Shown here one piece after another: positions 1 through 50,120 of a DNA stretch of 50,120 nt (the stretch's first letter is position 1; the number at the start of each line of letters is the position of its first letter). The position numbers were made by a program, and so were the translations under genes. The notes beneath the pieces were generated by a model. The model was not told the origin of the DNA. It made no database searches and saw only the letters and a program-made list of their open reading frames with translations. Where the stretch lies: the IMG/VR virus record IMGVR_UViG_3300006052_000001. One strand, given 5' to 3'. The stretch comes from a virus. Lineage: Duplodnaviria > Heunggongvirae > Uroviricota > Caudoviricetes.

Positions 1-1
1 T

Positions 2-751
2 AACTGGGTACTGTCATACGAAGTACAGGCAAATGAGAGCGACTTTTGCTTCCTTAACAGGATAGCTGACAAGGTTGGATATAGGTTCTGGGTTTCGGGG
101 GGAACACTATATTTCATTGACCCGTCTGTTGTTCTGCAAAGCAGTAGCGTTCAAGCCATCCCGTCTTTCAAGATGGACAAGCTGTTCACTAAGCTGGATA
201 CAGTAAGACAGTTCCACATGAACGAGGGCGGAAATCTGCCCGGTGCTGCTATTGCTTACAGATCAATCTTTGGGTTGGATAAAAACTCTGGTAGTGTGTT
301 TCAGGTGACAGCTAACACAAATAACTCACCTACTATCTCACAGTACAAGTCAGATCGGCCAGTAGACAATCTATCTGAAGCTCAGTACTTAGTAGCCGCC
401 TGGGAGGGTATGAATCAGTGGTGGCAGAGTGCTACTGCTGAGCTATATGGTTCTACTATTATCTACCCCGGCAAGGTAGTCTATCTCAGCGGAAATCAGA
501 TGCCACCTAACACAGAAGGCTACTGGATTGTTGGTGCTGTAACACACGTACTTAAATCTTCCTGGTCAACAAGCTTTCAGTCTGACAGATTCTTCAGCAG
601 AGTAGAGCTAATGAAGAATACAACGGGAATTTCCCCTATTCTAAAGAACGTAACATCTTTAAGTCCAGAGTTTATTGACTGCAAACTACAGCAGAATCAA
701 ACATGGATAGCAACACAAGCGACAGTTATATATGATGGAGTACAAGCATGA
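2..751 (+). CDS. Baseplate hub protein (gp27/gpD/VgrG-like), 5'-truncated by window edge
   Basis: Frame is open from position 2; upstream of the track ATG it reads QANESDFCFLNRIADKVGYRFWVSGGTLYF, matching the Q-x-x-ESD-x-x-FL-x-R hub motif; lies directly before the spike gene. Confidence 0.75.
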   Translation, partial: NWVLSYEVQANESDFCFLNRIADKVGYRFWVSGGTLYFIDPSVVLQSSSVQAIPSFKMDKLFTKLDTVRQFHMNEGGNLPGAAIAYRSIFGLDKNSGSVFQVTANTNNSPTISQYKSDRPVDNLSEAQYLVAAWEGMNQWWQSATAELYGSTIIYPGKVVYLSGNQMPPNTEGYWIVGAVTHVLKSSWSTSFQSDRFFSRVELMKNTTGISPILKNVTSLSPEFIDCKLQQNQTWIATQATVIYDGVQA

Positions 752-2400
752 GCAAGACGCTTAACTCTGTGGGTATCAATAAGGCTACAATATGGTCAGG
801 TGTGTACTCTGCGGTTGTTTACAACAACACAGACCCTCTAGGATTGGGCAGAGTACAGCTACAGATTCCTCAGATAATGGGTATGGCTATTTCAGCATGG
901 GCTGAACCTGTAGGCATGGACACTAACGCAGTAGTTCCGGCTGTAGGAAGCTACGTGCTTGCCATGTTCATTGGCGGTTCCATTCATAAGCCTGTGTACA
1001 TGCCCGAGTCTTGGACAGTACAGGAAACTCCCGACTGGATAAATGTAACTCTAGCTCCGTACTCTGCTGATAAGACAGGTGCTACTGACGCTGCTCCTGC
1101 AATTCAAGCGGCCCTTAATGCTATTAGTACTGGCGGAGTAATCTACATCCCGACAGGCTCTTACAAAATAGGAACTTCCCTTAACGTTGCTAACAACAAC
1201 ACAACCATTATTGGTGATGGTTGGGGTACTCAGCTACGGTTCGATGGTACGTCTGTTAGCCCATGCATCGGTCAGGCTGACACAACAAACAGATACGTTG
1301 TCCTTCAAGACTTGCGTATCACGCAGACTAGCGGTACATCAGCAGGTACAGCAGTAGAAGCAACCTACTGGCACGACAGTAAGATTTCCCGCTTGCTGAT
1401 TGACGGTTCTACTAATAACCCTAACATCGGTATCAGTATGAATGCCGCTACTACATACTATAACGTTGTTGAGGATTGCAGAATCAACTGTGACGGCACT
1501 AACGGTATGTGTATCCGTATAGATAACGTAGCCAACTCTAATGTCATCAGGAATTGCAGGCTACTTCCCTCTGGTTCTGACACGTCACAAATTGGCATCT
1601 ATGTTAATGCCAACACAACGTTGCTAGACAGAGTAGACGTTGAACACGCTGCCGGTACTGGTATTTCTCTAGGTGCTTCTGCTCACGCTACGGTGATTTT
1701 GGCACCTTACTTAGAGTCCAACGGCTATAATGTTGTGTATGCATCTGGTGTTTCTAACCCATTTATTCTCGGCGGTTCTCTTCTTACTCCTGTTACGGCT
1801 AACATTCAGGACAACGGAGCTATTGCACCTTGCACGCTTGTAGCTAGGTCTGGAACAGCAACACCATTCACTAAGGCGATCTTCCAGCAACCATCTTCTC
1901 TTGGGCAGATTGTTCGTGTAATCAACAGAACAGCATCACCAACAGATTCGGCGCTGAGAGTTGAGACACTTAATGCTGGTGAACATGCTATTGGCGTACA
2001 GCAAACAGGTGACACAAGTAACCGTCTGCGAATAGATTCAGACGGTACTATGTCATGGGGAACCGGAAGCGGAACTTTTGATGTTGTAATGAACAGGCAG
2101 GCCGCAAATATTTTGCAGCTTACTTCTGCCGATCTAGACATTGCTACAACAGGAAATGGTCTTAGAGTAGCTGAGGGTACTAATGCCAGGATGGGTCACA
2201 ACAACTTAGTAGCTGGTACTGTGACAACAACCAACACGTCTGTAACAGCTAACACCAGGATTTTCTACTCGGTGCAGACTCCTGGTGGTACTCAGGGATT
2301 CATCTCTGTAACCAGAGTACCCGGTACATCTATTACCTTTACGTCAACGTCTAACACAGAAACATCAACAGTCGCTTGGCTACTAGTGGAACCAGGATAA
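748..2400 (+). CDS. Baseplate central spike (gp5/gpV OB-fold) fused to a pectate-lyase-like beta-helix
   Basis: N-terminal DPLGLGRVQLQIP...WA...VPAVGSYVLAMFIGG OB-fold motif; then DKTGATDAAPAIQAALN...GGVIYIPTGSYKI, the typical Pectate_lyase_3 start, and Asn/Ile-rich beta-helix rungs. Confidence 0.8.
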   Translation: MSKTLNSVGINKATIWSGVYSAVVYNNTDPLGLGRVQLQIPQIMGMAISAWAEPVGMDTNAVVPAVGSYVLAMFIGGSIHKPVYMPESWTVQETPDWINVTLAPYSADKTGATDAAPAIQAALNAISTGGVIYIPTGSYKIGTSLNVANNNTTIIGDGWGTQLRFDGTSVSPCIGQADTTNRYVVLQDLRITQTSGTSAGTAVEATYWHDSKISRLLIDGSTNNPNIGISMNAATTYYNVVEDCRINCDGTNGMCIRIDNVANSNVIRNCRLLPSGSDTSQIGIYVNANTTLLDRVDVEHAAGTGISLGASAHATVILAPYLESNGYNVVYASGVSNPFILGGSLLTPVTANIQDNGAIAPCTLVARSGTATPFTKAIFQQPSSLGQIVRVINRTASPTDSALRVETLNAGEHAIGVQQTGDTSNRLRIDSDGTMSWGTGSGTFDVVMNRQAANILQLTSADLDIATTGNGLRVAEGTNARMGHNNLVAGTVTTTNTSVTANTRIFYSVQTPGGTQGFISVTRVPGTSITFTSTSNTETSTVAWLLVEPG

Positions 2401-2401
2401 A

Positions 2402-2797
2402 ATGGCAACTAACTTTGCGATTCCTTTCGCGCTAACAACACAGGGTACTGTAGCTACAGTGACAGACCCTAATCAGATAGCTCTGCAAAGAGTACGAGCG
2501 CTTATCTCTACGAATCCTGGGGCTAGAGTGATGGTCCCTGATTACGGAGTAGGTCTTACGGCTTATCTATTCGCCCCTGATCTAGCTGCTACCAATGCTA
2601 AACTAACAAACGAGATTAATCAGGCTTTCCAGAGATGGGAACCGTCCATCAATCTTCTGTCAGTAAAACCGGTAACCAACGATGTATCAACAGGTATTGA
2701 TGACGTGACTGTGGAATTCACAACCTCTAACGACCCAGCATTTAATCCTACACTGACAGCAACAGTCCTTGTAGGAGGAACAGTGGTAAATAACTAA
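2402..2797 (+). CDS. Baseplate wedge protein, gp25/gpW-like
   Basis: LISTNPGARVMVPDYGVGL resembles the gp25 T-x-x-GER-x-M-x-P-x-[FY]G motif; 131 aa; sits between spike and baseplate J. Confidence 0.85.
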   Translation: MATNFAIPFALTTQGTVATVTDPNQIALQRVRALISTNPGARVMVPDYGVGLTAYLFAPDLAATNAKLTNEINQAFQRWEPSINLLSVKPVTNDVSTGIDDVTVEFTTSNDPAFNPTLTATVLVGGTVVNN

Positions 2798-4290
2798 TGA
2801 CAACTCCAACTTACTCAGCCCTTCAAGCTCCTACGGCTGTAGACTACACATCTAAAGACTGGCAGGCATTCGTTACATCAATGCTGAATTATGCCGCTGT
2901 GATCATGCCCGAGTGGGACACATCTTCAGAGGGCGATTTCGGCGTGATGCTAGTTGAGCTATTCGCCTACATGGGAGACATTCTATCCTTCTACGGTGAC
3001 AGGCTAACTCAGGAAGCGTATCTACCAACAGCTACTCAGAGACTCAGCATTCTGAATATCGCTCAGCTTCTAGGATACGTGCCTACAAACGGTTCACCAG
3101 CTACAGGTACGGTTACTCTTCAGAATACAACAGCTAATCCAATCACAGTACCCGCTGGCACTCAGATAGCTACTAGCTTCCTTACTGCTGCTGATGCTCC
3201 TATCATCTATCAGATAACATCTAACGTAACTGTGCCAGCTAATAGCACCGCTTCAGCCAATCTTTCACAGGGACTAACTTATACTTCAGTAATTTTGGGA
3301 GTGTCAGATGGAACAGCAGGCCAGGAATTCGAAATCCCGCAAGCTGGTGTCGAAGATGGTACTGTTACTGTATATGTATCAAGCGCTCAAAGCCCTATTA
3401 AATGGAATCAGGTAACGTTCCTAGTAGACTCTGATGCTGACGCACAGGTGTTCTCAGTATCCGTTGACCAGAACAACATTACTAGCGTGCAATTCGGCGA
3501 CAATATTAATGGTGCCATCCCTGGTATCGGACTAACTATCACAGCTACGTACACAGTAGGTGTGGGTTCCCTGGGAAATCAGGGAGCGGGTCTAGTTGGT
3601 GCTATTGTTAATCCTATTGCCGGAATAGTAGTGCCATTCCAGTCAGCAGGAAGCTCTCTCTATCAGTCATCAGCTATGACAGGTGGTTCTGATCCTGAGA
3701 CTAACGACCAGATCAGGGCTAACGCACCACTAGCTTACACAACTCAGCAAAGAGCGGTTTCCCTGGCAGACTACGCTAACTTGTCCCTGCAAGTTCCCGG
3801 TGTTCTAGTAGCTAATGCTATAGCTAATCACGCTACTAGCGTTACTCTGTATGTCCTTGGTCCTAACTACCAAGCTGCTAGCTCTGGATTGCAGAATAAT
3901 ATACTATCCTATTTTGCAAACAACAGGACTCTGGCTGGTACAACAGTGACTATCGGAACACCAGCACTTATACCAGTAGACATTGGTTCCTCTGGAAATC
4001 ACGTACAGCTACAGGTTATGACAAACTACAACCAGGGTGTAGTCGTAGCCAACGTAACGACAGCCTTGCAGTCTCTACTGTCACCGCCAAACTCTCAGTT
4101 CGGCCAGCTTCTTCAGGTGTCGTCTGTGTACAGTACAATTATGAGTGTGCCTGGTGTTGCTTATGCTGTAGTTAATGTTATGACCAGAGAAGATATTACA
4201 CAGACTAACACTAATCCTATTCAGTTCCGCCAGTCCGAAATCCCGGTGGCTGGTACAATGTATATTACCGCTTCGGGAGGTATCCTATAA
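2797..4290 (+). CDS. Baseplate J-like wedge subunit
   Basis: DYTSKDW...DFGVMLVELFAYMGD.LSFY.D....EAYL.TA, GGSDPETNDQIR and RAVSLADY motifs of gpJ/gp6-like proteins. Confidence 0.9.
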   Translation: MTTPTYSALQAPTAVDYTSKDWQAFVTSMLNYAAVIMPEWDTSSEGDFGVMLVELFAYMGDILSFYGDRLTQEAYLPTATQRLSILNIAQLLGYVPTNGSPATGTVTLQNTTANPITVPAGTQIATSFLTAADAPIIYQITSNVTVPANSTASANLSQGLTYTSVILGVSDGTAGQEFEIPQAGVEDGTVTVYVSSAQSPIKWNQVTFLVDSDADAQVFSVSVDQNNITSVQFGDNINGAIPGIGLTITATYTVGVGSLGNQGAGLVGAIVNPIAGIVVPFQSAGSSLYQSSAMTGGSDPETNDQIRANAPLAYTTQQRAVSLADYANLSLQVPGVLVANAIANHATSVTLYVLGPNYQAASSGLQNNILSYFANNRTLAGTTVTIGTPALIPVDIGSSGNHVQLQVMTNYNQGVVVANVTTALQSLLSPPNSQFGQLLQVSSVYSTIMSVPGVAYAVVNVMTREDITQTNTNPIQFRQSEIPVAGTMYITASGGIL

Positions 4291-4994
4291 TGACAGCAGT
4301 TCAGTCAATTTATCCTAATGGTATTTTTACCTGGACGGACAGAGTAGATCAGGTTAGCATAGACTTTGCTAATGACTCTAACTCCCTAGCCTCTGAGATT
4401 ATCTCGATTGAGGGAACGCTAGGAACAACACCAGAAATTGAGCCTCATCCTCCTTACGGTAACGCGATTACTTATGCCACAGTTAGTTCTCGTATCACTG
4501 ACGCGATGAACAACAGTCAGATGATTGTGTGCTCTTTGACTAATCCAAAGATTACTCTGCCTAATAACACAGTTGGTCAGCTTAACACGTACAACCTGAG
4601 CTACGACCCATTCAATATGTTTAACGGCGTTGACATAACTATCCCGGCTAATGGATGGTGGCTAATCACAGCTACCCAAACATGGTCTGGCTGGGAAGAC
4701 GGTTACAGCCACTTCAGTCTATGCCTAAACGGAACAAGTAACATCATCGCTGATGATCTTATCAACTGGGAATTCCCCGGCAACAACACAACTGCTGGAC
4801 TTCCCGGCAGATGGCAGCAGTTTGGGGCTAGGTCTATTTCTACCGCTATTACGTGGCAAGGACTAGCACATGCTGGTGACAGATTCAGCGGCCTGTCCGA
4901 GAACGGTACTTCTAATGCCGCTCATGTGGTTACTAATCTTACAATGAAAGCTAGTATGCTCCGCAAAGTAAGCGGAACCTTTACTTCAGGATAA
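4290..4994 (+). CDS. Putative baseplate/tail structural protein
   Basis: Coupled to neighbours (TAATG overlap); Thr/Asn/Gly-rich, beta-rich C-terminus; function from position only. Confidence 0.55.
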   Translation: MTAVQSIYPNGIFTWTDRVDQVSIDFANDSNSLASEIISIEGTLGTTPEIEPHPPYGNAITYATVSSRITDAMNNSQMIVCSLTNPKITLPNNTVGQLNTYNLSYDPFNMFNGVDITIPANGWWLITATQTWSGWEDGYSHFSLCLNGTSNIIADDLINWEFPGNNTTAGLPGRWQQFGARSISTAITWQGLAHAGDRFSGLSENGTSNAAHVVTNLTMKASMLRKVSGTFTSG

Positions 4995-4996
4995 CA

Positions 4997-7045
4997 ATGG
5001 CTGTTTACGGAATTACCAAGTACGGCACAGACGTATACGGTTACGACTTTCCTCCTGCGTACAGAGTTGATCCTTTTGCTGCTATAGCAACTGACTACAG
5101 CACAATCTCTCTGTCATGGACACAACCTGTGGGTACGATTCAAGCCTATAGGTTAGTTCGTAATCTCTACGGTTATCCTGTTGACCAAGACGACGGCGAA
5201 ATTCTTATTGATTCTCTGAGCTACCCCGGCTCTCAGTACAAAGACGCATCAGTAGTTCCTGGTACGTATTATTACTACGCCATATATGTTGCTACCAACC
5301 TGTCAACATACACATGGGTTAGATCAGGATGGACAGCTTGCCTGGCGATTAAGAACTTCGATTCCTACCAGACTATGTACGACCTGATCCCTGAGTATTA
5401 CATCAGCACTACAGGTTCGGGTGACGTTCTAACTCAGAACAATGTGACCAACACGGCGCTGAGTCAGTTCATGCAGGTATTCGGCTGGGGAATGGACCTT
5501 ATCAAGACACAGTACAACACCTATCTTGATGTCAACGATCCCTGGAAAATTCCTCAGAGTCAGCTTTACAATCTCGGTCAGCAGATGGGATTGAATATCA
5601 ATCCTGATATACACCCGTACACCTTGCGTAAGGCCATTCAGTACAACGCTACAGTCAACCAGTACAGAGGTACGCACGACGGAATACAGACAGAAGTTTC
5701 CGCTCTGACAGGATGGAATATTGATCTTCAGATAGCAGCTAACTTCATGCTAAATAACGATCAGTCAGCATTCATCGACCCTGTTTATCCTGTCTGGTCA
5801 GCCTACATTAACTACGCTCTCAACGAACGTGTTATGTATGGCAACTACTGGTACAAGTGCATTCAGGCTTCAGGAAATATTGGTAACGCCCCTACTGGTA
5901 CATCTGGTAGCAATACTTGGTGGCAAGCGGTTCTAGGTGTCAATGACAACACAGTCCTTCTTAATCCCCTGACTGGAAATCCTAATACCTGGGATGTCTT
6001 GTATCCATCTGCTACTAATGGCGCTGCTGCGGCCAACTCTATCTATGAGACTATCGGAGTAGCCAATCCTACCTCTGGTTCGATGTTTAACTACAACAGC
6101 TTGCAGGCTATTAACAACGGATCAGCGCAGAATGTGTGGCTAAGATCAATCGCCAGAACAACTGCTGACTTGCTGACAACCACAACAACTTTCGCTCCGA
6201 ATAAAGATCAGGTAGTTGGAGATGGTATTCCTGTACCTTACTCATCACCGTATCAGCAGTGGACATCAGCTTCATGGGTTGACACAAACCAGATAGTTAC
6301 GTACAACAATCAGCCGTTCATAGCTCTGAGACAATCACTGAATGAGATACCGCCTTACTCTACAATAGGTGTAGCAACAACCGACTGGGCACCATTAAGC
6401 TTCGATCCAAGATACAGAATTTGCATCAGTGCGTACTGCACAGGTTCAACAGCCATAGGTGTTACACCTTTCGTTGAATGGTATGACTCACAAGGTAACT
6501 TCATCACCAGGATTTTCGCCAGGACAGCTACTCCTGGTGTCGTAGCTGCTCCCGCAAACCTGGCATTTGATTCCTTTACTACGAACGTTAACGGTACTAT
6601 CTCTGGTCGTACAACAGATGACGGAACCTACACTTGGTCACAGCAGGCAGGCACATTCCAGATTTCCCCAGTCAATAATGGAAGCGTTTATCCTCAGACT
6701 CTAGGCCAGAGAACTTATGCTCTTATAAACTCAACAGCTAACACACAAGTTGGCGTTACGTTTGTAACAGGACCACAAGCAGGACAATCACAGGGAATTA
6801 TCTGCCGCTGGATGAATGATACTCACTACATCAGGGCAGACTGGACAACACTAAGGACAAATAATGGTGGCGTATGGACAACTCTCGGAACCTTCTCATC
6901 CGCTTTCGCAGCAGGAGATAGAATGGTTATTCAGCTTAATGGAACCTCCATTGTGGTACTCAAGAATGGTGTCTCAGTTCTATCCACTACAAGTTCCTTT
7001 AACCAGACAGCAACCTACCACGGCATGATCGTTGAGAATACATGA
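4997..7045 (+). CDS. Baseplate/tail protein (gpI-like segment) with putative carbohydrate-binding modules
   Basis: LRKAIQYNATVNQYRGTHDGI resembles tail protein I motif; two aromatic repeats (WSAYINYALNERVMYGNYWYKC...WW; WTSASWVDTNQIVTYNNQPF...TDW) resemble CBM5/12. Confidence 0.65.
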   Translation: MAVYGITKYGTDVYGYDFPPAYRVDPFAAIATDYSTISLSWTQPVGTIQAYRLVRNLYGYPVDQDDGEILIDSLSYPGSQYKDASVVPGTYYYYAIYVATNLSTYTWVRSGWTACLAIKNFDSYQTMYDLIPEYYISTTGSGDVLTQNNVTNTALSQFMQVFGWGMDLIKTQYNTYLDVNDPWKIPQSQLYNLGQQMGLNINPDIHPYTLRKAIQYNATVNQYRGTHDGIQTEVSALTGWNIDLQIAANFMLNNDQSAFIDPVYPVWSAYINYALNERVMYGNYWYKCIQASGNIGNAPTGTSGSNTWWQAVLGVNDNTVLLNPLTGNPNTWDVLYPSATNGAAAANSIYETIGVANPTSGSMFNYNSLQAINNGSAQNVWLRSIARTTADLLTTTTTFAPNKDQVVGDGIPVPYSSPYQQWTSASWVDTNQIVTYNNQPFIALRQSLNEIPPYSTIGVATTDWAPLSFDPRYRICISAYCTGSTAIGVTPFVEWYDSQGNFITRIFARTATPGVVAAPANLAFDSFTTNVNGTISGRTTDDGTYTWSQQAGTFQISPVNNGSVYPQTLGQRTYALINSTANTQVGVTFVTGPQAGQSQGIICRWMNDTHYIRADWTTLRTNNGGVWTTLGTFSSAFAAGDRMVIQLNGTSIVVLKNGVSVLSTTSSFNQTATYHGMIVENT

Positions 7046-8772
7046 GCAATTACACAACTAACTATTGCCCTAACCCGTCTTTCCAGCTTGGGCTTCAGGG
7101 TTACTCAAGCATACTTAATGGTGTTCTGGTTCTTGATACTTCCAAGAAACTATTTGGTGCTGCACAATCGCTGAGAGTTACAACTCCTGGTTCCCATGCT
7201 GGTGAAGGTGTTATCACTGCTGGTGGTGTGATACCTACTAACTCTGTGTCAAGCGTTAGCTTGTACATTCAGGGTGCCGGTAGTGTACAGGTCACTGCTG
7301 TTACAAATCCCGGTGCGGTAGTTCAAGGTAGCACGCCTGTCACCCTGGTTAATAACTCCTGGCAGAGAGTTGTTATTAACAACATCTCTTGCTCTCCCGG
7401 TCAGAAGCTTTATCTTACTGTAACAACCTCATCAGTACAAGCAGCAACGTTCTGGATTAGCGGCATTCAAGTAGAGGCTAGCTCTCCTGCTCATCCATAT
7501 TGTGATGGTGACCAGCCTGGTTGTAGCTGGACAAACACAACACCATCTATATCTGTACAGCCAAATGAATATGGTGCTGATGGTGTAGGAAACTCCATCG
7601 CAACCGGCAATATAGTTAACGTACTTCAGCAGGGAGCAACCAGTTCAACTGGTGCTATCGGAGGAATATCAAAGGCACTAGGTAACCGAGTTGCTGTCGG
7701 TTCAGCCAACCCAGTAGCCGTATTTGATGACTTCAGTATCTTTCAGCTTACTGACACTGATCCTGCCCAGACATATGTTAACTTGAACAATGCGGGAACT
7801 ACATCAGGTACTTCTGGCGCGTATACTAGGGTGTGGGGAACGTTCTATCCGCCACTTGATTACTATGTTTCAGGTGGAGCTAAGCTGTGGAGTCGCGCTG
7901 CTTACATGGCAGCAGGTTTCCAGTTTACTAACGTTCCCGCCTCTGGTTCTCAGAATATTGCGGATGTACAGGTAGAACTTCTGCCAATGTCTTCATCTAC
8001 ACCAGTTACATACACGCTGCCAAGGCAGCTTAACACTATTGTTAAGCCAGACAGGCTAAATTTCTGCACCAACCCTAGCTTCGAGACAAGCACAGCTAAC
8101 TGGACAGCGAATGGTGCTGCCACTCTAACCACAGACGCAACTGTTTCGCTGGGTACTATCCTGACATATGACGATGTAGCTTCAGGTAGTAATCAGAGTA
8201 TGAAGATTACTATTACGGCTTCAGGAGATGGATGCCAGACTGTAATATCTAATCTGATTGTAGGAAACACCTACACCGTTAGCGCTTACGTGCAAGCTGG
8301 TCCCGGCATTGCAAATATTTCGCTGGCTTGCGGAAGTGGTTCATCCTCAGCTTCTAGCTCAGGTTCTCCCTACGGTTCTGGTATGTACGGACTGGTTCCT
8401 TATGGTGGTGTTACGCTAACAGGATCAGACCTGACAACAGGTGTATGGTTCCGTCCTACTTTCCAGTTTGTTGCAACAGCACCTTCTCACACTCTGGTAC
8501 TAACCTTTGTTCCCGGCGGCGATATTGTGTACAATACTCATATCTGGGTTGACGGCGTGATGGTAGAACTGGGTGCAGAAGCACTTACATACTTTGACGG
8601 AGGGTTCGGAGCTAACGCATTCTGGGAAGGAACAGCGAACCTGTCTCGTTCGTACTACTACGATCAGTACTACGTGAAGCAGCAGGCAGTAACGAATGTA
8701 CTGGCTAAGCATACCCCGCTTGGAATCTCGTACTCAACACCCGTATTCAGTGTGCCTTATACACAATCTTAG
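7042..8772 (+). CDS. Tail fibre / receptor-binding protein with CBM4_9-like jelly-roll domains
   Basis: Two domain starts NYCPNPSF and NFCTNPSFETSTANW, followed by Y-T-V-S-A-Y-V and WVDGVMVE strands typical of phage CBM-like domains; end of tail module. Confidence 0.65.
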   Translation: MSNYTTNYCPNPSFQLGLQGYSSILNGVLVLDTSKKLFGAAQSLRVTTPGSHAGEGVITAGGVIPTNSVSSVSLYIQGAGSVQVTAVTNPGAVVQGSTPVTLVNNSWQRVVINNISCSPGQKLYLTVTTSSVQAATFWISGIQVEASSPAHPYCDGDQPGCSWTNTTPSISVQPNEYGADGVGNSIATGNIVNVLQQGATSSTGAIGGISKALGNRVAVGSANPVAVFDDFSIFQLTDTDPAQTYVNLNNAGTTSGTSGAYTRVWGTFYPPLDYYVSGGAKLWSRAAYMAAGFQFTNVPASGSQNIADVQVELLPMSSSTPVTYTLPRQLNTIVKPDRLNFCTNPSFETSTANWTANGAATLTTDATVSLGTILTYDDVASGSNQSMKITITASGDGCQTVISNLIVGNTYTVSAYVQAGPGIANISLACGSGSSSASSSGSPYGSGMYGLVPYGGVTLTGSDLTTGVWFRPTFQFVATAPSHTLVLTFVPGGDIVYNTHIWVDGVMVELGAEALTYFDGGFGANAFWEGTANLSRSYYYDQYYVKQQAVTNVLAKHTPLGISYSTPVFSVPYTQS

Positions 8773-8780
8773 GAGCTTAA

Positions 8781-9104
8781 TTGATAGCACAATTTGTAAT
8801 TCTATCCTTTGCTACGCTGATAGCCTGGCAGATTCTCAAGTCAGTAGTCTGGTTTGAAATCTCCGTCAGGTTGTCCACGTTCGTAGTACTACTGCTGGCA
8901 TATGCAGGTACGTACCTGATGAACAGCCCGTCTATAGTCATGGCCCTTGCAGCTACAGGAGGCTGTGCTTTGCTATTCAGATACGGTATTGATCCTGAGT
9001 CCATAAGACCGTGGAAACTGCCAGCGCCCAAGCCAAACGTACCGACTTACAGAGCTACTACCCGCAAGAAATCAGGGTTGGAAAAAAGAGTCCCGAGCCT
9101 CTAG
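8781..9104 (+). CDS. Small membrane protein
   Basis: TTG start after AGGAG; three hydrophobic segments then a basic tail. Confidence 0.6.
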   Translation: MIAQFVILSFATLIAWQILKSVVWFEISVRLSTFVVLLLAYAGTYLMNSPSIVMALAATGGCALLFRYGIDPESIRPWKLPAPKPNVPTYRATTRKKSGLEKRVPSL

Positions 9105-9130
9105 ACAGACGGCGCGGGATATGATAGGGT
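9102..9130 (+). promoter_or_regulatory. Putative sigma70/HrdB-type promoter TAGACA-N17-TAGGGT
   Basis: 17-nt spacer, resembles other promoters in the window, at the structural-to-replication module boundary; -35 is one mismatch from TTGACA. Confidence 0.45.
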
Positions 9131-9173
9131 GGACAGACTAGCCGCAGACAGGGGCGACCCGTCAGGAGGTAAC

Positions 9174-10106
9174 ATGGAAACAAGATTTGAAATGGTGGCG
9201 GCAGTAGCAGGGTATGGCCTTGCTAGTTTCGATGATATGGACGCCGTTCTAAACTGGTATCTGCCAGAGGAATGCTTCTTGCTAATCCATGAGGGCGAGC
9301 TACATAAAAATGCTGGCCTGCGAGCAGTTCAGTCATGGTGTGACGATGTTAACCAGGAGTACTCTCGTATAAAGTACGACTCAAACGTGATTGAAAATCT
9401 TCTTTCCTACAAGGATAAGGCTGATTCTCTATCGCTGATCGTGCTTGGGGTTGAGGGTAACACGGAGATTATTCGTGAAGCCTGGGACAATAACATTGAA
9501 GTAGCAGACCTGACAAGAGCCATGTACATAGTCCAGCAGGGCATCGACTTAGAAGTGGCCCTACGCGAGCCTGTGAGCCACGCTCACGAGATTTCAGACG
9601 GTCTAGGGGGTAGAGGTAGCCTAGAGATCTTCGCCCCGCAGAATGGCTCTGAGGACCGTACAGGGAATGTTCATCTTCATAAGCCTTATGAGGCTTGTTA
9701 TGATGATTGTCCTGAACCTCATTACTCTGAAGAAGATGCCGAGAAAAGATCAGCGGAATGGAATGCTCAGGGTATTGAAAAGGCTAGAACGAGCCTGCCA
9801 TCAGAGCAAGATCCGTTAATTCAGATGATGAAGAAAGCTGAGCCTCTATACTCAGCGAAAGAACTAGAGGAAATTGTGGCAGGATACATTAGGGCGCACG
9901 AAGAGAGATACCATACCCCTGAAGTGGCTCATAGAAAAGAACATATTGTAGCGTCTGTAGCCGGTGAAGATGATGACACCATCAGTAAGATGGATAAGGT
10001 CAGATGCATCATGGGTAAAGACGGCATCGCAAAAACAGCACCAAGGCGACAGCCAAAGCCGGGTGAGAAAGTGGTGTGGTTGTCAGCAGAGGAAGTGACG
10101 GAATGA
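9174..10106 (+). CDS. Hypothetical protein (contains an in-frame degenerate repeat copy)
   Basis: ATG at 9174 preceded by AGGAGG; long acidic ORF. Confidence 0.7.
   Translation: METRFEMVAAVAGYGLASFDDMDAVLNWYLPEECFLLIHEGELHKNAGLRAVQSWCDDVNQEYSRIKYDSNVIENLLSYKDKADSLSLIVLGVEGNTEIIREAWDNNIEVADLTRAMYIVQQGIDLEVALREPVSHAHEISDGLGGRGSLEIFAPQNGSEDRTGNVHLHKPYEACYDDCPEPHYSEEDAEKRSAEWNAQGIEKARTSLPSEQDPLIQMMKKAEPLYSAKELEEIVAGYIRAHEERYHTPEVAHRKEHIVASVAGEDDDTISKMDKVRCIMGKDGIAKTAPRRQPKPGEKVVWLSAEEVTE
9575..9665 (+). repeat. Dispersed repeat family, degenerate copy A (inside a CDS)
   Basis: GAGCCACGCTCAC 9575-9587, GTCTAGG 9601-9607, TAG 9 nt later, GATCTT, GCTCTGAG 9646-9653, same order as copies B-D. Confidence 0.55.
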
Positions 10107-10107
10107 T

Positions 10108-10545
10108 TTGGAGTGTGTTAATATTCCTGGCGGTGTGGTTATTCATATCAATCCCGATAGGTATATTCCTTGGGAAGTTCATGAAGATAAGAGGACCAGG
10201 AGATTAAAAGCGGAGAGGGGACCGGAGGACTACTCAACTCGACGGTCCCCCTCCTATTGTACAAAGTTAGGAGGGAGAACTTTGTACACCTTTATAGTAA
10301 CACACGTAACAGGAGGTTGTCAAGTGGATGCTGCACAAATTATTAAATACACCCGTCAGTACCTAGACGGCTGGGAACATGTAGAGGAAAACGTCAACTG
10401 GCCCGAAGGCACGCTTGGTAATGACAACACAGCCAGGACCGGGATGTTTCTAGCCGGGCTTTTGCAAGTGGTCAAAGAGATGTACGATGAGTACGAGAGG
10501 GAAGAAGATGCAGAAAGGCGATCTAAGCAACTCAGTAGCACCTAG
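10108..10545 (+). CDS. Hypothetical protein
   Basis: TTG start 1 nt after previous stop; tight packing. Confidence 0.6.
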   Translation: MECVNIPGGVVIHINPDRYIPWEVHEDKRTRRLKAERGPEDYSTRRSPSYCTKLGGRTLYTFIVTHVTGGCQVDAAQIIKYTRQYLDGWEHVEENVNWPEGTLGNDNTARTGMFLAGLLQVVKEMYDEYEREEDAERRSKQLSST

Positions 10546-10960
10546 ACACGTAGTTGTATTTGAGGGCGGAATTGCTACTCTCCCATTAGTGAATGCCTCT
10601 GACTTTGATAAGGCCATGAAGCGCAAGAGATACTGGGAGGCTATTAATTTCTGGGAGTGGAACCCCCACGTTCTTGGTCAGATAGAGAGAGTCGTAAGGA
10701 CTATGGGCGTGAACATAGAAGTCTGCACATGGATAAAGTCAGATGAGTACGCCGGATTTGCGATGGCTATAGCTGACGAGCTAGACAAAATAAATATACC
10801 TGTGCGGTCTGTCTGGGAGTCTTCTCCTAACGAGCTAGCGAGAGCGCTAGCTTACATCAATGACATAGCGTGCATATACGACCCTGATCCTGCCCACGTC
10901 TTAACGTTCGGTAAGAGAGGGGTATATTTAACTTCGCCTAATCAGATTGGCAGGGGCTGA
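10508..10960 (+). CDS. Degenerate HAD-like fold protein (putative)
   Basis: ATG 10508 after GAGAGGG; beta-strand VVVFEGG where HAD has hhhDxDG, plus C-terminal hYDPDP; assignment weak. Confidence 0.45.
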   Translation: MQKGDLSNSVAPRHVVVFEGGIATLPLVNASDFDKAMKRKRYWEAINFWEWNPHVLGQIERVVRTMGVNIEVCTWIKSDEYAGFAMAIADELDKINIPVRSVWESSPNELARALAYINDIACIYDPDPAHVLTFGKRGVYLTSPNQIGRG

Positions 10961-10962
10961 CA

Positions 10963-11133
10963 ATGACAGAAGAAAAACTTAAGGAAGCACTTCGAGTAGC
11001 TATTGAAATAATGTACGCTGAAGCGGATGAAAGCTGGGATAGTGGTAACACCCCGTTGTTCATGTATAAATCAGGATGGAAACACGGACTAGAGTTTGTG
11101 CTAGAGCGGATTGAATCTAAGGAGGAAGAATGA
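10963..11133 (+). CDS. Small hypothetical protein (56 aa, MTEEKLKEALRVAIEIM...), not in ORF track
   Basis: Translated by hand; fills the gap exactly and its TGA overlaps the next ATG (ATGA). Confidence 0.65.
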   Translation: MTEEKLKEALRVAIEIMYAEADESWDSGNTPLFMYKSGWKHGLEFVLERIESKEEE

Positions 11134-11606
11134 AAACATTAGTAAGTGAGAAGACTGACATTTTCGGTGAGAAGTACGGGCCAGGAGATGTTGTAATGTG
11201 GTCACCAGCAGGTCGTATAAAGTTCGGAGAGGTAGTCAGGTTTACTGCTTGCGGAACTACTGTATACCCTCTGACTCTCAAGGGCAAGGAAATGTCTCTG
11301 GTGAGAGTGACTAGAACTATTTATATCGACCGCAGAACTGGTGCCAGGATTCCTGATACGTTGGGATACCTGCACACGCCAACAGGTAAGTTCTATACTT
11401 ACGAAGATAGACTTCAGGAATTCGGTGTCGTAAGATATGTTAGTGCCGAAAGCAGTGTATTTAAGTACGTCACCAAGGCGTCAACAATGACTGATGTTGC
11501 AATAGCTATTGAAGTGTATGGTTATCCTGTAACTATTCAGAATTATGTCAACGTAGTCAAGTGCCCAGTAAATCCAGTGAAGGAAGAAAATGGGGAAGCC
11601 GAGTAA
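11130..11606 (+). CDS. Hypothetical protein
   Basis: AGGAGG RBS; GDVV.W...G.IKFGEVV suggests an SH3-like barrel. Confidence 0.65.
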   Translation: MKTLVSEKTDIFGEKYGPGDVVMWSPAGRIKFGEVVRFTACGTTVYPLTLKGKEMSLVRVTRTIYIDRRTGARIPDTLGYLHTPTGKFYTYEDRLQEFGVVRYVSAESSVFKYVTKASTMTDVAIAIEVYGYPVTIQNYVNVVKCPVNPVKEENGEAE

Positions 11607-12135
11607 ATTAACTGGTCGCGGGCAGCAAAGTACCCGCGTTCTGTACGACAGGGATAAGATGCCAGAGGGATTAGACCCTGAAATCTGGCATCTTACTTTG
11701 TTTTTTGAGCAGGTAGGGGAATCTGTTGGTGCTTCCACAACCGGAAGGCCAATCATCTACACTGAGCTAAGCAACAGAATCAATGCGTCCAATGTCAGGG
11801 TGAATTTCATTCACTGGCCTGGCATCATAGAAGATATGATCGACCGCTACTGGTGGCACGAATGTGACCCTAACAACAGCAGATATGCTATCAATGATTT
11901 CTGCCGAATTGATGTGTTCGATTCTCTGCTAAGGTGGGTATCCGAGACAAGGGAAAGGCAGTTGCTCATTGACTCAGGTACGAGGGTAACTCAGCCTGAT
12001 CCTGACCTGCATGAATCACGTCGTAGTGAGGAAGATTCCATAGCTTCGGAGATAATTAACAAGAAGTATACAGAAGATGAATTAAGAGCAATTATGGAGA
12101 GGTTCAAGAGTGAACGTAGGTCGAGTATTAGTTAG
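11590..12135 (+). CDS. Hypothetical protein upstream of helicase
   Basis: Overlaps both neighbours; position suggests a replication role (e.g. loader), unproven. Confidence 0.65.
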   Translation: MGKPSKLTGRGQQSTRVLYDRDKMPEGLDPEIWHLTLFFEQVGESVGASTTGRPIIYTELSNRINASNVRVNFIHWPGIIEDMIDRYWWHECDPNNSRYAINDFCRIDVFDSLLRWVSETRERQLLIDSGTRVTQPDPDLHESRRSEEDSIASEIINKKYTEDELRAIMERFKSERRSSIS

Positions 12136-13378
12136 TAAGATTCTTACAGGAGGTAATGTAATACCCGTTATTGATACTGGGTTTACTAGTACCTGGCTGA
12201 GAGGAACGGGAACCGGGTCTGAAGTTATCTTTGCAGATATCGACAGGCAAGCTTACTCTTGGATTCTGAATCACTGGGGTAAACATCATACTACTCCTAG
12301 CATTGAAATATTCCGAGAACATTTCCCCGAAGAGATTTATCCGCTCGATACTAGCTCATCTAGTATTGAGGAAATTATAGACCTAGCTCTTGAAAAAGTA
12401 AACAGCTACCTGATGTCCGAGATTATCGGCAAGGCGATTGACCTGCATGACAGCGGTAACGTTGAGCGTGCAGTAGCCTATCTTCAGGCTGAGTCCATGC
12501 GTATAGGAACAGCGCTGAGAGTTAAGGCAGACAGAGCAGATAACCTTGGTGATGTTGAGTTTGACCTTGAAGAGTTTATCTCCAAGGAAATAACACCTGG
12601 CGTTCCTATGGGACTTTACCCCGTTGACGAGGCGTTTTTTGGTTTTCAGCCCGGTCAGCTAATTACTATGCTTGGAAGGCAGAAGTCAGGTAAGACTACT
12701 CTGATGCTAAACTCAGCCCTTAAGGCATGGGAAGAAGGCTACGACGTTCTGTTCTTCTCAGTTGAGATGGACGTTGAACTACTAAGGCAGAGACTTTATT
12801 CTCTTGGTGCCCACGTTAGCCCGTCAAGATTCCGCAGAGGTCATCTGAAGGACCATGACAAGGATAAGGTACGTAAATTTCACCAGAGAATGTCAGAAGA
12901 TACTGATGTAAACTTCTACATATCTAAGAAGAAATCAATGATCACAGTGGACGACATCCTGACTGAAATCAGGCTGTATCGTCCTCATGTTGTGTACATT
13001 GACGGCTTCAACTTCATGCTAGACCGCGAGACTAAGAAGCTAACTCAGAACTGGGAAGCTAATGAAAATGTCGCGGCTGAGTTGAAGACCCTGGCATTGC
13101 AAGAGGGTATCGTTATCGTAACCTCTGCTCAGGTGCAGGAGAAACAGTATCATGCCAAGCACGGTATTGAAGCTTCAACTATCATGGGTGGTACAGGTCT
13201 GCTTAAGGCTTCAGACCTAGTAATCGGCGGTGACAAGGAAGGTCAGTATCATACCATTAGTTGTGTGCTTAGCAGGTATGAGTACTTCGATAACGTTGTT
13301 CTGGAAATTGACTGGGACACTATGGACTTCAACATCATTGAAGGCATGAGTATTAACTATGATGAAAGCGGAATTTAG
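12110..13378 (+). CDS. dnaB: Replicative DNA helicase, DnaB family
   Basis: GFQPGQLITMLGRQKSGKT Walker A, VLFFSVEM, VVYIDG Walker B, ELKTLA...SAQV. Confidence 0.92.
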   Translation: MNVGRVLVSKILTGGNVIPVIDTGFTSTWLRGTGTGSEVIFADIDRQAYSWILNHWGKHHTTPSIEIFREHFPEEIYPLDTSSSSIEEIIDLALEKVNSYLMSEIIGKAIDLHDSGNVERAVAYLQAESMRIGTALRVKADRADNLGDVEFDLEEFISKEITPGVPMGLYPVDEAFFGFQPGQLITMLGRQKSGKTTLMLNSALKAWEEGYDVLFFSVEMDVELLRQRLYSLGAHVSPSRFRRGHLKDHDKDKVRKFHQRMSEDTDVNFYISKKKSMITVDDILTEIRLYRPHVVYIDGFNFMLDRETKKLTQNWEANENVAAELKTLALQEGIVIVTSAQVQEKQYHAKHGIEASTIMGGTGLLKASDLVIGGDKEGQYHTISCVLSRYEYFDNVVLEIDWDTMDFNIIEGMSINYDESGI

Positions 13379-13504
13379 ATGGAAAGCTATTCAGCAATTG
13401 GCAGTGCAGTAAAACAGTGCTGCGTTAGTGGTACTAAAGACTGTACTTGCAGGCCCCATTGCAAGTGCATGTGCGGACCATGTGACTGCTGGGCCTGGCA
13501 ATAA
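13379..13504 (+). CDS. Cys-rich metallothionein-like peptide (41 aa, 9 Cys), not in ORF track
   Basis: Hand translation MESYSAIGSAVKQCCVSGTKDCTCRPHCKCMCGPCDCWAWQ; ATG abuts the dnaB TAG and its TAA abuts the next RBS. Confidence 0.6.
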   Translation: MESYSAIGSAVKQCCVSGTKDCTCRPHCKCMCGPCDCWAWQ

Positions 13505-13514
13505 AGGAGGAAAA

Positions 13515-13637
13515 ATGGCAGTTATCGCTAGCCTAAAGCCAGATGATTCATTCGAAAAGGTTATGTTTACGCTTGTAGCTATCCTGAGCGTGGTACTAGT
13601 CCTCTGGATTGCCGGAGCGATGGTGCTGCTCTCCTGA
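13515..13637 (+). CDS. Small single-pass membrane protein (40 aa)
   Basis: AGGAGG then ATG 13515 (downstream start within track ORF 13428..13637); one long hydrophobic helix. Confidence 0.65.
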   Translation: MAVIASLKPDDSFEKVMFTLVAILSVVLVLWIAGAMVLLS

Positions 13638-13643
13638 GATACC

Positions 13644-13726
13644 CCTAGACAGCGCTGAGAGCCACGCTAAGAGACTTTCAGCGCTGTCTAGGTATCAGAG
13701 GTAGGGTCCAGAGATGATCTTGTTAG
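13644..13726 (+). repeat. Dispersed repeat family, copy B, with a 15-bp perfect inverted repeat
   Basis: CCTAGACAGCGCTGA 13644-13658 / TCAGCGCTGTCTAGG 13678-13692 enclosing GAGCCACGCTAA; then TAGGGTC-N5-ATGATCTTGTTAG. Confidence 0.8.
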
Positions 13727-13742
13727 AAAGGATTGTAGGGCG

Positions 13743-13880
13743 ATGAGGCCAAGAGGCTTACCTTCTAGGTGGGTAAAGATTCTACCGTGGTACTACACGG
13801 AAAAGGACCAGCCAACTAGAGCAGAAGAACTAAAGAAAGCGCTGAAAGATCAAGATGAATATAGAGACGATACTGAGTGA
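13743..13880 (+). CDS. Possible small ORF (45 aa, MRPRGLPSRW...)
   Basis: Hand translation; fills the gap before primase; weak RBS. Confidence 0.3.
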   Translation: MRPRGLPSRWVKILPWYYTEKDQPTRAEELKKALKDQDEYRDDTE

Positions 13881-14784
13881 GTTAAACCTAGACTACTTCA
13901 TCATAGGAGATGAGGCTTTTGCTTCCTGTCCCTATCATAAAGACAGGCATCCTTCCTGGTCTGTGAACACAAGCACAGGATTACATCATTGTTTTACGTG
14001 CGGATTTCAGGGAAGTCTTGCGACTCTTGTATCTTTTGTGCTAGGATTACCTTTAGCGGAGGCGATTGCCTGGGTTAATTCTCGGGCTGGTATGAGCAAG
14101 GCTAAGCAATGGTTGGAATCTAAAGGATCGCAACCTCCGACAGAACTTAGACTCACTAACGCAGATTTGGCCTTGTTCATCCCGCCTCCGCTCTCAGCTT
14201 TAAATAGCAGGAAGGTAACGGAGGAAGCAGCAGAAAGATACGAAGTACTATGGAATCCTAAGAGGGATTCATGGATTTTCCCCATCAGAGAGCCAGTAGA
14301 TTTCGGTCTTATGGGCTGGCAGGAGAAGAATGAACGACGATTTAGAAATTATCCAGTTAGTTGCAGGAAATCCGAAACGCTATTTGGTATACCAGTTATT
14401 ACAGATGACCGCCCAGTTATCCTTGTCGAATCTCCAATTGATGCAGTGCGTTGCTTGTCTTCCAGAGCAGGAGTTGGACTTTCTAGTTACGGAGTACGAG
14501 TCAGCGATTCGCAGTTGTCCCTTATACACTCTAAATCAAGCCGTCTTATTCTTGCGCTTGACCGAGATTTCCCTGGCTTGGATGAAACAGCTAGAGTATG
14601 CCGAGAATTTAAGCAGTTACCCATATCGGTATTCAACTACGGAAACCATATGGTAAAAGACATAGGCGATCTTACTGATGAGGAAATTAGACTAGGAATT
14701 GAGAAAGCAATTCCTAGTCTACTATGGATGAGAGACTATAAAAATGGCAAGATTACCGACTACGAAGGTAGACGCAGAGGGTAG
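13855..14784 (+). CDS. DNA primase (CHC2 zinc finger + Toprim)
   Basis: CPYHKDRHPSWS...HHCFTCG zinc finger; VILVESPIDA and LALDRD Toprim motifs. Confidence 0.9.
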   Translation: MNIETILSELNLDYFIIGDEAFASCPYHKDRHPSWSVNTSTGLHHCFTCGFQGSLATLVSFVLGLPLAEAIAWVNSRAGMSKAKQWLESKGSQPPTELRLTNADLALFIPPPLSALNSRKVTEEAAERYEVLWNPKRDSWIFPIREPVDFGLMGWQEKNERRFRNYPVSCRKSETLFGIPVITDDRPVILVESPIDAVRCLSSRAGVGLSSYGVRVSDSQLSLIHSKSSRLILALDRDFPGLDETARVCREFKQLPISVFNYGNHMVKDIGDLTDEEIRLGIEKAIPSLLWMRDYKNGKITDYEGRRRG

Positions 14785-14818
14785 GGAATGTACTGGCTGC
14801 GGAGTATTGTAAGGAACA

Positions 14819-16390
14819 ATGTTGTTTACAGGAGAATTAAAACCATATCAGGAAGAGCCGGTTAAAAAGTTCCTCGAAAGAGGTAACCTACTGGTAGCTT
14901 ATGAGATGGGATTAGGAAAGACAGTCATAGGAATAGCCGCAGCGGAAGAACTACTCGCCTCTGGGGCTATTTCCTGTTGCGTAATTGTGTGCCCGGCATC
15001 CCTTAAGTATCAGTGGGCACAGAGAATAGCACAGTTTACTGACGCCCTTATTATTCCCTGGAAGATTAAGGGTGAGGAAATTCTTCTTCCGCTTAACACA
15101 TGCATTATTGACGGGGGAAAAGCCGCAAGAGAGAAGCTTTACAAGCAAGTAGTTCCCCTGTCTCGTTACATTATCATGGGTTATGACAACGTAATTAACG
15201 ACACTAACTTTGTACGTGACATTAAGCCGGGCATGGTGATACTTGATGAGGCTACGGCTATCAAGACCTTCAAGGCACAGAGAACCAAGCAGATTAAGAA
15301 GATGCTTAAGGCACCCTATCGCATGGCTCTGACTGGTACTCCCATCGAGAATCGCCCTGATGAAGTTTTCTCTATCATGCAGTGGGTAGATGAGACTGTG
15401 CTTGGCAGATATGATCTGTTCGATAAAGCTTACTGCAAGAGGAACACTTATGGCTGGGTTATCGCCTACAAAAATCTGCCTGTGCTACGCAGGAGACTGG
15501 CTACCGCCATGTCCCGTAAGAGCAGGCTTGATCCTGATGTTCGTCCGTTCCTTCCAGAAGTAGATTATTCCGAGGATTGGATGGTAGAAATCCCGCCAGC
15601 AGTGAGGAAGGTTTACAAGACTATCGCGCTGGATATGATTAAGGAACTAGACAACGTTGAAGTGTTCAACGGTTTCGATGTTCACGCATACTATTCAGGC
15701 CACGATGAGAGTACACCTTCAGGAAAGCTAATGGCAATGTACATGTGCCTGGAAATGCTGCTGGACCACCCTGACCTGATTATACATTCCGCCCAGAATG
15801 GTGCGGGTTATGCTAACTACTTGTGGCAATCAGGTATGCTGGACGACATCTTAGAGTCACAGAAACTCAACCTTGTAGTGGATAAGGTTGCAGAAATAAC
15901 ACAGTTCCCAGAGAACAAGGTAATTATCTTCTCGTTCTACCGGGAAATGATCAACATAATACAGGAGGAACTTGATGTCCAAAGCGTCCAATTCCACGGT
16001 GACCTTTCACCCGCTGACAAAGCTGCTGCTATCTCAAAGTTTGCTAACGATCCTGAGTGCAGAGTACTTTTGTCTAGTCACGCCGGGGCTTATGGAGCCG
16101 ATCTTTACATGGCTAATTATCTCGTTAACTATGATCAGCCTTGGTCTGCTGGTAAGGCGGATCAAATCAACGGTCGTCATGTACGTGTATCATCTGAATT
16201 TTCGCAAGTCTACATCAGGGACATAATGGCTATTGATTCGGTTAATGAGTGGAAAAAAAGGAAGGTAATAAGAAAGCGCAGGATAGCTGGCGCGATCATG
16301 GACGGCGTAGGCCAAGACGATACCGGCTCAGTTGAGCTAGACGGAGACACACTCAGGGATCATCTGGCCTGGGTAATAAAATCGTGGTAA
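14819..16390 (+). CDS. SNF2-family DNA helicase/ATPase
   Basis: LKPYQ, YEMGLGKT, VCPASLKYQW, ILDEAT, LTGTPIEN, NYDQPW...QINGRHVR motifs. Confidence 0.9.
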   Translation: MLFTGELKPYQEEPVKKFLERGNLLVAYEMGLGKTVIGIAAAEELLASGAISCCVIVCPASLKYQWAQRIAQFTDALIIPWKIKGEEILLPLNTCIIDGGKAAREKLYKQVVPLSRYIIMGYDNVINDTNFVRDIKPGMVILDEATAIKTFKAQRTKQIKKMLKAPYRMALTGTPIENRPDEVFSIMQWVDETVLGRYDLFDKAYCKRNTYGWVIAYKNLPVLRRRLATAMSRKSRLDPDVRPFLPEVDYSEDWMVEIPPAVRKVYKTIALDMIKELDNVEVFNGFDVHAYYSGHDESTPSGKLMAMYMCLEMLLDHPDLIIHSAQNGAGYANYLWQSGMLDDILESQKLNLVVDKVAEITQFPENKVIIFSFYREMINIIQEELDVQSVQFHGDLSPADKAAAISKFANDPECRVLLSSHAGAYGADLYMANYLVNYDQPWSAGKADQINGRHVRVSSEFSQVYIRDIMAIDSVNEWKKRKVIRKRRIAGAIMDGVGQDDTGSVELDGDTLRDHLAWVIKSW

Positions 16391-16407
16391 GTTTTTTCCT
16401 AGACCCC

Positions 16408-16436
16408 TTGACAAGCCCCTCCCGCTCTGGTATAAT
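16408..16436 (+). promoter_or_regulatory. Consensus promoter TTGACA-N17-TATAAT
   Basis: Exact consensus hexamers, 17-nt spacer, TGG before -10, intergenic. Confidence 0.85.
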
Positions 16437-16469
16437 AGTTACTAAGGACAGAGGACTAGAGAGGGTACA

Positions 16470-16904
16470 TTGTTATTATTTAATAATCCTCAATTAGCTG
16501 CACAAAGATATTTATTTTGTTCAGAAGAGGAAGCCAGAATAGTTTCTGAGAAAAATACTACTAGAGACTTTCTGAAGAGTCAGATTACTGACTTAGGAGA
16601 ACCAGATGAGAATGGTAATATTATCTGGTATTTTGATAATCCTATTATTTCTACTAATAGTAATGACATTTATATAGGACTAATGTTACAACGTCGTGTC
16701 TCTGAGTACACTGACGAAGATGTAGTACTGGAAATCATAGACAAGTATGGTCTTAGAGACAGATGTGTACATCAGGAAGTACTAGATGTAGTAGACCTAG
16801 ATGCTGTCTATGCATGTAACCAGGAGGGTGTCATCTCTGATGATGAGATTGATTCCATGATCGTAGTAAAAGAAACCTTCGCACTAACTAAGGTCAAGGG
16901 GTAA
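16470..16904 (+). CDS. Hypothetical protein
   Basis: TTG start after GAGAGGG; first gene after the promoter; coupled to next gene. Confidence 0.6.
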   Translation: MLLFNNPQLAAQRYLFCSEEEARIVSEKNTTRDFLKSQITDLGEPDENGNIIWYFDNPIISTNSNDIYIGLMLQRRVSEYTDEDVVLEIIDKYGLRDRCVHQEVLDVVDLDAVYACNQEGVISDDEIDSMIVVKETFALTKVKG

Positions 16905-17329
16905 TGACTTCATACTACCCTGGTTCTAAGAGACAAGCCAAAGTATACGGTGATGATTACGAAGAGTTACCACCCACAGAGACGACTACTCTGAGTAACC
17001 CTCGTAAAATGTGGCTTGCAGGTAAAGAGACTAGCTTCTACACTATAGGTGAGCTAGCAGGACTACTAAATCGCAAGCCGGTTACCGTAAGAAAATGGGA
17101 AGCTGATGGGATTATCCCAAAGGCTACGTTCATTGCACCATCTGGTGACAAGAGAGGGAAGAGAAGGCTTTACACCGAAGAGCAAATCCTCGGCTTGGTA
17201 AATATTGCCAGGGAAGAGGGAATTCTTGAGACTAATGCCTTTGGTCACTGGAAACCAGTAACGAAAACAGCCTTCAGAGAGAAGGCTATTCAACTTTTTA
17301 AGGAATTAAGTGAGACTTATACGAAGTAG
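16904..17329 (+). CDS. MerR-like helix-turn-helix DNA-binding protein
   Basis: FYTIGELAGLLNRKPVTVRKWEADGIIP...GKRRLYTEEQI. Confidence 0.8.
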   Translation: MTSYYPGSKRQAKVYGDDYEELPPTETTTLSNPRKMWLAGKETSFYTIGELAGLLNRKPVTVRKWEADGIIPKATFIAPSGDKRGKRRLYTEEQILGLVNIAREEGILETNAFGHWKPVTKTAFREKAIQLFKELSETYTK

Positions 17330-17567
17330 AGAGCACGTTATCAACATGGGACAGTACGAGTCTGTTCGTGTTGGTGCTTCAGTAGAACTAGATATTGAAT
17401 TCACGGCAGATACAGTCAGTCAGGATGTGTACGACGAAGCGGACAGGGTTTTAGCCGCTTCTATGGCTTCAGACATTCAGGAAGCAATTGATTTACTACC
17501 TCCTGGTAGTGCCAGTTACATCCTGTCTTGGAAGCAGCCAGATATTCTAGGAGATGTAAATGCCTAG
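17310..17567 (+). CDS. Hypothetical protein
   Basis: Tight packing; INMGQYESVRVGASVE small-protein motif. Confidence 0.65.
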   Translation: MRLIRSREHVINMGQYESVRVGASVELDIEFTADTVSQDVYDEADRVLAASMASDIQEAIDLLPPGSASYILSWKQPDILGDVNA

Positions 17568-18249
17568 AGATATTGCAAGAAGAAGAACTAGTCAGAATGA
17601 TGAGAGTAGCATGACAGACGAGAGAACAGAGACTAGAGTAAGAGTCACTAAGGAAGGATCAGAACCCGCTCCCTTTGGTGGAGGTTGGAGTACTGATAGG
17701 GCACCAAGAGTACGTCGTACTGGTGCTGGAACAATCAACAGATTCAAGGTAGAAGATGGCGAGGAAGTTCTTATCAAGTTCCTTGAGGCAGACGCTCCCT
17801 TTGCTTCCTATTGGCAGCACTGGATTGACAAGAAGCCTTACACATGCCTGATTGAGAATTGCCCGCTATGTAATATCGGTGATTCTCCTAAGCCTGTTGA
17901 CTGTTTCAACGTAGTTAAGATGACAGAGAGCGGACCTCTTCTGTATCTATGGCAGGCATCTCCTGATCCTGCTGGTGCCATTAAGGTAAGGGCTGACAAC
18001 AAGAGAACTTCTCCCCTTAACAGAGATGACCTGTACTTTGCGGTGTCAAAGGTTAAGGGCAAGAATGGTTTCCCTTCTTACAACGTTGACGTTGTAAAGG
18101 CTGAAGAATTGTCAGAAGACTGGGGCATGTCGCCTCTTACAACAGAGCAGATGGAAGCATTCCAGATGGAAGCTTATACTTCTGATGCTGTTCTTAAGTC
18201 AACACCAAGACATGAGCTTGTTGAACTAGCGAATACACTGGCTGACTAG
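17560..18249 (+). CDS. Putative single-stranded DNA-binding protein (gp32-like)
   Basis: IKFLE...YWQHW...TC...CPLC zinc site, OB-type strands, located just before the polymerase. Confidence 0.65.
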   Translation: MPRDIARRRTSQNDESSMTDERTETRVRVTKEGSEPAPFGGGWSTDRAPRVRRTGAGTINRFKVEDGEEVLIKFLEADAPFASYWQHWIDKKPYTCLIENCPLCNIGDSPKPVDCFNVVKMTESGPLLYLWQASPDPAGAIKVRADNKRTSPLNRDDLYFAVSKVKGKNGFPSYNVDVVKAEELSEDWGMSPLTTEQMEAFQMEAYTSDAVLKSTPRHELVELANTLAD

Positions 18250-18252
18250 ACG

Positions 18253-20199
18253 ATGAAACGTGGAATCATTCTAAACGAGGATGATCTGCGCGAGGTAGTC
18301 AAGTACTTCACAACTAAAGACGCATTCGTGTTTGACGTTGAAGCAACAGGACCGCACAGGAATGTGCCCCACCTGGCTAATGTTACATGGATGGGACTGG
18401 CAACAGATGGGGTGGCCGTAACTATACCGTTCGGCCACCCCAACGGCTCTCGTATCATAGGAGAGAAACCAGAGTTCCATCAGTACAAAACAGGTAAGAA
18501 AATTGGTGACACATATTCACGAATGGTTCCTGTTTATGACGATCCGCCTCCGCAGATGAGCGCGGGCAAAGTCTTTGAGATATTAAAACCTCTCTTCTGG
18601 AAACCACAGATCAGGAAGACAGGACACAACCTGATCTATGATCTGACTGCAACCGCGAAATACTGGGGTGAAGTAGCTCCACCCCCATACGATGACACCA
18701 TTGTCATGCAATGGCTACTCGATGAGAACATGCTACGTAAAGACCTGAAGACATTGACCAAGAAATACTATGGTGCTGACTACGATAAAGAGGGCGTAGG
18801 AAAAGCAGTAGAGAAGTACCCATTAGGTGTCGTTGATTACTACCTGTACTGTGATGTTGTGTACGACTGGTTACTACGTGAGAGATTTAATCCGCAAATT
18901 GACGAAGAGGGATTGCGGGAGATATACAATCTTGAGATGGATGTACTTAATGTACTAGTAGGAATGCAGCTACATGGTGCTAAGGTTGATGTCCCAAGAC
19001 TTGAGCAGCTTCAGGTTGACTTGAAGGTACAAGTTGAGCAAGCTGAGGCAGAGATTTATAAAGCTGCCGGTAAGAGATTCAATGTGAATTCTACTCCGCA
19101 GAAGCAGAAGATACTTTATGGTCCCAAGCCTGAAGGTCAGGGACTAAAACCCTGGAAGCTCACAAAGGGCGGCAAGGGAAAGACGCTCCCCGAAATTACA
19201 GACTACTCAACTGATTCAGATGTACTGGCTTCCTATCCTGGTAACAAGGTAGCTGTTGCTCTGACTAAGTACCAGGATGTCAACAAGATTCTTACTACCT
19301 ACGTAACAGGATGGCTTGGCGATGGTGCTGAGAAAAGTTCTATTATCTATAACGATCATATTCACGCTGACTTTGTACAGTATGGCACTGTTACTGGTCG
19401 TTTTTCTTGCCGAGAACCCAATCTGCAAAATATTCCTCGACCTAGCTCTGATCTTGGGCGAATGGTTCGTGGTGCGTTCATTAGTGAAGAAGGCGGTAAG
19501 CTTATCGTCGCAGACTACGGGCAAATTGAGCTTGTAGTTCTGGCTCACTACCTTGGACAAGGAAAACTGTATGACGGTTTCATTCAGGGTATTGATCCTC
19601 ACACTATGACCGCTGCTATGGTTCTAGGTAAAAGGCCAGAGGAAATCACTAAGGATGAACGACAGAGGTTCGGTAAGACTCTTAACTTCGCCGTGGTATA
19701 TGGTGCTGGTATCAATAAGGTAGCTGCTCTTGCTGAAGTACCAGTGAGTGAGGCCAAGCAGATTCTAGCCAAGCACGCACGACAGTTCCCAGAAATCCCG
19801 GCATTCAGGGATGAGGTAATCAGGATCACTAAGTCTCGTAAGCCTCAGCCTTACCTGACTACTCTTATGGGACGTAAGAGAAGAATCACTGGGCTGTACG
19901 CAAGAGATGATGGTATCAGAATGTCAGCCGAGAGACAGACGTTCAACTCCCTGATCCAAGGTGGTGCGGCAGATTTAATTAAATTTGCTATGGTAAGGGT
20001 TGACGGACTACTACCACCCGAGGTATCATTAATCTTGACAGTACACGATGAGATAGTTCTTGCTTCTCCCGAGTCAATGGCACAGGAAGCTTCGTTGTTG
20101 CTGAAGGAGGCAATGACGGGTGAGGGAATTCAGTCTTTAGTAAAGGTTCCGCTTCTTGCGGACGTTAAGATAGTTGATAGGTGGTCGGACGCTAAGTGA
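18253..20199 (+). CDS. polA: DNA polymerase, family A (3'-5' exonuclease + polymerase; no 5'-3' exonuclease)
   Basis: FVFDVEATG and GHNLIYD exo motifs; TVTGRFSCREPNLQNIP; ADYGQIEL (A); KTLNFAVVYG (B); TVHDEIV (C). Confidence 0.95.
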   Translation: MKRGIILNEDDLREVVKYFTTKDAFVFDVEATGPHRNVPHLANVTWMGLATDGVAVTIPFGHPNGSRIIGEKPEFHQYKTGKKIGDTYSRMVPVYDDPPPQMSAGKVFEILKPLFWKPQIRKTGHNLIYDLTATAKYWGEVAPPPYDDTIVMQWLLDENMLRKDLKTLTKKYYGADYDKEGVGKAVEKYPLGVVDYYLYCDVVYDWLLRERFNPQIDEEGLREIYNLEMDVLNVLVGMQLHGAKVDVPRLEQLQVDLKVQVEQAEAEIYKAAGKRFNVNSTPQKQKILYGPKPEGQGLKPWKLTKGGKGKTLPEITDYSTDSDVLASYPGNKVAVALTKYQDVNKILTTYVTGWLGDGAEKSSIIYNDHIHADFVQYGTVTGRFSCREPNLQNIPRPSSDLGRMVRGAFISEEGGKLIVADYGQIELVVLAHYLGQGKLYDGFIQGIDPHTMTAAMVLGKRPEEITKDERQRFGKTLNFAVVYGAGINKVAALAEVPVSEAKQILAKHARQFPEIPAFRDEVIRITKSRKPQPYLTTLMGRKRRITGLYARDDGIRMSAERQTFNSLIQGGAADLIKFAMVRVDGLLPPEVSLILTVHDEIVLASPESMAQEASLLLKEAMTGEGIQSLVKVPLLADVKIVDRWSDAK

Positions 20200-20702
20200 C
20201 AAGTAGCGCAGATTTCTGGGCCAGGAAATTTAAGCCAGAAGAAACACAACCCGCTCCAATAGTACAACAGCCTACTGATAGACCCTGGTGGGCTGTTGTA
20301 CCACCAGAGCCTACTGCCCAAAGAACAGTGCCAAGTGATCCTGTTGTAACAGGCAGGCCAGGTCAGAGAGTTAAACTTACAGATGAGATAGAGATTACTC
20401 TTGACGCTAATGGTGAGTACAGGCCAGCTAAGGCCACGCACCTTAAGAGTTCCAGTATGTGCCCCGATTGTGGTAGCACTAATTACAGTAAAGTAACTGC
20501 TTCAACGGCACCTAGATGTTTTGAGTGCGGCTACGTAGATGGCAGGTCAATAGCCGATGCTAACAGACCTATTGGTGGTGCTACAGAAGGAAAATCTGCT
20601 GGACGGGCAAGGCAAACTGCTGCCGGTGGTGGAGTCAAAAATAATTATCACGGAAATATTACTACGGCATCTGAAGCGGTGTCTTATGTAGGTGGAGTTT
20701 AA
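20196..20702 (+). CDS. Zinc-ribbon hypothetical protein
   Basis: CPDCGSTNY...RCFECGY; Pro/Gly-rich flanks. Confidence 0.65.
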   Translation: MTSSADFWARKFKPEETQPAPIVQQPTDRPWWAVVPPEPTAQRTVPSDPVVTGRPGQRVKLTDEIEITLDANGEYRPAKATHLKSSSMCPDCGSTNYSKVTASTAPRCFECGYVDGRSIADANRPIGGATEGKSAGRARQTAAGGGVKNNYHGNITTASEAVSYVGGV

Positions 20703-20996
20703 ATGAGAGAAGATGTAGAGAAGGCCGTCTTCGATTCGCTGTACGAGCTAGCTGGTCCAGAATATGATGGGCTTAGTCTTAGGCTAATCAGCAGAAAAAT
20801 TATGGACGAGGTAGACAAGCATGTGGTGGAAGAGTCCGAAGCTATGTACGACAATGGCTATGATGCTGCTACCGATAAATACGGAGATACTTCCTGGGAA
20901 GTAGAAGACGCCTTTTCAAATGGATATGAAGAGGGATATGAAGAGGGATACGCAGCAGCTAAGGCAGAACTAAGTGGACCTTCAGACGATAATTGA
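20703..20996 (+). CDS. Acidic hypothetical protein with GY(E/D)xG repeats
   Basis: NGYD, NGYEEGYEEGY; includes a 12-nt tandem duplication. Confidence 0.6.
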   Translation: MREDVEKAVFDSLYELAGPEYDGLSLRLISRKIMDEVDKHVVEESEAMYDNGYDAATDKYGDTSWEVEDAFSNGYEEGYEEGYAAAKAELSGPSDDN

Positions 20997-21165
20997 CAGG
21001 TTAAAAGACATAGAGAAAGACATAGTTGACTATGGAGTAGAGAAATACTCCGCAGGATTCGACGCCGGTTATGCTCTAGGTTTTGATGACCTGAGAGTTA
21101 AGAATGGGTACTACTGGGATAAAGATAATCTAAGATGGGCGAAGAAAACTGAAGATGAGACTTGA
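20974..21165 (+). CDS. Small hypothetical protein
   Basis: Overlaps neighbours; AGFDAGYALG motif. Confidence 0.55.
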   Translation: MDLQTIIDRLKDIEKDIVDYGVEKYSAGFDAGYALGFDDLRVKNGYYWDKDNLRWAKKTEDET

Positions 21166-22273
21166 TACAGAAGCATTAATGAAGCAAATCAATAAAGATT
21201 TTGGCGGGGGTACGGTCCTCGTTGCTTCAGACATAGCAGTGCCACGAAGATTTACGTCCGGTTCCCTGTCCTTAGATGTAGCGTTAGGTGGCGGCTGGCC
21301 TGGTGGTAGATGGGTTGAGATTATCGGCAAGGAATCTGCCGGTAAGACAGCTATAGCATTTAAGACTGTAGCAGCAAATCAGAAGCTTGATCCTGAGTTT
21401 GCTACCTTGTGGGTAGCAGCAGAAGCTTACGATACAGACCAGGCCGCTGCTCTTGGTGTAGATAACGACAGAGTTGTGGTTGTGCCAACACAGGAGATGG
21501 AGCTAGCCTTTGAGCTAATGATTAAGGCGGCAGAATCTAAAGCTGTTGACATGATTGTCCTAGACTCCTATCCTGCCCTTATCCCTGGTGAAGAGGCCGA
21601 AAAAGCTATGGATGAATTTACCATGACTCAGGGTGCGAGGCTTATGAATAAGTTTACCCGTAAGGCAGGAAAGGCAACAGACAGGGACGCAACTGGAACT
21701 GAGCGACCTATGCTTGGAATTATTATCAACCAGTTCAGGGATAAAATTGGAGGATTTGCGAGATTCGGAGTACCCCAGACAAGTCCCGGTGGTCATGGAA
21801 AAGATTACTTCTATCATGCCAGACTTGAAGTTTCAAGAGATGACTGGATTGTTGAAAAACGACCGGGAATTGCTGATCCTGTTAAAGTAGGACAGACCAT
21901 CAAGCTACGTACAATTAAGAACAAATCTGCTGCTCCCCAGCAGACAGCCACGGTTAATTTCTATTTCCGTAGCGCTCCCTATCTTGGATTCGAACGTGGT
22001 GACTACGATCTTGGGTCTGAATACTTTACTATGGGAGTGCTGTTCGGAGTTATCAGAAAATCAGGAGCTTGGTTCTACTACGATGACAGAAAATGGCATG
22101 GTAAGGAAGCTGCTGTAGCTGAACTACGATCTGATCATGCCCTTCAATCCGCTGTCTGTACCGAAGTACTCGAAGCCGCAAAGAATCCGAAGCTAGTTGA
22201 TCAGATTCTTCCAGAAAACGTAGAAAGAGCGGCGGAAGGAAATCGTCGCGGATTAGGAACATTAAATGAGTAA
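21155..22273 (+). CDS. recA: RecA/UvsX-like recombinase
   Basis: SGSLSLDVALGGGWPGGRWVEIIGKESAGKT, IVLDS, IINQFRDKIG, PGG, SGAWFYY. Confidence 0.95.
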   Translation: MRLDTEALMKQINKDFGGGTVLVASDIAVPRRFTSGSLSLDVALGGGWPGGRWVEIIGKESAGKTAIAFKTVAANQKLDPEFATLWVAAEAYDTDQAAALGVDNDRVVVVPTQEMELAFELMIKAAESKAVDMIVLDSYPALIPGEEAEKAMDEFTMTQGARLMNKFTRKAGKATDRDATGTERPMLGIIINQFRDKIGGFARFGVPQTSPGGHGKDYFYHARLEVSRDDWIVEKRPGIADPVKVGQTIKLRTIKNKSAAPQQTATVNFYFRSAPYLGFERGDYDLGSEYFTMGVLFGVIRKSGAWFYYDDRKWHGKEAAVAELRSDHALQSAVCTEVLEAAKNPKLVDQILPENVERAAEGNRRGLGTLNE

Positions 22274-22520
22274 GCCAACAGCATTAGGACTAGAGCTAGA
22301 GTGGGATGATGAGATGGAGTTTCCGATCCATCCCCTAGATGCGATAGTAATTTCACATGGTTTAGACGGTAACATGGACGACGTTTATGTCGTAATGACG
22401 ACCCCTAATATGGGGAACGTACAGGCAGCAGGACTTCTTGAGTATGCTAAGCACTGGAACGATCTTCTTATTATGAACGATCTTGTAAAGCACTTCAATG
22501 CCTATTCCGAAGAGGAATGA
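22266..22520 (+). CDS. Hypothetical protein
   Basis: Tight packing, acidic. Confidence 0.6.
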   Translation: MSKPTALGLELEWDDEMEFPIHPLDAIVISHGLDGNMDDVYVVMTTPNMGNVQAAGLLEYAKHWNDLLIMNDLVKHFNAYSEEE

Positions 22521-22839
22521 GCATTTAAAGCGTTCTAGATTGCAGGAGGTTAGGGCTGCCCGCCAGTATGGGGGCAGCGTTAACAGTGGTTCTGGTAATC
22601 AATGGCGCAGGAAAAATGACGTAAGAACAACGGAAGAGTCAATAGAGCTAAAGACTACTACCAAGCACAGCTATTCGCTAAAAGCGGCAGAGATAGCAAC
22701 CGCTCTTAAAAATGCTCTACTTGATGACAGAATGATGGTATTTGAAATAGAGTTTGCTGACGATGGTATAACATGTGTTGTCCTAGATAAGTCAGACTAT
22801 CTCACGTTGAGGGAGAGAGGCTTAAGTGACTCAGAATAG
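22498..22839 (+). CDS. PD-(D/E)XK nuclease, Holliday-junction resolvase-like
   Basis: QE..AA..YGG...SGSGNQW..KNDV......IELKTT. Confidence 0.7.
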   Translation: MPIPKRNEHLKRSRLQEVRAARQYGGSVNSGSGNQWRRKNDVRTTEESIELKTTTKHSYSLKAAEIATALKNALLDDRMMVFEIEFADDGITCVVLDKSDYLTLRERGLSDSE

Positions 22840-23207
22840 TACTAAGGTTACGTGTAGATGCGCCTAATGGCTGGGCATCAGCTAAGTGCAGAAATATACA
22901 GATAACGCAAGACTATGACCCCTTCTTTGACGAAGAGGATAACAGTGACGCGCTAGATTTCTGCAACGGAGAAGCTGATGGTGTTGTGTGTCCCATCCGG
23001 CAAGAATGCCTGCTTTTCGCGCTTACTAATAATTGCAAAGAGGGCGTGTGGGGTGGAACAAGTGAAATTACCAGAAAAGCGATCAGGAAAAAGAACCCGC
23101 TTAAAAAAGGAACAGAGCCGAGAACTGAATGGCAATGGATGAGCGAAGAAGACGCCTTAAAGGGTCTGGACAGAAATCAGCTTCTACAGGAAGTAGAGCT
23201 AGAGTAG
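22836..23207 (+). CDS. whiB: WhiB-family Fe-S transcription factor (start codon unresolved; ATA at 22836 proposed)
   Basis: Frame of track ORF 22986 extends upstream without stops to 22836: W..AKC...DPFF...C...VCPIRQECL.FAL.N....GVWGG, four Cys plus GVWGG. Confidence 0.8.
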   Translation: MVLRLRVDAPNGWASAKCRNIQITQDYDPFFDEEDNSDALDFCNGEADGVVCPIRQECLLFALTNNCKEGVWGGTSEITRKAIRKKNPLKKGTEPRTEWQWMSEEDALKGLDRNQLLQEVELE

Positions 23208-24112
23208 TAAAATCGGAGAAAGGGCCGTTTCAGAAGGCAGCAAGCATAAAGTCGTCTACCGGCATCGTTATACCTCTGGTAAAGAAAGTGATCCTAGATC
23301 AACATGCAGCTAACAGCGCAAGAACTTCTAGACGAAGTAACACAATCTTTCCCTCAGAGATGGCTAGATCAGAGTGGTGTCCTAGAGCGACATATTACAG
23401 AATGTCTGGCTTGCCGGAACCGGCTAGTTCAAACAGTTTTGCTCTTGATAATGTCTTCTCAGAGGGAAATAGAATCCACTCTAAGTGGCAAGGATGGCTA
23501 GCAAAAACTGGCGATCTTTGGGGTGACTGGTACTGTGCTAGCTGTGACACCAGGGTAAACAATTCCCTTATTCCTGATAATGCAAGATATGAAGGTTTTT
23601 CGCCTTACTGGACAGACGATCACTTGCACGAATGGGAATACAAGGAAGTTACCCTCAAGTCAACTACGCAGATGATCTCCGGTCACGCTGACGGCGCGTT
23701 GTACAAAGAGAATTGCCTTATCGAGATTAAGTCGATGGGTATTGGTACTTTCCGCTTCGAGGCTCCCAACATACTCAAGGACAATACCTACGAAGTAAAC
23801 GGCAAGAAAATCACCGACATTGAGGGTATGTGGAAGTCAATTCACCGCCCCTTGATGAGCCACGTTAAGCAAGGTAATATCTACTTGCACATGGCACAGG
23901 AGATGGGTATGCCGTTTGATCGCATAGTATTCCTGTACGAGTTTAAGGCCAATCAGCAAGTTAAGGAATTCTTGATTAGCAAGTCAGATGACGTGCTAGA
24001 ACCTCTACTTGACACGGCCCGCCAGATCGAGTATGCTCTGAGCATCGGAGTCCCACCAGCCTGTCCGTTTGGTGGTTGCGGCTCTTGTAAGGCTTATGAG
24101 AAGGAGGACTAA
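23129..24112 (+). CDS. Cas4-like / PD-(D/E)XK exonuclease
   Basis: PSEM...WCPRATYY, G..IH, ISGHADG, LIEIKS, Q..IY, C-terminal CPFGGCGSC Fe-S-type cysteines. Confidence 0.75.
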   Translation: MAMDERRRRLKGSGQKSASTGSRARVVKSEKGPFQKAASIKSSTGIVIPLVKKVILDQHAANSARTSRRSNTIFPSEMARSEWCPRATYYRMSGLPEPASSNSFALDNVFSEGNRIHSKWQGWLAKTGDLWGDWYCASCDTRVNNSLIPDNARYEGFSPYWTDDHLHEWEYKEVTLKSTTQMISGHADGALYKENCLIEIKSMGIGTFRFEAPNILKDNTYEVNGKKITDIEGMWKSIHRPLMSHVKQGNIYLHMAQEMGMPFDRIVFLYEFKANQQVKEFLISKSDDVLEPLLDTARQIEYALSIGVPPACPFGGCGSCKAYEKED

Positions 24113-24114
24113 CA

Positions 24115-24357
24115 ATGTACCTTGGCAGAGAAAGACTTGGAACTAGAAAAGCTCCGATTGCGCCAATTCGTAGATTTTATTACGAAAATCCAGAAGAGAT
24201 AAAAGACGTAGTAGATAGGATCAAGGAAGACTATCCAGAGTTTAATGATCTTCAGGCCCGTCTATGGGAGATTATTTCTCGTTTTCGCGGGGAAAATGGT
24301 CTATCTGCTAATAATGTTAGTTACCTAGTGTCGGCTATTTATCAGGAGGTAAGTTAA
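24115..24357 (+). CDS. Hypothetical protein
   Basis: GGAGG RBS; packing. Confidence 0.6.
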   Translation: MYLGRERLGTRKAPIAPIRRFYYENPEEIKDVVDRIKEDYPEFNDLQARLWEIISRFRGENGLSANNVSYLVSAIYQEVS

Positions 24358-24540
24358 ATGGCAGTAATAGCAGGCCCAGGATATATTATGTGCGGGCTGG
24401 ATAAGGGAGAAACGCATAAGTACAAGTGCTCATTTTGTGACTACGAATCTAACAACATAGACAACTTCGCAACCTCTATGTGCTGGGAATGCGTTTATGG
24501 TCCAGATATTGCGCCAAATAAGGAGGAAAATGCTAAATAG
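24358..24540 (+). CDS. Small zinc-binding protein
   Basis: CSFC and CWEC pairs; AGGAGG RBS. Confidence 0.6.
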   Translation: MAVIAGPGYIMCGLDKGETHKYKCSFCDYESNNIDNFATSMCWECVYGPDIAPNKEENAK

Positions 24541-24826
24541 TTTAATGACTAATCCTACTGTGTGGCTGATTTTAACTATTCTTGCGCTGGCCGGATTTTA
24601 TGTTGCTGTATCAGCAAGGCGGCGTGAAGATAAACATGCCAAGGAAATGAAGCAGGAAATAAAGAATGCTCGGGAAGAAACATTTAGATACACAGCAGAA
24701 GGATTCAGAAGAAACAAACATCAAATTAGAATAACGTTTGCTAAACTTTTCGGCAAAAGGGAATCTCCAAAAGACTACACCAGAAGACAGTTCTGGAAAG
24801 AGATTTTTAAGGATGGAAATAAATGA
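24530..24826 (+). CDS. Membrane-anchored basic protein
   Basis: AAGGAGG then ATG 24530; N-terminal hydrophobic helix. Confidence 0.6.
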   Translation: MLNSLMTNPTVWLILTILALAGFYVAVSARRREDKHAKEMKQEIKNAREETFRYTAEGFRRNKHQIRITFAKLFGKRESPKDYTRRQFWKEIFKDGNK

Positions 24827-25095
24827 CCTATGTAATAGTTTCGCCACCTAGAATAGATCATGGTGAGGGTGGAAGAGAATGGGATGTCACAACCCCTTCG
24901 GGAGAGTGGATTGCTAGAATTAAGGCGTTTGGCGACTACTGGCCCGGTGATCCAAATATGAGTTACGGTCTTGAAAGTCCAAGATACAACGAAAAAGAAA
25001 AGGGGCTTAGAGACGGTTCGGTTATTACTCTTACTTGGGAGCACCTTGATAAAGCTCTGTCAGAGCTTGAGAATGATGTAATAAATGGCGACTAA
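24823..25095 (+). CDS. Hypothetical protein
   Basis: ATGA overlap with previous gene. Confidence 0.6.
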   Translation: MTYVIVSPPRIDHGEGGREWDVTTPSGEWIARIKAFGDYWPGDPNMSYGLESPRYNEKEKGLRDGSVITLTWEHLDKALSELENDVINGD

Positions 25096-25558
25096 TTACA
25101 GACTCGGTGAGTCTTCTACAAGGGCTGTCCGTAAGGTTCGCGTAGACGAGTTAGAATTACCGGAACGGCCAGAGTACGCAATGCCTACTATCCCCGCAGA
25201 TATTACGGCTGTAGACAGTGCGACTCTGATGGATATTTTTGTAGAGATAAATTCGTGGATGGACTATGTAGATGTCCAGCTAGCAGCAGCATTAATTGAC
25301 GAAAAATACGAAGAGCAAAAACTGGAAGAAATAACCGCTAGAGAGCATCTTCAGGCTAAGGACGAGAAGAACGTAGCCACTATGAAAGCTGTAGCGTTTG
25401 AGAATCCAGATTTTCTCGCCCAGAGAGAAAGAGTGCATCAGGCATATGGATACAGAAGGATTACAGAAACTATTTACAACAGGCTCGACAGAGGGAAGTT
25501 TGTCATCAGCCGGGAAATTACCAGGCGGGCCGGAGACTTTAGAAACTCAGCTTCTTGA
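25085..25558 (+). CDS. Helical protein, possibly UvsY-like recombination mediator
   Basis: All-helical/coiled-coil pattern ending ISREITRR in a recombination cluster; ORF solid, function speculative. Confidence 0.45.
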   Translation: MATNYRLGESSTRAVRKVRVDELELPERPEYAMPTIPADITAVDSATLMDIFVEINSWMDYVDVQLAAALIDEKYEEQKLEEITAREHLQAKDEKNVATMKAVAFENPDFLAQRERVHQAYGYRRITETIYNRLDRGKFVISREITRRAGDFRNSAS

Positions 25559-26372
25559 GTTTAAAAAAATCAGCGCATCACTCACTGAGGTCATTAATAA
25601 AATTGATGCCAGACTAGCGGCTGAGGGAATTTCCACAGAGGCTTCTACAGTAGTCACAGACAGCGCTGAGAAGGACGCTGACGTGTTTTTACTGATCGAC
25701 CGTAGTGGTAGCATGTCTAGCTGTCTTAGCGACGCTCAGGGTGGCTACGACACCTTTATTAAAGAGCAGAAAAAGGCAGTGGGTAAGAGATATGTTTCTC
25801 TCTGGCAGTTTGACACTTCGCACGATCTAGTGTATGCTCCAACGCTGGCGGCTGATATCCGCGACAATTCTTACTTTATCCACCCAAGAGGCGGTACTGC
25901 TCTTCTGGACGCTATTGTAAGACTCGTTGCTTATGCGGACCAAAAGCGTGACCCGTCAAGACAGACTATTGTTGTTATCCTGACTGACGGAGAGGAAAAT
26001 GCGTCCAAGGAAGCTACATCAGCAACGGTAAAGACTCTTATTGAGTCTAAGCAAGGACAGGGATGGGTATTTATCTATCTTGGTGCTAATCAGGATGCTA
26101 TTATCGTTGCTAATAACTACGGAATTCCTATGTCTACAGCAGCTACATATGACATGGCTCATGTAGCAACAACTTCGGCTGGTGCTGCAAATATGATGAG
26201 CGTCGGTCTTCGTGGAGGTAACTATAGTTTTACCCCAGAACAGCGTACTAGTTTCGTAGGCGGTCAGGACGTTAACGTAATGGGAAGAGTTCTGAATATT
26301 CCTGACAAGATGGTAGCTTCGCGTCTTTTGCACTATGATTTTGACGAGAAAGAACCGCTGATTAAGTACTAG
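25446..26372 (+). CDS. von Willebrand factor A (MIDAS) domain protein; start uncertain
   Basis: FLLIDRSGSM (DxSxS), PRGGTALLDAI, VILTDGEENAS, FIYLGANQDA. Confidence 0.85.
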   Translation: MDTEGLQKLFTTGSTEGSLSSAGKLPGGPETLETQLLEFKKISASLTEVINKIDARLAAEGISTEASTVVTDSAEKDADVFLLIDRSGSMSSCLSDAQGGYDTFIKEQKKAVGKRYVSLWQFDTSHDLVYAPTLAADIRDNSYFIHPRGGTALLDAIVRLVAYADQKRDPSRQTIVVILTDGEENASKEATSATVKTLIESKQGQGWVFIYLGANQDAIIVANNYGIPMSTAATYDMAHVATTSAGAANMMSVGLRGGNYSFTPEQRTSFVGGQDVNVMGRVLNIPDKMVASRLLHYDFDEKEPLIKY

Positions 26373-26380
26373 GAGGAAGC

Positions 26381-26830
26381 ATGTATCATATCGGATTTTC
26401 TGGTTCCAGAGATGGAATGACACCACAGCAGCAAGCATATCTGGAACAAAGGCTGTGGGCTATTGCTGCCGGTCAGGGTCCAGTAAATATCGTGGATTTT
26501 CACCACGGAATGAGCGGAGAATCCGATAAGATCGCTCACTACATTGCCCGTAAGTATAAGTACTATATCATTGGGCATCCCTGTATCGAACCAGAATTGC
26601 AGAAGTATCGTTTCGATTGTGTTTGTGATGAGGTTCGTAACATGGCTCCTGCACTAGAACGTAACGGTCATATAGTTGGTGAGATAGGCTCGGTAACGGG
26701 CCTTCTCATCACTACACCTAAAACCGATACTTGGTCTAGGTCAGGCACATGGGGAGCCATGCAAAGAGCTAAATCAGCCGGTGTAAGGGTAGAGCATATC
26801 CAGAGAAATGGAAAAATGGTAGAGTTTTAG
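26381..26830 (+). CDS. SLOG/DprA-like nucleotide-binding protein
   Basis: IGFSGSR.G, FHHG...D..AH..A, LERN..IV, SGTW....RA. Confidence 0.65.
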   Translation: MYHIGFSGSRDGMTPQQQAYLEQRLWAIAAGQGPVNIVDFHHGMSGESDKIAHYIARKYKYYIIGHPCIEPELQKYRFDCVCDEVRNMAPALERNGHIVGEIGSVTGLLITTPKTDTWSRSGTWGAMQRAKSAGVRVEHIQRNGKMVEF

Positions 26831-26838
26831 GAGGAATC

Positions 26839-27318
26839 ATGCACAAGATATCTTGTGATTGTGGCCCTTGCCTGGATGAAAAAGCTGCTAGACGAAATTG
26901 TATGCTTTGCGGTATTAGGTGTTCGGCATCCTATTCAAAAAAGTCAGTACCAGGAGGCTTCCTGTGTGTGGACTGTTTCACTGTTATAGATACAAACGAA
27001 AGAAACTTTGTTACACTGGAACCAAAAAACTATACCGTAGGTCTAGAAGATCGCATGACATACGATCAGCTATTTTGGCGATTCGTATATTCGTCTGATT
27101 ATGATGAAGCTAAGAAACTTTTTGAGCATCTAATGAATAAGGTCCATCTTGGTATGTCACCAATTGGGCCAAGGTACGAAACGTGGGTTAGCACTCCTGA
27201 TCCGCACGTAATTGTGCCAGTTAAAACCAGCAAACGACCAGCGTTTAACTCAATAATGCTACTAATCAATTTTGTAATTATCACGGTAGGCACCCTAGTA
27301 TTTTTTGGAGTAATATAG
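26839..27318 (+). CDS. Zinc-binding protein with C-terminal membrane anchor
   Basis: CDCGPC, CMLC, CVDC; hydrophobic C-terminus; AGGAGG RBS. Confidence 0.6.
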   Translation: MHKISCDCGPCLDEKAARRNCMLCGIRCSASYSKKSVPGGFLCVDCFTVIDTNERNFVTLEPKNYTVGLEDRMTYDQLFWRFVYSSDYDEAKKLFEHLMNKVHLGMSPIGPRYETWVSTPDPHVIVPVKTSKRPAFNSIMLLINFVIITVGTLVFFGVI

Positions 27319-35555: not shown

Positions 35556-35818
35556 TAGGCTGGCTTATTGACGTAGTAAGAGATGTCGAAGACGCTCTCA
35601 CTACAGTAGAAGCATACAGAAGAGTACTTGTAGCTGAAACTAAGAATCCTAATTTTCAGCGAGAGTTAAACGCTTACAAGAGCATGATCAGAGCAAGCGA
35701 AACGCTAAAAAGCGTTCGTGATATGACACCAGAACAATACGCAATAAAAAGAAAGGTATTGATTAACAATGCCAGAAGTTCCACTATTAGGTTCGACAAC
35801 AGCAACGACTACAGATGA
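35552..35818 (+). CDS. Hypothetical helical protein
   Basis: ATGA overlap. Confidence 0.55.
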   Translation: MIGWLIDVVRDVEDALTTVEAYRRVLVAETKNPNFQRELNAYKSMIRASETLKSVRDMTPEQYAIKRKVLINNARSSTIRFDNSNDYR

Positions 35819-36101
35819 GACTCCGTTTGTAGAAGCAGTGACAGCCTTCTTGGTTTACAAGAGGCAAGACGGTCTGTATGCTATCAGCACAGACATTAAT
35901 ATTCCTATTACTGTTGAGCGCGCTCCATCTCCTGATGAGCTATGGCAGGCAGTTGCCAAGATTAAGAAGGATATCGAGATGCAGGAAACTGCTATGACAA
36001 CAGCACAGATTACCGTGCAGGCTCAGATGCAGATGGCCCATCAGATGAGAGAAGCACAGCAGAATCAGCAGCTTATCGGCTCTCTAGGAAATATTAAGTA
36101 A
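35769..36101 (+). CDS. Hypothetical protein with Gln-rich coiled C-terminus
   Basis: Packing; Q/M-rich tail. Confidence 0.6.
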   Translation: MPEVPLLGSTTATTTDETPFVEAVTAFLVYKRQDGLYAISTDINIPITVERAPSPDELWQAVAKIKKDIEMQETAMTTAQITVQAQMQMAHQMREAQQNQQLIGSLGNIK

Positions 36102-36102
36102 C

Positions 36103-36600
36103 ATGGCTAGAAGTTCTGCGGTAATCACCATCCCTGGCGTACTGCAAAAACTAGTTACGGCAGCACCAATTCCAGTAGGTATTCAGCTTTACAATGGTCT
36201 GGCTGAGACATTCAATCTATTACTCGTAACAGATGACAGTCAAGAAAAGACAGATTACTGGCTAAAGCTGGAAAATCTTAACAGACATGGAACGGTGTTG
36301 TATGGGGATTCTACCGGAAAAGCGCAGGGGAGTAACCGCGTTAAGCAGATTAATACTCTCCGCTCTAGGGGCTTTGCCCTTGACCTTGTGGTTGAGCCAG
36401 ACCCTAAGATTGCCGCAGAACTCCTACGTAGTGGATATAATGTATGCAATTTTCTTCATTCTGCTTATGCTTATCCTACGTGGCGTCCTGACTTTGAAGG
36501 CAAAGAAAAACGATGGGAAGAAATAGCTACGCAAGTAGAAATAGACAGGGCAGTAAGAGCAGGCGATGTACGAATTGAAGATTTGTGGGAACACGCATGA
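36103..36600 (+). CDS. Degenerate HAD-like fold protein (putative)
   Basis: Rossmannoid pattern, LLLVTD, LVVEPDP..AA.LL..G, similar layout to 10508..10960. Confidence 0.45.
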   Translation: MARSSAVITIPGVLQKLVTAAPIPVGIQLYNGLAETFNLLLVTDDSQEKTDYWLKLENLNRHGTVLYGDSTGKAQGSNRVKQINTLRSRGFALDLVVEPDPKIAAELLRSGYNVCNFLHSAYAYPTWRPDFEGKEKRWEEIATQVEIDRAVRAGDVRIEDLWEHA

Positions 36601-37928
36601 GGCTGTATTTTGGCGGTACTGAAGTAAAAATGTGGAGAGACTTGCTAACGGAGCAAAAAGTTCCTGATGTAGCTCTTTCCTATATAGGTCTTCTCAGGAG
36701 GAATAAAGGCAATGTCAACATTACAAACACTTGGTCAATTAGTGAACATTATGACCGCTCGCACCACATTTTTCTGGACTCGGGAGCCTACACTCTTAAC
36801 AAAGAAGGATCAGAATACACAAGAGAGCAAGCCGAAGAATTAGCCGCTGACTATATGACATTCGTGTCATTCAATAAAGACAGTGTTGACCTAATTTCCG
36901 AGTTTGACGCTCAGATTCTCGGCTATGACTATATAAAGATGATGAGGGATGCGTTCTACGATGATTTGCCTCCCGATAAGTTTATGCCTATCTGGCACGC
37001 AGAATACGGACTTGAAGAACTGGAACGTCTATGCTCAGCCTACTCTATTGTGGGCATTACATCAACGGACATGGGCGATAAATCCCTTATCCCAACACTC
37101 AATGGCTATGTGCAACGTTACGGCGTAAGACTACACGGTGTTGCAATTACCGGCCGAAAGCTGCTATTGGAAGTTCGGTGGGATTCCGTAGCTTCTATGT
37201 CCTGGCTGTCACCATCTAGATTTGGTGACACTATTGTATGGACTGGAAGCGAGCTAAAGCGTTACCCGAAGGATTATAAGGATCGTGCCAGGAAGCAGCA
37301 CTCAGGATACCTGAGAAATCAGGGATTCGATATTGACAAGATTCAGGCCGATGACAGCAGGGAAATTCTTAAGCTCTCCCTTTGGTCATGGGGCAAGTAT
37401 ATTGAATATCTTGACCGTCACGGAGTTACTAACGTACCACGGAACGAAACACCCGTTTTTGCGGAAAGTAGTGGTGTTGCAGTTGCTACGCAAGGGGGTC
37501 AGGAGCGGAACGAACACTTGCTACCCGCTGTACCAGAAACAGATACTTTTGAGGCTGTTGTACGACAGCAAAGTGTTGCTGTAAGGCCACCAGAATCAAA
37601 AAAGGCACTACATTCTGCCCTTATTGACTTGCAAGCTCAGAGAGTTGCAGCACTTAAGAGAATTGAGGATCAGGAGGGCGGATATGCTGATATTAACCTT
37701 TCAAGTGAGATTGACAGGCTAAATCGGCTAATTAAGACCGGAAATGAGATGGAAAAGCAGAGTTTCAGTCTTAAGATCGAAGCTAGCGCACCTTCTGGTG
37801 AAGGGTTCATGTCAACCATGTTCGGCTCTAATGTTGGTGAGAAATTGACAAGCCCGGCGACCAAGGTGGTAGCTGAGCAAATAGTAGAAACAGAAGAAAT
37901 ACATGAGGCAGAGCTAGTAGATGAGTAA
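36597..37928 (+). CDS. TGT-like (tRNA-guanine transglycosylase fold) protein with C-terminal helical domain
   Basis: LYFGG, IFLDSGAYT, EFD, FMPIWH, LHGVAI, DSVASMSW elements typical of phage TGT-like/aGPT-Pplase2-type TIM barrels. Confidence 0.65.
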   Translation: MRLYFGGTEVKMWRDLLTEQKVPDVALSYIGLLRRNKGNVNITNTWSISEHYDRSHHIFLDSGAYTLNKEGSEYTREQAEELAADYMTFVSFNKDSVDLISEFDAQILGYDYIKMMRDAFYDDLPPDKFMPIWHAEYGLEELERLCSAYSIVGITSTDMGDKSLIPTLNGYVQRYGVRLHGVAITGRKLLLEVRWDSVASMSWLSPSRFGDTIVWTGSELKRYPKDYKDRARKQHSGYLRNQGFDIDKIQADDSREILKLSLWSWGKYIEYLDRHGVTNVPRNETPVFAESSGVAVATQGGQERNEHLLPAVPETDTFEAVVRQQSVAVRPPESKKALHSALIDLQAQRVAALKRIEDQEGGYADINLSSEIDRLNRLIKTGNEMEKQSFSLKIEASAPSGEGFMSTMFGSNVGEKLTSPATKVVAEQIVETEEIHEAELVDE

Positions 37929-38124
37929 CTACGAAGATGCTGTAATCAGCGGAGATAGTCTGTTATCAAACTACGCTGATTATTACGAGGAATGGGACGA
38001 CTCGGAAGAGGAAATTTGCGGGGAATGCTACGGAACCGGCATGGACAGAGACGAGTTGTACGAATGTCCGAATTGTGCCGGTGAGGGCGTTATGTTCGTG
38101 ATTGAGCGGAAAATCCCTAGGTAG
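37921..38124 (+). CDS. DnaJ-type CxxCxGxG zinc-finger protein
   Basis: CGECYGTG and CPNCAGEG. Confidence 0.7.
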   Translation: MSNYEDAVISGDSLLSNYADYYEEWDDSEEEICGECYGTGMDRDELYECPNCAGEGVMFVIERKIPR

Positions 38125-38130
38125 AAACTC

Positions 38131-38159
38131 TTGACAGGCTGGTCTGCATAGTGTAGCCT
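38131..38159 (+). promoter_or_regulatory. Promoter TTGACA-N17-TAGCCT
   Basis: Exact -35, 17-nt spacer, intergenic, followed by AGGAGG RBS. Confidence 0.7.
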
Positions 38160-38191
38160 AGGTTTACTAGGCCCGCAACCCAGGAGGCAAA

Positions 38192-38515
38192 ATGTCAACA
38201 CTTGTAGATGACGAATACCCAGTAGACGCAACGCTGGACTCGAACGATACTAACGAGAATCTGGAAAACCCAGAGCAGGGATGTCCAGAGGATTGCTGCC
38301 ATTGCACGCCGGTCAGGCTTACTCTCTGGTTCGCAAATAAGTACTCAGAAAACATCCTCTCTTGCTCATGCCAGTACGAAATTCTGCTGAATGAGGTAAC
38401 CGAAGATGGTTGCGCCTGGTTCGTTCTTGGTGGCGCTAACACTACTACTGGAAAGTACATGGAAATTTCATTCCACACTACAGATGTAGTGTGCGTTAGG
38501 GCCGAGTACCTTTAA
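38192..38515 (+). CDS. Cys-containing hypothetical protein
   Basis: AGGAGG RBS; CPEDCCHC, CSC. Confidence 0.65.
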   Translation: MSTLVDDEYPVDATLDSNDTNENLENPEQGCPEDCCHCTPVRLTLWFANKYSENILSCSCQYEILLNEVTEDGCAWFVLGGANTTTGKYMEISFHTTDVVCVRAEYL

Positions 38516-38844
38516 TGGCTAGGGCAGAGGGGCGTTTCCTTACAGAATTGCGGCGTAGTAATGCGTCAGGTTCTCATGGGAAACGCCCTTCTGACCGTTA
38601 CAACAGCTTGCGTAAAACAATAGAACAAGAACTTGCATTGGAGGAATGTATGACATCTCTTGACCCAATTTTCAGGGAGCCAAATGGTCTTGATGACTTT
38701 GATGGACCTTCCCCTACTGACATTCTTGATATCGAAGCTGACCTTGATTATGATGACATTATCAGGGAGCTAGAAATTGATGACTACGAAATCATCATTG
38801 ATGATGACGGATACGATTACCCAATGGATGACGATGATTTGTAA
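38515..38844 (+). CDS. Protein with extremely acidic C-terminus
   Basis: Basic N-terminus, Asp-rich tail; possible DNA mimic, unproven. Confidence 0.6.
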   Translation: MARAEGRFLTELRRSNASGSHGKRPSDRYNSLRKTIEQELALEECMTSLDPIFREPNGLDDFDGPSPTDILDIEADLDYDDIIRELEIDDYEIIIDDDGYDYPMDDDDL

Positions 38845-39007
38845 AAGTTGCAGAGAAGGCGGGCAACTGCTCTCGATGAGCAGGAACGGCGATAAGCCGC
38901 CTGCCAGTAAGATACTAAAGATAATTAAGGCACTCCACAAGGAGTGTTCTGACTGTGATTGTCAGCATAAGACAAGCAGGGTTCTAGCCCTGTTCTCCGA
39001 TAAATAA
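38834..39007 (+). CDS. Small zinc-binding protein
   Basis: ATG 38834 overlaps previous gene; CKSC...H..C..CDCQH. Confidence 0.6.
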   Translation: MICKSCREGGQLLSMSRNGDKPPASKILKIIKALHKECSDCDCQHKTSRVLALFSDK

Positions 39008-39074
39008 TATATACTAGAAATCTGACGCGCTTTCGATAACTGCTCTTTATTACTGAGCAGGGAAAGAGGTCTAA

Positions 39075-40022
39075 ATGAATAATAGTAGAAAATTTGCAGT
39101 AGTAGCACTCTCGGTGAGCCTGGTTCTTTCAGCTTTGATGCTTTTTGCGCCAGCTAGTGCAACACCGAACGTAGCGGATAAGTTTTCCGGTTCTACTGTG
39201 ACTTCAAGTTCTTCGGCAGATGATGTTCCCATAAACAGGAGCCTGAGTTTCAGGCTCTATACCGGAAATTACATTACTGCCATTGCGAAGGCACACGCAC
39301 CGAAAATCGTTATCCATCACACAGCAGCACCAGCACCAATTGCATCACCTACGCACGTTCCCACAACTAATAATCAGGGACAGTTGTTCAGCTATTCTGA
39401 GCTAGAGTCTCTGTGGGTTAGCCAGGGTGGAAACCCGGCTCATAAGGCACACGCAGCTTGTATTGCGGAGCATGAGTCTGGTGGTAAGTCGTGGGTTATT
39501 TCACCGACAGATGATTGGGGATTGTGGCAGATTCACGCAGGCGGTTACGCTATGCTGAATCCGCAGGCAAATGCCCGTAGAGCAATCGCAATGTCGGGCA
39601 ATGGTACTAATTGGTCACCTTGGAGTACAGCAGGTTATTGCGTTGCCGTTACCGATAGTATAGGAGAGAAAATCGTTAACACAGCAAAGCAGTTTATCGG
39701 CTGTCCTTATGTCTGGGGTGGCACTGGACCATGTAATGCGGGCTTTGATTGCTCAGGACTTGTTTATACGTCTTTGCATATTCTGGGGGATTACAATATC
39801 CCCCGAGTTGCAGCAGATCAGCAGGCTTGGGCAATGTCGATTAGTGCGAATGAGCTACAGCCGGGCGATCTAGTTTTCTACGGATATCCAGCACACCATG
39901 TTGCGATTTACGTAGGAAATGGGATGACACTTCAAGCCCCAGATTGGGGAATGGATGTGAGCTATCATCCTATCGACTGGGCTGGTCAGCCATCTAGCTA
40001 CGGAAGAATTACCTCCCTGTAA
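39075..40022 (+). CDS. Secreted cell-wall hydrolase: signal peptide + lysozyme-like transglycosylase + NlpC/P60
   Basis: MNNSRK + hydrophobic core + ASA cleavage site; CIAEHESGG...GLWQI...NA..A...GTNWSPW; IGCPYVWGG...FDCSGLV...PGDLVFY...HHVAIYVG. Confidence 0.9.
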   Translation: MNNSRKFAVVALSVSLVLSALMLFAPASATPNVADKFSGSTVTSSSSADDVPINRSLSFRLYTGNYITAIAKAHAPKIVIHHTAAPAPIASPTHVPTTNNQGQLFSYSELESLWVSQGGNPAHKAHAACIAEHESGGKSWVISPTDDWGLWQIHAGGYAMLNPQANARRAIAMSGNGTNWSPWSTAGYCVAVTDSIGEKIVNTAKQFIGCPYVWGGTGPCNAGFDCSGLVYTSLHILGDYNIPRVAADQQAWAMSISANELQPGDLVFYGYPAHHVAIYVGNGMTLQAPDWGMDVSYHPIDWAGQPSSYGRITSL

Positions 40023-40132
40023 AGGGAGAAACATCTAAGAAAGACTTAGATAACTTGCGCGTCAAAGGATTTACGACTGGCAGGGAGTACGGCCAAGATG
40101 ACTGTACTCCCTGCCCTGGATATCGGAGTAAA

Positions 40133-40675
40133 ATGGAATACAACGTTGGCGATTACGTATGTGTGAATATCAAAGGTCACACTCCCTGGGGTTGGTTTAT
40201 AGCTCAGGCTATTAAGCATTTTACCCATTCTGAATATGATCATGCTTTCGTTATTGTTGGGGCAGACGGCACCATTGTAGAAGCTAAGCCTACTGGTGCC
40301 GAGGTATCTAATATAACTGAATACGCCGGAATGGATATGAAGTTCTATACGTACCCTATTCCCGGCAAAATGAGAAAAGCCATCGCTGATAATGCGCGTG
40401 GCTTTGTCGGCGTTAAATATGGTTTTCTGGATATTGTGTATCTAGGACTCACAGCAAATGGGCTGAAGTTTAAATGGCTTCTTAAGAAGGTTCTGAGAGA
40501 AGATAGAATGATTTGCTCTCAGCTAGTAGCAACATCGGGTGTAAAAGCAGGAACAAGACTATGGCTGTGCGGAAAAGCAGACCCTCAGCTAGTAACACCC
40601 GCCGATCTTGCTAAACTAGCGGATCAATACACATTGGAATCTTCACATGCATATATACGAGAGGAAGCCAACTAA
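40133..40675 (+). CDS. Permuted papain-like NlpC/P60 amidase (YaeF/YiiX-like)
   Basis: Catalytic His (YDHAF..VG...IVEA) precedes Cys (ICSQLVA); G..YG; ends TPADL. Confidence 0.75.
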   Translation: MEYNVGDYVCVNIKGHTPWGWFIAQAIKHFTHSEYDHAFVIVGADGTIVEAKPTGAEVSNITEYAGMDMKFYTYPIPGKMRKAIADNARGFVGVKYGFLDIVYLGLTANGLKFKWLLKKVLREDRMICSQLVATSGVKAGTRLWLCGKADPQLVTPADLAKLADQYTLESSHAYIREEAN

Positions 40676-41132
40676 AGGCGCAGTAAAGACTGCTGACGTA
40701 CACGCAGCAAAACTTAACGGGCACTCTAGCTGGTATCAGAAGTTAAATACAAAACTAGCTGTTAAAATCAGCAAGTCCGTAGGTTCTATGACTTGCGCTT
40801 ATATTTTCGCGTGCATCGCGCTTATAAGCCTTCCTGCCGCTCTGGCAACACATAATCTTATCGTTATTGTCTCCTGGGTAGCTCAGACCTTCTTGCAGCT
40901 AGTTCTGCTATCTGTGATTATGGTTGGGCAGGACGTTGGAGCGCAAGCAGGAGAAATGCGCTCAGAGCAAACTGAGTCTAACACAGAGGCTATTCTCCAT
41001 ACTGGTGAGCATATCGTTTCACAGGGCGATACAGCTATTGCCCAGAACGAGAAAATGATCGCGCAGAATGAGGCTATCCTGGCTCAGAATGAGCTACTTC
41101 TAGCTAAGGTTTCAGGCAATGCATCTGCCTAG
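40647..41132 (+). CDS. Membrane protein, DUF1003-like
   Basis: I...VGSM.CAYIF...SW..QTFLQLVLLSVIMVGQ, then coiled tail. Confidence 0.6.
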   Translation: MHIYERKPTKGAVKTADVHAAKLNGHSSWYQKLNTKLAVKISKSVGSMTCAYIFACIALISLPAALATHNLIVIVSWVAQTFLQLVLLSVIMVGQDVGAQAGEMRSEQTESNTEAILHTGEHIVSQGDTAIAQNEKMIAQNEAILAQNELLLAKVSGNASA

Positions 41133-41361
41133 CTGGATGGACCTTTCAACGTGGGAAGACTTATGGACAGCTTTTGTTGTTACAGCACTTTTCACAATAC
41201 CAGCAGTTATCGCGTCGCATCTGCGGACAAATAAGAAGATGAATAAGCACCAGGCATCTATGACAGACTTGCTCGATCCCACCACACCGGGCGGATTGGG
41301 CGAAATCGGACATCTGAAAAATTCTCCCGAACCTCTTGACAACGAGGCTGAGCTAGGGTAG
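41119..41361 (+). CDS. Small membrane protein
   Basis: One TM helix; overlaps previous gene. Confidence 0.5.
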   Translation: MHLPSWMDLSTWEDLWTAFVVTALFTIPAVIASHLRTNKKMNKHQASMTDLLDPTTPGGLGEIGHLKNSPEPLDNEAELG

Positions 41362-41364
41362 TGT
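41336..41364 (+). promoter_or_regulatory. Promoter TTGACA-N17-TAGTGT
   Basis: Exact -35, 17-nt spacer, A-tract (GAAAAATT) upstream; would drive the Cys-peptide/ncRNA cluster. Confidence 0.7.
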
Positions 41365-41405
41365 ACTTATCAGACGGCCCGCTGGTCGTGACGAAAGGAA
41401 GTCCG

Positions 41406-41504
41406 ATGGAAGATGATTGCGTGCCTTGCTCTCTGGGAAACTGCTCTGAATGTTTTGGCGGGGATTGTACCTGCGGCCATAACAAACCGAAATCCAAGAG
41501 CTAA
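41406..41504 (+). CDS. Cys-rich metallothionein-like peptide (32 aa, 6 Cys + His), not in ORF track
   Basis: Hand translation MEDDCVPCSLGNCSECFGGDCTCGHNKPKSKS; AAAGGAAG RBS. Confidence 0.6.
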   Translation: MEDDCVPCSLGNCSECFGGDCTCGHNKPKSKS

Positions 41505-41596
41505 AAAGGCAGGTTGCTTGTTGCCAAAACAAGGTCGGTACTGAGAGTATAAAATTGGACCAGAAAACTGCTGACAGACTACTCAGTGCGATTTTT

Positions 41597-41721
41597 GCTC
41601 ATCTAATGTAGTACTAAACCACCGCATCAATGCCCAGTGCTAGCAAAGGGTAGAGTAATGCAATTAGTCTTTTGTCACAACGGCTAAGTGGTTAGTCCGG
41701 GTGCAACTCCTGGGGTGAGAG
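41597..41721 (+). ncRNA. Weak tRNA-like element (T-arm plus possible acceptor stem, oversized interior)
   Basis: CCGGG-TGCAACT-CCTGG T-arm (41697-41713) followed by GGTGAG, which can pair with CTCATC at 41598-41603. Confidence 0.35.
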
Positions 41722-41769
41722 GGATTGCAGAACTGACAAGCTGGCGAATCCCACTATAAATTACGAGCG

Positions 41770-41805
41770 CCCCTTATATATGGCTCGATATGAGTAAGGG
41801 AACCA
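41770..41805 (+). ncRNA. Possible acceptor-minihelix ending in ACCA
   Basis: CCCCTTA/TAAGGGA stem (C.A top mismatch), inner hairpin with GGCTCG loop, then A-CCA. Confidence 0.25.
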
Positions 41806-41829
41806 AGGGCATACAAAACCTTATTCCAA

Positions 41830-41969
41830 ACCGGCATACGCAAGCGGGATAGCGGCCGATTTTTGTCGGTGGGTCAAAACCTGAAGCGGCTAGTTGCAAA
41901 TAGCAGCGGTCCTAGTAACGTTCATGGACTAAGGTTTTTGCTGTGCAGGTTCGAGTCCTGCTGCCGGTA
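41830..41969 (+). ncRNA. Non-canonical tRNA-like RNA (140 nt): tRNA-Gln-like D-arm, shrunken anticodon loop, ~70-nt insertion in variable region
   Basis: Perfect acceptor ACCGGCA/TGCCGGT, TA linker, D-arm CGC-AAGCGGGATA-GCG, stem GCCGA/TCGGT around TTTTTG, canonical T-arm GCAGG-TTCGAGT-CCTGC; no encoded CCA. Confidence 0.7.
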
Positions 41970-41983
41970 CTCAGCACTACATT

Positions 41984-42181
41984 ATGGAGGTTACATTGAA
42001 GGCTGGAACAAGAGTCAAGCTTAGGACAGAAAACGCTCAGACAGGTGTTGTCACTAAGCTACTCAAAGATGGTGGGTTCAAAGTCACTTTCGATGCGACT
42101 AAGGATGAAAATGGCAGAAAGGTTCCTGGTGGAAAATTCTTCTACCGGAAATCACAATCTGAAGGTTTTATCTTCAGCTAA
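41984..42181 (+). CDS. Small SH3/KOW-like basic protein
   Basis: GTRVKL...TGVVTKL...FKVTFD. Confidence 0.6.
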   Translation: MEVTLKAGTRVKLRTENAQTGVVTKLLKDGGFKVTFDATKDENGRKVPGGKFFYRKSQSEGFIFS

Positions 42182-42190
42182 GGAGAAAAT

Positions 42191-42406
42191 ATGACAAAGA
42201 AGTACAATGTCAAAGTACAAGCTCTGGGCCAGACGTGTAATATTTTGGTTCCTGCTACTAGCGAAATCGCAGCGGCTTTCGCGGCTGGTCAGATTTCAAT
42301 TGCTGATGGCGGATGGGGTGACAAGGATTTCACAGGTGGTGGCGTAGGAAAACTTTCGTCAGCGTTCTTTGAACTGTACGAGATTGACGTTACCCCAAAG
42401 GATTAA
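42191..42406 (+). CDS. Hypothetical protein
   Basis: AAGGAG RBS. Confidence 0.65.
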   Translation: MTKKYNVKVQALGQTCNILVPATSEIAAAFAAGQISIADGGWGDKDFTGGGVGKLSSAFFELYEIDVTPKD

Positions 42407-42415
42407 TTAAGACCC

Positions 42416-42602
42416 GCTTGTGCAAGGTGCTATTCTCTGAGTCTAGACTAAGAGAATATGAGGGGGGAGTAAAATCCCTAAGTGCAAATCCCTCAGCAAG
42501 CGCTGGCAGAAATGCCATAGCCTGACAGAAGTAATTAAGTCTGCGTAGGCGGCTTAATGAAAATGTTAGAGGTCTGGGATTGATGCATAAATCCGCGAGG
42601 CC
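42416..42602 (+). ncRNA. Candidate structured ncRNA (multi-helix, T-loop-like motifs, possible H-type pseudoknot)
   Basis: GCTTG/CAAGC, TATTCTCT/AGAGAATA, GAGGG/CCCTC, GGGA/TCCC, TGGCA-GAAA-TGCCA, GCCT..CAGA/TCTG..AGGC, loop ATTAAG pairing with CTTAAT, GGATT/AATCC. Confidence 0.5.
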
Positions 42603-42625
42603 ACACACTAGAACTTGGAGGTTAG

Positions 42626-42769
42626 ATGGCAAAAGGTAAGAAAAACAAAGACAAGCCAGCCAAGATTCGTTATTGGGCAGAGGATCATCGCGGACGAAAC
42701 AAGAGGCGACGAATTGCCCGCTGTAATGGTCCTGACTATCTAGCCTGGTGGGAAAAGAACTACGGTTAA
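42626..42769 (+). CDS. Small basic protein (47 aa, MAKGKKNKDK...), not in ORF track
   Basis: GGAGG RBS; hand translation. Confidence 0.65.
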   Translation: MAKGKKNKDKPAKIRYWAEDHRGRNKRRRIARCNGPDYLAWWEKNYG

Positions 42770-42797
42770 AGCTTTCATGTTGCCTCCTTAGAAAACA

Positions 42798-42838
42798 GTC
42801 AAGCCCTTCTAGAAAATAAACTTCTAGAAGGGCTTGAC
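42798..42838. terminator. 17-bp perfect inverted repeat (terminator/operator) overlapping the next -35
   Basis: GTCAAGCCCTTCTAGAA / TTCTAGAAGGGCTTGAC, 7-nt loop. Confidence 0.7.
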
Positions 42839-42862
42839 GTATTTATGCCTGTGTGGTAGGCT
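42834..42862 (+). promoter_or_regulatory. Promoter TTGACG-N17-TAGGCT
   Basis: 17-nt spacer, TGG before -10, AGGAGG RBS downstream. Confidence 0.7.
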
Positions 42863-42922
42863 CCTACCAGGAGCGCAAAGAGCGTCCGAGACACTTCAAA
42901 TCAGTCAATAGGAGGAAAAGCC

Positions 42923-43483
42923 ATGACTACTACTCATCTGTTTGATGCTGCGTGGAGTTTGTTTTTCGGCGTGATTATCTTCAGCTATTTCTGGTTTGTT
43001 GCTGGCTCGGACAAGTACCATGCCAAGCGTCGTCACGGTAAGAGTCGTTTCGGCATCAATTTTGATTTCATTCATTTTCTCAATCCTATCTGGAATCGCA
43101 TTACTAGTGTTTTCGCCCGTCATACTGAGCCAGATTTCGATGAGGATTACGACGATGAGAACGACACTCTTTACCGCGATTTCGTTCCGTGGCCGCGTCC
43201 TAACCGTGTTGCTGACACTATTGTCGATGGTGGAATTCCGCCTGTCAGGAACTTCATTAACCACAAGGTAAATCTTGACCCTGAGCCTGTTACGAGGATT
43301 GATAGTGTTAAGGAATTCGGCTGGGAGGATGAGATGCGTATGCGTAGCACTACTCCCCGCATTTATGATCCTAATTGGGCGGTGACTATGGAGAGGGAAA
43401 TTACTTCCTGGGCGGATAGCCTTATGGCACGATTCATGGATCCAGATGATGACATGAGTGATCTTAGGTACAGCTATGCCTGA
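42923..43483 (+). CDS. Membrane-anchored hypothetical protein
   Basis: AGGAGG RBS; N-terminal TM helix; avoids A-ending codons. Confidence 0.75.
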   Translation: MTTTHLFDAAWSLFFGVIIFSYFWFVAGSDKYHAKRRHGKSRFGINFDFIHFLNPIWNRITSVFARHTEPDFDEDYDDENDTLYRDFVPWPRPNRVADTIVDGGIPPVRNFINHKVNLDPEPVTRIDSVKEFGWEDEMRMRSTTPRIYDPNWAVTMEREITSWADSLMARFMDPDDDMSDLRYSYA

Positions 43484-43643
43484 CGAATGCAAGAAAACTA
43501 GCTATTACTCCAAGATATCCGCAAAGCTAGCTCTTGCCAGAGTACAGGCTAAAGACGACCCAAAGCGGGAGAAAACAGAGGTTCGCCTCTATTGGTGCCC
43601 GCAGCACAAGGCATTTCATCTAACTAGCAGGAAAAGGAGGTAA
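43476..43643 (+). CDS. Small basic zinc-binding phage protein
   Basis: CKK..Y...A..AL...R.YWCPQH..FHLTS. Confidence 0.65.
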   Translation: MPDECKKTSYYSKISAKLALARVQAKDDPKREKTEVRLYWCPQHKAFHLTSRKRR

Positions 43644-43648
43644 TTTTA

Positions 43649-43747
43649 TTGATAATGACAATTATCGCTTCAATAGCGACATTCGCAGTATTTCTGGGTA
43701 TCTACATAGCAAACAGGCGTGGTGATGATAATGATGGTCTTGACTAA
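43649..43747 (+). CDS. Tiny membrane peptide (32 aa), not in ORF track
   Basis: AGGAGG RBS then TTG/ATG; one TM helix. Confidence 0.5.
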   Translation: MIMTIIASIATFAVFLGIYIANRRGDDNDGLD

Positions 43748-44036
43748 GCTTAACCTTAAATACCTTTCGGCCGGGGCAATTGTAGCTATGATCGTGTTCT
43801 GGTTTAGTCACATTCAGCTAGTGACTGTTGCCATTTACAACCGTCTTTGCTCCAACAAGTTTGTTTCCATGTCATACCCGGTAAAATGCGCCGAAAGTGC
43901 TACAACGCACACAGTTTACACATTCGTAATTTTGCTGGCAATCTTCTATATGGGGTTCTTTATTACTGCTGTATTTATAAAAGCAGCAGAAGCCGAAAAT
44001 CAGGAGAAAACTAGCAATCAGGAGGTAACACAATGA
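43719..44036 (+). CDS. Membrane protein (two TM)
   Basis: Two hydrophobic segments; start uncertain. Confidence 0.55.
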   Translation: MVMIMMVLTKLNLKYLSAGAIVAMIVFWFSHIQLVTVAIYNRLCSNKFVSMSYPVKCAESATTHTVYTFVILLAIFYMGFFITAVFIKAAEAENQEKTSNQEVTQ

Positions 44037-44470
44037 CAGCGGCATACATCAAGATTGCGGTTGAAGTGGACTTTACGGTTAAAGGACTAGTTACCGTAAA
44101 GTTTGAAGATAACACGACACATACGTTCAAGATCAACGATTACAGGCAGGCAATTGTAAACCCTGATTTCCCAGGACATTTCGCTACAACAGAGACAACT
44201 AGGTTCCTTACCGATCCAAATATGCTGAGTCTATCTGATCTATCCAAGCTTGATGATGCTGGCATTAATGAGGAAAATTCGGACACTGAATATGTTGAGC
44301 TACCTTTGCCCGAAATTGACTCTGAGGAAGTTACGTCCGTTTCATACGACTATCGGCCTACTGTAGTGTTTGTGGCTGGTATCGTTGCGTTTGCCTACAT
44401 GTTCTCTATTAGTCCGGTTTACACGATTTGCCTTGCTGTCCTCCTGGTGCTGTATCGCTTGCTTGTCTAG
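44033..44470 (+). CDS. Protein with C-terminal membrane segments
   Basis: AGGAGG RBS; hydrophobic C-terminus. Confidence 0.7.
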   Translation: MTAAYIKIAVEVDFTVKGLVTVKFEDNTTHTFKINDYRQAIVNPDFPGHFATTETTRFLTDPNMLSLSDLSKLDDAGINEENSDTEYVELPLPEIDSEEVTSVSYDYRPTVVFVAGIVAFAYMFSISPVYTICLAVLLVLYRLLV

Positions 44471-44543
44471 GCTCTTATATAGAGACGTGTTTGTGCAGGT
44501 CAGCGGCTTGCTAAAAAATCTTGAAAAATTTTCCCCTCACGAC

Positions 44544-44572
44544 TTGACAACCGTAGGGCGAGGGTATAGGTT
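44544..44572 (+). promoter_or_regulatory. Promoter TTGACA-N17-TAGGTT
   Basis: Exact -35, 17-nt spacer, upstream A/T tracts (AAAAAATCTTGAAAAATTTT). Confidence 0.75.
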
Positions 44573-44622
44573 ATGACTATCAGCAAGCGAGCCGCTGGGG
44601 CTCACGAAACAGGAGGTACAAA

Positions 44623-45099
44623 ATGGCTTCTTCTCAGGGTAACGGTGGCCGTAGCACTGTTGGCGAGACGATTCAGCTTCCGGCCGGTTTTCAGGCCGTT
44701 GGTAGTCGTAATCAGTCCAAGCGTGGCAAGCAGGCGACCGATGTTCCCGGTCTGCGTGAGGGTCTTATTCTGACTCTCATTGTGCCAATGTCAACGTTCA
44801 CGCTTCCGCCCTACACTAAGGGTCAGGATGTGACAATGACTAACAAGGTTAACGCTTGGTGCAAGGATGCCGGTGTTAAGCCCGGTCGTACCGCAATGAC
44901 CAAGGTTGGCACGAATGACAAGGGTGAGGATCTTTTCACCCGCGAGGTTTGGGCTGAGATTCCCGACGATGCCTCTCTGACTGATGAGACAAACGCTCGG
45001 ATTGCTGCCAAGCGTCAGGAGCTAGTCACTGCCGGTCTTATTCCGGCTGAGGCTCCCGCTGACGCTGAGGCTCCCGCTGACGCTGAGGTTAGCGCCTAG
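44623..45099 (+). CDS. Hypothetical protein, probably highly expressed
   Basis: AGGAGG RBS; strong promoter; own terminator; strong bias against A-ending codons. Confidence 0.8.
   Translation: MASSQGNGGRSTVGETIQLPAGFQAVGSRNQSKRGKQATDVPGLREGLILTLIVPMSTFTLPPYTKGQDVTMTNKVNAWCKDAGVKPGRTAMTKVGTNDKGEDLFTREVWAEIPDDASLTDETNARIAAKRQELVTAGLIPAEAPADAEAPADAEVSA
45046..45088 (+). repeat. 18-bp coding tandem repeat (AEAPAD x2)
   Basis: GCTGAGGCTCCCGCTGAC twice plus partial third copy. Confidence 0.9.
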
Positions 45100-45113
45100 T
45101 ACTGAAAGTCGGT

Positions 45114-45155
45114 CAAATGCCCTGACTATAGCGAAATCTATAGTCAGGGCATTTG
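45114..45155 (+). terminator. 18-bp perfect hairpin, putative terminator
   Basis: CAAATGCCCTGACTATAG-CGAAAT-CTATAGTCAGGGCATTTG then GTCGTTT, 15 nt after stop. Confidence 0.75.
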
Positions 45156-45195
45156 TCGTTTAAAAAGTCAAAAATACTCTCAATTAGGAGCAAAT

Positions 45196-45534
45196 ATGTA
45201 CCAGATTGAGGAAGACTACGCAAAGATGACGGTTATCAAGATGTCATACGTTAGAGTAAGAATCGTTCTGCTTGCGGACAATATAGACGATCCTTACGCA
45301 AATATGGAACTAGTGTTTCTAGCTGACCTTTGCACTAATGTTGAGCTAAAAGACGCTGATCTGGTCAGAGAAGACCAAATCGCAACTTACGTTCGCGCAT
45401 TGTGTGAATACAACTATCCAAACATAAATTTCAATCTTTGGCCTTTTAGCACTATTGACTGGTACAGTGCATCATTTATGATTAGTACGGGCAAGGTAAC
45501 AATTAATACAATAGACTTCTATGTTTTCCGCTAA
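45196..45534 (+). CDS. Hypothetical protein
   Basis: TAGGAG RBS. Confidence 0.65.
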   Translation: MYQIEEDYAKMTVIKMSYVRVRIVLLADNIDDPYANMELVFLADLCTNVELKDADLVREDQIATYVRALCEYNYPNINFNLWPFSTIDWYSASFMISTGKVTINTIDFYVFR

Positions 45535-45607
45535 AGAGGTCAGAACTGGACATAGTTCTAGCACTTGATCTACTGCTAGACCAGATTGCCAGGTCAAAGC
45601 TAGACAT

Positions 45608-45716
45608 GCTCTGTACGGCTCTGTACGCCACGCTGAGCCACGCTCACACGTTCTAGGTATCTCAGCTAGGGTCGATAAACGATCTTGTTAGGATCGCTCT
45701 CAGAGCCGTACAGAGC
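45608..45716 (+). repeat. Dispersed repeat family, copy C, flanked by a 16-bp perfect inverted repeat
   Basis: GCTCTGTACGGCTCTG 45608-45623 / CAGAGCCGTACAGAGC 45701-45716 enclosing GAGCCACGCTCAC and TCTAGG-N9-TAGGGTC-N5-ACGATCTTGTTAG. Confidence 0.8.
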
Positions 45717-45719
45717 TAG

Positions 45720-45748
45720 TTGACATCACGCGGACAGTCAACTAGACT
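45720..45748 (+). promoter_or_regulatory. Promoter TTGACA-N17-TAGACT embedded in a 9-bp inverted repeat
   Basis: CTAGTTGAC 45716-45724 / GTCAACTAG 45737-45745. Confidence 0.7.
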
Positions 45749-45768
45749 CGCGTGCGAGGTAAGAAGTC

Positions 45769-46032
45769 GTGAGAACAACCTCACGCAAAACGGACAAGGA
45801 TACGGAAATGGCTCACGCTCAGAACAAGCGGGCATCAAGGGCAATGGGTAAGAACCGGGCAAAGGTTAACCCAGTAGACAGGAAGCACAAGCTGGTCACA
45901 TCGGGCAAGCTTCCCAAGCCGTCAGGTTCCCGTCGTAGTGACGTAATTCGGGCAGTTTCGGACAGTCTTCGTGAAGAGGTCGAGTTGGGCCTTATGGACC
46001 TAGATGAGTGGGAGCTAGTCGATGTCTGCTAA
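45769..46032 (+). CDS. Small basic protein
   Basis: GAGG RBS, GTG start; Arg/Lys-rich with acidic tail. Confidence 0.6.
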   Translation: MRTTSRKTDKDTEMAHAQNKRASRAMGKNRAKVNPVDRKHKLVTSGKLPKPSGSRRSDVIRAVSDSLREEVELGLMDLDEWELVDVC

Positions 46033-46303
46033 TGGGTTCGGTACACACGAAACACTAGTAACTGTAACTTGGCTGGACAATACCGAGTCAGACCTAGATG
46101 AAGTTCAGCAAATGGCCGCAAATGCCTCATCATCGTATGATCTGGCAAAGCAGCTTAAAGAGTACGTTTTCAACATGATCGTTTTCAACATCATGCGGGA
46201 AACAAATGGACTTGAGGCCGAACTACTCAAATCCGCCTTGGATGATGTCAATTGGAACGAAATAGCTGATTACTACTACAACGATTACCATGAGGATGAC
46301 TAG
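46022..46303 (+). CDS. Hypothetical acidic protein
   Basis: Ends VNWNEIADYY motif; overlap coupling. Confidence 0.65.
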   Translation: MSANGFGTHETLVTVTWLDNTESDLDEVQQMAANASSSYDLAKQLKEYVFNMIVFNIMRETNGLEAELLKSALDDVNWNEIADYYYNDYHEDD

Positions 46304-46333
46304 GTAACTTTCACTTAAAGGTCTGATGTAGTG

Positions 46334-46369
46334 CGATTGTACCCATGCTAGTACAGATGGGTACAGTCG
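46334..46369 (+). terminator. Intergenic hairpin
   Basis: CGATTGTACCCAT / ATGGGTACAGTCG with one G.U, 10-nt loop. Confidence 0.5.
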
Positions 46370-46399
46370 GATCATATTAGCCCAAATAAGGAGGATTGT

Positions 46400-46582
46400 A
46401 TGCATAAGGATGTTCACAGAATGTTCACGAAAGTTGCGGACATATCAGAAAGTCTGAGCAGATCGGTTGATCTACTTAATGTGTGGTGTAATCTACTGAC
46501 AAACAGGTCGGACATGCTGGTTGCGGAAATCGCAGCACTAAAGGCGCGAATCGACCTTCTAGAGAAGAAGCTTGGAGAATAA
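46400..46582 (+). CDS. Small coiled-coil protein
   Basis: AAGGAGG RBS; leucine-zipper-like C-terminus. Confidence 0.65.
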   Translation: MHKDVHRMFTKVADISESLSRSVDLLNVWCNLLTNRSDMLVAEIAALKARIDLLEKKLGE

Positions 46583-46931
46583 CTCAATGCACATTCTTGA
46601 CACCAATTCGGGCATTGTTCATGGTATGGCTCGATATGCTATTGGAGAGATGAGTTTCTGCCAGAAGGTTACATTCAGGAATTATGACATTGCAGAAACT
46701 ATTATGCCTATGACGTGCGATGAGTGCATTGTTACGCACGAACTTCTCAATGCGGCAAATACCTCCGAAATTGAGCCGGATGAGGACGATCTGCTAGATG
46801 CTGAGAATTTTGGCGCAAGCTATGATATCTCAGACCTTCTAGATGAAGACAACGATTATGAGCCAGAGTCTAACGGAATAGACGACTTCAACTCATATAA
46901 CCCATATGACAAGGAATACGATGTACCATGA
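46572..46931 (+). CDS. Zinc-binding domain with acidic tail
   Basis: VH...FCQ...TCDEC then Asp/Glu-rich tail; TTG start. Confidence 0.55.
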   Translation: MENNSMHILDTNSGIVHGMARYAIGEMSFCQKVTFRNYDIAETIMPMTCDECIVTHELLNAANTSEIEPDEDDLLDAENFGASYDISDLLDEDNDYEPESNGIDDFNSYNPYDKEYDVP

Positions 46932-47110
46932 AATCTGTCATTAGACAGCTAGATTGCGATGAAGAACAGAAAATCATGGAAGAGGCACTGTTGTATGTGA
47001 CAATAGCAGGAAAGCCGCTTCCGCGAAGAATTCGCAACGCTTTGGCACAAATGATTCTTTCTACTCTAAGTGGTATGGGATATAAGATAGTAGAAGGAAC
47101 TTGTAATTAA
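46928..47110 (+). CDS. Small hypothetical protein
   Basis: ATGA overlap. Confidence 0.6.
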   Translation: MKSVIRQLDCDEEQKIMEEALLYVTIAGKPLPRRIRNALAQMILSTLSGMGYKIVEGTCN

Positions 47111-47112
47111 CG

Positions 47113-47144
47113 GACATAGCCACGTCACATGACGTGGCTATGTC
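47113..47144. promoter_or_regulatory. 15-bp perfect palindrome with 2-nt centre (operator/cruciform/terminator)
   Basis: GACATAGCCACGTCA-CA-TGACGTGGCTATGTC. Confidence 0.6.
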
Positions 47145-47181
47145 TGTTTACGCAGGCCAGAGCCTACGATGCCTCTAGATC

Positions 47182-47273
47182 GCTCTGAGAGCCACGCTCA
47201 CAGAGTTTGATCATGGTCTAGGGGTAATCCCTAGGGTCCGTAAATGATCTTGCTAGAGAGGCTCTGAGAGCCG
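47182..47273 (+). repeat. Dispersed repeat family, copy D, with a 12-bp direct repeat
   Basis: GCTCTGAGAGCC at 47182 and 47261; GAGCCACGCTCAC; TCTAGG-N9-TAGGGTC-N5-ATGATCTTGCTAG. Confidence 0.8.
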
Positions 47274-47283
47274 CTAGGTTTAC

Positions 47284-47313
47284 TTGCCAGTAACTTAGGT
47301 GACGTGGTAAGCT
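47284..47313 (+). promoter_or_regulatory. Putative promoter TTGCCA-N18-TAAGCT
   Basis: Near-consensus, TGG before -10; spacer contains TGACGTGG half-site. Confidence 0.5.
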
Positions 47314-47378
47314 GCCATCTGGCACGCGCATAAAGAGCAGAGCCAAGCACAGCGGGAAAACGGACAGAACGGAGGAAT

Positions 47379-47582
47379 GTGATGGTCTATCTCGTAACGG
47401 TTAAATTGCCGAAGAATCCGGCACACAACCCAAACAGCAAAGTTACCGGCAAATGCCCGGTAAACGGAAACTACTGCTCAGACACTACCGGAGAGCATCA
47501 TACGGTGCTTATCGAATGTAACTCGCTTAACGATTTTCGACGGATATCACGTCACTCGTATCGAGCAGGTTTAATCCGGTAA
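47379..47582 (+). CDS. Small hypothetical protein, possibly metal-binding
   Basis: GGAGG RBS; CP...CSD..GEHH. Confidence 0.6.
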   Translation: MMVYLVTVKLPKNPAHNPNSKVTGKCPVNGNYCSDTTGEHHTVLIECNSLNDFRRISRHSYRAGLIR

Positions 47583-47602
47583 GAAACGGACAAGGAGGAC
47601 AA

Positions 47603-50044
47603 GTGTACGAGGAACTGCACAATGCGGTCAATCAGATCGCAATGCGGTGTGATGGGGCACATACACAAGATGGTGTAGGTTTCAACGGACAAGACACCAA
47701 ATTCGGTAAAAGAGCCGCAGAAACGCCGGTAACGGAATGGACACCGGAAATCGCCTCAGAAGTACATCATATGCTGCGAACCTACAAAAACCAGCTTGCA
47801 GGTTACGGCGTGGATTATGACAGCCTTAAGCTACCTGAAGGTTGTGAATCGGGTGGAAATAAGGCAGGCCGGGAGCAAGCGTGGAAATTGGAGTATGCAC
47901 GTAAGAATGCTCCATATGTAAAAATTGAGTCAGGCACCATCATGGTACTCAATTCTTACCCAATTAAGGACACACTGAAAGCAAACGGATTTAGGTTCGA
48001 TCCGCGACATGTAGGTAGTAAAGCGTGGGAAGCGCCACTAGACGGAATTTCGGCGCCAACTGTGCTTGGAATGCCTGAAATCCTGCTAACAGATGAGCAG
48101 CAGGCACAATTGGCAGCAGTTGAGCCAGTTGAGAAGAAAGAGACAGATAACGTAACAACTAGGATTAACTTCGATATCTGTTCTATTCATCCCGAACACC
48201 TGCAACTAGATGCAGATTTCGGCATTCCGCCACTAGCCATCGTAAGAGCACTACCTGGCAGGAAATGGGATGGAAGACGCAATGTTAACTGCCTTTCACC
48301 GCATATCAAGCTAATTGAGGTCGCCAAGGAATATAACCTCACAATTTCGGACAATGCACTCGCATTGATCGAAACACGACGAGAAGAGTACGAAGTAGAG
48401 CAAGAGGCTAAGAAAGCCAAGCTTGCCGACTCATATGCTACCGAAACGGAAATTGAGGTAGCACTCGCTGATTATATGCGTAATTATCAGCGAGCCGGTG
48501 CAGCCTACATGATTTCGCATGGTAACGCTATGAATGCGGATGAAATGGGACTAGGTAAGACATGCCAGACAGCATCGGCATTGGAGACAGATCAGTCATA
48601 CCCGGCAATGATCGTATGCCCGGCGTCTCTGGTAGGAAACTGGATTAAGGAACTTAACGCTCTGTTGCCGCATCGTGTGGCAATTGCGCCGATAGGACGC
48701 AATACCAGCACAAGAATTATGAAAGCGGACATATACGTCGTTAGCTATGATGTAGCTGGCACATACGCTGAAGTCATGCCAATGCTGAAGGCTCTGGTAT
48801 TTGATGAGTCACAATACCTCAAAAACGAGGATGCTCAGCGAACTAGGGCATGTATCAACATGACGGGCAATGGTTACAAGATAACCAAGGACGAAAAAAC
48901 GGGCAGAAAGGTCAGGACGCCTGTTCCTGGTATTGTTGAGGAAAACGGCCACATTTACATGCTAACTGGCACTCCGGTACTAAACCGGCCAAGAGAGCTA
49001 GTTATGCCGCTAGTTGGACTAGGATACCTAAGCCCGTTTACTAAGGGTGAAGGGTCTGTTTCCTGGTTCATGTTCCGATACTGCCACGATCACGACAAGT
49101 GCAACGATTACGGGCATGTGTTTAATGCAGCCGTAAATCGGGAAGAGTTGCACGAATGGCTACGTACTACTTGCATGGTGAGAAGAAGCAAGAAAGACGT
49201 GCTAACGGAACTTCCGCCTAAAATCCGCGTACCTCTGTTCATTCAGCTATCACCGGAAGCAATGCGGACATACGTGACAATGGCTGAGGAAGCAGCCGAA
49301 CGCATTGCTAAGGCAAATACCAGGGCAAAGCGGATTATGGAGATTAGTGCTCTCAGAAAGGCTGTAGGGTTCACAAAGCTGGAAGCAGCATGTGAATGGG
49401 TAAATGAGTTTCAGGATACCGGAAAGTCCCTAGTTGTGTTTGGAGTACACAAGGAAGTCCAAAACAGACTTCTACGCTCAGCAGAGGCAAATGGTATCCC
49501 AGCCTCTCATATCATTGCAGGAGATAGCACAACAGTCGTAGAGAGAGAAAAGGCAAAATTCCAGGCAGGCGAGACAAAGGTGATTGTCGTCTCATTTGCT
49601 AAGGGACAGGCTGGACACACTCTTACTGCCGCATCTGATGTCCTATTGGTCGAATCCGGCTGGCATCCTGGCGGAATGGACCAAGCGGAAGATCGGTGCC
49701 ATCGTATCGGACAGACCGATTCGGTAACTGCGTATCAAATGATCGCACAAGACACAATTGATGAGTGGTTGTACGAATTGGTTGGAAGCAAGCGAAACAA
49801 TATCAAGCTGATTACTGAGGGTACTTCAGTCGAAGAGGATGAATCAGACATCTTCGACGCTCTCATCGAAAGGATGCTTTCTACCTATGGTGGTAAGCAT
49901 CACGTAAGTCCTCTCAAGTCGGACATTAAGGATGAGGTAGAGGATAAGGAAGAAAGCGTTACAGAGTGTGAGGGTTGCGGAGAAATCAACCTTTGCACGC
50001 AAAACGGTGAAGGTGAGTGGGTGTGTACAGAGTGCATTATCTAG
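47603..50044 (+). CDS. SMARCAL1/HARP-like SNF2 ATPase with N-terminal extra domains and C-terminal zinc ribbon
   Basis: AAGGAGG RBS, GTG start; ADEMGLGKT, CPASLVGNW, DESQYLKN, LTGTP, MVRRSKKDVL.ELPPK, QAEDRCHRIGQ; N-terminal RCDGA..DG.GFN and two [FW]DP/KWD HARP-like repeats; CEGC...CTEC. Confidence 0.88.
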   Translation: MYEELHNAVNQIAMRCDGAHTQDGVGFNGQDTKFGKRAAETPVTEWTPEIASEVHHMLRTYKNQLAGYGVDYDSLKLPEGCESGGNKAGREQAWKLEYARKNAPYVKIESGTIMVLNSYPIKDTLKANGFRFDPRHVGSKAWEAPLDGISAPTVLGMPEILLTDEQQAQLAAVEPVEKKETDNVTTRINFDICSIHPEHLQLDADFGIPPLAIVRALPGRKWDGRRNVNCLSPHIKLIEVAKEYNLTISDNALALIETRREEYEVEQEAKKAKLADSYATETEIEVALADYMRNYQRAGAAYMISHGNAMNADEMGLGKTCQTASALETDQSYPAMIVCPASLVGNWIKELNALLPHRVAIAPIGRNTSTRIMKADIYVVSYDVAGTYAEVMPMLKALVFDESQYLKNEDAQRTRACINMTGNGYKITKDEKTGRKVRTPVPGIVEENGHIYMLTGTPVLNRPRELVMPLVGLGYLSPFTKGEGSVSWFMFRYCHDHDKCNDYGHVFNAAVNREELHEWLRTTCMVRRSKKDVLTELPPKIRVPLFIQLSPEAMRTYVTMAEEAAERIAKANTRAKRIMEISALRKAVGFTKLEAACEWVNEFQDTGKSLVVFGVHKEVQNRLLRSAEANGIPASHIIAGDSTTVVEREKAKFQAGETKVIVVSFAKGQAGHTLTAASDVLLVESGWHPGGMDQAEDRCHRIGQTDSVTAYQMIAQDTIDEWLYELVGSKRNNIKLITEGTSVEEDESDIFDALIERMLSTYGGKHHVSPLKSDIKDEVEDKEESVTECEGCGEINLCTQNGEGEWVCTECII

Positions 50045-50056
50045 CTTAGACCTAGC

Positions 50057-50098
50057 CTGTCTAGTGTATTCCCGGCGAAATGGGAATATGCTAGGCAG
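50057..50098 (+). terminator. 17-bp RNA hairpin with G.U pairs after the helicase gene
   Basis: CTGTCTAGTGTATTCCC-GGCGAAAT-GGGAATATGCTAGGCAG pairs fully only if G.U is allowed, i.e. as + strand RNA. Confidence 0.7.
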
Positions 50099-50120
50099 AG
50101 ATGGCCTAATCTGGCGATCA

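What the first reader, a model, noticed from the sequence alone, without database searches (positions are those of the whole stretch)
41830..41969. tRNA-Gln-like RNA with a crippled anticodon loop and a ~70-nt branched domain in the variable arm
Seen: flawless acceptor stem (7/7), canonical T-arm, and a D-arm (TA-CGC-AAGCGG-GATA-GCG) echoing tRNA-Gln (TA-GCC-AAGCGG-TAA-GGC) with compensatory stem changes. The anticodon loop is only 4-6 nt (TTTTTG). The 75 nt between anticodon stem and T-arm can fold as AAAACCT/AGGTTTT closing two hairpins (GCTA..GCAA..TAGC; GGTCC/GGACT). It is too small for a group I intron or tmRNA, and removing the insert does not restore a 7-nt loop. An intact elbow and acceptor with a broken decoder argue for a non-decoding function. 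Inference: tRNA mimic acting as a decoy or inhibitor for anticodon nucleases, synthetases or RelA, or an RNase P/Z-processed scaffold carrying a functional RNA domain. I do not recognise it as a described family.
Basis: partly seen in the sequence, partly recalled or inferred. Interest (0 to 1): 0.78.

Follow-up and report, generated by a model that had tools for sequence, protein, structure and literature searches.

The report
Conserved non-decoding tRNA-shaped phage RNA
This 140-base phage gene has the shape of a transfer RNA but no usable anticodon; related phages keep the same odd design, with a three-way arm whose two hairpin tips are palindromes, so it is probably a working non-coding RNA of unknown role and not a broken tRNA.

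Summary
Window 41830-41969 (+) has a perfect 7-bp acceptor stem, a D arm with GG, a canonical T arm, a 5-bp "anticodon" hairpin with only a 4-6-nt loop, and a 75-nt three-way-junction domain in the variable-arm position. Rfam tRNA scores 30.3 bits (cut-off 29). Standard ARAGORN calls nothing.

Seven assemblies of this phage are identical, so they show no variation. Homologues came from synteny: L172:3816-3953 and L200:6244-6385, in two related phages whose neighbouring proteins are 43-52% identical.

Both homologues keep the whole design with almost every stem rewritten: 92.5% of pair cells stay paired (29-45% in slid controls) and 25 of 38 pairs change on both sides. Both also have a short anticodon-type loop (5-6 nt). 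All six junction hairpin loops carry a palindrome of 6 nt or more (UUGCAA, AACGUU, UUGCGCAA, AUGCGCAU).

ARAGORN's intron mode calls a tRNA-Lys with a 70-nt intron, but only in this phage, not in the homologues.

Best reading: a conserved, non-decoding, tRNA-scaffolded RNA, presumably cut out by tRNA-processing enzymes. Its working part would be the palindrome-tipped junction, which suggests loop-loop RNA pairing. The function is unknown, and the decoy idea was not tested.

Earlier notes of this scan describe similar phage tRNA-shaped RNAs on other DNA. No Rfam family other than tRNA matched, and I found no paper describing it.

The parts
41815..41828 (+). 5' leader segment AAAACCUUAUUCCA, complementary in 13 of 14 positions to 41925-41938 inside the element. 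It could be an alternative pairing in the precursor or a duplication scar.
   Evidence: Inverted repeat I4. The leader-element duplex is -28.8 kcal/mol against -20.2 +/- 3.2 for shuffled leaders, p about 0.017. CAAAACCT occurs only at 41814 and 41875 in the 50-kb window.
41830..41836 (+). Acceptor stem, 5' strand ACCGGCA. It pairs 7/7 with 41962-41968.
   Evidence: In the alignment with the two homologues, 6 of 7 pairs change on both sides and stay paired.
41837..41854 (+). U8 A9 and the D arm: stem CGC/GCG with loop AAGCGGGAUA carrying the GG needed for the tRNA elbow.
   Evidence: All 3 stem pairs change on both sides among the homologues. The same D-arm motif occurs in phage tRNA genes with Leu anticodons.
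41856..41869 (+). Anticodon-arm stub: CCGAU-UUUU-GUCGG. The loop is 4 nt, or 6 nt if the U*G pair is opened. There is no 7-nt anticodon loop.
   Evidence: Rfam alignment. The homologues also have stubs: 8 bp plus UUACC in L172 and 5 bp plus UUAGAU in L200.
41876..41938 (+). Three-way-junction domain in the variable-arm position. The basal stem AAAACCU (41876-41882) / AGGUUUU (41932-41938) encloses two hairpins.
   Evidence: Minimum-energy fold of the insert alone. The same architecture appears in L172 (CUCUC/GAGAG) and L200 (UAAUGGU.CC/GG.CCAUUA). 6 of 7 basal pairs change on both sides. The motifs ACCUGAA and CAUGRACUAAGG are shared with L200.
41886..41907 (+). Junction hairpin 1: GC.GCUA[GUUGCAAA]UAGC.GC. 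The 8-nt loop (41893-41900) holds the palindrome UUGCAA (41894-41899).
   Evidence: L172 carries the loops AUUGCAAG and GUUGCAAA on different stems.
41908..41930 (+). Junction hairpin 2: GGUCC[UAGUAACGUUCAU]GGACU. The 13-nt loop (41913-41925) holds the palindrome AACGUU (41917-41922). GUAAC in this loop can pair with GUUGC of loop 1 (5 bp).
41945..41961 (+). T arm GCAGG-UUCGAGU-CCUGC, with a canonical T loop.
   Evidence: The T stem is the same in the window, L172 and L166, and differs by one G-U pair in L200.
41962..41969 (+). Acceptor stem 3' strand UGCCGGU and discriminator A. No CCA is encoded; the next bases are CUC.
41987..42181 (+). Shine-Dalgarno GGAGG (41987-41991) and a 61-aa ORF (TTG at 41996) start 18 nt after the element, so the two are probably co-transcribed.
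   Evidence: No + strand terminator-like site was found between 41000 and 42798.

Best explanation
The element is a gene for a conserved, non-decoding, tRNA-shaped RNA.

What is kept is the part of a tRNA that processing enzymes read: the acceptor/T-arm stack and the D-loop/T-loop elbow. So the RNA is most likely cut out of the long + strand transcript by host RNase P at 41830 and trimmed at 41969, with CCA added afterwards because none is encoded. Those steps are inferred, not shown.

The anticodon arm is reduced to a capped stub, so the RNA cannot read codons. This is shown by the sequence, and the same holds in both homologues.

The selected cargo is the three-way junction in the variable-arm position. 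Its two hairpins display loops that contain palindromes. I infer that these loops make RNA-RNA contacts, either with each other inside one molecule or between two copies. The tRNA body would supply stability and processing.

Cutting the RNA out would also free the downstream small-gene mRNA from the upstream transcript.

The biological role (host takeover, defence evasion, assembly or regulation) is unknown.
For: 1. It is tRNA-derived. Rfam tRNA scores 30.3 bits over positions 1-71 of the model. All four frame stems are perfectly paired, with U8, A14, GG in the D loop and UUCGAGU in the T loop. The cloverleaf-plus-junction fold lies within 4.3 kcal/mol of the minimum.

2. It is non-decoding. 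The loop is 4-6 nt and standard ARAGORN makes no call.

3. It is conserved. A covariance model built from this sequence alone finds L172:3816-3953 full-length at 40.3 bits, E 4e-10. A second model finds L200:6244-6385 at 36.5 bits, E 3.6e-8.

4. The homologues are syntenic. Both lie in phages where the neighbouring C92-peptidase-like gene is 46-51% identical and, in L172, the 61-aa ORF is 43% identical.

5. The stems covary. On the three-sequence alignment, 92.5% of pair cells are standard pairs against 29-45% when partners are slid by 1-3 columns. 25 of 38 pairs change on both sides, against 2-4 in the slid controls and 9.9 +/- 2.4 in shuffles.

6. The loops are palindromic. All six junction hairpin loops of the three RNAs carry a palindrome of 6 nt or more. 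In the minimum-energy folds of the window and L172, both hairpin loops are palindromic, which none of 1500 dinucleotide shuffles of either sequence reproduced. In L200 the minimum-energy fold instead pairs the two loop palindromes with each other. Six-base palindromes are otherwise rarer than expected in the window: 0.0085 per position against 0.0156.

7. The two loops of one RNA can pair with each other. L172 has 6 bp (p 0.014), L200 has 6 bp (p 0.034) and the window has 5 bp (p 0.16).

8. It lies on the coding strand, 18 nt upstream of a ribosome-binding site, with no terminator before 42798.

9. Other phages carry oversized tRNA-shaped genes with non-anticodon arms inside tRNA arrays, some with an encoded CCA (L166, L139, L141, L145). 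L166:650-799 scores 42.9 bits with a model that did not include it.
Against: - There is no expression, processing or binding data. Every enzymatic step is inferred from shape.
- Only three homologues exist, and the alignment used for the pair counts was fitted to the model's structure, which inflates pairing.
- The thermodynamic signal of the insert alone is ordinary (z = -1.1).
- The element is not fixed in place. It lies before the 61-aa ORF in the window and after it in L172. It sits inside about 1.1 kb that L172 lacks between the same two genes, so it behaves as an optional module.
- A model built from the three homologues hits none of 41 quasi-random IMG/VR records, so the family is narrow or diverges fast.
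- In the window, pairing between the two loops is no better than chance (p 0.16).
- Palindromes could instead be read at the DNA level.
Confidence: 0.6

Rival explanations
1. It is a cis-acting processing or regulatory element of the mRNA. On this view the tRNA shape exists only to recruit RNase P and 3' processing, so that the downstream 61-aa/71-aa message is separated from the upstream transcript, or its translation is controlled. The excised RNA itself would have no role of its own.
For: - The element ends 18 nt before the Shine-Dalgarno sequence of the next ORF, and no terminator intervenes.
- The leader can pair with the 3' part of the junction (13 of 14 positions, p about 0.017), which would suit a precursor switch.
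- A second structured RNA at 42407-42612 is followed by a similar CACUA...UGGAGGUUA.AU ribosome-binding stretch.
Against: - A plain tRNA or a minimal acceptor/T-arm mimic would be enough for cleavage. It does not explain why a 65-75-nt junction with palindromic loops is conserved.
- In L172 and L200 the element is not directly upstream of a homologous ORF. It is followed by more non-coding sequence.
Confidence: 0.15
2. It is an evolutionary relic. A former phage tRNA gene (Leu-, Gln- or Lys-like) was disabled by a small deletion in the anticodon loop and by insertion of a mobile palindromic three-way-junction DNA element (MITE- or RPE-like) into the variable loop. It is now drifting without function.
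For: - The basal stem looks like terminal inverted repeats (CAAAACCT ... AGGTTTTTG).
- TTTTTG is repeated at 41860 and 41935.
- The element lies in a lineage-specific block that L172 lacks at that spot.
Against: - The window holds no other copy of the insert.
- Excising the segment between the repeats does not give a valid tRNA.
- Two diverged homologues keep both the stub and the junction at the same place, with compensatory changes in every helix and no broken stems. That is the signature of purifying selection on the fold, not of drift.
Confidence: 0.1
3. It is a DNA-level signal. On this view the palindromes (TTGCAA, AACGTT, TTGCGCAA, ATGCGCAT) and hairpins are binding sites for a dimeric protein, or a folded single-stranded DNA signal (an origin or a nicking or packaging site) that happens to lie in a former tRNA gene.
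For: - All six loops are palindromic, which is a typical property of sites for dimeric DNA-binding proteins.
- Each hairpin plus its loop is nearly a continuous DNA palindrome.
Against: - G-U pairs are tolerated in the stems: GU or UG pair types occur in helices 1, 2, 3, 5, 6 and 7. These pairs work in RNA but not on the complementary DNA strand.
- The tRNA frame with intact elbow nucleotides is conserved too, and a DNA site would not need it.
- The strand matches the direction of transcription.
Confidence: 0.06
4. It is an intron-containing tRNA-Lys(UUU). A 70-nt intron at position 36/37 would be removed to give a 71-nt decoding tRNA.
For: - ARAGORN in intron mode makes this call, with TTTTG at both borders.
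- Lak megaphages are reported to carry tRNA genes with unexplained introns (PMC6784885).
Against: - The spliced anticodon stem would have only three Watson-Crick pairs, one G-U pair and one C*U mismatch, with G37. In the precursor the same 5' strand forms a perfect hairpin with the first bases of the supposed intron.
- No group I or other ribozyme family matched at E up to 10. From general knowledge, 70 nt is far below the size of a group I intron.
- ARAGORN in intron mode finds nothing in either homologue, so the splice reading is not conserved although the structure is.
Confidence: 0.03

Closest known systems
Bacteriophage T4 RNA C (species 1 RNA, rnaC, 139 nt) and RNA D, the small stable RNAs of the T4 tRNA cluster
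   Same: - Phage-encoded and about 140 nt long.
- Carries a canonical T arm (CCGGG-UUCGAAU-CCCGG) and an acceptor-like helix at the 3' end.
- Barely recognised by tRNA models: only tRNA-Sec at 17.5 bits.
- Annotated only as a small stable RNA, with no function given in the record.
   Different: - No sequence similarity was detected.
- T4 rnaC has a 5' extension of about 45 nt before its tRNA-like part, and I did not see a three-way junction with palindromic loops in it.
- It lies inside a tRNA array, whereas this window has no other tRNA.
Canonical tRNA (Rfam RF00005), in particular the short-variable-loop (type I) tRNA with anticodon CAA found in phage arrays and in Streptomyces (Fan et al. 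2019, PMC6614811)
   Same: - Acceptor stem, a 3-bp D stem with a GG loop, the T arm and discriminator A.
- The D arm and the start of the anticodon stem (UACGCAAnnGGnAUAGCGGCC) match 72-76-nt tRNA(CAA) genes.
   Different: - The loop is 4-6 nt instead of a 7-nt anticodon loop.
- The variable region is a 75-nt branched domain instead of 4-5 nt.
- ARAGORN makes no call.
tRNA-like domain of tmRNA (SsrA)
   Same: A tRNA top half (acceptor, T arm, D-loop contacts) carries a large structured domain that leaves the body near the variable-arm position.
   Different: - This element keeps a D stem and an anticodon-arm stub.
- The insert is 75 nt, without pseudoknots and without a convincing tag reading frame.
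- ARAGORN's tmRNA mode called nothing, and the Rfam scans listed only the tRNA family here (one lower-scoring overlapping match from the same clan is not named in the output).
Palindromic kissing-loop dimerisation hairpins, such as the retroviral dimer initiation site (review of RNA dimerisation motifs: PMC7357161)
   Same: Hairpin loops of 8-13 nt contain a self-complementary hexamer or octamer flanked by unpaired purines. This is the sequence requirement for loop-loop dimerisation (for the review; general knowledge for the retroviral site).
   Different: - Here two such loops sit side by side on a three-way junction mounted on a tRNA body.
- Dimerisation is untested, and the loops could pair within one molecule.
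tRNA genes with unexplained introns in Lak megaphages (Devoto et al. 2019, PMC6784885)
   Same: Phage tRNA-type genes that are too long for bacterial tRNA finders. They carry conserved inserts of unknown removal mechanism, and one insert is itself tRNA-like.
   Different: - The Lak cases are read as introns in otherwise decodable tRNAs.
- Here the splice reading is weak and is not conserved in the homologues.
Engineered tRNA scaffold for recombinant RNA (described in PMC3401473)
   Same: A tRNA body is used to give a foreign structured RNA stability and correct processing in bacteria. This is the working principle I infer for the natural element.
   Different: - The engineered scaffold replaces the anticodon stem-loop with the cargo.
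- Here the cargo sits in the variable-arm position and the anticodon arm is capped off.

Membership tests
tRNA (Rfam RF00005; functional decoding tRNA) | Score at or above the Rfam gathering threshold over the full model | tested here: met
   30.3 bits against a cut-off of 29, model positions 1-71. This is marginal. The homologue L172 gave no tRNA hit at E up to 5. L200 was not scanned against Rfam.
tRNA (Rfam RF00005; functional decoding tRNA) | Seven-base-pair acceptor stem, D arm with GG, and T arm with a UUCRANY loop | tested here: met
   Read directly from the sequence and from the Rfam alignment.
tRNA (Rfam RF00005; functional decoding tRNA) | Seven-nucleotide anticodon loop with U33 and a readable anticodon | tested here: not met
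   The loop is UUUU (4 nt) or UUUUUG (6 nt). The homologues have UUACC and UUAGAU. Standard ARAGORN makes no call in any of the three.
tRNA (Rfam RF00005; functional decoding tRNA) | Variable region of about 4-24 nt | tested here: not met
   It is 75 nt here, 68 nt in L172 and 76 nt in L200, each a three-way junction.
Intron-containing tRNA (self-splicing group I, or protein-spliced bulge-helix-bulge) | Excision of the insert yields a canonical cloverleaf, and this holds in relatives | tested here: not met
   ARAGORN in intron mode gives tRNA-Lys(UUU) with a mismatched anticodon stem in the window only. It finds nothing in L172 or L200.
Intron-containing tRNA (self-splicing group I, or protein-spliced bulge-helix-bulge) | Recognisable ribozyme core or splice motif | tested here: not met
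   No intron or ribozyme family of Rfam matched at E up to 10 in 41300-42200. I looked for a bulge-helix-bulge motif by eye only and did not see one.
tmRNA | tRNA-like domain plus a tag reading frame and pseudoknots, detected by ARAGORN or Rfam | tested here: not met
   ARAGORN's tmRNA mode found nothing. The Rfam scans listed no tmRNA family.
YrlA-type bacterial or phage Y RNA | Match to the Rfam YrlA model, a Ro-binding stem formed by the RNA ends, and a Ro60 gene nearby | tested here: not met
   There was no Rfam match. The ends of this RNA form the acceptor stem. No TROVE/Ro60 domain appeared among the ORFs scanned with Pfam, but not every ORF was scanned.
Phage tRNA-shaped scaffold RNA with a palindrome-tipped three-way junction (proposed here from window, L172 and L200) | tRNA acceptor, D and T frame, a capped anticodon stub, and a three-way junction in the variable-arm position, kept through compensatory changes | tested here: met
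   92.5% of cells are paired, and 25 of 38 pairs change on both sides, against 2-4 in the slid controls. The alignment is fitted to the model and holds only three sequences.
Phage tRNA-shaped scaffold RNA with a palindrome-tipped three-way junction (proposed here from window, L172 and L200) | Both junction hairpin loops contain a palindrome of 6 nt or more | tested here: met
   The palindromes are UUGCAA and AACGUU (window), UUGCAA twice (L172), and UUGCGCAA and AUGCGCAU (L200). L166 shares the frame but not this feature.
Mobile palindromic DNA element (MITE- or RPE-like) inserted in a tRNA gene | Several dispersed copies, and a target-site duplication whose removal restores the host gene | tested here: not met
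   The window holds no second copy of the insert. Removing the segment between the TTTTTG repeats does not restore a tRNA (reasoned). Only 50 kb of a genome of about 116 kb could be searched.
Kissing-loop dimer RNA | Loop-dependent dimer formation | not testable with these tools
   Only the sequence requirement, palindromic loops, is met. This needs native gels with loop mutants.

The most novel reading that the evidence does not exclude
The RNA is a natural self-assembling unit. A tRNA body, made stable and abundant by the host's own tRNA-processing machinery, displays two different self-complementary loops on a rigid three-way junction. Copies would then join loop to loop into dimers or longer chains or rings during infection. 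Such an RNA multimer could act as a scaffold, sponge or condensate-former for the phage.

Two independent palindromes per molecule (UUGCAA and AACGUU in this phage) are what a chain-former needs, and what a simple intramolecular lock does not need.
Probability: 0.2. Interest if true: 0.8.

Novelty: new variant of a known kind. Interest (0 to 1): 0.62.

Why it matters
- **Annotation gap.** Phage genomes are annotated for tRNAs by tools that discard anything without a 7-nt anticodon loop, so RNAs like this one go unseen. Here standard ARAGORN gave nothing and Rfam was barely over its threshold. For one homologue (L172) Rfam gave nothing at all.
- **Evidence of function.** Such an element is kept, helix by helix, across phages whose proteins are only about half identical. 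That shows phages use the tRNA shape for something other than decoding.
- **A testable handle.** The palindromic loops can be mutated and then restored to test for RNA-RNA pairing. The review PMC7357161 notes that functional RNA oligomers are rarely seen in nature.
- **Possible wider use.** If the tRNA body serves as a natural stabilising scaffold, the family also offers ready-made designs for expressing structured RNAs in Actinobacteria.
- **Context from this scan.** Notes on other DNA describe similar tRNA-shaped phage RNAs, so this may be one branch of a large uncatalogued class.

Tried and rejected
**Searches that found no homologue**
- blastn of the region and of the element against 50,697 phage records gave nothing, or only T-arm matches of 21 nt. 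The same held for L166 and L139.
- An exact search for the T arm plus the acceptor 3' strand in IMG/VR gave 0 hits.
- The stub hairpin CCGATTTTTGTCGG gave 118 hits in IMG/VR, all chance.
- The 61-aa ORF has no near relatives by word-based search.
- The 161-aa upstream protein belongs to a very large membrane-protein family found in lysis cassettes of unrelated phages, so it gave no synteny for the RNA.
- DNA polymerase relatives include G001, a 116-kb phage with 35 ordinary tRNAs and no long tRNA-like gene.
- All other assemblies of this phage are 99.9-100% identical, so they carry no variation.

**Searches with limited yield**
- D-arm pattern scans of IMG/VR, JGI metagenomes and GTDB genomes found the same D arm in tRNA(CAA/UAG) genes and in a few anticodon-less tRNA-like genes. 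They found no copy of the insert.
- The 157-nt model hits in L187 and L188 are artefacts that span two adjacent tRNA-Leu genes.
I therefore could not check whether the rest of the roughly 116-kb phage has tRNAs.

**Readings I rejected**
- tmRNA: no call, and no credible tag reading frame.
- Hammerhead ribozyme: the CUGAAG at the junction is not a hammerhead core, and Rfam has no hit.
- A nested D-armless mini-tRNA inside the insert: ARAGORN's mitochondrial mode found nothing.
- A conserved protein partner among the small neighbouring ORFs: the 47-aa ORFs of the three phages are unrelated. The 61-aa ORF is shared by the window, L172 and L171 but not by L200.
- A shared promoter block upstream: no clear block was common to all three.

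No protein-binding prediction was run.
Full report
**1. What is there**

Window 41830-41969 (+) reads ACCGGCA UA CGC AAGCGGGAUA GCG G CCGAU UUUU GUCGG, then 75 nt, then GCAGG UUCGAGU CCUGC UGCCGGU A.

- Rfam's tRNA model aligns end to end at 30.3 bits, against a gathering score of 29. It places four loop bases in the anticodon arm and puts the extra bases in the variable region.
- The E-value of 0.021 is for 100 kb times 4227 families. For the tRNA family alone it is about 5e-6, so the match is not a chance hit.
- Standard ARAGORN finds no tRNA or tmRNA in the whole 50-kb window.
- The 75 nt fold on their own into a three-way junction. Basal stem AAAACCU/AGGUUUU encloses hairpin GC.GCUA[GUUGCAAA]UAGC.GC and hairpin GGUCC[UAGUAACGUUCAU]GGACU.
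- With the tRNA frame enforced, the whole fold costs -49.8 kcal/mol against -54.1 for the free minimum.
- Folding energy alone is not striking: z = -2.55 for the element and -1.1 for the insert.

The one correction is that ARAGORN's intron mode can read a tRNA-Lys(UUU) with a 70-nt intron, although the spliced anticodon stem would be poor.

**2. Setting**

- The window is part of a large tailed phage. All long ORFs are on the + strand. They include baseplate proteins, DnaB, primase, family A DNA polymerase, RecA, SNF2 helicases, a GH25 lysozyme and an NlpC/P60 muralytic protein.
- It also encodes WhiB. From general knowledge, that points to an actinobacterial host.
- The same sequence occurs in a 116,018-bp ENA contig and in JGI and Logan assemblies at 99.9-100% identity.
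- The element sits at the end of a stretch of about 630 nt with no convincing ORF. It lies 18 nt before the ribosome-binding site of a 61-aa ORF. The first + strand terminator-like site follows at 42798-42838.
- None of the neighbouring proteins I scanned has a tRNA-related domain.

**3. The search for relatives**

Direct DNA searches, exact-pattern scans and the first protein anchors failed. Details are under "tried and rejected".

Pattern scans with the D-arm motif were still informative. UACGCAAnnGGnAnAGCGG(CC) occurs in ordinary phage and metagenome tRNA genes with anticodons CAA and UAG, including 72-76-nt short-variable-loop forms. It also occurs in several oversized tRNA-shaped genes that lack an anticodon loop:

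- L139:843-948 has a stub with a 4-nt loop and a long variable hairpin whose loop holds AACCGGUU.
- L141:4731-4839 is 109 nt, in a 532-kb phage record.
- L145 is called "tRNA-???" by ARAGORN.
- L166:650-799 is 150 nt, sits inside a tRNA array and has an encoded CCA.

So the frame looks more Leu-type than Gln-type. My sample is biased by the pattern I searched with. Type I tRNA-Leu(CAA) is known in Streptomyces (PMC6614811).

**4. Homologues**

*L172.* A full HMMER search with the 61-aa ORF found a few small stand-alone relatives. One of them, P0140, lies in a syntenic phage (L172-L175). Its C92-peptidase-like gene is 51% identical to the window's and its 61-aa ORF is 43% identical. A short blast match to the T arm led to L172:3816-3953, 138 nt:

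- acceptor CGCGCCG/CGGCGUG
- D stem GAU/AUC with loop GAAGGCGA
- an 8-bp stub capped by UUACC
- a junction with basal stem CUCUC/GAGAG and hairpins CUGGUG[AUUGCAAG]CAUCAG and UCGCCA[GUUGCAAA]UGGUGA
- T arm GCAGG-UUCGAAU-CCUGC

*L200.* The C92-like protein then led to a third phage (L200-L202). A covariance model found L200:6244-6385 there, 142 nt, at 36.5 bits and E 3.6e-8:

- stub UCGUG[UUAGAU]CACGG
- basal stem UAAUGGU.CC/GG.CCAUUA
- hairpin loops GAAUUGCGCAAAA and AAAUGCGCAU
- the strings ACCUGAA and CAUGRACUAAGG shared with the window

A model built from the window sequence alone had already ranked L166 (44.3 bits) and L172 (40.3 bits) above all ordinary tRNAs in my loci.

**5. Is the fold under selection?**

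On the alignment of the window, L172 and L200:

- 92.5% of the 106 pair cells are standard pairs, against 29-45% when the 3' partners are slid by 1-3 columns.
- 25 of 38 pairs carry changes on both sides, against 2-4 in the slid controls and 9.9 +/- 2.4 in shuffles.
- Every helix except the invariant T stem shows such changes. The set with L166 in place of L200 gives similar figures.

Two cautions apply. There are only three sequences, and the alignment was fitted to the model's structure.

Even so, two diverged sequences from syntenic phages fold into the same seven helices with almost no shared stem sequence. That is hard to square with a decaying gene.

The intron reading is not conserved. 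ARAGORN's intron mode finds nothing in L172 or L200.

**6. The hallmark: palindromic loops**

That prompted me to look at the loops. The palindromes are:

| RNA | Loop 1 | Loop 2 |
|---|---|---|
| Window | UUGCAA (41894) | AACGUU (41917) |
| L172 | UUGCAA | UUGCAA |
| L200 | UUGCGCAA | AUGCGCAU |

- For the window and for L172, none of 1500 dinucleotide shuffles, refolded, gave two palindromic hairpin loops.
- Six-base palindromes are otherwise under-represented in this phage: 0.0085 per position against 0.0156 expected.
- In L172 and L200 the two loops share a palindromic core, so they can also pair with each other (6 bp; p 0.014 and 0.034).
- In L200 the minimum-energy fold actually draws that pairing as a helix. 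The homologous junction fold is only 1.5 kcal/mol worse.
- In the window the two loops carry different palindromes and can cross-pair over only 5 bp, GUUGC with GUAAC (p 0.16).

Three sequences cannot decide between an intramolecular lock and contacts between molecules.

**7. How it most likely works**

*Shown:*
- It has a tRNA frame with intact elbow nucleotides.
- It has no anticodon loop.
- It carries a conserved junction with palindromic loops.
- It lies on the coding strand.

*Inferred from what RNase P, the 3' trimming enzymes and the CCA-adding enzyme are known to recognise (the acceptor/T-arm stack and the elbow):*
- The RNA is excised at 41830 and 41969 and receives CCA.
- The tRNA body gives it stability.
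- Excision also separates the downstream small-gene message from the upstream transcript.

*Further inference:* the junction is the functional part and works through loop-loop RNA pairing.

*Possible but untested:* charging by LeuRS. The discriminator is A, and the D arm is of the type seen in Leu-anticodon tRNA genes. From general knowledge, bacterial LeuRS does not read the anticodon. However, PMC6614811 reports that variable-loop length matters for the Streptomyces enzyme.

A decoy for anticodon nucleases seems unlikely, because the anticodon loop is exactly what is absent and variable.

**8. Rivals**

- *Pure cis-acting processing signal (0.15).* This does not explain the conserved cargo.
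- *Relic of a tRNA hit by a mobile palindromic element (0.10).* This is contradicted by the compensatory changes and by the lack of other copies. The junction could still have started that way.
- *DNA-level palindromic site (0.06).* This fits poorly with the G-U pairs in the stems and with the conserved tRNA frame.
- *Intron-containing tRNA-Lys (0.03).* The splice reading is weak and not conserved.

**9. Points against over-reading**

- The element is mobile within its neighbourhood. It lies before the 61-aa ORF in the window and after the 61-, 47- and 70-aa ORFs in L172. In L200 it sits in a 900-nt spacer.
- It lies in about 1.1 kb that L172 lacks between the same two genes.
- A model of the three homologues hits none of 41 quasi-random IMG/VR records. 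Outside its training set it recovers only L166 as a full-length long match, at 42.9 bits.
- The family is therefore either narrow or fast-evolving.
- L166 shares the frame but not the palindromic loops.

**10. Comparison with what is known**

- The nearest described objects are the T4 stable RNAs C and D. rnaC is 139 nt, has a canonical T arm and an acceptor-like helix, and has no function annotated.
- Others are the tRNA-like domain of tmRNA, the unexplained "introns" of Lak megaphage tRNAs (PMC6784885), and palindromic kissing-loop dimerisation hairpins (PMC7357161).
- None of these is a family this element can be filed under. The membership table gives the tests.
- No Rfam family other than tRNA matched, and four literature searches found no description.
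- Earlier notes of this scan report similar tRNA-shaped phage RNAs on other DNA, including one with loop-loop pairing and one with GUUGCAAC-capped arms. I used those notes as leads only. By sequence look-up they are not the same loci.

**Verdict**

This is a real, conserved, non-decoding tRNA-shaped RNA. It is a new variant of the little-studied kind of phage tRNA-like stable RNAs. It has a clear and testable structural hallmark and an unknown role.

Noticed in passing
window 42407-42612 (+): A second, strongly structured non-coding stretch lies between the 71-aa and 47-aa ORFs. Its minimum energy is -68.5 kcal/mol, z = -3.4, and 0 of 200 shuffles fold as well. No Rfam family matched. Its 3' part (42521-42604) has a counterpart directly after the tRNA-like element of the related phage (L172:3972-4055, seen as a tblastx match). 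This is the subject of another note (e1-5397444).
   Followed up: partly
window 41975-41996 and 42606-42627: The stretches that follow the two structured RNAs resemble each other (CACUAnnnnUGGAGGUUAnAU; 77% over 22 nt). Each holds the ribosome-binding site and start codon of the next small ORF. That suggests a repeated RNA-plus-small-ORF module.
   Followed up: no
window 41996-42181 (61-aa ORF): This small protein matches a repeated 35-50-residue unit found up to 11 times in giant proteins of 1000-5900 aa (E down to 7e-20). It also matches a few stand-alone proteins of 61-97 aa in phage-like contigs. Pfam gave no hit.
   Followed up: partly
L147-L156 and L158 (JGI and other metagenomes); L163-L165 (Pirellulaceae and Planctomycetaceae MAGs): A 72-nt short-variable-loop tRNA with anticodon CAA is followed within 15 nt by a conserved ORF (MKANKQFTIRLANG...). 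The cassette recurs in many contigs and at least twice in one Pirellulaceae MAG, next to large tRNA arrays. The same arrays hold an 85-nt class-II-shaped 'tRNA-Asn(GUU)' (L163:1583-1668). Its T arm plus 3' acceptor strand is 23/24 identical to the element studied here.
   Followed up: partly
L166:650-799(-), L139:843-948(+), L141:4731-4839(-), L145:3216-3311(-), L168:1182-1265(-), L176-L182: tRNA-rich uncultured phages carry many oversized or anticodon-less tRNA-shaped genes of 84-150 nt. Their inserts sit in the anticodon arm, the D loop or the variable arm. Several lie inside tRNA arrays and have an encoded CCA. Each has a different insert.
   Followed up: partly
L145:6692-6774 (-): A match to the type-P3 twister ribozyme (RF03154) lies just above its gathering score (41.2 against 39.9 bits) in a 72-kb phage contig.
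   Followed up: no
L198:2452-3156: In a related 119.6-kb phage contig, an RNA ligase gene (PF09414) lies about 150 nt upstream of the C92-peptidase-like gene, with a 53-aa ORF between them. In the other three phages that C92-like gene marks the neighbourhood of the tRNA-shaped RNA. The covariance model found no such RNA in L198.
   Followed up: no
window 40647-41132 (161-aa ORF): This ORF belongs to a very large family (more than 7900 hits) of small, probably membrane proteins. In other phages the family sits in lysis cassettes next to holin and endolysin genes. It is absent at this spot in the syntenic phage L172.
   Followed up: partly
window 22836-23126: The WhiB reading frame flagged by another note does match Pfam Whib (E 1.6e-10) when translated from 22836. 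That supports an actinobacterial host.
   Followed up: partly
L172:3632-3665 and 3739-3770; L200:6107-6140: Upstream of the tRNA-shaped RNA, the two related phages share a motif, GUCGGUAGRUU..GGG....GUAUCCGUACUGC, which is repeated in L172. It could be a promoter or a further hairpin. I found no clear counterpart in the window.
   Followed up: no
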